A stretch of DNA of 64,000 nt, from contig CAVRCF010000003.1 in assembly GCA_963719505.1 (NCBI GenBank), forward strand, positions 288,001 to 352,000, read 5' to 3'. The DNA is from Halobacteriovoraceae bacterium. Its GTDB lineage: Bacteria > Bdellovibrionota > Bacteriovoracia > Bacteriovoracales > Bacteriovoracaceae. This document shows, piece by piece, positions 1 to 64,000 of this stretch (the stretch's first letter is position 1; every line of letters starts with the position of its first letter). Under the pieces are notes generated by a model. The model was not told the DNA's origin, searched no databases, and saw only the letters and a program-made list of their open reading frames with translations. The translations under genes and the position numbers were made by a program.

Positions 1-275
1 CAAAGAAGCTTGCAAATTTAATCCACTCAGAAATAGCAAACACCGTTGAGTCTAAGTTTAAAATGAAAGATAGAGGAATAAAGCCTGGACTCTTTTATGT
101 TCTGGCCCTTTCAAAAAGACCAGGTGTTTTGATTGAAGCTGGGTTTATGTCAAATCCTGAAGAGCTTAGAAAAGTGCAATCTAAAAGCTTTATAGAGAAC
201 TATGCCCAAGCTATTGCGATCGGTATAGAAAAGTATCTCATGACTCTACCACCGAGGGACATTCCTCTTTTTTAG
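1..275 (+). CDS. N-acetylmuramoyl-L-alanine amidase (Amidase_3), C-terminal part; gene starts upstream of the window
   Basis: DRGIKPGLFYVL...PGVLIEAGFMSNPEE...YAQAIAIGI matches the Amidase_3 C-terminal signature; the frame is open back to the window start. Confidence 0.85.
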   Translation, partial: KKLANLIHSEIANTVESKFKMKDRGIKPGLFYVLALSKRPGVLIEAGFMSNPEELRKVQSKSFIENYAQAIAIGIEKYLMTLPPRDIPLF

Positions 276-290
276 GCTGATAAAAAAAGC

Positions 291-323
291 AAAAAAAAAT
301 GCGCAAAACCGAAGTTTTGCGCA
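291..323 (-). terminator. Intrinsic terminator on the minus strand (orphan)
   Basis: Perfect stem TGCGCAAAAC/GTTTTGCGCA (300-323) with a UUCG loop on the minus strand, followed by a 9-U run (A291-299 on +). Confidence 0.75.
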
Positions 324-385
324 ATTGAGAGAGGGAGAGAGTACAAAAACGATAAATCGTCTTTGTGTAATCAAATTAACACGTC
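291..385 (-). ncRNA. Candidate small RNA (about 95 nt)
   Basis: Orphan minus-strand terminator between two + genes, internal hairpins, CU-rich linker and TAAAAT -10 element (391-396); inference only. Confidence 0.4.
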
Positions 386-499
386 ACAATATTTTAATAA
401 ATAACAAAAGCCTATTGGTGTAAATGTTACATATCTCAATGGAGCGAGGTAGAAATTACCGCAAGGGCTTTTTACGAACTTCTCGCTATAATAAAACAA

Positions 500-1462
500 A
501 TGAAAAATCGAATAGTTAGCAAAATTAAAAGCGAGAAGATCTTTAAGTCTGAAGACTCGAAGTTTATTCTTGCGACAGCTTTAAAGGTGTCCACGGCGTA
601 CCTTGTTTGCGCTATTTTTGTTGTTTACGCTATCTGGCTGCTAATGTCGGTCAATAATACCTTCTTTGAGGCCAATGGCTTTTTTAGATTTGAGGGGATG
701 GATTCAGCTTTTTTTGATTTTGTGGGCTCAAGGCTTGCTCAAAACTTTTGGTATTTACTGGTTTTCTATATTTTACTCTTTTTTGCGGGGATATATCTTG
801 CGAAAATTCTACTGAGACCCTTTAGCTTGATTGGAGAATATTGCGATAACGCAGCTGATGATCCCAATGCCGTTTACAATCCCGATACGTTTTCAGATTT
901 CAAGCTTCTCACTGGCTTCAGTGAATTTTTCTTTCAGTATCTAAGGGAGATAAGACTTGATAAAAAAATGAAATCAAATAGTATTCCTCCCTCTTTTTCA
1001 AAGGTGAGAGGACCTGTTTTTGATAGAGTTTTCTTTTTTCATTTTTTTCTCTTTATTTCAATAATAGCCATTTGCACGATAAGCTTTATCTCATTTATTA
1101 CAACTGAGGTTTATCAGTCAGTTATTGAACTTGCGATTTCCTCAATTCCTCAAAGTGGGAAAGAAGTCGCTTATTTTTTAAAGAATCAAGAAAGTCTGTA
1201 TAATTCTGTCCAGTATATGGCGATTGGAATTTTAATCATTTGTTATTTAAGTTTATCCGTTCACCTTTATGGAAAAGTCAGTGGAGCGGTGTTTGGATTT
1301 TTCTCTACCATGAGATCATTCATGAAAGGAAATATTAAAGCGAGGATTCATTTGGTGGGCTATCCTCATATTAGGCCTTATAGTAGAGCGTTCAATAAGT
1401 ATTTAGACTTAGTATGTAGAGAGATAGAGGCCGATAAGAAAACAAAATCTCTCAAAGAGTAA
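500..1462 (+). CDS. Membrane protein with two tandem TM-TM-HAMP-like modules
   Basis: 320 aa, four hydrophobic segments; LLRPFSLIGEY and KVSGAVFGF..MRSFMKGNIKARIHL..AFNKYL look like HAMP helices. Confidence 0.55.
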   Translation: MKNRIVSKIKSEKIFKSEDSKFILATALKVSTAYLVCAIFVVYAIWLLMSVNNTFFEANGFFRFEGMDSAFFDFVGSRLAQNFWYLLVFYILLFFAGIYLAKILLRPFSLIGEYCDNAADDPNAVYNPDTFSDFKLLTGFSEFFFQYLREIRLDKKMKSNSIPPSFSKVRGPVFDRVFFFHFFLFISIIAICTISFISFITTEVYQSVIELAISSIPQSGKEVAYFLKNQESLYNSVQYMAIGILIICYLSLSVHLYGKVSGAVFGFFSTMRSFMKGNIKARIHLVGYPHIRPYSRAFNKYLDLVCREIEADKKTKSLKE

Positions 1463-1490
1463 CAAAGTGTAACAAATGGCAAAAGTGCTT

Positions 1491-1515
1491 TAAATTAATG
1501 GCCCTGTGCCGATAT
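1491..1515 (+). promoter_or_regulatory. Possible sigma28 (FliA) promoter upstream of dsbA
   Basis: TAAA-N13-GCCGATAT; -10 matches the consensus, spacer is slightly short. Confidence 0.4.
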
Positions 1516-1573
1516 AATAAATAATAACAAAAGTAAGAATAATATTACTCAAATAATAAAAAAAGGAAAAACG

Positions 1574-2350
1574 ATGAAATTATTAAGTTTACTATTTATC
1601 CTTTGTTTATCAGTGACTTCATGTCAGGTAAATAAAGAGCAGTTGAAGGAAATCCTAAAGAAGAACCCAGACGTTCTCACTGATGCGATTAAAGAAAACC
1701 CTGATACTTTTATCGAAGCCTTGAACGAAGCTGTAAAGTCGGCTCAAGCTGGACAAGCTAAGAAGAGACAAGATGAAGAAAAGAAACAACTAGAAGATAG
1801 CTTCAACAATCCTTTAAAAGCACAAATCAGAGACGATGAAATGTTTAGAGGAAATGAAGATGCTAAAATTACTCTTATTGAGTATTCAGACTTCGAATGT
1901 CCTTATTGTAAAAGAGGGTACTCTACAGTTATGGAGCTTATGGAGAAATATAAAGGTGAGATCAGATTTGTTTATAAGCACCTTCCCCTATCTTTTCACC
2001 CAAATGCGATGCCAGCTTCTCAGTACTATGAAGCTTTAAGACTGCAAAAAGAAGAACTTGCAGCTAAGTTTCATGATGAACTTTATGAAAATCAAGGAAA
2101 GTTGAGACAAGGTGAGAAGTTCTTTAAGACTGTAGCAAAAAAACTAGGTGCTAATATGACGAAATTAGCTAAGGACGTTAAATCTGAAGAAGTTCAAAAA
2201 AGAATTGATGAGGATCTAGCAGAAGCGAAAAAATTTGGTTTTAACGGTACTCCAGGATTCTTATTAAATGGTGTCCCTGTAAGAGGAGCATATCCTGCAA
2301 GTCACTTCGATGGCATTATAGAAGAACTTAAAAAACGCGGAAAGATTTAG
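1574..2350 (+). CDS. dsbA: DsbA-family thiol:disulfide oxidoreductase, lipoprotein
   Basis: YSDFECPYC active site, GTPGF cis-Pro motif, lipobox-like VTSC. Confidence 0.85.
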   Translation: MKLLSLLFILCLSVTSCQVNKEQLKEILKKNPDVLTDAIKENPDTFIEALNEAVKSAQAGQAKKRQDEEKKQLEDSFNNPLKAQIRDDEMFRGNEDAKITLIEYSDFECPYCKRGYSTVMELMEKYKGEIRFVYKHLPLSFHPNAMPASQYYEALRLQKEELAAKFHDELYENQGKLRQGEKFFKTVAKKLGANMTKLAKDVKSEEVQKRIDEDLAEAKKFGFNGTPGFLLNGVPVRGAYPASHFDGIIEELKKRGKI

Positions 2351-2381
2351 TTTATTTTCGTGTGATAAATACTTTGATAAG

Positions 2382-2412
2382 AAGGCCCACTTTTATAAGT
2401 GGGCTTTTTTTT
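2382..2412 (+). terminator. Intrinsic terminator between convergent dsbA and dacB
   Basis: GCCCACTT/AAGTGGGC stem followed by a T run. Confidence 0.8.
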
Positions 2413-2413
2413 G

Positions 2414-3619
2414 TTAATAAATAAGATCCAGTTTAGAGTCGCTAATTGAGATATAGTCCTGAGATAAGTATGACGTTGGACTAAATTCGACGCTCGTTCT
2501 AATAAACTCTTTTACAATATTATCTTGCAGGTTTCGAGCGGGAGTCTTATCTGCATAAGGAGTTGTTTGGTTTAAAACCGCAAACCTCGTCTTACTATCA
2601 TTTAAAAGGTAGCCCGCAAATGCGGAAGTATCATTAAGAGTTCCAGACTTTGCTACGATTTTTTTATTGAAGTTTCCTTGAAACCTTTTCTCCATTGTTC
2701 CCGCATCACTTCCAGGAACGGCAATGATCTTGGTCATATCAATTTTGAGCTCCTCGAGTGTTGAACTAAGCTCTTCTAACATTCTTAAAGTCAGACGACA
2801 TGTTGTGTAGTTAGCACCGAGTCCTGAGCCTGTATAAAAGTAGATCTCACTTGAGTTCGTATTAAGTTTTGTCGTGATGTAGTCGTTAAAGCTTTTTTCT
2901 CCTCCAAGGTAGTTGAAAATTGCATCAGTGTAAAAATTATTTGAATACATATTAACTTGTTTGAAATGTTTAATGATGGGAGAGGATTCAAATGAGAGGC
3001 TCAGATTCGCTCTGTCAGCTTTTCTCTTTGAACGTGAAGCTTTAGCTGCAGAAAAGGATGAAAATGTTAGGGGGTCTCTGCCTTCTTGTTTAAGATGTCT
3101 ATTCACTTGATGATATGTTTGCTTGAGAAGGTTGTCCCATTTATTGGTCTTAAAAACTTTAAGAAGTCTGCTCGCAATTTTCTTTGAGTCGCTTGTCCAG
3201 TTATAAGAGAAGGCACTGTCAAAATGAATCTTAGAGATTCTTTTCGTTCCGGAGACAAAAAGTTTGTCCATTATAAGCATGATATTTTCAGAGACAAAAT
3301 AGGGATCAAAGCCACCTTCGATAAAAAGTTCATCGCCCACAAGATGAAATTGTGTTTTAAACCTAAATTGAGGACCAAGTCTCTCCATGGCCCAAAGGGT
3401 TGTATAGAGCTTGGATACAGAAGCGGGTTTTGTTACTTGGTCAATATTTTGACCCTGGATACCTGTCTCATCTTCAAAGCAAAAGCTCTGGTCAGCGAAC
3501 TCTAAATCGGCTCTCTTTACCTGTGTTTCCCAGTAGATAGACAGATCGTTGGTTGCGAAACCGGAGATAAAGATTAATGAGAATACTGTAAGGGTCAGTA
3601 CTAGAGGTGCTTTCATCAT
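2414..3619 (-). CDS. dacB: DacB/PBP4-like D,D-endopeptidase/carboxypeptidase (peptidase S13), secreted
   Basis: SxxK (PASVSK), SxN (YSNN) and KSGT motifs; signal peptide; AAGGA RBS before ATG 3619. Confidence 0.85.
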   Translation of the reverse strand: MMKAPLVLTLTVFSLIFISGFATNDLSIYWETQVKRADLEFADQSFCFEDETGIQGQNIDQVTKPASVSKLYTTLWAMERLGPQFRFKTQFHLVGDELFIEGGFDPYFVSENIMLIMDKLFVSGTKRISKIHFDSAFSYNWTSDSKKIASRLLKVFKTNKWDNLLKQTYHQVNRHLKQEGRDPLTFSSFSAAKASRSKRKADRANLSLSFESSPIIKHFKQVNMYSNNFYTDAIFNYLGGEKSFNDYITTKLNTNSSEIYFYTGSGLGANYTTCRLTLRMLEELSSTLEELKIDMTKIIAVPGSDAGTMEKRFQGNFNKKIVAKSGTLNDTSAFAGYLLNDSKTRFAVLNQTTPYADKTPARNLQDNIVKEFIRTSVEFSPTSYLSQDYISISDSKLDLIY

Positions 3620-3805
3620 TGTCCTTTTGTGAATAACTTTTCTACAAAAATGGTAACTTTGTGGCAAGCCAATAGGGATGGGGCAGTAAGCATTTCACAC
3701 TTTTTAAATCTTTTTTGTAAATATTACAAAATAAAGTTTGCCATAGACCTAAAAATTCGTAATGATTTTCCTACAGTATTATTAACATTGACATTAGGAG
3801 TTCAC

Positions 3806-4084
3806 ATGAACAGAAAAGAATTAGTAGAAGCTATCCTTTCAAACAAAGCACTTAACCATTTAACTAAAAAAGATGCTGATGCATTCATCAACACAACTTT
3901 AGACACTATCAAAAAAGCTGTTAAAAAAGGTGACGATGTATCTCTAGTAGGTTTCGGTACTTTCACAAAAGTTAAAAGAGCAGCTAGAACTGGTGTAAAC
4001 CCAGCAACTGGTGAAAAAATCAAAATTAAAGCAAAAACTCTTCCAAAATTCCGTCCAGGAAAAGCTTGGAAAGAAATGTTCTAA
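3806..4084 (+). CDS. hup: HU family DNA-binding protein
   Basis: MNRKELV...VSLVGFGTF...RAARTGVNPATGEKIKI...PKFRPGK; AGGAG RBS before ATG 3806. Confidence 0.95.
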   Translation: MNRKELVEAILSNKALNHLTKKDADAFINTTLDTIKKAVKKGDDVSLVGFGTFTKVKRAARTGVNPATGEKIKIKAKTLPKFRPGKAWKEMF

Positions 4085-4115
4085 TTTGATTTTTTAAAAT
4101 CAATTAAACAAAATT

Positions 4116-4140
4116 GGGGAGGCGTTGGTCTCCCTTTTTT
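4116..4140 (+). terminator. Intrinsic terminator after hup
   Basis: GGGAGGC/GTCTCCC stem plus T run. Confidence 0.7.
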
Positions 4141-4153
4141 ATTTGGAGACTTT

Positions 4154-4570
4154 ATGGAACTGATTATACCAATTACAATTTTATTCATACTCACAATCTT
4201 TTCGATACTCTTGATGGGCTACAGTCGGGTGACGTCTGTGAAAAAAGGTTTGGTAAAAGCGGGATACTTTAAGGTTTATCAAAATAAAAGTGAAGCTCCT
4301 TTACCTGAAACTATGGTCAGATATGCCCGTCATTATAATAATCTGCTCGAGCTTCCAGTTTTGTTTTATGTTAGTTGTCTGGTGGCGATGCACTTTCAAT
4401 TAAGCGCAGTTGTTGAGAGTTGGGCTTGGTTTTTTGTTTTAACAAGACTCCTTCAATCCACCGTGCACTTAACTTCTAATTTTATTCCTCTTAGAATGTT
4501 GAGCTTTGTACTCAACATCATTGCACTTTGTGGCATGTGGATCACTTTAGTCGGCAATATTTACCCCTAA
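4154..4570 (+). CDS. MAPEG family membrane protein
   Basis: RHYNNLLELPVLFY...WFFVLTRLLQSTVH...LRMLSF motif, 4 TM. Confidence 0.8.
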   Translation: MELIIPITILFILTIFSILLMGYSRVTSVKKGLVKAGYFKVYQNKSEAPLPETMVRYARHYNNLLELPVLFYVSCLVAMHFQLSAVVESWAWFFVLTRLLQSTVHLTSNFIPLRMLSFVLNIIALCGMWITLVGNIYP

Positions 4571-4668
4571 ATAAAATCTGGTAAGTCATTAATTTGACGA
4601 TAATTATCTAAATCTGCACAAAGGATTCAAATTTTTTAGGCAGAAATTTCTCTATCGGCAGTAACTAC

Positions 4669-4697
4669 TTGATCTAAAGATGGTGAACAGCTATAAT
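4669..4697 (+). promoter_or_regulatory. Sigma70-type promoter of the fliL operon
   Basis: TTGATC-N17-TATAAT, 57 bp upstream of the fliL start. Confidence 0.65.
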
Positions 4698-4754
4698 TTT
4701 GACATAAGGGCATAGGATTTTTGCCTGAATTGGTTAACCTAAGGAGAGGGATAA

Positions 4755-5303
4755 ATGGCCGAAGAAGAAAACACTCAAGGCTCTGAAGCAAAACCTGCTA
4801 AGACTCCTAGTTCAAAAAATCCATTGGTCGCAATTCTCCTCGTTCTAAATATGCTCGCTTTAGGGGCTGTTGCATTTATGCAATATAAGTTTATGGAGAT
4901 GGAATCTAATAAACCAGATCTTTCAAAGTTACTTGCTGAAAGTAATAATGTTAATCCAGATTTGGCATCAGAGGCGTTACCCACTGAAGATCTTAAGAAG
5001 GAGTCACTTCTTGATCTCGAAACATTCACAGTGAACTTGGCCCAAGGTGACGGTCCAAGAAGGTATGTTAGGCTACAAGCCGTGTTGAAGATGAGTGAAG
5101 ACTCAGACTCGACAGAAGTTGAAGCAAGAAAACCTCAAATTAGGGATACTGTTATTAGTATTCTCAATTCAAAAAGACCTGAGGATTTACTAAAAAGAGA
5201 CGGAAAACTTTATTTGAAAGAACAAATAAAATCAGCGATAAATTCTTACTTAATCGACGGCAAAGTTGTTGACGTTTTTTATGTAGGATTTCAAATAAAC
5301 TAG
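4755..5303 (+). CDS. fliL: Flagellar basal body-associated protein FliL
   Basis: N-terminal TM, FTVNL...RRYVRL...PQIRD...LKEQI motif; first gene of the fli cluster. Confidence 0.92.
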   Translation: MAEEENTQGSEAKPAKTPSSKNPLVAILLVLNMLALGAVAFMQYKFMEMESNKPDLSKLLAESNNVNPDLASEALPTEDLKKESLLDLETFTVNLAQGDGPRRYVRLQAVLKMSEDSDSTEVEARKPQIRDTVISILNSKRPEDLLKRDGKLYLKEQIKSAINSYLIDGKVVDVFYVGFQIN

Positions 5304-5377
5304 TTAGCCTAGTTTAAGAAAGTTAAAGTTATGATGAGCAGGATGCTCTTCAAGAAGAAGCCCAGGAGGGGACAGCA

Positions 5378-6382
5378 ATGAGTCAAGTTCTTAGTCAAGA
5401 CGAAGTTGATGCACTATTAAGCGCCGTAAATGATGATGAGTCAGATGAGCTAGGTGGTGGGATTGATGACTTTGATGATGATTATGATGATGATGATGGT
5501 TCTGAGAACGTTCAACCTTATGATCTAACAAATCAAGACAGGGTTATTCGTGGTAGGATGCCTATCCTTGAAATCATCTATGAGCGTTTTATTCGATCTT
5601 TTCGAGTTTCTTTATCAAATTCACTTAGAAAAATTTCAACTATTTCAATGATCTCAACAGACCTTTTAAAGTTTGGTGAATTCGTTAATACATTACCAAT
5701 CCCAAGTTGTATGTGCATTATGCGATTTAACGAATTAAGAGGACCAGCCCTTATCGTTTTTGAATCTAAGCTGGCTTATGCCATTATTGATTCATACTTT
5801 GGTGGAACTGATAGACCTTTTACAAAAATTGAAGGTAAAGAATTTACATCAATCGAATTGTCATTCATGAGAAGAGTAATGGATATGGCCATCACAGACC
5901 TTGAAGAAGCTTGGGCACCAGTTCACAAGATCGATGCACAGTACTCTAGAACAGAAATTAACCCTCAGTTTGTTGGAGTTGTTCCTCCATCAGACGTTAT
6001 TATTACAACGACTTTCGAGGTGGAATTTGAATCTGCTTCGGGAACAATTATGGTCGTTATTCCCTACTCAACAATTGAGCCTATTAAACAAAAACTCAGT
6101 TCAAGCTACCAATCAGAAAATGATACTGTGGACTCACTATGGACTCAGTCTATTCAAGAACATGTTAAGTTCGCTGAGGCAGAGGCTATTGTTAAGCTAG
6201 GTGACACCACGATGAGTGTTGGGGATCTTGTTGGTCTTCAGATTGGAGACATTATTCCTCTTAATCAGGAAGTATCAGGAGAGTTAACTCTAGAAATCGA
6301 AGGCGCTAAAAAACTTAGCTGTTTGATTGGTGAGTATAAAGGAAATCGAGCAGTACAAATTACTAAAAGGATAGAGGACTAG
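5378..6382 (+). CDS. fliM: Flagellar motor switch protein FliM
   Basis: N-terminal CheY-binding LSQDEVDALL motif and C-terminal SpoA domain. Confidence 0.95.
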   Translation: MSQVLSQDEVDALLSAVNDDESDELGGGIDDFDDDYDDDDGSENVQPYDLTNQDRVIRGRMPILEIIYERFIRSFRVSLSNSLRKISTISMISTDLLKFGEFVNTLPIPSCMCIMRFNELRGPALIVFESKLAYAIIDSYFGGTDRPFTKIEGKEFTSIELSFMRRVMDMAITDLEEAWAPVHKIDAQYSRTEINPQFVGVVPPSDVIITTTFEVEFESASGTIMVVIPYSTIEPIKQKLSSSYQSENDTVDSLWTQSIQEHVKFAEAEAIVKLGDTTMSVGDLVGLQIGDIIPLNQEVSGELTLEIEGAKKLSCLIGEYKGNRAVQITKRIED

Positions 6383-6384
6383 TT

Positions 6385-6756
6385 ATGAGCGAAGAGCAAA
6401 ACAATGTAACACCCATTAGTGCAGATCAAAAAGATGCAATCTCACATCTTGCTGATCAAATCAAAACTGGTGATGATGCTCTTAATAAACTCAAAGTTCA
6501 AAACTTGGATTTTATTTTAGATATTCCTTTAAAGGTCAGCGTTGAGCTAGGACGAGCACACGTTGTCATTAAGGATCTTCTCCAACTTGGACAGGGTTCA
6601 GTTTTAGAGCTGGATAAACTTGCAGGAGAGCCACTTGAGGTTCTTGTCAATGGCAAGCTTGTTGCAAGAGGAGAGGTAGTGGTTGTGAATGAGAAATTCG
6701 GAATCAGACTTACAGATATTATTAGTCCGCTAGAAAGAATCGAAACACTTAAGTAG
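6385..6756 (+). CDS. fliN: Flagellar motor switch protein FliN
   Basis: LDIPLKVSVELGR...GSVLELDKLAGEP...GEVVVVNEKFGIR. Confidence 0.95.
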   Translation: MSEEQNNVTPISADQKDAISHLADQIKTGDDALNKLKVQNLDFILDIPLKVSVELGRAHVVIKDLLQLGQGSVLELDKLAGEPLEVLVNGKLVARGEVVVVNEKFGIRLTDIISPLERIETLK

Positions 6757-6769
6757 TAAGGTTAGTATT

Positions 6770-7939
6770 ATGATGAAAATTTACGCTTTTATAACTCTTT
6801 GTTTTTTAACTTTAAGCTTTAGCTCCTTTGCTAAAATAACAGTTAAAGATTTAGACCTGAAAACTGAAGATGGTCGTGGAGTTTTAACGATTAGCTATAC
6901 TGGGAACTTGGTTGATTATCCTGAGTTAAATGTAAATTTAAACTCAGTTGATGTCATCATTCCAAACTCTACAGTTACGAGAACGATTAATAAGAAAGTA
7001 AATTTTGTTACTACGAACAGACATACTCGTATCAAGGCAAGTCAAAGAAGATCAAACGTAACGAAGGTGAAAACAATCGTTCCTTTCACCATTGATAAGG
7101 TTAAAGATAAGGTCTCTTTGGTTATTAAGGATAATAAGATTTTACTGACTTTCCCAAAGCTTAAGGCTGAGTCTGCGTATATCATTACAAAACCTATCGC
7201 AAAAGTTGCGAAATCTGCTCCTGCTGCGGTGAAAAAGGAAGCTTCACCTGTGGCAAAAGACCTCTTAAATGAAGACTATTTAAATTCCCTTATTGATCAA
7301 GAAAAAAGCTTTGCAGCGAACTCAGATACAACAAAAAAAGTTGATAAGGTCAAAACGACTCAATCTAGCCAAGGTGCCACTAAAGCGGCACCAGTAGCGG
7401 CAAAAGCCCCCCAAAAAGGTGTTCTAAGTAGTGGAAAAAGCTCTTTCTCTTTTATGGAGTATGCTGGCAAGTTTGTTGCATTTCTAGGAGTAGTATTACT
7501 TCTGTTCTACGGAGTTGTCACTTTAATGAAAAAGGGTGTTATTAAAAAAGGAAAATTAGGATTTTTAAATAAGACTGATCAGGTGACTGTTCTTAGTCAG
7601 ACTCATATCGCTCCTAAGAAAAGCTTAATGCTTATTAGGGCCCACAACCAAGTCTTTTTGGTGAGTAATACTGAATCGGGAATTCATCCAATTTCTGAAA
7701 TCAAAGATGTTTCGGGACTCATTAAAAATGGAGAAAAAATCATCGCGGGAAATAATTTTGACGATTCTCTCGGAGATGCAAATGACGATACTAAACTTGT
7801 TACGAAAGTAAAAATTAAAGAAGATATTTCTCAGTCAAATAAACAGTCTTCTCTTTCAGAATTTATTGGAACAAAAGATAGAGTTAAATTTTCTGATCAA
7901 ATTAAGAAAAAAGTTAAAGGCTTAAAGCCACTCCAATAA
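6770..7939 (+). CDS. fliO: FliO/FliZ-like flagellar biosynthesis protein with a long periplasmic N-terminal domain
   Basis: Between fliN and fliP; signal peptide, TM, then VLSQTHIAPKKSLMLIRAHNQVFLV FliO motif. Confidence 0.8.
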   Translation: MMKIYAFITLCFLTLSFSSFAKITVKDLDLKTEDGRGVLTISYTGNLVDYPELNVNLNSVDVIIPNSTVTRTINKKVNFVTTNRHTRIKASQRRSNVTKVKTIVPFTIDKVKDKVSLVIKDNKILLTFPKLKAESAYIITKPIAKVAKSAPAAVKKEASPVAKDLLNEDYLNSLIDQEKSFAANSDTTKKVDKVKTTQSSQGATKAAPVAAKAPQKGVLSSGKSSFSFMEYAGKFVAFLGVVLLLFYGVVTLMKKGVIKKGKLGFLNKTDQVTVLSQTHIAPKKSLMLIRAHNQVFLVSNTESGIHPISEIKDVSGLIKNGEKIIAGNNFDDSLGDANDDTKLVTKVKIKEDISQSNKQSSLSEFIGTKDRVKFSDQIKKKVKGLKPLQ

Positions 7940-7961
7940 AGTTAAACCAGGACGGTTAAGT

Positions 7962-8726
7962 ATGAGTTGTTTAGGACGAACAATCTCAAAATTCAAATTA
8001 CTAGTATTTGCGGTGCTCTTTATGATGCCCGCTTTTGCTTTTGCACAAAACAATAATGTAAATTTACCTGGGTTAAGTGTTAACTTCGGACAAGGAACAG
8101 ATCTCGTTGATACCATGCAAGTTGTGATTCTTTTCACAGTCTTAACATTGGCACCTGCTTTTATTATTCTTTGTACATCTTTTACTCGAATCATCGTCGT
8201 TCTCTCATTCATGAGACAGGCGATTGGGACACAAAGTATGCCACCAAATCAACTTTTGATTGGGTTTGCACTTTTCTTATCCGTCTTTGTCATGATGCCA
8301 ACGGGAGAGTCGATTTATAATAATACGATCACTCCACTCATGAATAAAAAAATTACGTCAATGGAAGCAGTTAGAGGGATTGAGAAAGACCTGAGAGTTT
8401 TTATGCAATCCCAAGTTCGTAAAGCTGACATTGGGCTTTTTTATGATGTGACAGGAAAAGCCGCACCAAATGATATTAATGAAGTACCCATTCATTTTCT
8501 CATTCCAGCATTTATCATTTCAGAATTGAAGACAGCATTTCAAATAGGCTTTCTTCTGTATATTCCTTTTTTAATTTTAGACATGGTTGTTGCCTCAGTT
8601 TTAATGGCAATGGGGATGATGATGTTACCGCCGGTTATTATTTCAATGCCTTTTAAACTTCTACTTTTTGTTCTTGTAGATGGATGGTCATTGGTAACAG
8701 GTTCTATTTTACGATCTTTTAATTAG
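7962..8726 (+). CDS. fliP: Flagellar export protein FliP
   Basis: TSFTRIIVVLS, PAFIISELKTAFQIGF, MMMLPP, PFKLLLFVLVDGW. Confidence 0.96.
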   Translation: MSCLGRTISKFKLLVFAVLFMMPAFAFAQNNNVNLPGLSVNFGQGTDLVDTMQVVILFTVLTLAPAFIILCTSFTRIIVVLSFMRQAIGTQSMPPNQLLIGFALFLSVFVMMPTGESIYNNTITPLMNKKITSMEAVRGIEKDLRVFMQSQVRKADIGLFYDVTGKAAPNDINEVPIHFLIPAFIISELKTAFQIGFLLYIPFLILDMVVASVLMAMGMMMLPPVIISMPFKLLLFVLVDGWSLVTGSILRSFN

Positions 8727-8746
8727 GCAACGGCCTAGGAGCAACT

Positions 8747-9022
8747 ATGGATAATACATTTGCAGTCGAAATTACCAACCAAGCGATGAAGGTTACAATG
8801 ATGCTCGCAGCTCCAATGTTATTGGGAGCTTTAGTTGTCGGTATCCTTGTTTCACTTTTTCAAGCGGTAACACAAATTAACGAGCAAACTCTTTCTTTTA
8901 TTCCAAAGATTCTCGTGATTGTTGTCTCCTTGATTATGTTAAGTCCATGGATGATGGAGACGATCACTTCGTTTACCCATGATCTTTATGTTAGTATTCC
9001 TTCCGTTGTGATGGAGAGGTAA
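8747..9022 (+). CDS. fliQ: Flagellar export protein FliQ
   Basis: FQAVTQINEQTLSFIPK motif. Confidence 0.96.
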   Translation: MDNTFAVEITNQAMKVTMMLAAPMLLGALVVGILVSLFQAVTQINEQTLSFIPKILVIVVSLIMLSPWMMETITSFTHDLYVSIPSVVMER

Positions 9023-9029
9023 CGATAAA

Positions 9030-9809
9030 ATGATCGATGTCTCAGTCATTGACTACACAGTTTTGATTGCATTTTGGATATCGTTCTCTAGATGGCTTGC
9101 TATTATCTTTCAACTCCCTATCTTCGACAACGCTGCGGTACCAGGGATTGTTAAAGTTCTTTCAAGCTTAATTATCTCTTACGCGTTTTTTCCTGTCGTT
9201 CAGGCAACACTTGTAAATGAGGTTAATATGATAGGGGCCAATAACTTTTGGTACCTTACAATTTTTCACACAGTTGTTGGACTTGCTATTGGATTTTTAG
9301 TTAAAAGTATCATGAATCTTTTTATTGCAAGTGGATCCGTTATGACTCAACAAATAGGCTTTGCCTCGGTAAGTTATTTTGATCCCACTTTTGTTTCGAG
9401 AACAGGTCCATTTGAGAGAATTATTCAGTGGACTATTATCGTGATGATCTTAAGCTCCGGAGCATTACTTCCCATGTTTAAAGGAGTTTTAAATTCTTTT
9501 TTTAGTATTACTATGTTGAATCTAGGGAATTTTTCTAAAATTCATATTTTTTATAATGACTTTTTTAAGGGCATTTTTGAGGCTGCATTTTTATTAGCAA
9601 CTCCCATCCTCTTTACAAACCTTCTTTTAAATCTCGTTATGGGGATTGTTGCAAGAACTATCCCTCAGATGAATATTTTAATGGTGAGTTTTGTGGTTAA
9701 CATCGGAATTGGACTTCTGGTTTTTTTCGCAATCTCAGAAGAATTTTTTCCAGTAGCATACAAAATGTATGTCGACCGGCTGGGCGAGTGGTTCCAGTTT
9801 GTCATATAA
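9030..9809 (+). CDS. fliR: Flagellar export protein FliR
   Basis: Multi-TM protein with ARTIPQMNI motif, between fliQ and flhB. Confidence 0.92.
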   Translation: MIDVSVIDYTVLIAFWISFSRWLAIIFQLPIFDNAAVPGIVKVLSSLIISYAFFPVVQATLVNEVNMIGANNFWYLTIFHTVVGLAIGFLVKSIMNLFIASGSVMTQQIGFASVSYFDPTFVSRTGPFERIIQWTIIVMILSSGALLPMFKGVLNSFFSITMLNLGNFSKIHIFYNDFFKGIFEAAFLLATPILFTNLLLNLVMGIVARTIPQMNILMVSFVVNIGIGLLVFFAISEEFFPVAYKMYVDRLGEWFQFVI

Positions 9810-9826
9810 CAGTTAGGAGATAGTCA

Positions 9827-10900
9827 GTGGCTGACGACTCAGGTGAAAAAACAGAAGACCCCTCCCAGCAACGCATAGACGATGCTAGGAAAAAAGGTGA
9901 TGTTGCTTCCAGTAAGGAGCTCAACAGTGTGCTTATTCTCACTGGAACATTTGCTGTTCTTATTTTTTCATCTCTGTATATTTTTGAGCTTTTATCAGAG
10001 TACATTGAATGGCTTTATGGCTTAGAGATAACGAAAGCTTACGGCCAGGAAATGGGGAAGCAGATTTTGACAAAAACATTTGTTGTTGGAGGAAAAGCAA
10101 TTCTTCCTGTCTTTGCAACATCGCTGGTTCTTGGCATCTTGGCCCAAATGGGACAAATCGGAATCCTTTATTCTCCGGAAGTCTTAACTCTCAAATTTGA
10201 TAGACTCAATCCAATCACAGGCTTTAAAAAAATATTTTCTAAAAAAGCTATCGTGGAAGTTATTAAAGGTCTTTTAAAGTTTGGGATCGTTCTGGGGATT
10301 ACTTATTTTGTCATTTCTCAAAACATGCAAACTTTTATCGGTTTTCTTCACGCAGAAGCTGGGGAATCTTTAAGTTTTGGTAAGGTTTTTGCTTTGAAGT
10401 TGGCGATGAGTATTATGATGGGACTGGCCATCGTTGCAGCTGCTGATTTTGCATGGGAGAAGCATGCGTATAAAGAAAAACTTAAAATGACAAAGCAACA
10501 GGTTAAAGAAGAGCATAAAGAGAAAGACGGTATCTCCTGAGGTTAAGTCAAAAATTAGATAGATTCAAAGAGAAATGTCTCAAAAGCGAATGATCGCTGA
10601 TGTTCCAAAAGCTGATGTCATTATTACAAATCCTACCCATATTAGTATCGTTATAAGGTATGATGGAGAGACGATGGTAGCTCCTCAAGTCATCGGTAAA
10701 GGTCAAGATCACCTTGCAATGAAAATCAGAGAAATTGCAAAAGAGCACAATATACCAATTGTAGAAAATGTGCCCCTTGCAAGAGCTCTTTATAAAACAG
10801 TTAAAGTTGGAGAAGGTGTTCCAAGATCTCTTTATAAAGCAGTTGCGGAAATTTTAGCATTTGTTATACAGAATCAAAAAGAACAAAAAAGCCACTAAGC
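9827..10900 (+). CDS. flhB: Flagellar export protein FlhB (apparent frameshift near 10533, possibly another near 10868)
   Basis: EKTEDPS..R..DARKKG N-terminus; LKMTKQQVKEEHKEKDG continues in another frame into ADVIITNPTH (autocleavage motif); end approximate. Confidence 0.9.
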
Positions 10901-10914
10901 TAGAGGATAAGTTG

Positions 10915-13001
10915 ATGTTAGAAAAGATTAAATTATTTTCAAAACATGCAGAGCTAGTGAATTGCTCGTTGGATTAATATTACTCTTGGAGTTATGATTG
11001 TTCCAGTAGTCCCCATTCTTTATGGATTTATTTATCACTCTTACTCTTGCAGCTTCTTTTAGTGATCTTACTTCATTAGTCCGTTTATATCAAGAAACCA
11101 CTAGATTTCTCAACTTTTCCATCAGTGCTTCTTAGTTGTGACCTTATTTAGACTTTCTCTAAACGTGGCTTCAACTAGAAATATTCTTATTCGAGGTGGA
11201 TCCGGAGGATCCAGGTGCTGCCGGAGATATTATTCAGGCGTTTGGTGAATACGTTGTTGGTGGAAACTTCGCTGTCGGTATTATTATCTTTATCATTTTT
11301 GTTATTATTAACTTTATCGTTATCACTAAAGGTGCTGGTCGAGTGGCTGAGGTTGCTGCAAGATTTACTTTAGATGCAATGCCAGGAAAGCAGATGGCCA
11401 TTGATGCTGATTTAAATGCGGGACTTATCAATGAAGCACAAGCAAAAAGAGTCGAAGATGAAGTTGCTCAAGAAGCAGACTTTTACGGGTCTATGGATGG
11501 TGCGAGTAAGTTCGTAAGAGGGGATGCTATCGCTGGTATTCTTATTACAGCAATCAATATTATCGGTGGAATCATCATCGGTATTGCCCAAAATGGAATG
11601 GATTTTGCAGATGCAACGGAAGTCTTTACTCTATTAACTGTCGGTGATGGATTTATCGCTCAGATCCCAGCTACTTATTGTCTCACTGCTGCTGGTATTA
11701 TTGCAACGAGAAATACAAGTGAGACAGGTTTAAGTGATCAGTTGGTGAGCAATTTACTTTCAATCCAAAAGCGATCTATGTTTACTGCTGGAGTTTTTTT
11801 CATGTTTGCTTTGATTCCGGATTTCCTTTTCTTCCATTTTTCATGATTGCTCTTAGTGATTAGCTTTTATAGCGTTTAGAGTTGAAAAACAAAAGAAGCT
11901 GAAACTGCTTAATGCAATGAACATCTAGCAGAAATTGAGAGAAGAAAGAAAACAGGTGACAATCTTGAGGATCTTCTTAATCTTGAAATGGTTGAGCTAG
12001 AAGTTGGTTATGGTCTCGTTAACATTGTCGATAGCAGATCAAAACGGTGATCTTCTTGAGAGAATCTCTCATATTAGAAAACAATTTGTAGTCGATTGGG
12101 GAATTATTATTCCTTCAATTCGAATAAAAGATAATTTAGAATTAAAGCCAGGTGGATATCAATTAAAAATCAAAGGTATTGAAGTTGCGGAAGCTGAACT
12201 TATGAGTGATCACTTTCTAGCGATGGATCCAGGAACTGTTATTGAAGAAATTGATGGAGTTAAAACTGTTGAGCCAGTATTTGGACTTGATGCAGTTTGG
12301 ATTAACGAAGAGCTCAAAGATGATGCTCAGTACAATGGTTATACTGTAGTTGATTTATCAACTGTTATCGCCACTCATATGACAGAGATTCTCAAGTCAA
12401 ATCTTCATGAGTTATTTGGAAGGCAAGAACTAGTTTCATGTCCTTGATAAATTTAGAGCAAGATTACCCAAAAATTGTTGATGATTTAGTACCTGACATC
12501 TTCCTCTGGGATCGTTTTGAAAGTCTTGCAAAATCTTCTTAAGAGAAGGTGTTTCTATCAGAGATTTAAGAACAATTCTTGAATCTCTTGCCGAGCATGG
12601 TACAATAATTAAGGATACTGACAGCTTGACGGAAGTGGCAAGAGAAGCGTCTATACCGAACGATCACCGAAAGAGTAAAAAGTGAACAAGGAGATGTTCC
12701 ACTTGTTTACGCTTGATCGAGGAATTGAAGAATCACTTGCTCAAAATATGATTCAAACTGAGAGATGGACAGCAACTGTCACTTGATCCGAAACTCACTC
12801 AAACAATTTTAGCAAGCTTAAATGAACAGAATTGAAGAGGCAACAAATATGGGAGAAAAAATGATCGTTCTATGTTCTCCTGTTGTTCGTAGGCACTTTA
12901 AAAAACTAACTGAAAAATTTATTCCGAATTTGATCGTTGTGAGTCATAATGAATTAAGTCCTGAAGTTAATATTAGATCTCTTGGAACCGTGAGGGTATA
13001 G
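10915..13001 (+). CDS. flhA: Flagellar export protein FlhA (many apparent indels)
   Basis: Fragments contain RVAEVAARFTLDAMPGKQMAIDADL, FYGSMDGASKFVRGDA, TVEPVFGL, SIRDLRTILE and SHNELSPEVNIRSLG. Confidence 0.9.
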
Positions 13002-13004
13002 AAA

Positions 13005-14473
13005 ATGTTTGTAAAAAAATTTGAAGGTGAGACTCTTGATGACGCTCTAAAATTAGTAAAAAGAGAGCTAGGACCAGATGCAATCATCCTAAAAACTGTC
13101 ACGAACAAAGGTCTTGCAGGAGCATTTAAGAAAAGTAAAATCGAAATCACAGCTGCAATCTCGGAAGAAAGTTATTCTAAGAAAGCTAAAGTAGATCATG
13201 TTCTTACTGATGAGCAACAGAGATCATTTTACCAAGGCTCTGCCAAGGATGTAAATATTCAATCAATCAGTTTAATTCCAATAAGCCTTCGGTCAAAAGG
13301 GAAGATCAGCTGCTGGTTATGGTAACATGGGACTAAATAAAGTTGTTAATTCAGTTTCTAAAGCCTCTAAAAAAATTTAAAGATTCTCTAGATGATTTTC
13401 TAACAGATCCGATGAGGAATCTCAATCACGAGTGAATTTAGAAGAATTTATTCGAAAAAATCTCAAGTTGAAAATGGTTCTCGATCCAACTTAATTAACG
13501 AGGCTTATTCAAATATTGAATCTCATCAGGCGTCTCAAGCCATCAAGCACCACAGAGAACGGAAGCTTACTTAGAGATGAATCAAGAGATTAAACAGTCA
13601 ACAAATCAAATTGATATTCTTAGAGAAAAAACTATATGGAGCTTTCTCAATACAATGTTGAAGCTCAAGAGAGAATTCAGATGAACCAGAGGGTTTAAAA
13701 GATCTAAGAACAACACTTAAATCACTTGGATCTTCACGATACAATTATTTGTAAGTTATTAAAAAAGCTTCTTTTGAATTAAGCAACGAAGATCTTGAGG
13801 AAGAAGACTTTGTTTATGACTTTGCTCTTAGAGAGATGAACTCAATGATCTCAACGTTGGAATGCCACTTTTTTCTAAAAGTGAAATGAGTGATAAAACT
13901 GTTGTGACGGCTCTTGTTTCTGAGGCGAGTTCTGGCCAGCTTCGTATGGCCATTAAACTTTCTACTCTTTAAGAAAATGTCCGAGTCATTAAGTTTAGAA
14001 CTAAACCGGGATTGATAGAACAAATAATGATTTTCAGCCCAAAAGGTTTTTAACCTTAGATGTGGTGACAGTTGTAGCACTCTCTCACCTTATGAGTGAA
14101 GCTAGAAAGGCTATCTGCTGAGGGGAAATAGTATCTTTCTTGACATCAAAACAAGTGTTACAGAATCGATGAGACTAAGAAGATTCTTGAGATCTTTGAA
14201 GAGGTCATTGATAATGTAGAAATTTGTCAATACAGTAAGTGCAATTAATTCTGAAGTCTATAACAGAAAAATTGTCTCTAAGTTTAATCGATTTTCAAAT
14301 GGTGTTATAATATCCTATGTCGACCAATGTCTTAATTTTGGATCTTTAGTTAATCTCAATGTTGAATTCAGTGAATTAGCCTTTAAATGTTTTTTGGAAC
14401 AGGAGCAACTGTTCCAGATGATATTGAAGCAGCGACAAGTGAGCGGATTTTATCTGGTATGTTTGAACTATAG
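13005..14473 (+). CDS. flhF: FlhF-like SRP-GTPase family protein (many apparent indels; G-motifs degenerate)
   Basis: N-terminal KKFEGETLDDALKLVKRELGPDAIIL; C-terminal GTGATVPDDIEAA; lies between flhA and flhG. Confidence 0.82.
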
Positions 14474-14496
14474 GATTGAAGTTAAACGGGAATAGC

Positions 14497-15471
14497 ATGC
14501 CCAAGACATTTAATTTACCGCTTAACAGGATGTTTAGCGTCTATGAGGACAGGAAGTTTATGAAGAAAACAAGTGATTGGTTGATGTCTTTCAACCCACA
14601 ATGTTGAGACTGAGATCAAAACAGTCTTAGATCAACGCAAGCAAAATGTATCCCCGAAAAAAATGCACTAGTATCTGTATCACCGGCGGCAAAGGTGGAG
14701 TAGGAAAAACTTCAATTTCACTTAAAATGGCAAAAGAAATTTCACAACAGGTCAACAGAGTTTTACTTATTGACTGTGATTACAATCTCTCAAATACGGC
14801 AATTAAACTAGGTAGACCCCTTTCTAACTACTTTTTTGAGCTCGTGAGTGCAGAAAAATCGTTTGAAGAATGCCTCTACAGTGAAGGAAACTTTCAATCT
14901 TCTTTCTGCATGTAATGGAAGTGTAGAGCTTTTTAATTCTGAATTTAAAATTAGAAGAAGTTATTTTCGATATTATGCAATGAACATGAAAATGATTATG
15001 ATTTTATTCTTCTTGATTGTCCTGCTGGACTCACAAAGAGAGTCACTTACTTTTATGTGCTTATGTGATATGAGAGTTGTTGTCGTTACTCCAGATAAAT
15101 CTAGCTATCACGGATTCTTATTCTTTAGTTAAAGTTTTAAGTCAAAAACATGGAATAAAAGAAAATCATCTTTTAGTTAATAAATATAGATAATCAAAGC
15201 TCAATTCTCAAGAGTTGTTAAAACAATGAGTGAGACAGTTGAAAATTTTCTAGGATGTAGAACTCAAATCCTTGGTGGAATTAAGCGTCTAGACGTTGAT
15301 CAGCAAGGTTTGACGAGTACTTTCTGAGAGCGGCAAAAATGACCTCCACAGAATTTTCTTAAAGTGGTTGAAAAGCTTACCGAAGAGTTAAGCACGATCA
15401 ACATTTGCGTCTGGAATTCATTTTTCGCACCGCAAGAGGCGAACATGAAGTTCGATCACCTCAACGCTTAA
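14497..15471 (+). CDS. flhG: FlhG/FleN MinD-like ATPase (apparent indels; ends approximate)
   Basis: ITGGKGGVGKTS deviant Walker A, VLLIDCDYNLSN, LDCPAG and VVVTPD fragments. Confidence 0.85.
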
Positions 15472-15483
15472 GGAGAAAGCTCA

Positions 15484-16274
15484 ATGTCATCACTAACGAC
15501 TAAATTAAAAAACTTAAAAGACTATAGATGTACAATGGATCCTAAAGTTAAGGATGAAATTATTGTTGAATATGCTCCGTTAGTGAGATTTATTGCTCAA
15601 AAAATTGCTTCAAGACTTCCTTCAAATATTGAGCTTGATGATCTTATTTCTTGTGGTGTTATTGGACTTATGGATGCGATCTCAAAATTTGATCCAACTC
15701 GTGATAATAAATTTAAAACATATGCTGAATTTAGAATTAGAGGTTCTATCCTTGATGAACTTAAGATTCTCAAGACTGGGTTCCTAGATCAGTAAGAGAA
15801 AAGACTAAGCAACTTAGAAAGAGCTTACGCAAAATTGAGAGAGACTTTGGTACGTCCAGCAACTGATGATGAGATGTGTCTGAACTTGAGTGTTCTCTTG
15901 AAGAATTTCATGAAATGCTTAAATAAGTCGAAATCAGTTTCCTTCTTAAATATTGATGATTCAACTACTTTTAGTCGAGGCGATAAAAAACTAATGATGG
16001 GACTTCTTAGAGCATAGACGTTCATCTAATCCTTTTGCAGCCGTGAACTATAAAAGAGCACAAGGTGTTATTAGAGGATGGAATTAAGACTCTCCCTGAG
16101 AAGCAAAGACTAGTACTTTCGCTTTATTACTTTGAGGACCTTAACTTGAAAGAAATTGGTCAAGTACTAGACGTGACAGAGTCGAGAGTTTCACAATTAC
16201 ACACTCAGGCTATTATTAAGCTAAAAGCAAAGCTTAAGAATGATTTTGAGTCTTATGAAGATTTAGCCGTTTAA
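15484..16274 (+). CDS. fliA: RNA polymerase sigma28 factor FliA (apparent indels)
   Basis: YAPLVRFIA...[11 protein letters not shown]...[17 protein letters not shown]; region 4 [21 protein letters not shown]. Confidence 0.92.
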
Positions 16275-16416
16275 AAAATACTATATCCCGGCTGATTCAT
16301 TCAGTCGGGCATTCAAAAAATTTCCACTAAATTTCAAGAATTTCTTTAAAGATCACTTCAAATATTAGATAATTTAGCGACTTACGCTGGATGTGTAACA
16401 ATAATTGAGGATTAGG

Positions 16417-18819
16417 ATGATTGAGAAACTTGTACGCAAATTAAACCAATTTTATCACTTTGCATTTATTCTTATAATGGTGGGAATTCTCTCCACGATT
16501 TTTTATTTTTGGAAGTCAGGATTTATCGATGGAAGTCGCAATAAGGAACTCCATAAAGCCAACTATATTCTTGAAAGTATCACGACCGAAAAACCTCTCA
16601 AAGATGTAAGACTCTCTGTCTATAATGAAAATCCAAAGCAGGCGATAGAGAAGCTGACTGAACTTGAAAAGAAGATTGAAAAGTTAAATGTTCTGGCCGA
16701 CGACGATAAGTTCTCTGAAATTAAAAAAGAATCTGGAGAAGTAAAAACAGCGATCGCAAATTTAATCTCTTTTTCTAAAACATCTAAAATTATTAGCGTC
16801 TTTAACAGTAAGCTTGAAAAATTTAACGACTATGTAAAAGATAAAGAGTGGAGAACTCTAACGAGGACAAGTAGCCGTGTTTTAGGATTAACCCAGGGAC
16901 ATATTAATAAGAAGAAGCTTGGAAAGCTTGTTGGAACGATTGATAAAGACTTCTCTTATATGCTTAAGATTACAGATAACTCTGTGTTATCACAGCCGGA
17001 AAAAGCGGAAATAAACTCAAGAATTAGTAATCTTCAAATTGAAACAAGTATGCTTGAAAAGTATACGCGTGAGAGAAATGTCTTCTATGCAAAGATTAAT
17101 GATTTTAATAAAAATTTAAACAGTTGGATCGAGAGAGTTTCTCCGGAGTTGTCTTATCAGCGTTTGCAAGTAGAGCAAATGGGTCGTTACTACATGATGG
17201 GACTTTTTGGGATTTTAATCCTCGTCTCAGGTCTGTTCTTTTCTAGCTTTATTTTTCAAAGATGGCACCGACGAAATGCCAATGGTGAACTTGAAGCTTT
17301 TTTAGAAAAATTTGTCTCAAATAGAATTGTAGCGAACTCAAAAGAGAACTACGGTGATTTTAGTAATCAATTTAAAAATTTTACAGATGATATTTCTGAC
17401 TATGTCGAAAAAAGAATGAGCTACGGTTCAATTTTTCAAAAAGCCTTGCCTCTTTCTTCCATCATGCTTGATAAAAACTTAAAAGTAGCGTGGGCCAATA
17501 AACAATTTTGTGAAGACTGGGCTCTGTCAGAAGACGAGATAAAAAAAGACTATTTGTCGTGGGATTATCTCTCTAAGCTTACAAATCTCGGAGATAACGA
17601 TCCCGTCTTAGAAGCCTTAAGAAATAAAGTTGCAGGCATCTACCAAGTTCAAATAAGAGTTTCGGAAGATGCAGAAGTTTCTCCTTTTGAGATGTTTGTT
17701 AATCCCGTCGAGTATAAAAATGAGACGAGAGTCATGCTATTTTTCTACCCTCTCTATCATTTGCAAGAGACTATTAAAGAGCAGGCCAAGACGATAAATA
17801 ATCCAATTGAAAAAACTCTAAGGCTTATTGCTAGTAACGAGTTCAGGTCTTATCCAAAAGATGAACTTCAAACTGAATATAAGATTGCTGGAATATCACC
17901 TCTTTTAGACAAATTTGAAAATATTGTTAGTATTTTTGAAAGTGAACAGTCGAGACTTTTTGACCAAATTGAAATGCTCTATCACAAAATCGAAGTCTTA
18001 GAGAATAAAACCAATGTTATAGAGTTTGAAAATCAAAAGATCTCAGAAAATAATAAAGGACAAATCAACGACCTAAAATCTTTTAAAGAGAATATTATTC
18101 AAGCCTCTGTGACGGGTAAGATGAGCGAAGAGCTGGCAAAATCTGAAATAGAATCAATCGAGAGAATGATCTCATCATTTGAATCCAATTACTCGAAAGC
18201 TAAAACTCTTAAAGGAATGATCGCAAGTCTTAGTAGCGCTATGCCTAAGTTTGCCATCGTCAAAGATGAAGTGAAGGCGCACAAAAATCTGCTAAGTGAT
18301 ACAAAAATGAGACTCTCTCACTCACTGTCTCAGATGGTTCACCTTAAAAAGAAAATCACCGACGCCGAAGTCCTTGAAAGATTTAATAATAGTTATGAGC
18401 GAGTTGGAGTTGAATTTAAAAATCTAGATGCAACATCGATTGAGCTCGATAAGAAGATTTCTAGCTTAGAGGTTATGTTATCTAAAGGACAGATTGTTCT
18501 TAATGATGTTCATTCGAAGCTCCAGCATTTTGACCTTACACCTGAAGGGCATGCTTTAGTAAATGGTAAGGATGAACTAGAAAGATATAAGAGGGAATTT
18601 GCAAAAGTTTCAGGAGTTATCGACAACGTAGAGGCTCCCCTTATTAAAAATCTAAAATCAATGTATTTACATACGAAAGCAAACCTAGAGGCCAATAGAA
18701 ATATTGCAGAGCAGCTTGTTGAAGAACACGGTGAGATTGGTGTGGACGAAGTTTATTCGGACCATGTGGTGGATATAAACGATCAAAGTTTTACTCACGA
18801 GCCTCAAAACTCACTGTAG
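16417..18819 (+). CDS. Two-TM membrane protein with periplasmic helical domain, PAS-like segment and long coiled coil (divergent chemoreceptor-like)
   Basis: TM segments near the N-terminus and near residue 270; SIFQKALPLSSIMLDKNLKVAWANKQF is PAS-like; C-terminal heptads. Confidence 0.55.
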   Translation: MIEKLVRKLNQFYHFAFILIMVGILSTIFYFWKSGFIDGSRNKELHKANYILESITTEKPLKDVRLSVYNENPKQAIEKLTELEKKIEKLNVLADDDKFSEIKKESGEVKTAIANLISFSKTSKIISVFNSKLEKFNDYVKDKEWRTLTRTSSRVLGLTQGHINKKKLGKLVGTIDKDFSYMLKITDNSVLSQPEKAEINSRISNLQIETSMLEKYTRERNVFYAKINDFNKNLNSWIERVSPELSYQRLQVEQMGRYYMMGLFGILILVSGLFFSSFIFQRWHRRNANGELEAFLEKFVSNRIVANSKENYGDFSNQFKNFTDDISDYVEKRMSYGSIFQKALPLSSIMLDKNLKVAWANKQFCEDWALSEDEIKKDYLSWDYLSKLTNLGDNDPVLEALRNKVAGIYQVQIRVSEDAEVSPFEMFVNPVEYKNETRVMLFFYPLYHLQETIKEQAKTINNPIEKTLRLIASNEFRSYPKDELQTEYKIAGISPLLDKFENIVSIFESEQSRLFDQIEMLYHKIEVLENKTNVIEFENQKISENNKGQINDLKSFKENIIQASVTGKMSEELAKSEIESIERMISSFESNYSKAKTLKGMIASLSSAMPKFAIVKDEVKAHKNLLSDTKMRLSHSLSQMVHLKKKITDAEVLERFNNSYERVGVEFKNLDATSIELDKKISSLEVMLSKGQIVLNDVHSKLQHFDLTPEGHALVNGKDELERYKREFAKVSGVIDNVEAPLIKNLKSMYLHTKANLEANRNIAEQLVEEHGEIGVDEVYSDHVVDINDQSFTHEPQNSL

Positions 18820-18866
18820 AGCACAAAAGTATTGTGCTATAGGCAAGTGTTTGTTATATCAAACTC

Positions 18867-19103
18867 ATGACTTTATTAAATGCACTTAAAAATCAAACTT
18901 ACCTTATCAGCGCTATTTTAGAATGTGATGACGCGATTAAAAGTCGCTTCTTTCAACTGGGATTTATTCCTGGGAATAAGATTCTTCTTAAAAGAAAGGC
19001 GCCACTTTTTGGAGATCCACTTTTAGTAGAAATTGATGATTCTCAAATTGCTTTAACAAAAAGTGAAGCCAACTTAATTCAAATTGAAAACCTCGAGGCA
19101 TAA
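18867..19103 (+). CDS. feoA: Ferrous iron transport protein A
   Basis: RFFQLGFIPG...RKAPLFGDP...IAL; directly upstream of feoB. Confidence 0.9.
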   Translation: MTLLNALKNQTYLISAILECDDAIKSRFFQLGFIPGNKILLKRKAPLFGDPLLVEIDDSQIALTKSEANLIQIENLEA

Positions 19104-20954
19104 ATGTATTCAATAGGACTTATAGGACTACCCAATAGTGGAAAATCTGCTCTTTTTAACTCGTTGACTGGAAGTAGACAGAAAGTTGCAAACTTTCCTG
19201 GTATCACAGTAGAAAAAAAGATTGGTAGAAGAATTATTGAAGAAAAAGAAGTCATGATCGTCGATCTTCCAGGGATCTATACCTTTGATGCGACCTCATT
19301 GGATGAAAGAGTAACAAGAGATTATGTTTTAAATAACAGTGACAAAACCTCTGGCTATATTCTCGTTATCGACTCAACTAACCTTAAAAAAAGTCTCTAT
19401 CTTGCTCTTCAGCTTAAGGAGCTGGGTATCCCTTTTGTTGTCGCTTTGAATATGTTCGATTTGGCCAAAAAAAGAGGGTTAGAATTAAACCTAGATTTAC
19501 TTTCAGAAAGCTTGGGGGGAATAAGCGTTACGACCACTGTCGCTGTTAAAAAAGAGGGCTTAGATTCACTAGATAGATGCGTATCGGATTTTCTAAAAGC
19601 AGCAGATACTCATCCAAAGATAGAACACTCCTATATTCAAAAAATTAAAACACCAGAATATATAAAAGATAAACTGAACCACGTGGAAGATATTCTTTCA
19701 AAAATTACGATAAAAAAAATAAAAGCAGATAGTCTAACGTCAAAGATTGATTCTGTTGTCTTACACCCTGTTTGGGGACCACTTGTTCTCATGGGCGTGC
19801 TTATTTTTCTCTTTCAACTCCTCTTTGCCTGGGCCGATCCATTTATGGGATTAATAGAGATGGGGTTTGAAGTTATCGGTGGATTCATTGACTCTTCAAT
19901 CAGTGATGGATACCTCAAAAGTCTTCTTATTGATGGTATCATCGCAGGTGTTGGTGGAGTCGTCGTTTTCGTTCCCCATATCCTTTTTCTTTTTATTCTT
20001 ATTAATATTCTTGAAGATTTTGGTTATCTTGGAAGAGCGGCATTTCTTCTAGACTTTATCATGAGAAAACTAGGCCTTCCGGGAAAAGCTGTTATCCCTC
20101 TGCTTTCCAGTCACGCCTGTGCTATTCCGGGAATTATGGGAGCTAGAATTATCGAAAGTCCTTTTCAAAGAACGGTCACGATAATGATTTCCCCCCTTAT
20201 GGCCTGTTCTGCAAGATTACCGGTCTACACTCTTCTTATTGCAGCTATTGTTCCAGAGAAAAAGTTTCTAGGTCTTTTTGGACTTCCAGGGCTTACGATG
20301 TTTGCCCTCTATAGTTTTGGGATTGTGACAGCACTTATTATTGCGTTTATCACAAAGAAATGGGCCATCACTCCCACAGCGAACACTCTGATGATGGAGC
20401 TACCCGCTTATAGAACCCCAAATATCATAAATGTACTTAGGTCGGCTTGGCAAAAAGGTTTCCTGTTTTTAAAAAAAGCTGGGACCATTATTTTTGCACT
20501 CTCTATTATTTTATGGGGACTAGTCACATTCCCAGAACCACCGGCTGGGGCAACTGAGCCCGCTATCACTTATAGTGCCGCTGCAAAGATAGGAAGAACA
20601 TTTCAACCTGTGTTTGCACCACTTGGTTTTGATTGGAAGATGACGACTGCTCTTATCCCAAGTTTCGCTGCAAGAGAGGTACTTGTCGCGGCGATGGGAA
20701 CTGTCATGAGTGTGGAAGAAGAAGACGAAGATGCAATGATTACTGGGTTAAGTAAAAAGATGAGTAGTGAGTATAGTCTGGCGACATTAATGGCATTATT
20801 AATTTGGTTTGTTTTCTCACCACAGTGCATAGCAACTGTTGGAGTTATTAAAAAAGAAACGTCAGGTTATAAAATGCCTATAATTTTCATGGCTTACACT
20901 TTAGCTTTGGCCTATTTCTTCTCTTTTATCACTTATATTACATTCTCAGTGTAA
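19104..20954 (+). CDS. feoB: Ferrous iron transport protein B
   Basis: GLPNSGKS, VANFPGITVE, DLPG, NMFD, CAIPGIM and CSARLP motifs. Confidence 0.95.
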   Translation: MYSIGLIGLPNSGKSALFNSLTGSRQKVANFPGITVEKKIGRRIIEEKEVMIVDLPGIYTFDATSLDERVTRDYVLNNSDKTSGYILVIDSTNLKKSLYLALQLKELGIPFVVALNMFDLAKKRGLELNLDLLSESLGGISVTTTVAVKKEGLDSLDRCVSDFLKAADTHPKIEHSYIQKIKTPEYIKDKLNHVEDILSKITIKKIKADSLTSKIDSVVLHPVWGPLVLMGVLIFLFQLLFAWADPFMGLIEMGFEVIGGFIDSSISDGYLKSLLIDGIIAGVGGVVVFVPHILFLFILINILEDFGYLGRAAFLLDFIMRKLGLPGKAVIPLLSSHACAIPGIMGARIIESPFQRTVTIMISPLMACSARLPVYTLLIAAIVPEKKFLGLFGLPGLTMFALYSFGIVTALIIAFITKKWAITPTANTLMMELPAYRTPNIINVLRSAWQKGFLFLKKAGTIIFALSIILWGLVTFPEPPAGATEPAITYSAAAKIGRTFQPVFAPLGFDWKMTTALIPSFAAREVLVAAMGTVMSVEEEDEDAMITGLSKKMSSEYSLATLMALLIWFVFSPQCIATVGVIKKETSGYKMPIIFMAYTLALAYFFSFITYITFSV

Positions 20955-21047
20955 GAAAGTGTTAGGCAAATACTCTTAACATTTGGTCAGTTTTAGGAAA
21001 TTATAGCTCCTCATTACAAAGACGTATTGATGGTAACAGGAGTTTAC

Positions 21048-21908
21048 ATGGACAGATTTTTAGTACTTATAACAATGACGGCACTTTCATTAGGAGCTTT
21101 CGCAACAGACAAAGTTATCTACGGAGATGACAACAGAGTAGACGTATACGAGTCTACAAATTCAGACTTTGTTGAGCTTTCAAAAGCTACAGCAGCAATG
21201 ATCTCAACATCAAAAATGAAATTAAACAGATCAACAAATAGCTACAATATCAAAGCTGGAAAATTAGGTGACAGACTTAATGCATGTAAAGGCGAGAGAT
21301 TCGCTGAGCAACCAAGTGCAGCTAACTGTTCAGGTTTCCTAGTTGGAGATAAGTACCTTGTAACTGCAGGACATTGTATCGAAGATATGAGTGACTGTAA
21401 GGCAAGTAACTGGGTTTTCAATTACAAAATGAACAACAGCACTGAAGCAAACATGGATATTAAGGCAGAGAACGTATTTTCTTGTAAGAAAATAATCTCT
21501 CGTGAGCTTAGCAGATACAACAAAAATGACTATGCCCTTATCGAGCTAGATAGAGCAGCAGCTCATATTACTCCAGTTAAGTTTAGAACTTCTGGAAAAA
21601 TCCAAAAGAATGAAAAGCTTGTTGTAATTGGTCACCCAAGTGGTCTTCCAACAAAAATTGCTGACGGAGCTTATGTTAAGTCACTTTCTGGAAAATATTT
21701 CTCAGCAAACCTTGATACATATGGTGGGAACTCTGGTTCAGCTGTATTCAATGTCGCAACAGGCGAAGTTGAAGGAATTCTAGTGCGTGGAGCAACTGAC
21801 TATGTTAGCCGTGGTGGATGTAGAGTTTCAAACAGACTTGGAAATGATGAAGGAAACGGAGAAGACGTTACTTTCATTACAAACATCGCAGAATTACAGA
21901 ACTTATAA
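21048..21908 (+). CDS. Secreted trypsin-like serine protease
   Basis: Signal peptide; catalytic triad TAGHC / NDYAL / GNSGS; VIYGDDNR N-terminus. Confidence 0.9.
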   Translation: MDRFLVLITMTALSLGAFATDKVIYGDDNRVDVYESTNSDFVELSKATAAMISTSKMKLNRSTNSYNIKAGKLGDRLNACKGERFAEQPSAANCSGFLVGDKYLVTAGHCIEDMSDCKASNWVFNYKMNNSTEANMDIKAENVFSCKKIISRELSRYNKNDYALIELDRAAAHITPVKFRTSGKIQKNEKLVVIGHPSGLPTKIADGAYVKSLSGKYFSANLDTYGGNSGSAVFNVATGEVEGILVRGATDYVSRGGCRVSNRLGNDEGNGEDVTFITNIAELQNL

Positions 21909-21930
21909 TAAATAATTATAGATGTTAAAG

Positions 21931-21959
21931 AAGCCCTCTTATTTAGAGGGCTTTTTTTT
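21931..21959 (+). terminator. Intrinsic terminator
   Basis: AAGCCCTCT/AGAGGGCTT stem plus T run. Confidence 0.8.
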
Positions 21960-21982
21960 GTCAAAAACTAGGAACATAACCA

Positions 21983-22747
21983 ATGAAAATAATCTCGTGG
22001 AACGTTAATGGAATTAGAGCTTGTGTGAATAAAGGTTTTATAGACTTTTTAGAGACCGAAAAACCAGACATCGTTTGTCTCCAAGAAATAAAGGCCATGG
22101 AGGATCAGTTCCCCGAAGAGCTTATTGAGAGAAAAGAGCATTTTTACATTCATAGTGCAAAGAAACGTGGATATTCTGGGGTTTGTATCATTTCAAAAAA
22201 GAAGCCTGAAAACACGTGGACGGGTCTTGGAATTGAACAGTTTGATGATGAAGGAAGATGCTTAATTGCTGAATATAAGAATTTTATTCTTTTTAATTGT
22301 TACTTTCCAAACGGTCAAAGAGACCATGGAAGAGTTCCTTATAAGCTCTCTTTTTCTGATGCTGTCATGAAAAAAGCAAAAGAATTAAAAAAGAAAACAG
22401 GTAAAGAGATTATTATCTGTGGCGACTACAATACGGCCCATACTGAAATGGATCTCGCCAATCCAAAATCCAATAAAAATTCAACGGGCTTTTTACCAAT
22501 TGAGCGTGAATGGATGGATAAGTTTTTTAATAATGGATTTGTTGATACCTTTAGACATTTCACGCCTATGGATGAAAATGGACACTACACTTGGTGGACC
22601 TATAGAAGTAACTGTAGAGAAAAAAATGTGGGATGGAGGATTGATTACTTCTGTGTCACCAAAGAATTCTTAAAAAAGGTTAAAAAGTCTTACCACCTGC
22701 CAGAGGTTTTAGGTTCGGATCATTGTCCTCTTGCCATAGAGATTTAA
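21983..22747 (+). CDS. xth: Exodeoxyribonuclease III
   Basis: SWNVNGIRA, CLQEIK, GDYN, GWRIDYF, SDHCP. Confidence 0.95.
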   Translation: MKIISWNVNGIRACVNKGFIDFLETEKPDIVCLQEIKAMEDQFPEELIERKEHFYIHSAKKRGYSGVCIISKKKPENTWTGLGIEQFDDEGRCLIAEYKNFILFNCYFPNGQRDHGRVPYKLSFSDAVMKKAKELKKKTGKEIIICGDYNTAHTEMDLANPKSNKNSTGFLPIEREWMDKFFNNGFVDTFRHFTPMDENGHYTWWTYRSNCREKNVGWRIDYFCVTKEFLKKVKKSYHLPEVLGSDHCPLAIEI

Positions 22748-22768
22748 AGCTAAGGTCCTAGGAGCTCG

Positions 22769-23701
22769 TTACTTTTTAATCTCAAAACAAGTGTGAACTT
22801 TTAAGTCTCTATAGTCCTGGGGGATAGATTTTAGGGTGATGTCTTTTACTTTAAAAGTCTCACTGACCTCAGTATCTAGTCTAAAGTTTCTAAGATTGGT
22901 GGAGAAGTACAAAAGACCATCGTCTTTTAAAAGGTTCATACACATCTGAATCAGACCTGCGTGATCGCGACCAACACTAAATGTTCCATCCATACTCTTT
23001 GAATTTGAAAAACTTGGTGGATCACAAATAATAGTGTCGTATTTTTTTCTATCCGATCTTAAAAAATCAAAAGCATTTTGTTTGACAAAAATATGATCTT
23101 TAAACATGAGATGGTTGAGTCTGAAGTTATCCTTTGCCCAGTTGAGGTAAGTGTTAGACATATCGACTGTAGTGACATGGCCACCACCGATCGCAGCTGC
23201 AACTGAGATTGAACCGGTGTAAGCAAAGATGTTGAGAACTTCTTTGTCTTTTGACGTCTCGTTAACCATCTTTCTTAAAGGTCTATGGTCCAAGAAAAGT
23301 CCAGTATCTAAATAGTCGTAAAGGTTGACGTAGAAGAGACACTTTCTCTCTTTTACAGTTAGTTTTTCACCTTCATCGTCTTCTTTTTCGTATTGTTCTA
23401 TGCCTTCTTTAACTTCTCTTCTTTTAAGAATAATTCTCTCTTCTGGAATATTCATGACTTCTTTTATAGCTTCAAAAACTGCACCGATATGCTTGGCGCG
23501 TAAATTGAGCTCTTCATCTTCAAGTTTTTTACCTCTTTCAAACACTACTGCATTGTTTAAATAGATATCTACTATATAGGGATACTCAGGTATATCCCTG
23601 TCATACAGGCGAAATGCTTGAATAGATTCTTTATCTAACCATTTTCTCAATTTTTTAAAGTTTTTGGCCATGCGATTGGCGATAATAGAGTTGTTTTTCA
23701 T
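22769..23701 (-). CDS. rlmK: Stand-alone RlmK-like (RlmKL C-terminal half / RlmI family) rRNA methyltransferase
   Basis: RLYDRDIPEY, VNLYDYLDTGLFLDHR, NIFAYTGS and DPPSFSNSK motifs. Confidence 0.8.
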   Translation of the reverse strand: MKNNSIIANRMAKNFKKLRKWLDKESIQAFRLYDRDIPEYPYIVDIYLNNAVVFERGKKLEDEELNLRAKHIGAVFEAIKEVMNIPEERIILKRREVKEGIEQYEKEDDEGEKLTVKERKCLFYVNLYDYLDTGLFLDHRPLRKMVNETSKDKEVLNIFAYTGSISVAAAIGGGHVTTVDMSNTYLNWAKDNFRLNHLMFKDHIFVKQNAFDFLRSDRKKYDTIICDPPSFSNSKSMDGTFSVGRDHAGLIQMCMNLLKDDGLLYFSTNLRNFRLDTEVSETFKVKDITLKSIPQDYRDLKVHTCFEIKK

Positions 23702-23763
23702 AGTATTGGTTATATTATAGCTAGAGTTATAAACGTTAATATTTTGATTAGGTGTAGCATCAT

Positions 23764-24093
23764 ATGAGTGAAAAAGATATAGCAACAGGCGACCCAGGCG
23801 TTGCCACCATTGACGAAGTAAAAGTAAAAAAACCCGCTATGTATAAGGTTTTATTGCACAACGATGATTACTCCACAATGGAGTTTGTGATTCATGTGTT
23901 ACAGAAATTTTTCAATAAAAACTACGAAGAATCACATGCTATTATGCTTAAAGTACACCATGATGGAATTGGGATCTGCGGTATCTATACTCATGAAGTA
24001 GCTGAGTCAAAGACTTCAAAGGTGAATAAATACTCTAGGGCAAAGGGGCATCCATTAAAATGTTCTTATGAACCTTGCGATTCTGAAGATTGA
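23764..24093 (+). CDS. clpS: ATP-dependent Clp protease adaptor ClpS
   Basis: YKVLLHNDDYSTMEFV...HPLKC. Confidence 0.95.
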   Translation: MSEKDIATGDPGVATIDEVKVKKPAMYKVLLHNDDYSTMEFVIHVLQKFFNKNYEESHAIMLKVHHDGIGICGIYTHEVAESKTSKVNKYSRAKGHPLKCSYEPCDSED

Positions 24094-24145
24094 TACCATC
24101 TTATAAATGGGTATCGGAATGAAATTTTAGAAAAAAAGAGGATTT

Positions 24146-26510
24146 ATGATCAGTACCAAATTAGAACTTCTACTTAATACGGCCATTAGGCGAGCAAATA
24201 TTTTAAAACATGAGTTTTTAACAATTGAAAATGTGATGCTCTCACTTTTGACTGATGAAACAGTAAAGTCCACTCTCATCGATTGTGATGTTGATTTAAA
24301 AGAATTAAATGAGGACCTCAAAGCCTTCGTTGAAGATAAATCAAACTTTAGTCTTTTGACTGATGAAGAAATAGAGCAACTTGGACAAGAGCAGTTTGCC
24401 AATGATGATATGAGAAAGATTGCGAACTCAAGTGGTGTTTTCTATCAGCCAGAGATTAGTTTATCTCTTCAAAGGGTTATTCAAAGAGCTGCTGTTCACG
24501 TGCAACAGTCCGGTAAAAAAGAAATTATGCCACTGAACCTTTTGGTTGCTATGTATAGCGCTAAGGACTCACACGGAATCTACTTCTTGCAAAAGCAAGG
24601 TGTCGAAAGAATTACCTTGGTTGAAAAGATTGCTCACGGTTTAGATAAACCAGTTTCTGGGGACGATATTAATCATGATGATTTAGATCCTCTGGCAGGT
24701 GATGATAAAACAAAAAAAGTGCTCGAAGAATTTACAGTTAATTTAAATGAACTGGCACGAGCGGGAAAAATAGATCCTATCATCGGAAGAGAAGAAGAGT
24801 TGCAAAGAGCGATTCAAATTCTTTGTCGAAGAAGAAAAAACAACCCTATTTTTGTTGGAGAGGCTGGAGTTGGAAAAACGGCTATCGCTGAAGGATTGGC
24901 CCAACTCATTGAAGAGGATAAAGTTCCTGAGATTATATCTGGAACTCAGATCTTGAGTTTAGATATGGCTTCACTTTTGGCCGGAACAAAATTTCGTGGA
25001 GATTTTGAAGAAAGACTTAAAGCAATTATCAAAGCTGTCTCAAGTTTAGATAAAGATAAAGGCTCAATTCTTTTTATCGATGAAATTCATAATATTATTG
25101 GCGCAGGTTCAACGAATGCTGGAAGTATGGACGCTTCAAATCTTTTAAAGCCAGCTCTTAGTCGCGGAACTTTGAGAGTCATGGGAAGTACAACCTATGA
25201 TGAATACAGAAAATTCTTTGAAAAAGATCAGGCACTCTCAAGAAGGTTTCAAAAAATTGATGTTCATGAGCCAAGTCTTCCTGATACAGAAAAAATCTTA
25301 AGAGGCTTGAGATTCAAATTTGAAGAGCATCATAATGTGACTTATTCAGATGAAATAATTGAGCCTAACTGTTAATCTTGCCAATAAGCATATTACAGAT
25401 AGAAAACTTCCGGATAAAGCCATTGATGTTATTGATGAAGTGGGGGCTTATGCCAGAATAACTCATAAACCATCCGTTGATGATGTTTACACAATAAAAT
25501 CTGAAGATATTGAGAAAATTGTCGCAAAAATTGCTCGAATTCCTGAGAAAACAATCTCTGTGAACGAAAAAGACAAAATCAAGTATCTGGAAAGAGATCT
25601 TAAACTTCTTATTTATGGACAAGATGAAGCTGTTGATAAAGTATCAAATGCCATCATTTTATCCCGAAGTGGACTTGGGAATCAGAATAAGCCGATAGCT
25701 TCTTTTATCTTTGCTGGACCAACTGGGTGTTGGGAAGACAGAACTTGCGAAACAATTGGCGCTAACCATGGGAATTAACTTTGAGCGAATCGATATGTCT
25801 GAATATATGGAAAAACATGCTGTCGCAAAACTGATTGGTGCTCCTCCGGGTTATGTCGGTTTTGATCAAGGTGGAATTCTAACTGAAAAAATTAACAAAA
25901 ATCCTTATACAGTTCTTCTTTTAGATGAAATTGAAAAAGCTCATCCCGATGTCTTTAATATTCTCCTTCAAGTTATGGATCACGGAAAACTTACTGGATT
26001 CAAATGGGAAAACCACTGATTTTAGAAATGTTATTCTTATTATGACATCTAATGCTGGCGCAAAAGAGATGGAAGGCGGAAGTATAGGATTAGGTAAGAG
26101 TACAAAAGTGAATACTGGTAAACGTGATCAAGCACTTAAAAACTACTTCACCCCAGAGTTTAGAAATAGACTTGATGCAATTATTAACTTCAATCACTTA
26201 ACAGATGATAATATTCACTCGATTGTAGAGAAGTTTTTAATGGAATTAGAGAATCAATTAGTAGAAAAGAAGGTCGAGTTAGAGGTAACCAAAGAGGCAA
26301 TGGATTGGTTTGCAACTAATGGTTATGATCAAAAAATGGGAGCAAGACCTATTGGAAGACTTGATCGATGATAAGATCAGAAAGCCTCTGGCCAACGAAA
26401 TTCTGTTTGGAAAATTGGAGAATGGTGGGAAAGTTAAGTGCCAAATTAGTGGGCGATTCTAGTTGAATTTGAGTTTTTCGCCACAAAAAGAGGAAGAAAT
26501 TTCACTATAA
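24146..26510 (+). CDS. clpA: ATP-dependent Clp protease ATP-binding subunit ClpA (several apparent indels)
   Basis: [42 protein letters not shown] and MGARP across shifted frames; follows clpS. Confidence 0.92.
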
Positions 26511-26579
26511 TAGGTAAAAATAACAAATTAGGAAAATCACTTTTTTCTTAGGGGAAAAGTAAAAAAAAATTACAAGCAT

Positions 26580-26629
26580 AATAAAAGCCGAAACAAAGTT
26601 ATATCACGATGTTTCGGCTTTTTATTTTT
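26580..26629 (+). terminator. Long inverted repeat, probable clpA terminator
   Basis: AAAAGCCGAAACA-N14-TGTTTCGGCTTTT followed by T-rich sequence. Confidence 0.55.
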
Positions 26630-26712
26630 GGCTTCAACTTTTGGGACCTCAAAAAAAAGCTCAAGGGATTCACAAATAAGACCGAAATAAAAACAAAATT
26701 TATATTTTTTAT

Positions 26713-26741
26713 TTGCGTTAAAATAAAAAAGTGTTTATCCT
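26713..26741 (+). promoter_or_regulatory. Sigma70-type promoter of the histone H1-like gene
   Basis: TTGCGT-N17-TATCCT with an AT-rich UP region. Confidence 0.45.
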
Positions 26742-26790
26742 AAAATTGAATATGTTAATTTGATAATCATTTATTTCTGGGAGGAAATTT

Positions 26791-27163
26791 ATGGCAGTTA
26801 AGAAAAAAGCAACAAAAAAAGTAGCTAAAAAAGCTACAAAAAAGAAAGTAGCTAAGAAAGCGACTAAGAAAAAAGTGGCTAAGAAAGCAACTAAGAAGAA
26901 AGTAGCTAAGAAAAAAGTAGCTAAGAAGAAAGTAGCTAAGAAAGCGACTAAGAAAAAAGTAGCTAAGAAAGCAACTAAGAAAAAAGTAGCTAAGAAAAAA
27001 GCTACGAAAAAGAAAGTAGCTAAGAAAAAGCTAAGAAAAAAGTAGCTAAAAAAGCTACAAAAAAGAAAGTAGCTAAGAAAAAAGCTACTAAAAAGCGGCT
27101 AAAAAAGCAACTAAGAAGAAAGTTGCTAAGAAGACGACTAAAAAAGTAGCTAAAAAGAAGTAA
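26791..27163 (+). CDS. Histone H1-like Lys/Ala-rich nucleoid protein (KKVAKKATK repeats; frameshift near 27030)
   Basis: GGAGG RBS; tandem 15-27 nt repeats; the repeat continues in another frame to TAA 27161-27163, followed by a terminator. Confidence 0.85.
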
Positions 27164-27187
27164 TTAAAGCATCTTTTTGATACAAAG

Positions 27188-27219
27188 AAGGCCATTCCAT
27201 TAGGAATGGCTTTTTTTTT
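27188..27219 (+). terminator. Intrinsic terminator
   Basis: GCCATTCC/GGAATGGC stem plus T9. Confidence 0.85.
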
Positions 27220-27232
27220 GGGAGAAAACGAC

Positions 27233-27841
27233 ATGAAAACCATCAGCTTAGCGCTAAATCGACTCTTTTTTAAAGGATTGATAGTTGTCCTTCCTGTCAC
27301 ACTTACCATTTATTTGCTTATGGCCATCGCTACCAAAGCAGAAAATGTGTTTGGAACTCTGATAAAAGACCTTCTTGGTCCGTCTTTTTATGTTCCAGGA
27401 CTTGGAATCTTTCTCGCGGTACTAGCTTTAATTGGCGTTGGAATCCTTGCTGGTAACTTTTTAACAGGAAGAATTATCAAATTTGGTACTTCACAGTTTG
27501 AAAGACTGCCTTTTCTAAAAGCAATTTATAATCCCTTAAAAGATCTCATGTCTCTTTTTGGCGGCGACGACGAAAATAAAATGAAAAAAGTCGTGCTGGT
27601 TAATTTTGAAAAGCTCGGTTTTAGATCAATTGGTCTTGTGACACGTGAAGAGTTTTCAGATCTTCCTCCAGGATCGATCGCAGAAGATAATATTACAGTT
27701 TATATTCCTATGAGTTATATGCTTGGTGGTTTTACGGCCATTGTTCCAAGAAATAGTGTCACGGAAATAGATATGCCCGTTGAAAAAGCACTTAAACTTG
27801 CCATCACCGGATGGATTAAAGCCGATCCTAATGCAAATTGA
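27233..27841 (+). CDS. DUF502 domain membrane protein
   Basis: FFKGLIVVLPVTLT...RLPFLKAIY...VYIPMSY..GG...VP...MPVEKALK..ITG. Confidence 0.85.
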   Translation: MKTISLALNRLFFKGLIVVLPVTLTIYLLMAIATKAENVFGTLIKDLLGPSFYVPGLGIFLAVLALIGVGILAGNFLTGRIIKFGTSQFERLPFLKAIYNPLKDLMSLFGGDDENKMKKVVLVNFEKLGFRSIGLVTREEFSDLPPGSIAEDNITVYIPMSYMLGGFTAIVPRNSVTEIDMPVEKALKLAITGWIKADPNAN

Positions 27842-28484
27842 ATGTCCACTTTGTAAAAATTTAAAGATCAAAGAGTTTTATAAAGAGAAATTGCTCTTTA
27901 AACGCCTTTTTTATCGCTGTGAAGAGTGTTTACTTATTTTTTTAGATCCTAGGATGCATCTTCCTAAAAGCCTCGAGAAATCGAGATATGAGCATCACAA
28001 GAACGATAAAAGAAATGAAGGTTATGAAAAATTTCTAAGAACTCTTATCGATCCGCTAAAAGAATTTATTAATCCGAAAATGTATGGCCTTGACTTTGGT
28101 TGTGGACCTTATCCGATGCTTTGTGAAATTTTAAACGAAGATGGTTTTAATATAAAAGGTTACGACCCTTACTTTGAAGCAAATGAAGCACTTTTAAGAG
28201 GAAGCTATGACTATATTACAAGTTGTGAGGTCGTCGAGCACTTTAATGAACCGATAAAAAGTTTTGAATTGATAGATTCAATGCTTATTCCTGGTGGAAT
28301 TTTAGGATTAAAGACTTCAATTTACTCCGATGAGATCGATTTTGCTTCTTGGTATTATATCAAAGACGATACTCATATCAGTTTGTACTCCCAAGAGACT
28401 CTTGAGTGGCTGGCCAATCACTTCCATTATGAGGTCCAATCTATTTCCAAGACGACGGCTTTTTTCAAAAAGCTTCGAGGCTGA
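27831..28484 (+). CDS. Class I SAM-dependent methyltransferase with N-terminal zinc ribbon
   Basis: CPLC...CEEC, LDFGCGP, CEVVEHF, WYYIKDDTH. Confidence 0.85.
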   Translation: MQIECPLCKNLKIKEFYKEKLLFKRLFYRCEECLLIFLDPRMHLPKSLEKSRYEHHKNDKRNEGYEKFLRTLIDPLKEFINPKMYGLDFGCGPYPMLCEILNEDGFNIKGYDPYFEANEALLRGSYDYITSCEVVEHFNEPIKSFELIDSMLIPGGILGLKTSIYSDEIDFASWYYIKDDTHISLYSQETLEWLANHFHYEVQSISKTTAFFKKLRG

Positions 28485-28538
28485 CAAATTGCCTTAATTA
28501 ATCTATGGTGCTCCAAAGAACATCTCACGGAGAACTAA

Positions 28539-29993
28539 ATGGAAAAACCTACAAATTACCCAAGTAATCCTAAGCACTTATGGAATATTTTTTACGATTT
28601 TACCCAGACTCCAAGGCCTTCAAAGTATGAGGGGAAAATCTCTGAATACATTATTAACATCGCAAAAGATAAGAATTTAGAATTTAAAACTGATGATGTG
28701 GGCAATATTTTTATTTATGTACCTGGAAGGGGCTCAAGAAAGAATGCCCAACCGGTTATTATTCAGAATCATATTGATATGGTCACCGATGCGCTACCTG
28801 GAGTAAAGATTAACTTTAGAGAAGATCCACTAGAAATCGAGGTGGTTGATGGTTGGATTCAAGCAAATGGAACAACTTTGGGCGCAGATAATGGGATTGG
28901 ATGTGCGACTGCTCTTGCTACAATTTTTGATGATTCTTTAGAAAATCCACCTCTTGAACTTCTTTTTACAACAGATGAAGAAACTGGTCTCAATGGAGCT
29001 CAAGGTATTGATGTTTCCCATCTCACAGGCAAAAAAATGCTTAATCTCGACACTGAGGAGTGGGGAAGTCTCTACATCGGGTGTGCTGGGGGAATTGATT
29101 ACGATTTCAATAAAGATCTTGAGTTGAGTGAAGCTAAGATGGATAAAATCTTAAAACTTTCGGCTTCAGATTTTATTGGAGGTCATAGTGGTCTTGATAT
29201 CCATCATCAAAGAGGAAATGCTAATAAGGTTCTTTCAACAATTTTACAAAGAGTGAATCGACAAGTTGGCTTAGAACTCGAGAGTTTTCGATGTGGAAAA
29301 GCCCATAATATAATTCCACGAGATGGATTTTGTGTTTTTAGGGTCGATTCAAAAAATTTTGAGGCCGTAGAAAGAATAATTTCTGATTATGAGCTCGAAC
29401 TAAAAAGTTTTCTTCCAAAAAATGATCAAAAATTTAAATTTAGCTTAGAAATTATTGATTCTTCCGCTGAAAAAGTCATCTCAGGGCGTGAGCTTCAAAA
29501 TATTCTCACTTTTATGAACCTTTTTCCTCATGGGGCCCATTCTTATGATCTCAATAATCGAGAAATAACGGCAACAAGTAATAATATGGCCATCACGATC
29601 ATTATGAATGGAAAGTTTTATGCCCTGACCTCGCTTAGATTCTTTGATCGCAATGAAATAAAAGCAATTGAAGAGAAACTCATTGCTCTTAGTGAGGCAA
29701 GCCATATCAAATGGTCAAAAAACTCAGAATATCCTTCTTGGAAGCCCGTTATGGAGAATTCAGTTTTGGATACAGTCGTTGAGGTTTATAAAGAGACTTT
29801 TGGAGAGGAACCAGTTATAACTGCTATTCATGCTGGATTGGAATGTGGGATTCTTAGGGATAAGATTGGACCGATTGATGTTTGTTCTTTTGGACCAACG
29901 ATCACGGGAGCTCATTCTCCGGATGAGAAAGTTAATATCGAATCGGTTGAAAAGTTTTGGAAATTATTTAAAAATACACTAGCGAGGATCTAA
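28539..29993 (+). CDS. pepD: Aminoacyl-histidine dipeptidase (M20C)
   Basis: PRPS, QNHIDMV, TTLGADNGIG, DEETGL, GGHSG, HAGLECG, AHSPDE. Confidence 0.93.
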   Translation: MEKPTNYPSNPKHLWNIFYDFTQTPRPSKYEGKISEYIINIAKDKNLEFKTDDVGNIFIYVPGRGSRKNAQPVIIQNHIDMVTDALPGVKINFREDPLEIEVVDGWIQANGTTLGADNGIGCATALATIFDDSLENPPLELLFTTDEETGLNGAQGIDVSHLTGKKMLNLDTEEWGSLYIGCAGGIDYDFNKDLELSEAKMDKILKLSASDFIGGHSGLDIHHQRGNANKVLSTILQRVNRQVGLELESFRCGKAHNIIPRDGFCVFRVDSKNFEAVERIISDYELELKSFLPKNDQKFKFSLEIIDSSAEKVISGRELQNILTFMNLFPHGAHSYDLNNREITATSNNMAITIIMNGKFYALTSLRFFDRNEIKAIEEKLIALSEASHIKWSKNSEYPSWKPVMENSVLDTVVEVYKETFGEEPVITAIHAGLECGILRDKIGPIDVCSFGPTITGAHSPDEKVNIESVEKFWKLFKNTLARI

Positions 29994-29995
29994 AA

Positions 29996-30352
29996 ATGTC
30001 TTACGAAATTTACAAAATCATGCATATTGTCTCTATTGTTCTGTTTTTTGCCATTTATGGCATGGCCGCAGTCAAAGCCGTGAAAAATGAGAACATCAAA
30101 TTTGAAAAAATCGTTACTGGAGTTCTTCTTCTTTTACTTATTACTTCTGGAATGGGTCTTGGAGCAAGACTTGGTGTTATGAAAGGTGGATGGCCTTTGT
30201 GGCTACAAATTAAACTTGGTATCTGGTTTGTCATCGGTGCCTCTGGACATATGGTTCTTAAAAGATTTCCTCATTTTGCCATGAAATTTTTCTGGATTAT
30301 GATAGGCCTTCTGGTTCTTGCAAGTTATATGGCAAATTATAAAATAGGCTAG
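29996..30352 (+). CDS. SirB2-like 4-TM membrane protein
   Basis: YEIYKIMH...LLITSG...WLQIKL pattern. Confidence 0.6.
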   Translation: MSYEIYKIMHIVSIVLFFAIYGMAAVKAVKNENIKFEKIVTGVLLLLLITSGMGLGARLGVMKGGWPLWLQIKLGIWFVIGASGHMVLKRFPHFAMKFFWIMIGLLVLASYMANYKIG

Positions 30353-30401
30353 GCTTGCAAAAACTTGCCATCTTAGCTGATTGTTTTTACAATTAGTTGA
30401 T

Positions 30402-30623
30402 ATGATTAGATTTATAATAAATTTCTACATTGTGATAATCATTATCGATGCTATTTTGAGCTACTTTCCACAATTCAAGGAAGAAAGCTGGGCGAAGATG
30501 ATCAAAAAAGCTGCTGATTACACAACGAAACCAGTGAGAGGATTATTACCTGCGGACCTTCCGTTCGATCTTTCTCCACTGATTGTGATTTTTGGATTAA
30601 ATCTCATTAAATTACTTTGGTAA
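30402..30623 (+). CDS. yggT: YggT family membrane protein
   Basis: ILSYFP...TKPVRGLLP...DLSPLIV; upstream TTG at 30381 is an alternative start. Confidence 0.85.
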   Translation: MIRFIINFYIVIIIIDAILSYFPQFKEESWAKMIKKAADYTTKPVRGLLPADLPFDLSPLIVIFGLNLIKLLW

Positions 30624-30635
30624 CAAGGAAGTTGC

Positions 30636-31448
30636 ATGTTTGTAGATGATATTGATGCTCTCGTCAAAGAGACCATAAGTCATTCTGAGGGTCTTAATAG
30701 AAATCCATTTATGGATTTTAGTTTTAATACTGATGAATGTGGTCCCGGCCAAGTTCCAGGCGTTTTTTATCACCTAGAAAAGAAAGTCTCCACTTTTGTT
30801 ATCAGAATCTTTGAGTCTCAAAATCTAAGTGCTGACTACCAAGATATACTAGATCACCCTGAAAATTACCCCTCTTTAAGACTTATTGATGAAGAAGATC
30901 ATCATGTTGCTGATAGGCTTAAGTATTTTGAGTGCGATCTGTTTGAGCTTGCGAGAAATATAAAGTCTGAGCTGGCCAATAAAAGATTTCCTATTTTTGA
31001 AGAGCATATCTTTAATGTTTCTGATCCAGGAGACAGTTGGTGGGTTAAGCTGGATGACAATCAAATCAAAATATTTTTTAAACTTTCAAGAACTGAGAGC
31101 ATGGATAAACTTATCAAGCTTGGGCCTTTGGGAGATGCAAAGGTCGCAATGGAGAAATTTAATAGACTCTATGGCTATTTTAAAATGCTCTTTCCTATCG
31201 AGGATTACTCAAGTGCTCATGGTCAATTCACTATTAAAAGTGATGACCAAAACAAAATGTTTTACGCGTTTAAAAAAATATTTTCTAAAGGTGATAGTGG
31301 TTTTGAGTTCTGGGATAGTCTTAGAAAGTTGGAGATGAAGTCTCAAAATGAACCTTTTATTGAATCATTAAAACAGGCAAACCTCTTTATGATGGACCTT
31401 GCAAATATAAGACGTTTTTGGATCCAGATTCAAAATCAAATCGACTAG
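30636..31448 (+). CDS. Hypothetical protein, degenerate UvrC N-terminal/GIY-YIG-like
   Basis: 270 aa ORF; PGVFY...NL...ELA...PIF...GPL layout resembles the UvrC N-terminus. Confidence 0.55.
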   Translation: MFVDDIDALVKETISHSEGLNRNPFMDFSFNTDECGPGQVPGVFYHLEKKVSTFVIRIFESQNLSADYQDILDHPENYPSLRLIDEEDHHVADRLKYFECDLFELARNIKSELANKRFPIFEEHIFNVSDPGDSWWVKLDDNQIKIFFKLSRTESMDKLIKLGPLGDAKVAMEKFNRLYGYFKMLFPIEDYSSAHGQFTIKSDDQNKMFYAFKKIFSKGDSGFEFWDSLRKLEMKSQNEPFIESLKQANLFMMDLANIRRFWIQIQNQID

Positions 31449-31457
31449 GATGAATAA

Positions 31458-32129
31458 ATGAAATTTATGTTAACCGCCGCATTGTTGGTAGTAAGTACTG
31501 TGTCTTTTTCTCAAAGTGGAGATAGTAAACAGCAAGCCGAGGAAGTGAAAGAGAACAAAGAACCAACTCAAGAAGATCGCTCCAATCGATATGCTAGAGT
31601 TGTTGTTGATGAATCTCGTATGAATCGAGAAAACCTCAAGTTCACTTTTGACTTTAATTTAACAGGCCAGATGTTGCAGTCTCAAGCATCGGGAATAAAT
31701 ATTGGGTACTTTAAAGATCTTGATAATATTATTTATCTTTCTTATTTTGAATTAGAACATAATGATTATGATTGGTTTGATGAAGAGTTAGACAATGGAT
31801 ATATTATTGAGGCTGCTTTAAAACACTTTGTCGGTAACTCTTTTTATATTCGTCCCTCTATCTACTTCTACTCTCAAGAACTTGCTGACGATGAAGATTA
31901 TGATAGCGCATCGAATAGCTACATTATAACAGATAAGACAGTCTATAAAGCCGCGGGAGTTGGATTTAATATCGGAAACCAGTGGCAGTGGGAGAACTTC
32001 ACTGTTGGTTGTAACTGGATAGGTGTCAGAAAAGATATTTCTATCATGGATGAAGATGGTCCAGGAACTGATGCGTACCAAGAAGTGACAGCTGAGTTTA
32101 TGACCTTCTATCTCGGAGCTTCTTTTTAA
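31458..32129 (+). CDS. Putative outer-membrane beta-barrel protein
   Basis: Signal peptide, alternating beta strands (IGNQWQWENFTVGCNWIG), C-terminal YLGASF. Confidence 0.65.
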   Translation: MKFMLTAALLVVSTVSFSQSGDSKQQAEEVKENKEPTQEDRSNRYARVVVDESRMNRENLKFTFDFNLTGQMLQSQASGINIGYFKDLDNIIYLSYFELEHNDYDWFDEELDNGYIIEAALKHFVGNSFYIRPSIYFYSQELADDEDYDSASNSYIITDKTVYKAAGVGFNIGNQWQWENFTVGCNWIGVRKDISIMDEDGPGTDAYQEVTAEFMTFYLGASF

Positions 32130-32347
32130 GAAAGCTCCTTTGCCGCGATAAAGCCAGAGATCATAATCTGAGCTAAAGTCCCAAGTTGATCATCATCGTC
32201 GATTCCGTAAAACTCTTCGATATGGTCAACAAAGATCTCAATTGTCTCTTCGTCCATGTATTTTTCAACCAATGTCATCATTTGATCTGAGTTTAATTTT
32301 TCAATTTCAACAAAGTAATTTTCTAGCTTTTCTTTATCAATTGTCAT
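32126..32347 (-). CDS. Small acidic hypothetical protein
   Basis: 73 aa ORF with AAGGG RBS before ATG 32347. Confidence 0.65.
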   Translation of the reverse strand: MTIDKEKLENYFVEIEKLNSDQMMTLVEKYMDEETIEIFVDHIEEFYGIDDDDQLGTLAQIMISGFIAAKELS

Positions 32348-32554
32348 GAGAGCACCCTTATCCCGTATTTTTTTCACGGTTTTACCAGTATTAGGACGTA
32401 AGGTCTATAAAATCGGTATTTTGCCTTGCGTTTATAGTCTAGCGTGATACAAGGTCGTCTTTAATAATTCTACTGAATGTCATACATAGGTCTCAATGTC
32501 GGGGTCATTTGACATTGGCTAGGCTAATTCTCTGCGAATAAGAGATAAGGAACT

Positions 32555-34359
32555 ATGATGTTATTTAAAGATTTAAATCTTAAGGAATCCTCGTTGAAAG
32601 CTATTGAAGCTTTAGGGTTCGAAGCACCTTCTGAAATTCAAGAAAAATCAATCCCAATCCTGCTTGAAAAAGATATCGATTTTATCGGTCAAGCACAGAC
32701 TGGAACTGGTAAAACTGCAGCTTTTGCACTTCCACTTTTTGAAAAAATTGACTTCAACTCGAAAGATATTCAGGCACTTGTCCTCGCTCCAACGCGTGAG
32801 TTAGCAAATCAAATTTGCCAAGAGTTTGAAAAACTATCTAAATTTGAGCCCGTAAGAACCCTTGCGATTTATGGTGGTATGCCAATCTCTTCTCAAATGA
32901 GAGATCTTAAGCGCAACAAACCACAAGTTATTGTTGGGACTCCAGGAAGAATGCTCGACTTTATTAAAAGAGATGCAATTGATCTTTCAAAGGTTAAGTT
33001 TGCGATTTTAGATGAAGCTGATGAGATGCTTGATATGGGATTTTTTGACGATGTTACTGAAATCGTTGCAAAAGTGCCTGAAAAGAAAATTTGGATGTTC
33101 TCAGCAACAATGCCAAAACCAATTGTTAACTTAATCAATAGCCAATTTTGTGATCCAGAAATGGTTAAGAGTGACAAAGAAAGTTTTAACAAGTGATCAA
33201 ATTGATCAGCAGTATTGTGTTGTTAGACGTCACGATATGGGCGAAGCGCTTTGTCGTTACTTAGACTTTCACCAAAACACATACGCGATCGTTTTCACGA
33301 GAACGAAAGTTGAAAGCAAAAGAGCTTACTGATGAACTAAACCTTAGAGGGTACCCTTCAGATGCTCTTCACGGTGATATGTCTCAAGATCAACGTGATC
33401 TTACAATGAAGAAATTTAAGCAAAAGAAAATTAGTCTTCTCGTTTGTACTGATGTTGCTGCAAGAGGAATTGACGTAACTGATCTTACTCACGTTATTAA
33501 CTTCTCTCTTCCCCAAGATAACGAATCATATGTTCACAGAATCGGAAGAACTGGACGTGGTGGTAGTAAAGGGATTGCTCTTTCAATCATAGAGCCAAGT
33601 GAACAAAGACGCGTTCGTGATATCGAAAGAATCACCAAAGCAAAAATTGAAAAGATTAAACTTCCAGAAGTGAATGATGTTTTAGAGGTTCTTACTGAAA
33701 AAGCATTCTCTAAGTTTGATGACGCTATTGAGAACTTTAGTGCTGGAGAAGATAAAAGTTATATCTCTTTCACTGAAAACTTTGCTGACAGAACAAAAGA
33801 AGAAATCATGCAAGCTGTTTATGCTTACGTCTTCGAAGAAAATCTTAAGCGTTACCAGAAAGCTCGTCCTTTAGATGTTGAAAGAAGTGAAAGACCTGAA
33901 AGAGGGGAAAGAAGTTCAAGAGGCGAAAGATCTCCAAGAGGTGAAAGATCTTCTGGAACTCAAGCTGGATACCAAAGATTCTTCGTTAATATCGGTCGTG
34001 ATGCAGGAATGGATCCTGGTCAATTAATTAACTTTGTTGCTCGTGGAATAAATGTTTCAGGAAGTGAAATGGGAAGAATTGATATTAAACCTGGATTTAG
34101 TTTCTTTGAAATGCCAGAGAAGTTTACTGATGATGTCTTAGGTCTTGCAAACACAAGCTTTAAGCAATCAACAGTCAATATCGAAAAATCCGCAGGTCGA
34201 CCAGAAGGTGATAGTGGTTCAAGAGGTCGCTCAAATGGTGGAAGAAACCATAGAGGGGGAAGACCGGGAACAACAAGAGCAGCTGGTGGAAGAAGTAGTG
34301 AGAGAACAAGTGAAAGAAGAAGCAGACCTTCTTCAAGCTCAAGATCTTTCAACAGATAA
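32555..34359 (+). CDS. deaD: DEAD-box RNA helicase DeaD/CsdA (apparent frameshifts near 33170 and 33310)
   Basis: AQTGTGKT, PTRELA, TPGR, DEAD, SAT, ARGID, HRIGRTGR; DbpA-type RNA-binding domain and RG/RS-rich tail. Confidence 0.9.
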
Positions 34360-34388
34360 AATATTTAGTTTCACAAATTTAAATAATG

Positions 34389-34414
34389 AAGGCTCTTTTC
34401 GAAGGGCCTTTTTT
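34389..34414 (+). terminator. Intrinsic terminator
   Basis: AAGGCTCTT-TTCG-AAGGGCCTT plus T run. Confidence 0.8.
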
Positions 34415-34430
34415 AATTTATTCTTAATGA

Positions 34431-35087
34431 ATGAAAAAAATAATTCTCGTTATCGCTCTTGTAGCGACCAGTGCTCATGGAATGAGCCTTAAAAAGCTTC
34501 AAAGAAAACTCAAAAGAGATCTCAAGGTCGATCTAAACATAAAAGATGAACTTATAAGAAATAAAGACAACTGCACCCGTTTGTTCCTTGAGAACTGGTA
34601 TTATTGGTGGCAAGAGGTGAAGTCTCCCTATAAAGAAGAATATCTCAAAAAAATTCAAAAACTCGATTCAATAAATATTTTGAGCTCAAATCCTGTTCAA
34701 AAGATTGAAGGAAAATATACTTCTGTCCATCTTGTGAAGAATTTTTGCACAGGAAGTGGAATGGGGCGTTCATGTCAGACCAAGGATTCTGTTTCAATAA
34801 AACTCAAAATGGATGTGACGAAAACCGGAGAAGATCCAAAGTTTAGCTTAAAAATAAATAAAGCCGCTGATATTGTGATGGAGTACTCAGATGATATGGC
34901 CGTTACTAAGCGATACGATACTTTTAGTAGGGTTGTTTACGAAAATGTCGAAAGAGACAATAAACTCTTTGATCAGTACTCGCGATACGGACAAATCTAT
35001 CAGCTGGTCAGACCAGGAACGGACTCATCGGCAAAAGTTCACTGCTCCTACCCAAGACTTGATCAAATGATCTCAAGAATAAAATAG
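34431..35087 (+). CDS. Secreted hypothetical protein
   Basis: Signal peptide (MKKIILVIALVATSAHG), four Cys, no recognised family. Confidence 0.7.
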   Translation: MKKIILVIALVATSAHGMSLKKLQRKLKRDLKVDLNIKDELIRNKDNCTRLFLENWYYWWQEVKSPYKEEYLKKIQKLDSINILSSNPVQKIEGKYTSVHLVKNFCTGSGMGRSCQTKDSVSIKLKMDVTKTGEDPKFSLKINKAADIVMEYSDDMAVTKRYDTFSRVVYENVERDNKLFDQYSRYGQIYQLVRPGTDSSAKVHCSYPRLDQMISRIK

Positions 35088-35204
35088 TCGAAAAATTTTC
35101 CCTTTTTTGCCGAGTTGTGTTGAAAAATCATAATTGATACAATATTATTGAAAGCACAATAAATTCAAGCATTTAAACAGGAAGTTTAAATTAGGGAAGA
35201 AAGT

Positions 35205-35753
35205 TTGGAATTCGTATTTGAAGATAAAAGTTCACCAGGTTTCTCGAGTTCAACGAGAACAGCTACAGCGCAGCCAATGCAGATGGCATCAAATAATACC
35301 ATTTTTGGGTCGAGTATGACGCAGGCTCCCGCATCCCGTCGATCTCGCAGATCACTTCCCGAGACAGTTGATGATATTGAGTTAACTGGAACGAGAGCTA
35401 AAAGATCAGCCAAGAAGTCGGCATCATCAAAAGTAAAATATGTTAATAAGCCCAAAAGAAAAAGTTCAGCGGCCAAATTCGTTTGGACCTGGCAAAAGTT
35501 TTGGTGGATGGTAGCATTTGTGACTTTTGCAAGACTTCTCTTTATGGAAAATGGGGTTGTTGACTACTATAGCCTTGAAGCAACTATCGAAGCTAAACAT
35601 GAAAAGTTAGCACTGGTTCAAAACGAAAATGCTGAATTAGTAACTGAGATTCATAAAATTCAAACGAGTAGAAAATATCAAAAGAAAGTCGCTAGAGACC
35701 ATCTCGGTGTTATTGCTTCGAATGAGTATTTGATATTATTTGCGAAAGATTAG
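35205..35753 (+). CDS. ftsB: FtsB/DivIC-like septum formation initiator
   Basis: TM followed by coiled coil (ENAELVTEIHKI) and VARDHLGVIASNE motif. Confidence 0.7.
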   Translation: MEFVFEDKSSPGFSSSTRTATAQPMQMASNNTIFGSSMTQAPASRRSRRSLPETVDDIELTGTRAKRSAKKSASSKVKYVNKPKRKSSAAKFVWTWQKFWWMVAFVTFARLLFMENGVVDYYSLEATIEAKHEKLALVQNENAELVTEIHKIQTSRKYQKKVARDHLGVIASNEYLILFAKD

Positions 35754-36237
35754 GCTTACCCTCTAAAATCATTCCCTCTTTTATTTTGGCGCTAATAGGA
35801 CTTGATGATTTCATCTCAAGCACGTGTTGGCAGTAAGAAAACTTTGATAGAGGCACGTCTTTTTTTGGAAATCTTTTGGTGTGATGCTTTAAATTTCTTT
35901 GAATATCTAAAACTTTCATATCTGGTCCTAGAAAAAATAAATCCAAATCAAAAAAAGTCTCAGGCATCCAAAATTGTCTCGTTTGAAAGTGCTCTCCTGT
36001 AAAGAGCATCGCATCGCTATCGCCGAACTGATCGGGCTTTACAAGGCTAAGCCCGAGAGCTTGTTCTTCATCATTGTGAGCGATATAGGTCGTTATTTTT
36101 TCTCCAGAATCTAATGTTATGATCATGGATTTATAAGTTTTAAAAGGATTCAAGGCTTTTGATTCGTTGCAAGAAACGTTGCCAATTAAAATAAGAAAAG
36201 TGATGAGCATCGGATAAATTTCGTGTATAAATTTCAT
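35710..36237 (-). CDS. DUF192 domain protein
   Basis: IAHNDEEQALGLS...AMLF...FWMPETFFDLDLFFL...VLEM. Confidence 0.85.
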   Translation of the reverse strand: MKFIHEIYPMLITFLILIGNVSCNESKALNPFKTYKSMIITLDSGEKITTYIAHNDEEQALGLSLVKPDQFGDSDAMLFTGEHFQTRQFWMPETFFDLDLFFLGPDMKVLDIQRNLKHHTKRFPKKDVPLSKFSYCQHVLEMKSSSPISAKIKEGMILEGKPNLSQIISNTHSKQ

Positions 36238-36251
36238 AAGGGGAGTGTACT

Positions 36252-38060
36252 ATGAATTATCACAACATCGCCAGCACAAATCTAGCTGGACTACTTAGAA
36301 CTCATTCGTGTGGTGAGTTAAACTCAAAGAACATTGGAGAAGAAGTTACTCTTTGTGGATGGGTTAATAAATCAAGAGACTTAGGTGGATTAAATTTTAT
36401 CGATGTAAGAGATAAATTTGGACTCACGCAATTGGCTTTTGATGAATTTAAAGGTGATATTTCAGTTCTAAAATCTTTCTCATTAGAGTCTGTTATAAAG
36501 GCAAAAGGAATCGTTCGTAAAAGACCTGATTCTGCACTCAATAAAAATATGTCAACGGGAGAGGTAGAAGTTTCTGTTACAGAGATCACAGAACTATCTC
36601 ATGCAGAAGAAGTTCCCTTTTTACCCCATGGAAAAGTTCAAGCGACAGAAGACCTTAGGTTAAAGTACCGCTATCTTGATCTTCGTGGAGAGTATTTACA
36701 AAACATGTTATCTCTTAGATCTCATGCGATGAAAGAGACTCGAATGGCCCTGTATGAAGAAGGGTTTACTGAAGTTGAAACACCGATACTTTATAAAACA
36801 ACTCCAGAGGGAGCCCGAGATTACGTGGTTCCAAGTCGAGTGCATCCAGGAAAAGTTTACGCTCTTCCTCAGTCTCCGCAGACACTAAAACAACTTCTTA
36901 TGATTGGAAATACAGATAAATATTTTCAAATTTGTAAGTGTTTTAGAGACGAAGATCTACGAGCAGATAGGCAGCCAGAGTTTACGCAAATAGATATTGA
37001 AGTGAGTTTTGCGACTCAAGAATATTTAAAAAATCTTGCGACCAAAATGGTGAAACGTCTTTTTAAAAGAGATGATTCGTTTGAAATTGAGACGATGAGC
37101 TATGATAGAGCGATGGAAATTTATGGCTCTGATAAGCCTGATGCACGCTTTGCTCTAGAGCATATGATTGTGAATGAAGAAGTTGCAGCTGCTGGATTTA
37201 AAGTTTTTGACGAGGCTTTGAAAGACGGCGGAATGGTTAAATCGATTTTTATTTCCAAAGAGACCAAAGAATTTTCACGAAAAGAGCTTGATGCACTAAC
37301 AGAAGTGGTTAAGCCCCATGGTGGAAAAGGTGTGGCTTGGTTTAAAGTAAATAATGACGAACTCACTGGTGGTATTTCTAAGTTTATTAATGAAGAAACT
37401 TATAAAGCCTTAAAAAATAAAGCAGCAAGCCTTGATGGGACTTTCTTTTTCTTTGCAGATAAAAAAGAAAGCGTTGTCCACGCCTGTGCAGATGTGACTC
37501 GTCGTCATTTTGGTAAGACATTAGGTCTTATTGAAAACTGCGGGATTGATTATAAGTTTTTGTGGGTTAACGACTTTCCACTTTTAGAATACGATGACGA
37601 AGATGGAAGATTCTATGCCTGTCACCATCCGTTTACAATGCCAAAGCTTGATTGCCTTGAGGACTTTATGTCAGGAGACAAAGAGAAGCTTTTAAAGATG
37701 CCGGCTGAAGCCTATGATCTTGTTTGTAATGGATACGAAATGGGGGGAGGGTCTCTTCGAATCTTTGATACAAAAGTTCAATCGCAGATGTTTAAAACCC
37801 TAGGTTTCTCTGAAGAAGAGACACAGCAAAAATTTGGTTTTTTTGTTGAGGCTTTAAAGTATGGAACGCCACCACATGCGGGAATTGCTTTTGGGATGGA
37901 TAGAACAGTTATGCTCATGGCAAAGACTGATAATATTCGTGATGCTATCGCTTTTCCAAAGACCAATAATGCAACGGATCTTATGTGTTCAGCTCCTAGT
38001 GTTGCCGACCTAGAGCAGTATAGAGAACTGCATATTGCTCCTCTTACAAAAGAAAAATAA
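36252..38060 (+). CDS. aspS: Aspartate--tRNA ligase
   Basis: RTHSCGEL, RLKYRYLDLR, TPEGARDY, ALPQSPQ, FRDEDLRADRQPEFTQID, PPHAGIAFGMDR. Confidence 0.98.
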   Translation: MNYHNIASTNLAGLLRTHSCGELNSKNIGEEVTLCGWVNKSRDLGGLNFIDVRDKFGLTQLAFDEFKGDISVLKSFSLESVIKAKGIVRKRPDSALNKNMSTGEVEVSVTEITELSHAEEVPFLPHGKVQATEDLRLKYRYLDLRGEYLQNMLSLRSHAMKETRMALYEEGFTEVETPILYKTTPEGARDYVVPSRVHPGKVYALPQSPQTLKQLLMIGNTDKYFQICKCFRDEDLRADRQPEFTQIDIEVSFATQEYLKNLATKMVKRLFKRDDSFEIETMSYDRAMEIYGSDKPDARFALEHMIVNEEVAAAGFKVFDEALKDGGMVKSIFISKETKEFSRKELDALTEVVKPHGGKGVAWFKVNNDELTGGISKFINEETYKALKNKAASLDGTFFFFADKKESVVHACADVTRRHFGKTLGLIENCGIDYKFLWVNDFPLLEYDDEDGRFYACHHPFTMPKLDCLEDFMSGDKEKLLKMPAEAYDLVCNGYEMGGGSLRIFDTKVQSQMFKTLGFSEEETQQKFGFFVEALKYGTPPHAGIAFGMDRTVMLMAKTDNIRDAIAFPKTNNATDLMCSAPSVADLEQYRELHIAPLTKEK

Positions 38061-38072
38061 ATATCAAATATG

Positions 38073-38104
38073 AACCTGTCTGGCCTTGAGGTTAGACAGG
38101 TTTT
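38073..38104 (+). terminator. Intrinsic terminator after aspS
   Basis: AACCTGTCT/AGACAGGTT stem plus T run. Confidence 0.75.
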
Positions 38105-38257
38105 CTCCTTCACCTGTTAAAACCGATAATCATAAAAATTAAAGCCAATGCCCATTCTTTTTTGGAATGCCTATATATCATATAAATTGAATCCAAAGCG
38201 AAGGGGATTAGTTATATTGGATTCAGATCAAGGCATTCTTCATTTAAGGAGATGTTA

Positions 38258-38290
38258 ATGAGTCATAACGAAAGAATAAGGAGAAGGTAA
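38258..38290 (+). CDS. Putative 10-aa leader peptide MSHNERIRRR
   Basis: TAAGGAG RBS; TAA overlaps the next ATG (TAATG). Confidence 0.35.
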   Translation: MSHNERIRRR

Positions 38291-38928
38291 TGAGCATAAA
38301 GAAATTATTTTTAATGACACTAGCAATAAGTTCTCTAAGTGCTGGAGCAGTATCAAACAGTTCCGCTCTTGATTGCAAAGAAAAATTTTATTACGCAAGC
38401 AAAGGCTCTATAAAGTGCAGCCCCGAAGTTCACAGCTTTAAGGATGCCTCTTTTGATGTTGAAAGAGTAACTGGTGAGCATGTTAATAATTGGAAAATTA
38501 ATCATGTCCATATCAAGTCAATTGCAATCCAAGGGAATAGAGGGGCCAAGTTTACAAAAGCCCTAAGGACTTACTTAGAGTCGAATTTAACTTACTCATC
38601 TTTTGTTGAGATGTTAGAAAATGGACAGCTCGTTCTTAAAGTAAGAAATGCTTCTTTTAGTTGTGATATAAAAACTGAGGTTTGTTCGATTAAGGATGAT
38701 AACTTTGACCAAGAAGGGGGTCTTTATAGAGATGCCTTTTACTATGGTTCAGGTTTAGAGGGTGATACTTCGGCTATAAGTTTTTTCCAACCTAAGAAGG
38801 CTGCTATCGCTATTGATATTGCACAATTTGAAAAGGTTCTCGATGAATCGGACCTTTGTGATAAATTTTTGACTTTCTCATATCGAACAGAAGGTAACTC
38901 AATGTGTGTGCTTAAGTTTAAAAAATAG
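38290..38928 (+). CDS. Secreted Cys-containing hypothetical protein
   Basis: Signal peptide, six Cys, strong RBS. Confidence 0.7.
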   Translation: MSIKKLFLMTLAISSLSAGAVSNSSALDCKEKFYYASKGSIKCSPEVHSFKDASFDVERVTGEHVNNWKINHVHIKSIAIQGNRGAKFTKALRTYLESNLTYSSFVEMLENGQLVLKVRNASFSCDIKTEVCSIKDDNFDQEGGLYRDAFYYGSGLEGDTSAISFFQPKKAAIAIDIAQFEKVLDESDLCDKFLTFSYRTEGNSMCVLKFKK

Positions 38929-38952
38929 AAATAATTTTAAATTGATTTTTAT

Positions 38953-38982
38953 AGAGCCCACTTCTTTAGTGGGCTTTTTTTT
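38953..38982 (+). terminator. Intrinsic terminator between convergent genes
   Basis: AGCCCACT/AGTGGGCT stem plus T run. Confidence 0.8.
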
Positions 38983-39625
38983 ATGAGGCGATATCTCTTA
39001 GGCTTTCGATATCAATTGTGACAGCTTCGCTATTATTGGCCCTAAAATGTTTTATGGATGCGATCAATTCTTCAGAGACAGTTCTTGTTCCTGAAAAGTA
39101 ATCAGGAAGTCCTCTTTTATCTTCAGACATAATAGAGAAAATAAAGAAGGCGCCAAAAGACATATAGCACGCAAGATAACCCATTGTTCTTCGAAATGAC
39201 TCTCGAAGAGTAATACATTCAGACTCAACATCTTCATCGAAAATAAAGTCATCTTTTATTGCTCTTAAATTAAATATTTTTTTACCAAATGTTTGTCCAT
39301 CCATGACATAAAGTGAATACAAAAAGTAAGCGGTAAAGCTTAAAAGAAACACGCTGAACTGAACGGGAGAGTTTTCCAGGATAAGAGAAGACTTGGCTTG
39401 AAATTTTAGTGAATACAGAAATTCATTAACAAACATGACATAGCTTGTCTGAATAGCTGCGCTTAAAACTAAGATGGAGCTAAAGTCGACCATAAAGCTA
39501 TAAATTCTTCGCTGAGTGATTTTTTGATTTTCAATCGCTACGGGCTTTACAATAGCCTGATCAAAGGTCTCAACTTCCTTCTTCTTTTTAATGTGATCAA
39601 CAAGATTTACAACGTTATTTTCCAT
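38981..39625 (-). CDS. RDD family membrane protein
   Basis: RRIYSFMVD, GQTFGKKIFNLR, KRGLPDYFSGT. Confidence 0.88.
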   Translation of the reverse strand: MENNVVNLVDHIKKKKEVETFDQAIVKPVAIENQKITQRRIYSFMVDFSSILVLSAAIQTSYVMFVNEFLYSLKFQAKSSLILENSPVQFSVFLLSFTAYFLYSLYVMDGQTFGKKIFNLRAIKDDFIFDEDVESECITLRESFRRTMGYLACYMSFGAFFIFSIMSEDKRGLPDYFSGTRTVSEELIASIKHFRANNSEAVTIDIESLRDIAS

Positions 39626-39764
39626 AGAATACCTCTATTATCTTATCGATAAATTGAGGAGAAAAATGAGGGAAATAAAGCGGTGAGGTAAAAGGTGCCG
39701 AAGGAGGGGAGGAGCCCTGGGAATATGAGAAAATTTAGGCACTTAACACATAAAAGGCGAAGTC

Positions 39765-41342
39765 ATGAGAACCTATTTTTTACTATCGATAATCCCAATC
39801 CTTGCGATCACATACGCCTTGGGGCACATCTTAACCGACAGCTTTTGGTACCTGTATATGATTGAGGTTCCCATTTTTGCTTTAGGAATTAGAGACACCC
39901 TTCAAAAAAAGCACACTATTTTAAGAAACTATCCCGTTATTGGTCATTTTCGTTATCTCCTTGAAGAGATAAGACCTGAAATTCAACAGTACTTTATTGA
40001 AAGATATGATGATGGACGTCCCTTTTCTAGGGAACAAAGAAGTACCGTTTACTCACGAGCAAAAAATGAACTTGATACCCAGGCCTTTGGAACTCAAAGG
40101 GATCTCTATGCCATGGGAGTGGAGTGGTTAGAACATTCTATTATTCCAACGGTCTTGCCTGAGTCAGAAGATAGAATCGATGTCGGAGGTTCTGACTGTA
40201 AGGTGCAGTACTCTTGTTCTAGGTTAAACATAAGTGCCATGAGTTATGGCTCTTTAAGTAAGACCGCGATCATGGCCTTAAACTCCGGAGCAAAACAAGG
40301 TGGCTTTTATCACAATACCGGAGAGGGCTCTATCTCTTCTCATCATGAGAAGTTTGGCGGAGATCTCGTTTGGCAAATTGGAACTGGCTACTTTGGCTGT
40401 CGAAACCCCGATGGAACTTTCAACGACGAGATGTTTAAAGAACGTTCTGCTAGTGATCAAGTAAAGATGATTGAATTAAAAATCTCTCAAGGGGCAAAGC
40501 CTGGGCATGGGGGAATTCTTCCCGCTGGAAAGGTGACTGCTGAGATTGCAATGATTAGGGCCGTTGAGATGGGAAAGGATGTGAACTCACCTCCGGGGCA
40601 CACTGAGTTTAATACTCCTACCGGTCTGATTGAATTCATCAAAAGACTTCGCGATCTCTCGGGTGGAAAGCCCGTAGGATTTAAATTATGCATTGGTAAA
40701 AAACGTGAGTTTCATGCTATTTGCAAGGCGATGATTAAGCTCGATATCTATCCTGACTTTATCACTGTGGATGGAGCCGAAGGGGGAACCGGGGCAGCTC
40801 CAAGAGAGTTTTCCAACTCCTTAGGAACACCGCTGAATGCTGCTTTGAACTTTGTGAATAACACATTAATTGGTTGTGATATAAGAGATAAAATTAGAAT
40901 TATCGTCTCAGGAAAGATTATTGATGCCTTTGATATGGCCCGTAAATTTGCCCTTGGAGCAGATATTTGTAATTGCGCTCGGGGGATGATGTTTGCTGTG
41001 GGCTGTATTCAAGCTTTAAAGTGTAACTCCAATGATTGCCCCACGGGAGTGGCCACTCAAGATCCGGCTTTATATAAATTTATTGATGTCCACTCAAAAG
41101 CTAAACGAGTCATGACATATCACCATAAAACGATGAACGAGTTTCATCATCTTTGTTCAGCCGCAGGGGTAACCAAAGTTAAAGACCTCAGCAAAGAGCA
41201 TATTAGAAAAAGAATCCACCAAACAGAAATATCCTCTTACAAAAAGCTTTATCCCACTTTTGAAAAAGGAAGCCTCCTTAATGGGACTTGTATCGATGTC
41301 TTTCAAGAAACCTTTGATGAAGCGGTGGCGGAGAGTTTTTAA
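39765..41342 (+). CDS. FMN-binding glutamate synthase family protein (GltB2-like)
   Basis: ISAMSYGSLS, NTGEG, ELKISQGAKPGHGG, DGAEGGTGAAP, GCIQALKCNSNDCPTGVATQD. Confidence 0.92.
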   Translation: MRTYFLLSIIPILAITYALGHILTDSFWYLYMIEVPIFALGIRDTLQKKHTILRNYPVIGHFRYLLEEIRPEIQQYFIERYDDGRPFSREQRSTVYSRAKNELDTQAFGTQRDLYAMGVEWLEHSIIPTVLPESEDRIDVGGSDCKVQYSCSRLNISAMSYGSLSKTAIMALNSGAKQGGFYHNTGEGSISSHHEKFGGDLVWQIGTGYFGCRNPDGTFNDEMFKERSASDQVKMIELKISQGAKPGHGGILPAGKVTAEIAMIRAVEMGKDVNSPPGHTEFNTPTGLIEFIKRLRDLSGGKPVGFKLCIGKKREFHAICKAMIKLDIYPDFITVDGAEGGTGAAPREFSNSLGTPLNAALNFVNNTLIGCDIRDKIRIIVSGKIIDAFDMARKFALGADICNCARGMMFAVGCIQALKCNSNDCPTGVATQDPALYKFIDVHSKAKRVMTYHHKTMNEFHHLCSAAGVTKVKDLSKEHIRKRIHQTEISSYKKLYPTFEKGSLLNGTCIDVFQETFDEAVAESF

Positions 41343-41569
41343 GGCAATGGTCAAATATTCAAAGAATAAAAACATACCAAAAACTTAGTAAGAGCTCTAT
41401 TGGATAGAAAAATATAAGCATTTTCACTTTGGAAGAGTTTATCAATATGGAAGAATTGGACTTCTTTCTTATCATTATCATGTTTATATTTGATGTTCTT
41501 TATGCTGACAGTTTTCCTCTACAGAGTAGGCAGTCTATGTAATAATCAATTGGTTAGATACACTTAGCA

Positions 41570-42325
41570 TTGGAGCACGATAGTTTGAATAAATGGATCA
41601 GAAAAATCTTAAAGCCAAAATGGTATGAACTGTTACTTATTGGTGTTGTATTTCTTTATGTTGGACTAGTCACGTGGCCTAACTTTTTATTCGATTATCG
41701 CTATCTACATAACTCTTTTCAAGTACACTCAGATGTTGAAGTTAGTGAGAGAGCGCTAGGTAATATTCTTTCAAAGAGTGAAAGATTAATAAAAAAATCG
41801 AAGTTTTATGATTCTAAATATATTCATGATATTTATCTAGTTAGTTCCAACGTCAAATATCGATTACTTGCTTTCACTGCTGGCGATGGCTTTGGCGCAA
41901 GTTATCCGTTAATAAATAATATCTTTATTAATCAATATGATATCGAGCGCGATGAAGTTAGAACAAATAAGACAAAACATAATTTGAGATCTTTAAGTAG
42001 CGTAATTGCACATGAAGCAATCCATTCTCTTGTAGAGAATGACATAGGCTTCTTTAAATTTAAATTTTCACTAAAGAAATGGATAGATGAAGGTTATGCT
42101 GACTATATTGCAAATGAAAGCTCCTTTTCACAAAAGTCTGGAATACAGCTACTCTGCAACGGTAGCACAGATGAGTCGTCTTCATTTCAATATTTCTTGT
42201 ATCGGAAAGCTATTGAATACCTAATTCAGAATGACGAAATAGACGAGAGGTCGTTATTTGAAAAGAAGTTTGATTTCAAACAAACTCTAAGTGGTTTAAA
42301 GCAGTCTACTTGTTCTGTTAAATAG
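41570..42325 (+). CDS. Membrane-anchored putative gluzincin-type zinc metallopeptidase
   Basis: N-terminal TM; AHEAIH (HExxH) with downstream WIDEGYADY. Confidence 0.65.
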   Translation: MEHDSLNKWIRKILKPKWYELLLIGVVFLYVGLVTWPNFLFDYRYLHNSFQVHSDVEVSERALGNILSKSERLIKKSKFYDSKYIHDIYLVSSNVKYRLLAFTAGDGFGASYPLINNIFINQYDIERDEVRTNKTKHNLRSLSSVIAHEAIHSLVENDIGFFKFKFSLKKWIDEGYADYIANESSFSQKSGIQLLCNGSTDESSSFQYFLYRKAIEYLIQNDEIDERSLFEKKFDFKQTLSGLKQSTCSVK

Positions 42326-42679
42326 GTCTTATGAAAGAAATTGTTGTAAGTGGCTTGAAAATCACTTTATACGATAGAATTACAACTCTAAAACTATCCC
42401 GCTCAATATTAATAAGGGGCAACCCAACATCTACTTCATCCACCACGTTTAAAGTACCGCTGGATCTAAAATACAGCCTTCAGGCCACGTTTTAGTGCTT
42501 GGACTCACTTCATGATGGGCAAATTAGTCAGTTGAATCGTGTTCTTTCGCACTCTTAGACCTAAAATTTTTGAAACCGACCAACTTTTGTACACCCTTGG
42601 AAGTTCTTTCAAAAAGGTAAATTAAAAGTCTTTGATATGAGATGATGACTCCAATACTTACAAACTTGGAGATTTTATT

Positions 42680-43630
42680 TTGAAAGTAGCGGCAGCCTTT
42701 ATGATCTTAGCGACAATGATCTCATGCGGAGAGGGCAATTCTAATTCATCGAGTTCAAAAGTTTCAACGACTTCAAATATATTGGTCGATGGAGATTTAC
42801 TCACTAAATATGCGCAAAAATCCATCATTGAATGCTCCTTAAGAGATATTGAGAATAATCCTCTAGACTACTCGGTGCGAGAAAGTGGCTATGGGCAGCG
42901 TTTTGATATCCAAGTCTCTTCTGTGCTTTCAAGAAAAATTACCGATAACCTTCAAAAGAGAGGACTTATTGAAAAAATAACTCCTTCAACATTTTGGAAA
43001 GTTCTAGATTCAAACTTGAAAAAAGAGCTTAATGAAGTTTTGGTTGAATCAGATATAAAGAGAAGCTATGAGGATTTTTTAAGACTACAACAAGAAGTGG
43101 CATTTGCTTATACTGTTTATGTAGAGAATCCAACTTATAATGATGGTTATAGAATTGAAATGAGTGATGGACGTAAAACTCTAATGGCCTTTACGGAGTA
43201 TACAAAAGCGGTGAGAAGTATCTCTCCTTGTGAAAACTTTGAAATGAACTCTGTTGAAGTTGACACGAATTTACTCAAACCCGCTGACATTACGGCAAGA
43301 GTTAGCTGTCAGAATAAAGATGGCGAAAGACTTCTGATAGACGAATACAAAAATAAAGACATCTTCTTATCTGTTAATGCAAATGAGATCATAGAAAACT
43401 TTATGTTTAGAACTAAGCAGCTTCAGATCTATAAAGATTCAAGAAACTCCAGAGAACTTATCTATGCGGGGGATTTTAATTACGATTATCTCTTCTTTGA
43501 TATCGATAAAGTTCATTCTAGCAAACCAAACTCAATAGAGAGAATCGATCTTCAGATTTATCCAACGGGTAGTGAAGCCGTTGAGGTTAATAAGCTTGAT
43601 TGTATAACAATAAAAGAGCTGACACTCTAG
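42680..43630 (+). CDS. Hypothetical lipoprotein
   Basis: Lipobox-like MISC followed by a Ser/Asn-rich linker; GGAG RBS before TTG. Confidence 0.7.
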   Translation: MKVAAAFMILATMISCGEGNSNSSSSKVSTTSNILVDGDLLTKYAQKSIIECSLRDIENNPLDYSVRESGYGQRFDIQVSSVLSRKITDNLQKRGLIEKITPSTFWKVLDSNLKKELNEVLVESDIKRSYEDFLRLQQEVAFAYTVYVENPTYNDGYRIEMSDGRKTLMAFTEYTKAVRSISPCENFEMNSVEVDTNLLKPADITARVSCQNKDGERLLIDEYKNKDIFLSVNANEIIENFMFRTKQLQIYKDSRNSRELIYAGDFNYDYLFFDIDKVHSSKPNSIERIDLQIYPTGSEAVEVNKLDCITIKELTL

Positions 43631-46266
43631 TTGAGTGTCTGCTTTATCTCATGAAGTTTTTGAATGGCCTGCATTGGTGTCATATTCATTAGATCTAGCT
43701 TCTCAATCTGCTCTATAATGGGATTCGACTCATACGAGACTGCAGCCACGGCATTAAACATATCGATTTGGGGTTTCACTGAAGCTTCTAAAACATCATT
43801 TGCATGATTATGATTTTTTTCAAGTTTCGATAATATCTCTGTCGACCTTTTTAGAATTGAGTTTGGAAGTCCGGCCAGTTTGGCGACATGAATACCAAAA
43901 CTCTGAGCCGCGCCTTCTTCAATAAGTTGATAGAGGAATTGAACATTTCCATTTTCATTAACTGTTTTTACCGTGAGGTTTTTGGCTTCAACTAATGTGT
44001 CCACGAGATCAATGAGTTCATGATAGTGAGTCGAGAATAAAGTTAGAGCTTTTGTGTCTTTCACAAAATGCTCAACCAAAGACCACGCGATACTTAGACC
44101 ATCGTAGGTTGACGTTCCTCTTCCGATTTCATCAAGAATAATAAGGGACTCGTCAGTTGCGTGTCGAAGAATTTCAGCGGTTTCACTCATCTCAACCATA
44201 AAAGTCGATTGACCTTTGATAATGTCATCACTGGCACCGAGGCGGCTGAAGATATAGTCACAAAGACTAACCTCTGCGCTAGAAGCCGGAACAAATGAGC
44301 CCACTTGCGTGAGAAATTGAATAATGGCGACTTCTCTCATGACGGTTGTCTTACCGGCCATGTTTGGCCCCGTGATAAGTCCAAAAAACTTTTTGGCATC
44401 GAGATTAATATCGTGTTTAACAAACTGATCTTTAATAGCCGACTTTATAAGAGGATGCCACCCTTGGTGAATATGAATATTCTTTTTCTTGTTCGATAAC
44501 TGTGGTTTTACAAAGTCTTCTTGGAAGGCAGCCCACGCGAAGGATTGAAAAACGTCAATAAGAGCGAGAGCATTTGCCAGATTTAAAATCGTCTGAGAGT
44601 TACTTTGAACAGACTTTACGATCGTATCAAAAATTTGCCTCTCAAGTTTAGACAGCTTATCTTTGGCCGTAATCATCTCTTTTTCAAACTCAGCAAGTTC
44701 AGGCGAGAGGTACCTCTCAGAGTTAACGAGAGTTTGACGTCTAACAAATTCAGGAGGAACTTTACTTGTATGAGACTTACTTATCTCAATAAAATATCCC
44801 GCAACATTATTATGTTTAACTTTTAAATTGGGTATTTTCGTCTCTTTACGGTAACGAGATTCTAGATCAATCAGAGACTCAGTGGCATTTGTTGTGAGCT
44901 TTGCAAGTCTATCGCGCTCTTTATTTGCTCCGGGCTTGATAAGATTACCCTTATCTAAATTGGCTCCTATTTCATCATTGATCGTTTTAAAAATTTCATT
45001 TTCAAGATCACTTAGAGCAGACAATTCTTTTTTTGAAAAGACGGGAAGAACTTTTGGAAGACCTTTTAAGCTGTTCATAATATCAGTAAAAGAGATATTC
45101 GCTTTGGCCAAATTTAAAAGATCGCCCCCGTTGACTTTACCTGTTGTCACTTTGGCCATAATTCTTTCAAGGTCGCGGATATCTGAGAGACTGTCGCGAG
45201 TGTCTTCAAGTTTATTATGGTGATCTAAGAAAAACTGAATCGTTTTTTGTCTTTCAATTATTTTTGCTCTTGATCGAAGTGGTGATTGGAAAATAGATTT
45301 GAGTTTTCGCGTTCCCATCGATGTTCTGGTGTGATCCATAAATCCCACGATACTGGATTTATAATCATCTCTGTGCTTTGGAAAGATCTCAAGGCCCACA
45401 AGGGTAGGATAGGTGATCTTCATATCGTCTTCAGAATTTAAAAGCTGAAAAGGTCTAAAGTGGTTAAGCTCTTCAACTGATTGAGTTGAGCAGATATAAT
45501 AACTTAAAGCCCCAATTGGATTAATGATTTCCCCGTGAAGCTTTAGAATCTGATCTCTTTTATAGCTTGGAATAAGTTTTTCAATATAGAGACTTGTGAA
45601 TTTTTCTACGAAGTAGTCTTCACTTAAATGAGTTTTCAAAATACTTTCACGGCTTAGGTATTCGCTCATGGCTTTCGAGTGATCCCATTGTCCAAGAAAG
45701 GTGATGAATTCTTTTGGACGATAGATATTAAGCTTCTCTAGAAGTGACTCTTCACTCTCTGTGCAAAGACCAAAGAAGTCGCCAGTGGTGTAGTCAACAA
45801 ATGTGAGGTAATAGGCGTTCTCACCTTTAAAGGCTGAGGCCATAAAACTATTTTCCACTTTTGAGCTTTTATCAAGATCATAAGGCATACCGGGACTCAC
45901 CACTTGGGTCACAGCTCTTTTAACGATTCCTTTGGCAAGTTTTGGGTCTTCGACTTGCTCACAGATAGCAACTTTCATTCCCATCGCTGTTAGGCGATCG
46001 ATATACGTTCCCGCTGCATGATGAGGCATTCCGGCCATAGGGATTCTATGCTCACCGAGCTTTCCTCTATGAGTAAGGGATATATTTAAAAGACGAGAAG
46101 CATTCACCGCATCTTCAAAGAAGACTTCATAAAAATCTCCCATGCGAAACATGAGAAGAATTCCAGGGTACTGACGTCTTATATTATAATATTGCTCCAT
46201 CATCGGAGTGAGTTTTACTCCCGACTCAACAATTTCCTTAAGCGTTATCCCTTTTGTCTTAGACAT
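43627..46266 (-). CDS. mutS: DNA mismatch repair protein MutS
   Basis: TPMMEQY, FRMGDFYE, GPNMAGKT, STFMVEM, DEIGRGTST, SFGIHVAKLAG. Confidence 0.98.
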   Translation of the reverse strand: MSKTKGITLKEIVESGVKLTPMMEQYYNIRRQYPGILLMFRMGDFYEVFFEDAVNASRLLNISLTHRGKLGEHRIPMAGMPHHAAGTYIDRLTAMGMKVAICEQVEDPKLAKGIVKRAVTQVVSPGMPYDLDKSSKVENSFMASAFKGENAYYLTFVDYTTGDFFGLCTESEESLLEKLNIYRPKEFITFLGQWDHSKAMSEYLSRESILKTHLSEDYFVEKFTSLYIEKLIPSYKRDQILKLHGEIINPIGALSYYICSTQSVEELNHFRPFQLLNSEDDMKITYPTLVGLEIFPKHRDDYKSSIVGFMDHTRTSMGTRKLKSIFQSPLRSRAKIIERQKTIQFFLDHHNKLEDTRDSLSDIRDLERIMAKVTTGKVNGGDLLNLAKANISFTDIMNSLKGLPKVLPVFSKKELSALSDLENEIFKTINDEIGANLDKGNLIKPGANKERDRLAKLTTNATESLIDLESRYRKETKIPNLKVKHNNVAGYFIEISKSHTSKVPPEFVRRQTLVNSERYLSPELAEFEKEMITAKDKLSKLERQIFDTIVKSVQSNSQTILNLANALALIDVFQSFAWAAFQEDFVKPQLSNKKKNIHIHQGWHPLIKSAIKDQFVKHDINLDAKKFFGLITGPNMAGKTTVMREVAIIQFLTQVGSFVPASSAEVSLCDYIFSRLGASDDIIKGQSTFMVEMSETAEILRHATDESLIILDEIGRGTSTYDGLSIAWSLVEHFVKDTKALTLFSTHYHELIDLVDTLVEAKNLTVKTVNENGNVQFLYQLIEEGAAQSFGIHVAKLAGLPNSILKRSTEILSKLEKNHNHANDVLEASVKPQIDMFNAVAAVSYESNPIIEQIEKLDLMNMTPMQAIQKLHEIKQTLN

Positions 46267-46458
46267 AGTGTGCTTCCCTTAATTTCAATGACTTGTGTGT
46301 TGTGTGTGGCTTTAAAACTATCATATCTTGATTAAAACAGTCAAAAGATATGCTGGTGGGGCCAGTAAAAATATAGATAAGTTGTTGAAATAAGGGAGGA
46401 AACATTCTGAGATCTAGGGTATACTGGCTTAACGATAAACGTTCAATATGGATATGGA

Positions 46459-47439
46459 ATGGTTAATACTCGCTCTTTCAATATAATTATAGTTTTTGCT
46501 GTTTTGACGGCCATTGTTCTTTTTCAATCTTTTAATGTCAGCAGAAAAAATCAGGCTGCTCAAATTCCTATCGAAATAGAAAAAGATCAAGAAACTGAAT
46601 TTATCAATTTAAAATACTTCTCGGTTGAAGACGCAAAACCCGCGCTAAATATAAATGCCGATGTCTTAAAAATGATTAATAACACCAATTTAAATTTCCA
46701 AAACCCTAAGGGATTTCTTTTTAACGAAACTGGAGACAAGCTCAACTACGAAGCGAACCTTGGAAGTTACCGAGGCGAGCAAAAAGAGCTTAACTTGATG
46801 GGGGAAGTTAATATTGAAAATATAAAGGGGAGTCATCAATCGGATCGTGTTTTTTATAGCGGCAAGAAAAAATTCTTTGAAGCCAGTGGAGCTGTAAAAT
46901 CGAGGATGAATGATTTGAAAACGAAAGACTCTATCCTTATTGAATCAAACTCTATGTACTCATGGATCAATAGTGGAAGGTCGGTCTTCTCAGGGGATGT
47001 TAAGGGCAAAGTAAAGAGGCGAAGAATTTATGAAGAAAGCTTTGATTTTATGTCGGATCAACTAGAACTCAACCAGTTGAATTCACTTGTAACCCTTACT
47101 AACAACGTGAAATTAGATAGAAACAATTATCATTTAGAAGCAAGAAAAGCCGAAATATTTTTAGAAAACTACAACAAAAAGCTCAAGTATTACGTTCTTT
47201 ATGACGATATTAAGTTAGTTGAAAGACTTGTGCTTAGAGATGGGAAGACCCAATTGAGACGAGCTTTCTCAGAAAAACTGGAAGGTTATATGAGTGAGGC
47301 TAAAGTTGTTTTAAGTGGAGCACCCAGAGTTGAACAAGGTAACGACCTGATAAAGGGATACCAGATCACACTAAGAGAGAATGTCGAACTCGTTGAGGTT
47401 GATGATTCACAATCAAGTTTTGAACTTAAAAGGAATTAA
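46459..47439 (+). CDS. lptC: LPS transport protein, LptC-LptA-like fusion
   Basis: N-terminal TM, extended beta-jellyroll-type sequence ending VVLSGAPRVEQGNDLIKGYQI (LptA/OstA-like); directly upstream of lptB. Confidence 0.75.
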   Translation: MVNTRSFNIIIVFAVLTAIVLFQSFNVSRKNQAAQIPIEIEKDQETEFINLKYFSVEDAKPALNINADVLKMINNTNLNFQNPKGFLFNETGDKLNYEANLGSYRGEQKELNLMGEVNIENIKGSHQSDRVFYSGKKKFFEASGAVKSRMNDLKTKDSILIESNSMYSWINSGRSVFSGDVKGKVKRRRIYEESFDFMSDQLELNQLNSLVTLTNNVKLDRNNYHLEARKAEIFLENYNKKLKYYVLYDDIKLVERLVLRDGKTQLRRAFSEKLEGYMSEAKVVLSGAPRVEQGNDLIKGYQITLRENVELVEVDDSQSSFELKRN

Positions 47440-47442
47440 AAA

Positions 47443-48168
47443 ATGGAAGCAAGCTTTCATGCAAGAGAATTAAAAAAAGTTTACGGCGGCCGAGCGGTTG
47501 TTAAGAACGTAAGTATAGATGTGGAAAGAGGACAAGTCGTTGGACTCCTTGGACCAAATGGAGCTGGAAAAACAACCTCATTTTATATGATGGTTGGGCT
47601 AGTAAAAGCCGATAACGGTTTTATTAAATTAAACGGCGAAGATATTACGAAGCTTCCACTGCACGAAAGAGCAAGAAAAGGCGTTGGTTATCTTCCTCAA
47701 GAGGCTTCGGTCTTTAGAGAACTGAGCGTTGAAGAAAATATTTACTCTGTTTTAGAAATTAGAAAAATTTTTAAAAACGAGAAAAAAAATATGCTTGAGA
47801 GATTGATTAAGGACTTTGGATTAAATCATATTAGAAAATCTAAAGGACGTGAACTCTCAGGTGGAGAAAGAAGAAGAGTTGAGATTGCGAGATGTTTGGC
47901 ACTAGAGCCGGCATTTGTTCTTTTAGATGAACCGTTTGCAGGAGTTGATCCACTAGCGGTAAGTGATATCCAAAAGATCATAACGGAATTGAAACAAAGA
48001 AATATCGGGGTCTTAATTACAGATCATAGTGTTAGGGAAACGCTAGGAATTGTCGATAAGGCTTATATAATGAGTGCCGGTGAATTACTTGTCAGTGGCA
48101 CCCCCGATGAGATTGTAAACTCTGAGGTAGCGAGAAAGTTTTATCTTGGAGAAGAATTTAAAATGTAA
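47443..48168 (+). CDS. lptB: LPS export ABC transporter ATP-binding protein
   Basis: GLLGPNGAGKTTSFYM, GYLPQEASVFR, LSGGERRRVEIAR, LDEPFAGVDP, ITDH, YLGEEF. Confidence 0.96.
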   Translation: MEASFHARELKKVYGGRAVVKNVSIDVERGQVVGLLGPNGAGKTTSFYMMVGLVKADNGFIKLNGEDITKLPLHERARKGVGYLPQEASVFRELSVEENIYSVLEIRKIFKNEKKNMLERLIKDFGLNHIRKSKGRELSGGERRRVEIARCLALEPAFVLLDEPFAGVDPLAVSDIQKIITELKQRNIGVLITDHSVRETLGIVDKAYIMSAGELLVSGTPDEIVNSEVARKFYLGEEFKM

Positions 48169-48228
48169 TACCACACGCACACACATCTGTAGCAACAGAG
48201 CGAGAGGTATTTTAAATAGGGAGAAATT

Positions 48229-49680
48229 ATGGCTAAGATGTCACTAGGTCTTAAGCAATCACAAAGTTTGATGATGACGCCGCAACTGCAGCAAGCCATC
48301 AAGCTACTTACACTCACTCACCTTGAGATGACGAATGTAATTGCCAAAGAGATGGTCGAAAATCCGATGCTTGAAGAAACAGGCGGAGAGTCTTCGATGA
48401 AAGAAGTCGAAAGTCGAAAAGCTGAAACTCAAGAAAAAAGCTCTGATGACTTTTCTGGTCCTGAGCTGGTTGAAGGTGGAAAAGATAACTTCGATTGGGA
48501 TAAGTACATCGATGGTTATAATAACTCTTCTTCTACTCCTTATACAAAAGAGAACTTTTCAAAAGACGACGGGCCAAACTATGAAAACATGGTCTCAAAA
48601 GGCGACAACCTTCAAGAACATCTTGAGTGGCAACTTCGTATGGAGAACCTCACTGAAGAAGAGTGGAAGTTTGCTCGTGGAATCATTCATAATCTTAATG
48701 ATGAAGGTTATCTTGATGAAGAACTAAGTGCGCTGTTAAGTGAGTGTAAGCTTCATGAAGAGGACGCCTTAGAAATACTGAAAATGATTCAGCACCTCGA
48801 CCCAGTCGGATGTGCTGCAAAAGATTTACAAGAGTGTCTCCTCATTCAAGCACGCGCTCTTGAAGAGCCAGTACCTCTTGTAAATCTTATTTTAAAAAAT
48901 CATCTTGATCATCTGATCAATAAAGATCATTCAGCGATTGCAAAAGAGCTGGGAGTTGAAATCGAGCAGATTAAAGATGCAGAGATGATTATTCATACTT
49001 TTCATCCAAAGCCTGGACGCCTCATCAACCCTGAGGAAACTCAGTATGTTGTGCCTGATATTTATGTCAAAAATATCGGTGGTGTACCAACAGTTCAATT
49101 AAATGATGAGGGCGTTCCGACACTGAAGGTGTCAAAGTTATACCAAAGTTTACTTAAGCAAGGTGCCGCAGCTAAAGATGATGAAACAAGCGAGTACGTG
49201 CAAGAAAAATTAAGATCTGCTCTATGGTTAATAAAATCTATTGAGAACAGACAAAAGACGATCGAAAAGGTTGCGATTGCAATCGTCAAGTATCAGCCAG
49301 AGTTCTTTAAAAAGGGTGTGGCTTACATGAAACCAATGATCTTAAAGGATATCGCCAATGAGATCGGAATGCATGAATCGACGGTTTCAAGAGTCACGAC
49401 AAATAAATTTATGCACACTCCACTTGGAACGTTTGAACTTAAGTTTTTCTTTAACGCTGGTATCGGTGGAAAGAATGGTGGAATCGATATTGCAAGTGAA
49501 AGCTTAAAGCTCAAGATTAAAGAGCTTATTTCTAAGGAAGATACAAAAAAACCTTTATCGGATCAGAAGATTGCCGATATACTAAGTAAGAGCGATATTA
49601 AAGTAGCAAGAAGAACAGTTGCCAAGTACCGCGAGAGCATGGATATCCTTCCATCCTCAAAAAGAAAAAATGCTAGCTAG
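48229..49680 (+). CDS. rpoN: RNA polymerase sigma54 factor
   Basis: MTPQLQQAIKLL, HESTVSRVT and RpoN box ARRTVAKYRE. Confidence 0.97.
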   Translation: MAKMSLGLKQSQSLMMTPQLQQAIKLLTLTHLEMTNVIAKEMVENPMLEETGGESSMKEVESRKAETQEKSSDDFSGPELVEGGKDNFDWDKYIDGYNNSSSTPYTKENFSKDDGPNYENMVSKGDNLQEHLEWQLRMENLTEEEWKFARGIIHNLNDEGYLDEELSALLSECKLHEEDALEILKMIQHLDPVGCAAKDLQECLLIQARALEEPVPLVNLILKNHLDHLINKDHSAIAKELGVEIEQIKDAEMIIHTFHPKPGRLINPEETQYVVPDIYVKNIGGVPTVQLNDEGVPTLKVSKLYQSLLKQGAAAKDDETSEYVQEKLRSALWLIKSIENRQKTIEKVAIAIVKYQPEFFKKGVAYMKPMILKDIANEIGMHESTVSRVTTNKFMHTPLGTFELKFFFNAGIGGKNGGIDIASESLKLKIKELISKEDTKKPLSDQKIADILSKSDIKVARRTVAKYRESMDILPSSKRKNAS

Positions 49681-49760
49681 AAAAAAAGGAGAGTCAGTAT
49701 TAAATAAAAAACTATGAGAACAAAAATTAACCAAAAACTTTAAAGAAAAAAGAGGCACGT

Positions 49761-50150
49761 ATGAAAATAGTTAGTTCTTTTAAACATCTTGAACACACTC
49801 CGGCACTTGATGAAAAAATCGAAGCCAAGTCACAGAAGTTAAAGAAGTTTTTTGAAGGTAATTTTGAAGTCCACTGGACATGTTTTGTAAGAGATGGAAA
49901 ACAATGGGCAGATGTTAAAGTTATTGGACCTCAGTTTGAGTATCACGCCAGTGCGCACGCGGACTCACTCTACAAGACACTTGATCTTGTCATCGCAAAA
50001 GTTGAAAAACAAATTCACAAGAAAAAATCTAAATGGAAAAATCATATATCTCAAAAACATAAACACCCTGTTAAAGAGCAACAACTTGCTCAATCTGAAT
50101 GGGATGAGAAGTTTTGGGAAGATAAACAAATTGAAGAAATCGCCTCTTAG
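49761..50150 (+). CDS. hpf: Ribosome hibernation promoting factor (HPF/RaiA)
   Basis: FKHLEHTPALDEKI...DSLYKTLDLVIAKVEKQI; follows rpoN. Confidence 0.88.
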   Translation: MKIVSSFKHLEHTPALDEKIEAKSQKLKKFFEGNFEVHWTCFVRDGKQWADVKVIGPQFEYHASAHADSLYKTLDLVIAKVEKQIHKKKSKWKNHISQKHKHPVKEQQLAQSEWDEKFWEDKQIEEIAS

Positions 50151-50175
50151 ATTTCCCAATCTAAGAAATAATATT

Positions 50176-50204
50176 AAAGCCACCTGCAATGGGTGGCTTT
50201 TTTT
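50176..50204 (+). terminator. Intrinsic terminator
   Basis: AAAGCCACC/GGTGGCTTT stem plus T run. Confidence 0.82.
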
Positions 50205-50230
50205 ACGTTTGAGTTAAGAAAAGGAAAAGA

Positions 50231-50833
50231 ATGAATATCGTATTAATAGTGCTTGGATTGATTATCGTCATTGCTCTCATATTAGTTTTTTATGTGATTG
50301 GAATTTACAATAGTCTTGTCAGAGCAAAAAATGTCTTTAAAAATGCTTTCTCACAAATCGATGTGCAATTAAAAAGACGCTATGACCTTATTCCCAATCT
50401 ACTGGAGTCCGTAAAAGGCTATATGAAGCACGAGAAAGAAACTCTTGATGCTGTTATTAAAGCCCGTAATCAGGCCGCTCAGATCAATATTGATCTTGGA
50501 GAGGATCCAGCGGATCCCGCTCTTATGGAAAAACTCAATAAAGCCGAAGGACAGCTCTCTCAGAGCCTTGGAAAAATGTTTGCCTTATCAGAGGCCTATC
50601 CCGATCTTAAGGCCGATGGTAATATTAAGACTTTAATGGAGGAGCTCACCTCCACAGAGAATAAAATAGGATTCGCAAGACAATCCTATAACGACGCCGT
50701 TATGAGATATAATATTCTTTGTGAAGAATTTCCATCAGCGATAATCGCTGGAATGTTTCAATTTAAACAAGCGACTCTTTTTGAAATTGAAAATCAAGTT
50801 GAGCGCGAGACAGTTAAGGTTAAGTTCGATTGA
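50231..50833 (+). CDS. lemA: LemA family protein
   Basis: SQIDVQLKRRYDLIPNL, EAYPDLKA, ENKIGFARQSYND. Confidence 0.95.
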   Translation: MNIVLIVLGLIIVIALILVFYVIGIYNSLVRAKNVFKNAFSQIDVQLKRRYDLIPNLLESVKGYMKHEKETLDAVIKARNQAAQINIDLGEDPADPALMEKLNKAEGQLSQSLGKMFALSEAYPDLKADGNIKTLMEELTSTENKIGFARQSYNDAVMRYNILCEEFPSAIIAGMFQFKQATLFEIENQVERETVKVKFD

Positions 50834-52578
50834 ATTTTTTTAAAGATCAAGAAATTGCTAAAAAGAAAACCAGAAAGCTTGTCGCCCTTTTTTTGGCGTC
50901 AGTTGTGGCCACAGGAGCCGCTCTTACTTTAGTTGTGGGCTACGTGTTTTCCATTTCTCAGCAGTCTCAAAGTTCAGCTGCTTATGAACCAATAGATCTT
51001 TGGGCCAATATTGATCTTCTTCTCATTCTTTTCTCTATCGTTTGTCTGACTATCATCGGTGCGACGTTTTTTAAGATTATAAGCCTTGGGAAGGGGGGAA
51101 GCTATGTTGCAGAACTTTTGGGAGCAACGCCTGTCAAAAGAGAAAATAGCGATCCTGCATTAAAGAAGTATATTAATATTGTGGAAGAGATGAGTATCGC
51201 CTCTGGTTGTCCAGTTCCAAAGATCTATGTCATGGAAAAAGAGACGAGCATCAATGCCTTTGCCGCAGGCTATGAGATTGATGACTGTATTATTTGTGTC
51301 ACTCGAGGGGCTATTGAAAAGTTAAATCGAGATGAACTGCAAGGTGTTGTGGCCCACGAATTTAGTCATATCTTTAATGGGGATATGAAACTCAGTATTA
51401 AGCTCATTGGTTATCTGTTCGGTCTCTTAATTCTGACTCAGATTGGCCGTTTAATACTTCACTCCGGTCGTTATAGAACGAGTTCCAGAAGAAGCAAAGA
51501 TGGAAACGGTATCATGTTTGTGGGTCTGGCCTTTTTAGTTATCGGAGGGATTGGTTATCTTTTGGGCTCATTAATTAAAAGCTCGATCTCTAAACAAAGA
51601 GAATTTCTAGCAGATGCTTCAGCTGTGCAATTTACCAGAAACCCTTTTGGAATCGGTGGAGCTCTTTTAAAAATTGAAAAACTTATTGAAGGCAGCACGA
51701 TCATGGCCTCTAAGTCCGAAGAGGTTTCACATTTGTTTTTTGGTGCTCCAATGAAAATGAGCTTTGCCAGTCATCCCTCACTAAAAGATAGGCTTATGAG
51801 AATCTATCCAAATAAGAAATGGGAACAGATTGAAAAAATGGAAGTGAGTTATCCTGAAGTTGAACTACCTGATCCTGAAAAAGAGAAAAAGGAAGTTAAT
51901 GATATCTTTAGTAATGATGCCGTAAAGATTGCCACAGCTGGGACGGTGCTTTCTTCTTTAAGTTCTAGAAAAGATCATATCGGGGAGATCACTGAGACGA
52001 ATGTCGAAAAAGCTCATAGTCTTGTGGAGTCCATTCCCTTTAGCATAAAGGAGAAGATCCAAACGACAGCCGGTGCAAAACAAATTATTTTAAGCTTTTT
52101 TAATGGTGCCAGTGAATTTAAGGATTCATGGCGATACGCTATTTTTGAGATTGGACTTGGAACATTAAGTGAGCTTTCCAAAAACGAGAAAGTTGCGTTT
52201 GTAGCAAAAGCAAAAAAGCTAGTGCTAGAAGATCAGCTGATTACCCCTTCAGAATTTATTCTTTATTATATTGTTAAAAAGTCTCTTCTAGGTGAGAGGG
52301 GATTTTATGAGAAAAAAATCACAAAATTTGAAGCGGAACAATCTCTTGAGACACTTATTGAGTTTGCAAGAGAAGGGCTTAATAACGATCGATTTAAATT
52401 TAAACCAAGTGAAGTCGGAAAGTCTTTAGAGCTTCTCTCACGTGCCTCTCTTTCTCAAAAAGAAAAAGTTCTAGATAAGCTAATAAGCGTTGTGAATGAA
52501 GATGATCAAATCACTATCTTAGAAGAAGAGTTTATCAGACTCGTTTGCCAGGGCTTTAGAGTCCCATTTCCTTTATAA
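50830..52578 (+). CDS. M48 (HtpX-like) zinc metalloprotease with extended C-terminus
   Basis: INAFAAG, ELQGVVAHEFSHI, REFLADASA, SHPSLKDR; coupled to lemA (TTGA overlap). Confidence 0.9.
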   Translation: MNFFKDQEIAKKKTRKLVALFLASVVATGAALTLVVGYVFSISQQSQSSAAYEPIDLWANIDLLLILFSIVCLTIIGATFFKIISLGKGGSYVAELLGATPVKRENSDPALKKYINIVEEMSIASGCPVPKIYVMEKETSINAFAAGYEIDDCIICVTRGAIEKLNRDELQGVVAHEFSHIFNGDMKLSIKLIGYLFGLLILTQIGRLILHSGRYRTSSRRSKDGNGIMFVGLAFLVIGGIGYLLGSLIKSSISKQREFLADASAVQFTRNPFGIGGALLKIEKLIEGSTIMASKSEEVSHLFFGAPMKMSFASHPSLKDRLMRIYPNKKWEQIEKMEVSYPEVELPDPEKEKKEVNDIFSNDAVKIATAGTVLSSLSSRKDHIGEITETNVEKAHSLVESIPFSIKEKIQTTAGAKQIILSFFNGASEFKDSWRYAIFEIGLGTLSELSKNEKVAFVAKAKKLVLEDQLITPSEFILYYIVKKSLLGERGFYEKKITKFEAEQSLETLIEFAREGLNNDRFKFKPSEVGKSLELLSRASLSQKEKVLDKLISVVNEDDQITILEEEFIRLVCQGFRVPFPL

Positions 52579-52657
52579 CCAAACTATTTAACTCCACAAT
52601 TCTAAAACTCGAGTATATCTGTCTTTTGATAAGTGCTTGATATTTCTCATTCAAGTC

Positions 52658-52685
52658 TAAAGGTTAATTATTGAAAACCCGATAA
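52658..52685 (+). promoter_or_regulatory. Putative sigma28 (FliA) promoter
   Basis: TAAA(G)-N16-CCCGATAA, 32 bp upstream of ATG 52718. Confidence 0.55.
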
Positions 52686-52717
52686 ATTCATAAGACTTTA
52701 AAATTTTAAGGAAGTTT

Positions 52718-53330
52718 ATGAATAGAATTCTATCAATCTTATTTCTAGTTTGTTTTTCCAGCTCAAGCTTTGCTGGGCCTGCTTGTCCAGCGAATGGACA
52801 TGTGAGTGGGACGGAAGAGGCTGAAGGGTTGGCGAGTATTATTGGTGCTATTGAGGGGGAGTTTGTCCCTGAGGATGCTTCGGTCTATTTGTTTGTGTAT
52901 ATATTATGGCTCAATTCATAGACCTAATCAGATGAAGTATTTGGAAGAAGCGGTCTTAGAAAAGGCTAGGTAAAAGTATCGATGATAAAGATAGTAAGAA
53001 AATCTTGGTAAATTTTTAAATGATAACCATAGTCGCATAATTTGCCACGATGACCACAATGGGAACCTAAGAGCTAAAGAGCCATTGATCAAAAGAACAA
53101 TAGGTAGAGGTGAATACGGTTTAATAGATAGCTTAATGATATATGAAGATGACTATGGCTATAATCTGAATCATTTCGAAATTGTAGATGGAAAAAAAGA
53201 AACAATACTAGATTATATTGAGAAAATATTAAATGACCCAGAACTTCTTTCCAAATACAATGCAGATACACTCAGGCTCTTGCATTCAGACTTCATAGAC
53301 TATGATGCTAAAAGAGGCAGTGAACTTTGA
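52718..53330 (+). CDS. Secreted hypothetical protein, about 200 aa, split by apparent indels
   Basis: Signal peptide ORF 52718-52921 and ORF 53085-53330 join through protein-like intervening frames (MKYLEEAVLEKA...NDNHSRIIC). Confidence 0.6.
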
Positions 53331-55669
53331 AACTTTTAAGTGTTTTACTTTTTCTTTCACTTTCTTTGCATGCACAAGTCTGTATGAATAATTCTTTTGG
53401 TTTTGACCCAATTGAGGGGGAAGAGTTAGCCTCAAAGGTTTGTATTAAAGGAAGACTAAAGAAGCTTACAAAGGACAAGGTATGTGATTGCCAGAAGTCC
53501 AATAAAAAACTAAATTTAAAAGCTTCTAAAAGATTCCGTGAACTCAATGATCAATCAAATCAAAAGATTTTAAATTATGCTCTAGAAAAATTTCAAAAAA
53601 ACATGGTTGTTAATTTGAATAATATTTACTCTCTAAGCCAATTTACAAGGAAACCTCTTAGTAAAGATTGCAGACTGTCGAATTTAGATAGTCTTCACAA
53701 AAGATGCGGAGTTGATGGAAGTAAAGTTTTGGGTAAGTTAATGATAAAACAAAAACCATTGATGGAAATTAAAGAAAAAATACTTAATGAAAGAAAAATG
53801 AGAAATTCCCATTCGGCCTTAGACTTAGATGGCTTTTCAAAAAGAGAAAGCAAGACTTGTGAAATTAGTGAGGAAGATGCACTTACTGTTACGGGTCAAA
53901 GAAATATGATTTTGATTCAGAGAATGATTGAAAAATTTAAAAAAAATGTTCAAGGTGGTAATTACAAAGACCTTGATGACTATATTCAAAATAATATGAA
54001 CGAGGCATCTTTATCATTGGGAATGAGTCCTATAGAGTTGGAACTGGTGATGAATGAGATGAGAGAAAAACCTTTGTTTTTAGATATGCTCACTGATAGG
54101 CAACTTTTAAGTCAGGCAGGCTCTGTGGGAGTTGATTCAATCGTGGAGAACACTCTAGAAAAGCTTCAAAATTCGTGTTCTAAATCATTTCAACTGTTAG
54201 AGGAAGTTATTTGTAAAGGTAGTGATGAGTCTTTCGATATGGATTTACCTTTTTACAGAAAGATGGGAATGGACAAGAGCAAAGGGAATATTGAGTTAGA
54301 ACTTGATAATCAAGTCATGAGCGAAATGATGTGTTCTAAAAGTTCATTGAATGTTCCTCTTCAACTTAGCAAATTGGGTAAAGTTTATGACCTGGAAGCG
54401 GATACCTTGCCTACTGACGAATTTGCAAAACTCAGATCTGAGTCTCAAGTTGAAAAGGCTACGATTAATATTTGTTCGGTTTATCCAGATATTGACAAAG
54501 GCTTAGAGCTAAATAACTGTTCCGAAAATCCATTCTCTTTAGTTTGCATGGATCTAAGAAACTTTGGAGGATTAAATTTAATTCCTAAAATGATAGCAAA
54601 AAGAGATGTTGATGGAAATGTGATTGAGAACGAAGATGGGACAACGCTTCAGATTCCAAATCCAGATTATTTAAGTTCAAAAGAAATCAACGGTGCAATT
54701 TATGGAAAAGGCTCACTTGTTGATAGCTTTTATTCATCTGGGAAAGAGGACACGGTTGAGGAGCCTAATATTGACATCGATAGTAGCTCAGGACCAAACT
54801 CATACGTGAGTTCTAAAAGTGACTTGTTACAACAAGGTTCATTGAGGCAGGCTCCTTCAAAAATGCGACAAGATAATAAAGAAGTGTCCATGTCGGATAA
54901 TAACTTCTATAAAAAGTCTAGATCTAGTCTTTCAGAAGATGGAAATAAAAGAATCTATGACAAACTGAAAGATCTCGTTGATAGCTACAAAAAGCACGAC
55001 TCATCGACATTTGACCGAGTCCCCAAAGCGAGCAGAAGAATAGCAAGCACACCTCAACAGGTTGTGTCTCCAACGACTTTTACTCCGCCGAGCCCATCGT
55101 TCAATAGTTTTCAAGCTCAGCCAAAAAACGAGGTGTACGAAGACTTGGTTCCATCATCTGAAGAGGGGAGTGCCAATAAACCTTTCAGAGATGTTCAAAG
55201 AAATACCGCAGGAAGTATTGGCAGTGGAACAATTGATGATCCAACAAGAAGGATTAACCCCACAACTGGTAAGTTTAATAACGGTCTGGCTATTTCATCG
55301 GCAACATCGCCTTATGGAGAGATTCCAGTTGTTGAACTCTATGGAAATATTGAAGATGAGTTCTTCAATATTGATCCAGAGAACATGATGAATCTTGATG
55401 ATTCACAAAAAGAAATACTGTCTAAGCTTCAAAGTCTAATAGAAGAAAAGAAACCTTTTTACGTGAGTAAGAGAGGAGATTCTAGATATAGATTATTACT
55501 TGAAATTCAAAATGGAAAATACGTTGTGGCCAATCCACTGGACCTTTCAATTGAAAGGGCAAACTTTAACAAAAGTGACTATATTAAGTTTAAATCAAAT
55601 ATTGAAAAGTCCTTGAATGAGGGAGTTCTAGAAAAACTTGTTGATTTCAATCTTGATAGAGTTAATTAA
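53327..55669 (+). CDS. Large secreted Cys-rich hypothetical protein
   Basis: 780 aa; signal peptide; many Cys in the N-terminal half; Ser/Pro-rich linker; separate C-terminal domain. Confidence 0.8.
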   Translation: MKLLSVLLFLSLSLHAQVCMNNSFGFDPIEGEELASKVCIKGRLKKLTKDKVCDCQKSNKKLNLKASKRFRELNDQSNQKILNYALEKFQKNMVVNLNNIYSLSQFTRKPLSKDCRLSNLDSLHKRCGVDGSKVLGKLMIKQKPLMEIKEKILNERKMRNSHSALDLDGFSKRESKTCEISEEDALTVTGQRNMILIQRMIEKFKKNVQGGNYKDLDDYIQNNMNEASLSLGMSPIELELVMNEMREKPLFLDMLTDRQLLSQAGSVGVDSIVENTLEKLQNSCSKSFQLLEEVICKGSDESFDMDLPFYRKMGMDKSKGNIELELDNQVMSEMMCSKSSLNVPLQLSKLGKVYDLEADTLPTDEFAKLRSESQVEKATINICSVYPDIDKGLELNNCSENPFSLVCMDLRNFGGLNLIPKMIAKRDVDGNVIENEDGTTLQIPNPDYLSSKEINGAIYGKGSLVDSFYSSGKEDTVEEPNIDIDSSSGPNSYVSSKSDLLQQGSLRQAPSKMRQDNKEVSMSDNNFYKKSRSSLSEDGNKRIYDKLKDLVDSYKKHDSSTFDRVPKASRRIASTPQQVVSPTTFTPPSPSFNSFQAQPKNEVYEDLVPSSEEGSANKPFRDVQRNTAGSIGSGTIDDPTRRINPTTGKFNNGLAISSATSPYGEIPVVELYGNIEDEFFNIDPENMMNLDDSQKEILSKLQSLIEEKKPFYVSKRGDSRYRLLLEIQNGKYVVANPLDLSIERANFNKSDYIKFKSNIEKSLNEGVLEKLVDFNLDRVN

Positions 55670-56456
55670 TGCCTTACTTCTTATCACCAGAAATTCACGA
55701 AAATTCAGAGGGCTTTTGGTTTGAAGGTCCCAGCTTCCAAAAGGAAAATATCTATAAGATTGAAAAAGATAAGCTTCCCCCAATTAATTACGATAAATTG
55801 ATTTTAAGAAAGTCACAGTCTTACTGATCAGATTGAGAGGTTCCAAGCATGTAGACAATGGTGGGAAGACAGTCGATGAATACTTTAAAGGCAATTGTCT
55901 TTTTGGAAAGTGTACCGTTGTTTAAGGCTGTTGGGTGATAAAATTTCGGAAAAGATGGAACGAAACCACGTATCACTGGGAAGTTTCACTTGCTAATTAA
56001 AGGAAGCTTTAAATGAAGTTATTCCAAAAAAGCTTCTATTAACTGTCGATAATTACTCTCCGGGCTGAAAAATGGATATCACGATCCTAACTTGACGTCC
56101 TTACTTTTATCTCAAGAAGCTGCTGACTGGTTGATATTTTCAGATGAGTTTAATCTCTATGGTACGAGTTGGAAAAGCTCAGATTTTAAGCAGACCAGGA
56201 AAATAGGGAGAGACCAATTCATGAAAACTCTTTTTAAGAAGGCTGTCATTCTTGAGTGCCTGGACTTACAGAAGAGTCCCAAGTGGTGATAGTAATCTTT
56301 TGGTAGTTTCAGGCTCCGATGTAGGCTTAAGGGAGTCAAAGCGAGTTCGGCCTACTTTAGTCAAAGCGATGCTTAGTTAATACTAAAGAGAGAGCTGCAT
56401 TGGCTTTGAAGCGTTTCTACATACGCATCAACCAACCAAACCACTCAACAATGTAA
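55669..56456 (+). CDS. Hypothetical protein of about 260 aa broken by several apparent indels
   Basis: ATG overlaps the upstream TAA; protein-like segments (SLTDQIERFQACRQWWED, LKEALNEVIPKKLL, SQEAADWLIFSDEF) in shifting frames; end approximate. Confidence 0.45.
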
Positions 56457-56518
56457 ATCCTCTTGCCAGAATAATTAAATTCTCTATAATATGCTTGAAA
56501 GCTTTTCCAGGAGGGAAT

Positions 56519-56602
56519 ATGAGTCTCAAACTTTCAATAAAACTAGTTTCTATTATTGCGCTTACAGCTCTTGTTTTGATCAACTATTCACAAAATTTAT
56601 AA
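56519..56602 (+). CDS. 27-aa single-TM small protein
   Basis: AGGAGGG RBS; MSLKLSIKLVSIIALTALVLINYSQNL; stop abuts the HAD start; upstream TTGCCA-N16-TATAAT. Confidence 0.5.
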   Translation: MSLKLSIKLVSIIALTALVLINYSQNL

Positions 56603-57229
56603 ATGACTGAAAGTGAGTTCTTAAAACTTACCGAAAACTACAATCATCTCATCTTCGATTTTGGTGGAATCTTTATAAATATCAACTACCAAAATGCGAT
56701 AGATGAGATGAATCGAATTTGTCAAAGTCATAAAGCATCAGATCTCTATAGCCAACATTCTCAAGTTAATATTTTTTCGGATCTTGAGACGGGAAAGATT
56801 AATGAAGAAATTTTTCTTAAAGAATTAAATCTACTTTTGGGGTTAAATCAAAAGGAAGCTGAGCTAAAGGTGGCTTGGAATTCAATGCTTTATACAATAC
56901 CCAGTGAAAGAATTGATTTTCTAAAAAAGCTTAGGAAAACAAAAAAAATATATCTTCTGAGTAATATAAATGAAATTCATGAAAAGCATATTCACACTCT
57001 TGCAAATGCAGCTGACTTTTATGCCGAGTTTGATAAAATTTACTTCTCTCACCATCTTGGTCTTCGAAAACCAGATCCAGAAATATTTAAATATGTCTTA
57101 AAAGATATTGGCATCTCAGTTGAGAAGGCTTTCTTTATGGACGATTCTATTGGTCACATCGAGGCTGCTAGGGCGCTTAAGATTGAATCTCTCCATCTAG
57201 AGAAGCAAAATAGCTTTATAACTCATTGA
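56603..57229 (+). CDS. HAD-family phosphatase (YihX-like)
   Basis: IFDFGG, LLSN, GLRKPDPEIF, FMDD motifs. Confidence 0.88.
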   Translation: MTESEFLKLTENYNHLIFDFGGIFININYQNAIDEMNRICQSHKASDLYSQHSQVNIFSDLETGKINEEIFLKELNLLLGLNQKEAELKVAWNSMLYTIPSERIDFLKKLRKTKKIYLLSNINEIHEKHIHTLANAADFYAEFDKIYFSHHLGLRKPDPEIFKYVLKDIGISVEKAFFMDDSIGHIEAARALKIESLHLEKQNSFITH

Positions 57230-57265
57230 CTTATCCCCCTCAAAGCATAAAAATCAACTCTAATC

Positions 57266-57347
57266 CGCAATAATGGAACAAGGTTAAAATCCTTGGCTGT
57301 CCCGCAACTGTAAATTGTTAAATCAATGAGCCAGATACTTTATTGCA
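57266..57347 (+). promoter_or_regulatory. Cobalamin riboswitch (minimal form)
   Basis: P1 GCAATAA/TTATTGC, GGAA, GGTTAAAATCC T-loop, CTGTCCCGCAACTGTA and B12-box AGCCAGATAC; upstream of a TonB-dependent receptor. Confidence 0.88.
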
Positions 57348-57385
57348 ATTCCTGAAACGTCAGGAGGATTCCCGTGGAGGTATCG

Positions 57386-59113
57386 TTGAAGTTCTTAATT
57401 CTTTTGTTTCCAATCTGCCTTATGGCACAAACACTCGATCCTATTATCGTGACAAGTAAAAGTGGCCTTCGAAAGTCTCAAATGACGACGAGTCCAGATG
57501 TCATCTCTGAAGAAAAGATTAATCAAAGTGTCTCTAGTGATCTTATCGATGTTCTTCGATCAGAGCCTGCTTTAAATATTACTCAAACTGGAGGCCCTGG
57601 ATCTAGTTATAATATCTCTATTAGAGGGGCTGAGTCTCGTCATACCTTAGTTCTTATTGACGGCATAAGGGTGAATGATCCAAGTACCATTGGAGGCTCT
57701 TTTAATATGCCAGCTCTTTCAACACTGGATATTGAAAAAATTGAAATACTAAAAGGTCCTCAAAGTCTTCTTTATGGAAGTGATGCCATTGGGGGAGTGA
57801 TTAATATTGTGACAAAAAAAGGTGAAGACGGAGGAGATGTCTCTTACCAGCAAGGCGCAACTGAGGAGCTCTCAAGTAGTCTCACAGTCTTTGGTCACAC
57901 CAATGTTTTTTATATAAACACATTTTATAATGAATCCGATCCCATATCAGCTTTTGCCAATGGCAGCGAAAAAGATACCGCGATTAATAGGGGCGTCACA
58001 CTTAACTACGCTCAAGCTTTTGATCTGTTTGAAATGGAATGGCAATATAAAGCAATAAATTCTTATAATGAGTTCGATGATTTTTTGGCCGACTCAAGTG
58101 ATAACTTTTCTAAAAATCTCAATCAAATATTTTATCAAAAAATGAAATTTAAAGACTTTAAACACTCGATTAGTCATCAAAAGACAGACCGTTTTTCAAA
58201 ATTTAGTAATACCTCTTCTTCAAATTACCAAGGGACGAGAACATTGAATGAGGTGAACTATAATACCTCTCATCTTCTTATGGGGCTAACTCATGAGTAT
58301 CTCACTTATGAGCAATCTAAACTTGATGAACTCAAAGTAAACCAGTACGCCGCTTTTTTAAATTACTCTAATTCTTTTGAAGATCTTTTTTATAGTGCTG
58401 GGGGGAGAGCGGACTACCATGAGGAATTTAAAAATTACAATACCTACAGTTTGGGCTTTGGGAAAAACCTGTCAGAAAGAAGGCAGATAAAGATAAACTA
58501 CTCAACTGGTTTCAAAAGCCCCACACTTTATCAGCTTTATACAAATGAGCCTGGTTCTTCGACTCCAACTTTCGGTAATGAAGATCTCGACCCAGAGACG
58601 AGTAAAACAGTTGAAGTCTCAATTTTAAAAAGTAACCCTCTGTCGGGATGGAGTGTCTCTTTTTATGATACCCATATCGATGACTTTATCATCTATGATA
58701 ATAATACCTATATTAATGAGAGTTCTCTTCGAACGTATGGAGTGGATATTGGCTTCAATCAAAAAATCGATTCATTTAGTTTAAATGAGTCAGTCTCTTT
58801 AAATAGATCAATCGATTCATCTAAGAAGTACTCTTTGAGAAAGCCCCAGGCGAAAGCAAATTTAACAGTCAACTACCAAATAAGTGATAAGAGTCTTATC
58901 AGTGTTGATAGCACTTGGGTTTCGGCCCAATATGATTTTAATAATGCTCTGGTTGAGGCCTACGACATTACAAATATTATTCATCATTATAAAAATGGTC
59001 GTATGAGTTTTAAAAATGGTGTGCGAAATGTTTTTGACCGTGAGTATGAAGAGTTAAAGGGCTATGGAACACTAGGGCTTAATATTTATACTAAGATTGA
59101 ATACAATTACTGA
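57386..59113 (+). CDS. btuB: TonB-dependent cobalamin receptor
   Basis: TonB box-like IIVT, plug IRGAESRHTLVLIDG, IEILKGPQSLLYGSDAIGGVINIVT; cobalamin riboswitch upstream; TTG start after GGAGG. Confidence 0.85.
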   Translation: MKFLILLFPICLMAQTLDPIIVTSKSGLRKSQMTTSPDVISEEKINQSVSSDLIDVLRSEPALNITQTGGPGSSYNISIRGAESRHTLVLIDGIRVNDPSTIGGSFNMPALSTLDIEKIEILKGPQSLLYGSDAIGGVINIVTKKGEDGGDVSYQQGATEELSSSLTVFGHTNVFYINTFYNESDPISAFANGSEKDTAINRGVTLNYAQAFDLFEMEWQYKAINSYNEFDDFLADSSDNFSKNLNQIFYQKMKFKDFKHSISHQKTDRFSKFSNTSSSNYQGTRTLNEVNYNTSHLLMGLTHEYLTYEQSKLDELKVNQYAAFLNYSNSFEDLFYSAGGRADYHEEFKNYNTYSLGFGKNLSERRQIKINYSTGFKSPTLYQLYTNEPGSSTPTFGNEDLDPETSKTVEVSILKSNPLSGWSVSFYDTHIDDFIIYDNNTYINESSLRTYGVDIGFNQKIDSFSLNESVSLNRSIDSSKKYSLRKPQAKANLTVNYQISDKSLISVDSTWVSAQYDFNNALVEAYDITNIIHHYKNGRMSFKNGVRNVFDREYEELKGYGTLGLNIYTKIEYNY

Positions 59114-59409
59114 AGCTTTGTGGGATCTCCGGCGTCCACATAAGTTGTGCAGCAAGAGTCCGTTTTTTCTGCACCCTCATGGTCGTGGACTTCTTCATAA
59201 ACACTATGCTTAAAGGCATCATCTTCATCTTTATTTAGGCCTAACGCTTCAGAAAGAGTATCGACAACATTTGGGCTTATAACGTAGACATCAATACCCA
59301 TCTCATCCATTTTCCCAGCATACTGATAGGCTTCAGCTTCATCTTTGAGATCACATTCAAATAATACTTCGTCTGAATCTTTGCTTTTGACTTGAACTTT
59401 TTTTGCCAT
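59107..59409 (-). CDS. Small acidic hypothetical protein with C-terminal HDHE...CC motif
   Basis: 100 aa from ATG 59409. Confidence 0.65.
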   Translation of the reverse strand: MAKKVQVKSKDSDEVLFECDLKDEAEAYQYAGKMDEMGIDVYVISPNVVDTLSEALGLNKDEDDAFKHSVYEEVHDHEGAEKTDSCCTTYVDAGDPTKLQ

Positions 59410-59473
59410 AATTGTACTGTCCGTAAGTTGTATGAGTTGCTGTAAGCATACTATAGAGTCGGGAGTGAAGCGA

Positions 59474-59797
59474 ATGCAAATTATTTTTATCAATGAGTCC
59501 AAGTTTGTCTGTGATTTTGTTGAGTCTCTTTGTAAATTTAATGATTTAGCTTGTTTTAGTTTAAATGACAGCAGTGATTTTACTTATCTAATCGATGATT
59601 TAAAGCCCGCGTTAGTTATCGTTGATAAAAATGCCTACGTAGGGGATGAGGATCGCTTTTGGAGTGGCATAAGTGGCGCGGCTCATCAAACAAAAACAAT
59701 GATTATTGGAATGGAGTCAGAAAAATTTGATTTTTCAAATCCACAGGCCATTGTTGCAGAAACTTTTGCCAATGATATTAAATCTAAATTAAAATAA
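59474..59797 (+). CDS. Stand-alone atypical response regulator receiver domain
   Basis: beta/alpha pattern IIFINES...KPALVIVD; GGGAG RBS; conserved Lys not evident. Confidence 0.55.
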   Translation: MQIIFINESKFVCDFVESLCKFNDLACFSLNDSSDFTYLIDDLKPALVIVDKNAYVGDEDRFWSGISGAAHQTKTMIIGMESEKFDFSNPQAIVAETFANDIKSKLK

Positions 59798-59874
59798 ATC
59801 TATGAATAAAGATAAGCTATTTGTTATTTTTGGATTATGCCTAACCGTTATTGTTTTTGGTGTAACAATCTATT

Positions 59875-60261
59875 TTAGAAGCGGTGTGTTTCGATAGTTT
59901 CTTTACTTTTATTTGACCAATTTGCAGGACCAATAAAAAAGCAAGTAAGTTTTGGATCTTGTGCCGTAATGATAGAGTTAACAAGCTCTTGATAATGTGT
60001 GTTAATCCACTGAGCAGCAAATTGACTTTCAGTTTGAACAATAAGATTTTTATTTTTAAGAACAATCGGCTTTATATTGGCAAACCACTGAGTATGCACT
60101 TCAGGGCCTAAAATCGCCAAAATCATCTCACTTGTCACAGACCAAGTATTTCTCGCCTTGATAACAGGATTATCATAGGACTCGTTTAAAAGATCTTGCA
60201 ACTTTGAGTGAAGATTCTTTTTGAGACTTTTTGTGTATGCACGTGTTGTGTTACTTTTCAT
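59875..60261 (-). CDS. Stand-alone DnaA N-terminal (domain I) protein
   Basis: TWSVTSEMILAILGPEVHTQWFANIKP...LIVQTESQFAAQWINTHYQELV matches the DnaA_N pattern; no AAA+ domain. Confidence 0.7.
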   Translation of the reverse strand: MKSNTTRAYTKSLKKNLHSKLQDLLNESYDNPVIKARNTWSVTSEMILAILGPEVHTQWFANIKPIVLKNKNLIVQTESQFAAQWINTHYQELVNSIITAQDPKLTCFFIGPANWSNKSKETIETHRF

Positions 60262-60288
60262 TTATCAATGCCTTTTTTGAAGATGCAG

Positions 60289-60317
60289 AGACTACCGCTT
60301 CAAAGGGGTTTTGACAA
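60289..60317 (-). promoter_or_regulatory. Sigma70-type promoter for the DnaA_N gene
   Basis: Minus strand TTGTCA-N17-TAGTCT in the 60-bp gap after hflX. Confidence 0.5.
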
Positions 60318-60321
60318 TGGA

Positions 60322-61629
60322 TTATTTTATCACTTGATCAGGTGCAAGAATATATTCGTGTAAACCTAACTGATTAAAAATAAACTCAGGAACTCTTATT
60401 CTATAGAAGGTGCCTGTCTCATGGTGCTCTTGATTGATGATGTTTGAGTTGGCAATAACTTTTGAATGAGCATCCCCTTTATCATAGGGGATGAACAGAT
60501 CGTGGTGATCTTGTTTATCTAAAAAGTAGTTAATAATATATTCTCTTAGATCAAGCATATCTTGATCATCGAGTGTGCTGACAAGAAATGAAGCCTTAAA
60601 ATTTCTCATGACAATCTTTGGCAAGAAAGGATCTTGAATTTTATCTTTTTTTGTAAAGACCACAATTTGATCTTTTTGCTCGATATTTAATTCCCCAAGA
60701 ACTTCTTGTGTTACTTCAAGATGCTTTTTGTAATTAGGGTCTGATAGATCACAGACAATAATAAGAAGCTCCGCTTCTAAAGCCGAATCAAGAGTGGTTT
60801 TAAAACCGGCAACAAGAGTATTGGGTAAATTTTGAATAAATCCAACCGTGTCGATGAGGATCATTGGTGGCTTTGAATCAGGGTTAAGAGTCCTAAAGGT
60901 TGAATCGAGAGTCGCAAATAACTTATCTTCAGCGAGCACATCAACTTTACAAAGCTTATTCATCAGACTTGATTTACCGGCATTGGTATAGCCGATAAGA
61001 GCGGCTGTGACGGCTTTATTTTGTCTTTTCTTACGTTGTTGAGCTCTTGAGACGGCGATGTCTTTAAGCTGCTTTTTCATAAACTCAATTTTTTCTCGAA
61101 TGATACGACGGTCAAGCTCAAGCTGCTGCTCTCCCTCTCCTTTCATACCAATACCACCTTTTTGCTTTGAGAAGTGATTCCACAAAGACTGAAGCCTTGG
61201 AAGCATATACTGGAGTCTAGAGATTTCAACTTGAATCCTGGCCTCACTGGTTCTCGCGTGATGGGCAAAGATCTCAAGGATAACCATAGATCGATCGATA
61301 ACATCAAGATTGGTAAGCTTTTTAATATTTCTAATTTGACTGGCCGTAAGTTCAAAGTCGAAAACAAGAATTTCACTTCCTTCTTTTTTCGCTTCTTCAG
61401 AAATCTCTATAAGCTTTCCACTTCCAAGCATGGTTGCAGACTCTAGCGAGTTTTTATTTTGAACATACTGGTTTCCAGCTTCAACGCCTAATGTTCGAAG
61501 AAGTTCTTTTAACTCTATCAGGGAGGCGTTTGTTTTTTGAACGGTCTCATATCCTTCAAAACTATCGCATACAATACTCACCATTGAGGCTTTCTTGGAG
61601 AGCTCAACTTTATAGTCATCAAAATTCAT
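60322..61629 (-). CDS. hflX: GTPase HflX
   Basis: ILEIFAHHART.EARIQVE, GYTNAGKSSL, DKLFATLD, DTVGFI. Confidence 0.96.
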   Translation of the reverse strand: MNFDDYKVELSKKASMVSIVCDSFEGYETVQKTNASLIELKELLRTLGVEAGNQYVQNKNSLESATMLGSGKLIEISEEAKKEGSEILVFDFELTASQIRNIKKLTNLDVIDRSMVILEIFAHHARTSEARIQVEISRLQYMLPRLQSLWNHFSKQKGGIGMKGEGEQQLELDRRIIREKIEFMKKQLKDIAVSRAQQRKKRQNKAVTAALIGYTNAGKSSLMNKLCKVDVLAEDKLFATLDSTFRTLNPDSKPPMILIDTVGFIQNLPNTLVAGFKTTLDSALEAELLIIVCDLSDPNYKKHLEVTQEVLGELNIEQKDQIVVFTKKDKIQDPFLPKIVMRNFKASFLVSTLDDQDMLDLREYIINYFLDKQDHHDLFIPYDKGDAHSKVIANSNIINQEHHETGTFYRIRVPEFIFNQLGLHEYILAPDQVIK

Positions 61630-62465
61630 ATCATTACCTCGACATTGTCTAGTAGGCGAACCGTTCCCAATTGCAAATTTCCAAGGATAACAAAATTTGT
61701 ATCTTCGACAACTGCTGGTGTAAAGGTTTCGGCGTTTCTAATCTCAAGATAGTTAAACCTTGAATCTTTTAATTTTTCTTTGATAAAACCTCGAGCAATT
61801 TCCAGTCCTTGTGTTTGAAGGATGAGAAGAATATTGAGAAGAGCTTGTGAGAGATCTAAGCTTTCAATTCTTTGGATATCGTTAAGGTGAATATTTCTAC
61901 TGCTCATAGCGAGTCCATCTTCTTCTCGAATGATGGGCATACCAATGATTTGTATGGGGTGATCTTTTTGTTTAACCAGCTCTTTTACCACGAGAAATTG
62001 TTGATAGTCTTTTTTTCCAAAATATGCTTTTTGAGGCTTAATCAGATTAAAAAGTCGATGAACAACCGTTGCCACTCCATCGAAGTGACCAGGGCGAGTT
62101 TCCCCCTCACTAATGGAGCGCAAATGATCTATTGTCACGTAGTCATTAAAGTCATCGGGGTAGATTACTTTTTCATTTTCAGGGATAAAAAAGTGAATTT
62201 CTTTTTTGGGATACCTTTTTAAAAGGGAGTTTGCTCTTGAAATATCTTCTTCAATCGTTCTTGGATACTCTTGTAAATCTTTTATTTCACCAAACTGCTT
62301 GGGGTTGACAAAAATTGAAATGATTGTCGTCTCATTTTCTTTGAGAGACTCTTCAATTAAAGAGAGGTGACCATTATGCAGATTCCCCATCGTTGGAACA
62401 AAGCCCAAAGTTTTATTATTTTGATCATGAAAAGTTTTAATTTGCTCTAGGGTTGCAAGAATCAT
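61626..62465 (-). CDS. panC: Pantoate--beta-alanine ligase
   Basis: GFVPTMGNLHNGH, SIFVNPKQF, RPGHFDGV, FGKKDYQQ, GLAMSSRN, RLLDN. Confidence 0.96.
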   Translation of the reverse strand: MILATLEQIKTFHDQNNKTLGFVPTMGNLHNGHLSLIEESLKENETTIISIFVNPKQFGEIKDLQEYPRTIEEDISRANSLLKRYPKKEIHFFIPENEKVIYPDDFNDYVTIDHLRSISEGETRPGHFDGVATVVHRLFNLIKPQKAYFGKKDYQQFLVVKELVKQKDHPIQIIGMPIIREEDGLAMSSRNIHLNDIQRIESLDLSQALLNILLILQTQGLEIARGFIKEKLKDSRFNYLEIRNAETFTPAVVEDTNFVILGNLQLGTVRLLDNVEVMI

Positions 62466-63664
62466 AAAAGCTCGAGAATCTTATGGGCAAGCTGACTTTT
62501 AGAAAGAGCGTGGCTTTCAATCACTTTTGCATTTTTAATAAAGTAGTATTCATTTTCATCGGCACCAAATCCTTTTTGTGCACTCGTCGCGCCGCTACTG
62601 ACAACATTTCCCACAAGAAGATCAACGGGCTTTTTGTTCCATTTCTTTATAAAGACGCTCTCATCACTGCTTGATTCAGCTGCAAAGCCGACAACTTTTT
62701 GTTTCTTTCTCGTCTTTAAGACTGAAGCCAAGACATCGACGGCTTGATGGAACTGAAGAGAATTGTTCATCTGATCTTTTTTAAGTTTTGACTGGGAGAG
62801 ATCAAACTCAATATCACTCATCGCCGCTGTTGAGATGTAAAGGTCACAGCGGTAAAAGTGCTGAGTCACAAGATCGTGCATTTTTGCTGTTGTCGCTGCT
62901 TCATAAATTTCTATATTTGGTAGATCTTTTAGATAATCAATTTGGTGAGTGCAATTAAAGCCTTTGATTAAAATCACTTTATAACCAAGCCCTAGGTATT
63001 CTTTGGCAAACTGGTGGCCTGTTAGACCTGTTGAGGCATTAGTAATGAAGCGCACGGGATCTAGTGCACTCATCGTCGCTCCAGTTGTGATAAGAATTGT
63101 TTTATTTTGGGGCTCAAGATTAATGATGGGTGTGACGTCGCAGATGAGTTCTACATCTGAGAGTTTTCCCGCTCCAATATCCCCACAAGCTAATTCACCA
63201 GACTTTGTTGGATGGATAAAGGTATGACTTAAGTCTCCAAGAGTTTTTAAGTTTTTTTGCGTGATCGGATGGGTGAGCATATTCGTATTCATCGCTGGAA
63301 AAATAATACAGGTCTTATCTCCAAGGGCTAAAAAAACACTTGAGAGAAGATCGTCACAAAATCCACCAGCAAGCTTGGCCAAAGTATTGGCACTGGCCGG
63401 AGCGATTAAGAGTCGATCACACCATTTGACCAGATCGATATGCAAAACTTTAGTATCACTTTCGTATTGATCGAGATTAAAATCATCTCCTGCTGTGTAA
63501 ACGTTTTTAGCACCAAGATAGTGAAAGGCTTTTGGGTTTAAAAATTCAGTGGCTCCACGGGAGACGATGACGCGCACTTCATGACCAGACTTTGAAAGTC
63601 CACGACAAATATCGAGCGCTTTATAAGCGGAAATTGAACCAGTGACGGCCAAAAGAATTTTCAT
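62462..63664 (-). CDS. coaBC: Phosphopantothenoylcysteine decarboxylase/synthetase
   Basis: TGSISAYK, APASAN, PAMN, LACGDIGAGK, DPVRFITNASTG, GFAAE. Confidence 0.95.
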   Translation of the reverse strand: MKILLAVTGSISAYKALDICRGLSKSGHEVRVIVSRGATEFLNPKAFHYLGAKNVYTAGDDFNLDQYESDTKVLHIDLVKWCDRLLIAPASANTLAKLAGGFCDDLLSSVFLALGDKTCIIFPAMNTNMLTHPITQKNLKTLGDLSHTFIHPTKSGELACGDIGAGKLSDVELICDVTPIINLEPQNKTILITTGATMSALDPVRFITNASTGLTGHQFAKEYLGLGYKVILIKGFNCTHQIDYLKDLPNIEIYEAATTAKMHDLVTQHFYRCDLYISTAAMSDIEFDLSQSKLKKDQMNNSLQFHQAVDVLASVLKTRKKQKVVGFAAESSSDESVFIKKWNKKPVDLLVGNVVSSGATSAQKGFGADENEYYFIKNAKVIESHALSKSQLAHKILELL

Positions 63665-64000
63665 TTATTTCACCATATTTTTTATAAAAAACAGTGCCTT
63701 ATGTATCAAATTTTCATCAACTTGTAAGGGGGAAGAAGAGGATTTTGGAAGATAGTTAAAAAGAGGTTTCGCGTTTCCACCTGTAATTACAATGACTTCG
63801 TAGTTTTCGAGGCTTATGACTTTCTCAATAGGTGTAAGATAACTCAATATTGCTCCTCGCGAAACGGCTTCCATCGTTGAATGAGGTCGCTTTAAGTAGA
63901 GGTCAAAGTCTCCTTGAGCTTGGGGAAGATTGGCCCCTCGAAGATAAGATTTTTCGATAATTTCAAGTCCCGCAAGTATATAGCCCCCAGCAAAGCCCAT
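63665..64000 (-). CDS. coaX: Type III pantothenate kinase, C-terminal part (gene starts beyond the window)
   Basis: GGYILAG...HSTMEAVSRG...ITGGNA...DENLI; upstream of coaBC. Confidence 0.75.
   Translation of the reverse strand: MGFAGGYILAGLEIIEKSYLRGANLPQAQGDFDLYLKRPHSTMEAVSRGAILSYLTPIEKVISLENYEVIVITGGNAKPLFNYLPKSSSSPLQVDENLIHKALFFIKNMVK

What the first reader, a model, noticed from the sequence alone, without database searches (positions are those of the whole stretch)
59875..60317. Stand-alone DnaA domain I protein with its own promoter: possible replication-initiation modulator
Seen: a 128-aa ORF with the W..QWF..L....QF...WI...Y pattern, no AAA+ or DNA-binding domain, an intact stop in a clean (indel-free) region, and its own TTGTCA-N17-TAGTCT promoter behind hflX. 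Known: DnaA domain I is the docking site for DnaB, DiaA/HobA and SirA, and DciA has a related fold. Inference: this could be a decoy or adaptor that gates initiation in a predator which does not replicate in attack phase and re-initiates repeatedly in the prey.
Basis: partly seen in the sequence, partly recalled or inferred. Interest (0 to 1): 0.7.

Follow-up and report, generated by a model that had tools for sequence, protein, structure and literature searches.

The report
Stand-alone DnaA domain I gene beside hflX
A small, well-conserved gene in a group of uncultured Bacteriovorax-like bacteria encodes only the first, protein-docking domain of the replication initiator DnaA; it is probably a helper or brake for starting DNA replication, but its role is untested.

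Summary
Window 59875-60261 (-) is a real 128-aa gene. Residues 31-112 are a DnaA domain I: Pfam DnaA_N scores 40.2 bits against a cut-off of 24.6, and the confident model matches B. subtilis DnaA domain I at 1.3 Å. There is no AAA+ or DNA-binding part.

- **Family:** about 55 clusters, all short. It was found only in part of one family (Bacteriovoracaceae-like, 17 of 67 genomes sampled) and its sister family (1 of 1). None was found in 232 other genomes of the phylum.
- **Position:** it lies directly downstream of hflX in all 24 related genomes examined.
- **Selection:** purifying (pN 0.135, pS 0.676).
- **Not DciA:** the genome has its own DciA and a full DnaA with an intact domain I fold.
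- **Conserved residues:** it keeps the E. coli Trp6, Trp25, Phe46 and Trp50 equivalents and adds a conserved N-terminal extension (DNPVxKA) and basic tails.
- **Promoter:** the proposed sequence is present and partly conserved, but weak and unproven.

The function is inferred. Most likely it is a domain I mimic that competes for, or bridges, domain I partners at initiation. A ribosome or HflX-linked role is not excluded. The one co-fold gave no answer, no RNA data were found, and no paper on such proteins was found.

The parts
59875..60261 (-). Gene for the 128-aa stand-alone DnaA domain I protein
   Evidence: ORF. Pfam DnaA_N 40.2 bits. 54 short homologues. Purifying selection: pN 0.135 vs pS 0.676 against the nearest relative with DNA.
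59926..60171 (-). Residues 31-112: domain I core with helix-helix-strand-strand-helix-helix-strand order
   Evidence: AlphaFold2 model with 10-residue block pLDDT means of 89-95 over residues 31-110. Elements H32-51, H53-60, E64-69, E72-76, H80-89, H91-101, E106-110. Foldseek best hits 4tps_D/B (B. subtilis DnaA domain I): E 3.7e-6, TM 0.82-0.84 by target, rmsd 1.3 Å over 76 columns.
60172..60261 (-). Residues 1-30: family-specific basic N-terminal extension. It is a predicted helix of low confidence that leads into the conserved DNPVxKA cap of helix 1
   Evidence: Alignment A1: D30 86%, N31 92%, P32 100%, V33 89%, K35 89%, A36 100%. pLDDT 55-61 for residues 1-30. Median net charge of the N-terminal part is +2. 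Canonical DnaA profiles begin at the Trp.
60289..60317 (-). Candidate sigma-70-type promoter TTGTCA-N17-TAGTCT, starting 4 nt after the hflX stop
   Evidence: Sequence read. Not called by the consensus scan. Partly conserved in position in relatives. Not significant per locus.
60322..61629 (-). hflX (ribosome-associated GTPase), the invariant upstream neighbour on the same strand
   Evidence: Pfam GTP-bdg_N, GTP-bdg_M and MMR_HSR1. Directly upstream in all 27 related loci examined, which represent 24 distinct genomes.
61626..63664 (-). Two upstream same-strand ORFs, each overlapping the next gene by 4 nt; they form one gene string with hflX and the ORF. The names panC and coaBC are my own reading of their sequences, from no call
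   Evidence: ORF coordinates. The same two ORFs-then-hflX string is kept in relatives that lack the small gene. No intrinsic terminator was predicted in 59400-60700.

Best explanation
The gene encodes a trans-acting copy of DnaA domain I, the protein-docking module of the replication initiator. It has an extra N-terminal helix and basic tails. It is expressed from the hflX gene string and possibly also from its own weak promoter.

Shown: it is a real, selected, clade-restricted gene family with the domain I fold. Its most conserved positions lie on the two surfaces used by domain I in model bacteria. One is helix 1 plus the strand1-strand2 turn, which is the E. coli Trp6 self-association patch. 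The other is helices 2 and 3, which carry the E. coli Trp25/Phe46/Trp50 patch that binds DnaB and DiaA in E. coli and is named in abstracts as the site of the B. subtilis SirA and DnaD contacts.

Inferred: it works by mimicry. It would occupy, or bridge, the partner that normally docks on DnaA's own domain I. The likeliest partner is the replicative helicase or an unknown lineage-specific regulator. In that way it would tune helicase loading or initiation frequency.

The lineage's DnaA has Thr at the Trp6 position while the small protein keeps Trp. I therefore think self-pairing of the small protein, or competition for the Phe46-patch ligand, is more likely than capping of DnaA's helix 1. Whether it inhibits (decoy) or promotes (adaptor) cannot be told from sequence.

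The confidence of 0.45 is for a replication-initiation role by domain I-type contacts. Confidence that it is a genuine stand-alone domain I family is about 0.95.
For: - **Domain identity:** Pfam DnaA_N 40.2 bits against a cut-off of 24.6. It scores higher (41.9 bits) than the genome's own DnaA domain I (28.7 bits) in the whole-genome scan. The fold model and Foldseek agree.
- **Residue map:** from the profile-to-PDB alignment with 2e0g and 4tps, W40 = Eco Trp6, W59 = Trp25, S79 = Asn44, F81 = Phe46, W85 = Trp50. W40, W59 and W85 are invariant and F81 is 94% conserved in 38 sequences. The roles of these residues come from passages of the review PMC5448010.
- **Conserved polar positions:** many polar positions are at least 84% conserved (N31, K35, S44, E54, H56, Q58, N70, Q76, T77, N87, T88, H89, Q91, Q101, D102). 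This argues for a specific binding partner rather than fold maintenance alone.
- **Real and selected:** pN 0.135 vs pS 0.676. There are 27 clusters at E<=1e-30 and 58 at E<=1e-10 among 1.84 billion representatives.
- **Old and retained:** it is present in a 0.9-Mb genome of the sister family. On an HflX tree, carriers are paraphyletic around one clade of 5 non-carriers, which fits an ancestral gene lost later.
- **Charge:** the small protein is basic (median pI 9.4), while the lineage's DnaA domain I is acidic (pI 4.7-5.8).
- **Shared patch:** the Phe46 equivalent is invariant in 15 of 15 DnaAs of this family as well, so both proteins could present the same docking patch.
- **Precedent:** Hda shows that a protein acting directly on DnaA regulates initiation (abstract of PMC5397184 in the listing). 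That Hda is itself a truncated DnaA paralogue is recalled.
Against: - No direct evidence of any interaction, expression pattern or phenotype exists.
- No DnaA box (TTATCCACA, up to 1 mismatch) lies near the gene. There are 14 in the window against 16.3 expected, and the nearest is at 56044.
- The gene is far from the lineage's own domain I (hhalign E 0.0018, probability 14.6%, 16% identity). The lineage's DnaA lacks the Trp6 equivalent, so a Trp-patch heterodimer with DnaA is doubtful.
- About three quarters of the genera sampled in the same family do without the gene: it was seen in 17 of 70 genomes. Their DnaA domain I scores span a similar range, so it is not a general requirement of this kind of DnaA.
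- The only invariant genomic link is to hflX, a ribosome factor, not to any replication gene.
Confidence: 0.45

Rival explanations
1. It is a ribosome- or HflX-linked factor. The small basic protein works with HflX on the large ribosomal subunit, for example by binding ribosomal protein L2 or rRNA. It has little to do with DnaA, or it only relays translation status to replication.
For: hflX lies directly upstream on the same strand in all 27 loci examined, which represent 24 distinct genomes down to 27-40% protein identity. No terminator was predicted between the two genes. The protein is basic, with basic tails. The domain I fold is KH-like, and E. coli ribosomal protein L2 binds the DnaA N-terminus (passages of PMC5448010). 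There are weak Foldseek matches to RbfA and to ribosome-assembly intermediates (E 0.33-0.38).
Against: The two ORFs upstream of hflX are just as conserved, including in relatives without the small gene, so the adjacency may be inherited gene order rather than functional coupling. The KH nucleic-acid loop GxxG is absent in 38 of 38 members (that GxxG defines KH binding is recalled). Relatives keep hflX without this gene. The best fold and sequence matches are DnaA domain I, not ribosomal KH proteins.
Confidence: 0.2
2. It is a small single-stranded-DNA or RNA-binding or nucleoid-associated protein that has merely reused the domain I scaffold, with partners unrelated to both DnaA and HflX.
For: Median pI is 9.4, with basic N- and C-terminal tails of variable length. 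E. coli domain I binds ssDNA weakly (passage of PMC5448010).
Against: The core is near neutral (median pI 7.3). The strongest conservation lies in the core surfaces that match protein-docking patches, not in the tails. No GxxG is present.
Confidence: 0.15
3. It is a DciA-type helicase operator.
For: DciA structures are the next-best Foldseek hits (7ykm E 3.3e-3; 8a3v E 1.4e-2).
Against: There is no DciA (PF05258) hit at E<=1. The genome has a separate DciA gene at 50 bits against a cut-off of 24. TM-scores to DciA are 0.37-0.52, against 0.82-0.84 (by target) for DnaA domain I.
Confidence: 0.03
4. It is a functionless remnant of a duplicated dnaA 5' end.
For: It is a domain-only gene. A tree cannot reject a common origin with the lineage's DnaA domain I (AU p 0.50).
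Against: Selection is purifying. There are 10 invariant columns across 38 sequences down to 27% identity. The length is conserved and there is no adjacent AAA+ remnant. The gene is retained in a 0.9-Mb genome.
Confidence: 0.02

Closest known systems
DnaA domain I (Pfam DnaA_N, PF11638; structures 4TPS of B. subtilis, 2E0G of E. coli, 2WP0 of H. pylori)
   Same: HMM score above the cut-off, the same order of helices and strands, rmsd 1.3 Å to 4TPS, and the Trp6, Trp25, Phe46 and Trp50 equivalents kept.
   Different: It is not part of a DnaA: there is no linker, AAA+ or domain IV. It has a conserved 30-residue N-terminal extension, and helix 1 is lengthened by the DNPVxKA cap. It is basic rather than acidic. 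The column aligned with E. coli Glu21 is Val/Ile.
Other proteins that NCBI names 'DnaA N-terminal domain-containing protein' (for example 87-aa WP_066268215.1 of Heyndrickxia acidicola, and a Verrucomicrobiota MAG protein)
   Same: The same domain-only architecture. This shows that the architecture is catalogued elsewhere.
   Different: They match only profile positions of about 35-115, at 43-56 bits, against 74-172 bits for this family. They therefore lack the extension and the family-specific residues. I found no paper on the function of any of them.
DciA (DUF721) N-terminal domain
   Same: A related KH-like fold.
   Different: No sequence match. A separate dciA gene is present.
Hda
   Same: Hda shows that a small protein acting directly on DnaA can regulate initiation (abstract in the listing). 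That it is a truncated DnaA paralogue, and so a domain-only precedent, is recalled.
   Different: From recall, Hda keeps the AAA+ module and works with the sliding clamp. This protein keeps only domain I and has no ATPase.
Regulators that bind the domain I patch (DiaA/HobA, SirA, DnaD, YfdR, ribosomal protein L2)
   Same: They act at the same interface (Phe46/Trp25 region) and control DnaA assembly or helicase loading (passages of PMC5448010).
   Different: They bind domain I. This protein is a domain I, so it would compete with DnaA for such ligands rather than cover DnaA's patch. There is no homology to them.

Membership tests
DnaA domain I (Pfam DnaA_N, PF11638) | HMM score above the curated gathering cut-off | tested here: met
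   40.2 bits against 24.6, residues 38-98 on profile positions 2-63 of 65; 41.9 bits in the genome scan.
DnaA domain I (Pfam DnaA_N, PF11638) | Helix-helix-strand-strand-helix-helix-strand fold superposable on solved domain I structures | tested here: met
   Model core with 10-residue block pLDDT means of 89-95 over residues 31-110. 4tps_D/B E 3.7e-6 and 1.6e-5, TM 0.82-0.84 by target, rmsd 1.3 Å; 2wp0, 2e0g and 2jmp also listed.
DnaA domain I (Pfam DnaA_N, PF11638) | Hallmark aromatic residues (E. coli Trp6, Trp25, Phe46, Trp50) | tested here: met
   W40, W59 and W85 invariant, F81 94% in 38 sequences; mapping. The column aligned with Glu21 is V55 and not acidic; the adjacent E54 is 84% conserved.
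DnaA, the full-length initiator (TIGR00362 equivalog) | AAA+ domain III and DNA-binding domain IV in the same polypeptide, with a score above the equivalog cut-off | tested here: not met
   26.5 bits against a cut-off of 343.9, covering only profile positions 1-67 of 437. No Bac_DnaA hit in the ORF. The real dnaA is on another contig.
DciA (PF05258, DUF721) | HMM match to the DciA family | tested here: not met
   No hit at E<=1. A separate DciA gene scores 50 bits.
KH domain (nucleic-acid-binding) | GxxG loop between the helices (feature recalled from general knowledge) | tested here: not met
   0 of 38 family members contain GxxG.
Functional class: modulator of replication initiation | Physical contact with DnaA, DnaB or another initiation protein, or an effect on initiation | not testable with these tools
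   It needs binding assays and genetics. No computed result here bears on it either way.

The most novel reading that the evidence does not exclude
This would be the first natural trans-acting 'domain I mimic' regulator of bacterial replication. It is a free copy of DnaA's docking domain, transcribed with the ribosome-rescue GTPase HflX. It would titrate or bridge the helicase (or another domain I ligand), so that initiation is tied to translational or stress status in a lineage of presumed predatory bacteria.
Probability: 0.2. Interest if true: 0.75.

Novelty: new variant of a known kind. Interest (0 to 1): 0.5.

Why it matters
Domain I is the hub through which very different bacteria control DnaA and load the helicase. 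All regulators named in the review passages I read bind to it; none was described there as a free copy of it. My searches found no paper on a stand-alone domain I protein.

A conserved, selected, stand-alone domain I with both docking surfaces intact offers a simple experimental handle. Expressing it and looking for what it pulls down could reveal which proteins dock on domain I in this lineage, which I believe is unstudied. It could also show whether regulation by domain mimicry exists for DnaA.

It also flags that the 'DnaA N-terminal domain-containing protein' label hides at least one coherent family with fixed synteny.

Tried and rejected
- **Co-fold:** the small protein (residues 1-118, alignment A1) was co-folded with the N-terminal 135 residues of the genome's DnaA (alignment A2). 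The verdict was 'no answer', score 0.00 and 0.00 against a mark of 0.32, and controls were not run. This is neither for nor against binding. Homodimer, DnaB, DciA, HflX and L2 pairings were not run, because only one job is allowed.
- **Expression:** no RNA holder was listed.
- **DciA reading:** rejected.
- **Idea that the small protein replaces a lost or degenerate domain I of DnaA:** the lineage's DnaA N-terminus folds confidently as a domain I (residues 52-132, pLDDT 90-96). DnaA_N scores of DnaA span a similar range in carriers and non-carriers. Not supported.
- **Remnants in non-carriers:** a six-frame profile search of 5 hflX loci found nothing, best E 0.2.
- **Origin:** in the domain tree of 86 rows and 78 columns, the family is not placed inside the lineage's DnaA clade (that clade has support 100). 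An AU test does not reject a common clade (p 0.50), so duplication versus transfer is unresolved. Half of the family rows and half of the short rows were left out to thin that tree.
- **Other look-ups:** DnaA boxes near the gene: none. PHROGs: only E 0.029. ESM Atlas: its own cluster only. The second hit in G025 is a spurious match in an 841-aa ORF that I read as a valyl-tRNA synthetase (my own reading, no family scan).
- **Earlier findings of this scan:** nothing relevant.
- **Supplements:** none were opened.

Full report
**1. Is it there?**

Yes. Window 59875..60261 on the minus strand is an ATG-to-TAA ORF of 128 aa. Pfam scores it as DnaA_N (PF11638) at 40.2 bits, E 2.8e-10, against a gathering cut-off of 24.6. 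The match covers residues 38-98 on 62 of the 65 profile positions. No AAA+ or domain IV family was reported at E<=1. NCBIfam sees only the first 67 of 437 positions of the DnaA equivalog, at 26.5 bits against a cut-off of 343.9.

The upstream neighbour on the same strand (60322..61629) is hflX, with GTP-bdg_N, GTP-bdg_M and MMR_HSR1 domains. The gap between them is 60 nt. Downstream, only 78 nt separate the stop from a convergent 121-aa ORF. There is therefore no room for a decayed remainder of a dnaA gene.

**2. Is it a real gene?**

- The word-indexed search found 54 proteins of 78-141 aa (E 3e-73 to 2.7e-16). Of these, 53 carry PF11638 as their only precomputed Pfam domain, and 2 rows bear the NCBI name 'DnaA N-terminal domain-containing protein' from Bacteriovoracaceae and Bdellovibrionota MAGs.
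- A profile of 38 members (A1) was run against 1.84 billion cluster representatives. It gave 662 hits at E<=1e-3, 58 at <=1e-10 and 27 at <=1e-30.
- The first roughly 55 are 67-165 aa long, apart from one 815-aa protein, and most of them also align through the N-terminal extension. Below them come generic short DnaA_N proteins and a few full-length DnaAs at 43-58 bits.
- Against the nearest relative with DNA in hand (G002, 80% aa identity), pN is 0.135 and pS is 0.676. For hflX the values are 0.078 and 0.678. Synonymous sites are saturated, so only the inequality is meaningful.
- The alignment has 10 invariant and 13 nearly invariant columns, down to 27% identity.

**3. Fold**

AlphaFold2 with A1 gives a mean pLDDT of 79.1. 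The 10-residue block means are 89-95 over residues 31-110. The elements are helix 32-51, helix 53-60, strands 64-69 and 72-76, helices 80-89 and 91-101, and strand 106-110. Residues 1-30 form a low-confidence helix, with pLDDT 55-61.

Foldseek against the PDB ranks B. subtilis DnaA domain I first (4tps_D E 3.7e-6, 4tps_B E 1.6e-5; TM 0.82-0.84 by target; rmsd 1.3 Å over 76 columns). Next come DciA (7ykm 3.3e-3; 8a3v 1.4e-2), then H. pylori, E. coli and M. genitalium domain I.

The profile-to-PDB sequence search hits 4tps_B (E 3e-5), 8btg_A, 2jmp_A and 2e0g_A.

**4. Not a DciA and not a replacement for DnaA's own domain I**

- The genome has a separate DciA gene (PF05258, 50 bits).
- It also has a full dnaA on another contig (PF00308, 191 bits).
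- That DnaA probably starts at an internal Met of the listed ORF, as in 14 relatives. All of them begin with a conserved FPFxHF motif, followed by a variable linker and then domain I.
- Its N-terminal 150 residues fold with pLDDT 90-96 over residues 52-132 in the same helix and strand order, except that the last two helices are drawn as one.
- Its Pfam DnaA_N score is only 28.7 bits. It has Thr, Tyr and Met where E. coli has Trp6, Trp25 and Trp50. The Phe46 equivalent is invariant in 15 of 15.
- Across 70 other genomes of the family, DnaA's own domain I scores about 19-40 bits, or is missed, whether or not the small gene is present.

**5. Distribution**

- With profile A1 over 300 other genomes of the phylum, true family matches (121-180 bits, open frames 127-250 aa) occur in 17 of 67 genomes of the window's family and 1 of 1 of the sister family.
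- In the remaining 232 genomes there are none. The five 27-29-bit matches (one of them in the window's family, G270) lie in 313-570-aa frames and are DnaA itself.
- A one-per-genus sample gives 17 of 70.
- These are samples, so 'not found in those searched' is the correct wording.
- Five complete or near-complete non-carriers keep the same two upstream ORFs and hflX, but show no trace of the gene. The six-frame profile search gave a best E of 0.2.
- On a quick HflX tree of 25 carriers and those 5 non-carriers, rooted on the sister-family genome, the non-carriers form one clade (support 96) nested among carriers. This fits an ancestral gene with later loss.
- That tree has limits: the five were chosen because they were the complete genomes, and it is a single-gene tree.
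- The sister-family carrier has a genome of only about 0.9 Mb.

**6. Synteny and expression signals**

- In all 27 related loci examined, which represent 24 distinct genomes, hflX lies immediately upstream on the same strand. Three further carriers seen only were not examined.
- Gaps run from an apparent overlap to about 100 nt.
- No intrinsic terminator was predicted in 59400-60700.
It was not called by the consensus scan, because the -10 matches only 3 of 6 positions.
- Its hexamers align with similar ones in 6 of 7 relatives (-35) and 7 of 7 (the TA of the -10).
- Per-locus shuffles reach the same score in 7 to 200 of 200 trials.
- My reading is that co-transcription with hflX is likely and that an additional internal promoter is possible.
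- The ORFs upstream of hflX are equally conserved. The hflX adjacency alone is therefore weak evidence of functional coupling.

**7. What the conserved residues say**

Mapping through one search gives W40 = E. coli Trp6, V55 = Glu21, W59 = Trp25, S79 = Asn44, F81 = Phe46 and W85 = Trp50.

According to passages of the review PMC5448010:
- Trp6, helix 1 and the strand1-strand2 loop form the self-association patch that DnaB loading requires.
- Glu21 and Phe46 bind DnaB.
- Glu21, Trp25, Asn44, Phe46 and Trp50 bind DiaA.
- YfdR binds in a Phe46-dependent manner.
- H. pylori domain I lacks Trp6 and does not self-associate.
- Ribosomal protein L2 binds the DnaA N-terminus and inhibits it.

In the small protein both regions are the most conserved parts:
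- Helix 1 with its family-specific cap: D30-N31-P32-V33-x-K35-A36, W40 and S44. P32, A36, W40 and S44 are spaced i, i+4, i+8 and i+12, so they lie on one helix face.
- The K69-N70 turn.
- Helices 2 and 3: E54, H56, Q58, W59, F60, F81, A82, W85, I86, N87, T88, H89, Y90 and Q91.

Many of these residues are polar. That points to a specific partner.

The protein is basic (median pI 9.4; core 7.3; basic tails), while the lineage's DnaA domain I is acidic (pI 4.7-5.8). No member has the KH GxxG loop (0 of 38).

**8. Mechanism**

Shown: this is a selected, clade-restricted, stand-alone domain I with both canonical docking surfaces conserved. It is placed in the hflX gene string.

Inferred: it acts by mimicry of DnaA's docking domain at initiation.
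- The lineage's DnaA lacks the Trp of helix 1 but shares the Phe46-type patch. I therefore favour competition for, or bridging of, a Phe46-patch ligand. The helicase DnaB, perhaps with DciA, or an unknown regulator are the candidates.
- The small protein may act as a Trp-mediated self-dimer.
- I cannot tell whether it inhibits or promotes initiation.
- I put a replication-initiation role at about 0.45, a ribosome or HflX-linked role at about 0.2, a generic nucleic-acid-binding role at about 0.15, and the DciA-like and remnant readings at 0.03 and 0.02. The remainder is unknown.

**9. Comparison with what is known**

- The fold and the Pfam family are known.
- The domain-only architecture is catalogued by name in unrelated phyla as well. 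One example is an 87-aa protein of Heyndrickxia acidicola on a 4.77-Mb contig.
- My full-text searches found no paper that describes a stand-alone domain I protein or this family. Of the papers listed, I read only passages of PMC5448010, PMC11318664 and the Fusobacterium preprint, and the abstract and outline of PMC13270200.
- This family differs from generic DnaA_N-only proteins in three ways: the conserved N-terminal extension, its much higher mutual scores, and its fixed position after hflX.
- It is distant from the lineage's own domain I (hhalign E 0.0018, 16% identity).
- The tree cannot decide between an old duplication and a transfer.

**10. The predator argument**

Abstracts listed (PMC5124646, PMC6606864) state that B. 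bacteriovorus has non-replicating attack-phase cells and replicating growth-phase cells. This gene family was not found in any of the 232 genomes of the other families of the phylum. Lifestyle for the carriers is inferred only from MAG taxonomy labels. The life-cycle rationale is therefore a motive, not evidence.

**11. Verdict**

The functional reading is plausible and testable but unproven. Interest is moderate (0.5). This is a clean, conserved example of a domain-only paralogue of the initiator's regulatory hub, with no experimental precedent that I could find.

Noticed in passing
L002:1324-1773 (own dnaA, contig C1) and loci L049-L068: DnaAs of this bacterial family begin with an invariant FPFxHF-type motif (F5, P6 and F10 invariant in 15 of 15). 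A roughly 40-residue disordered linker follows, then a domain I that has Thr, Tyr and Met at the E. coli Trp6, Trp25 and Trp50 positions. The motif looks like a short docking peptide of unknown partner. It occurs in carriers and non-carriers of the small gene alike.
   Followed up: partly
window 59432-59797 (+) and 59107-59409 (-): There are two small conserved neighbours. One is a receiver-like 121-aa ORF with no Pfam hit (a weak NCBIfam DVU0259/DivK-like match, E 0.02). The other is an acidic protein of about 100 aa that ends in a Cys-rich tail and has no family. Both recur near hflX in most carriers and also in two non-carriers (G012, G018).
   Followed up: partly
L014 / L025 (G025:C1:704763-708125): A genome of only about 0.9 Mb in the sister family keeps the hflX plus stand-alone domain I pair. 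This suggests the small gene is not dispensable baggage.
   Followed up: no
protein P0104 (815 aa, named as a partial Longimicrobium DnaA): It matches the domain I profile in three separate stretches, so it may be a DnaA with a multiplied domain I.
   Followed up: no
G270:C134:2475-2657 (L042): One genome of the family has a second DnaA-like frame of 449 aa, with a very canonical domain I (62.9 bits), on a short contig. Its ordinary family-type DnaA scores 28.2 bits. This is either a second initiator or contamination.
   Followed up: no
proteins P0116-P0203, e.g. P0209: Dozens of unrelated short proteins (about 70-200 aa) carrying only DnaA_N exist in metagenomes and in at least one complete Bacillaceae genome. 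Some may be gene fragments at contig ends. Their contexts were not examined.
   Followed up: partly
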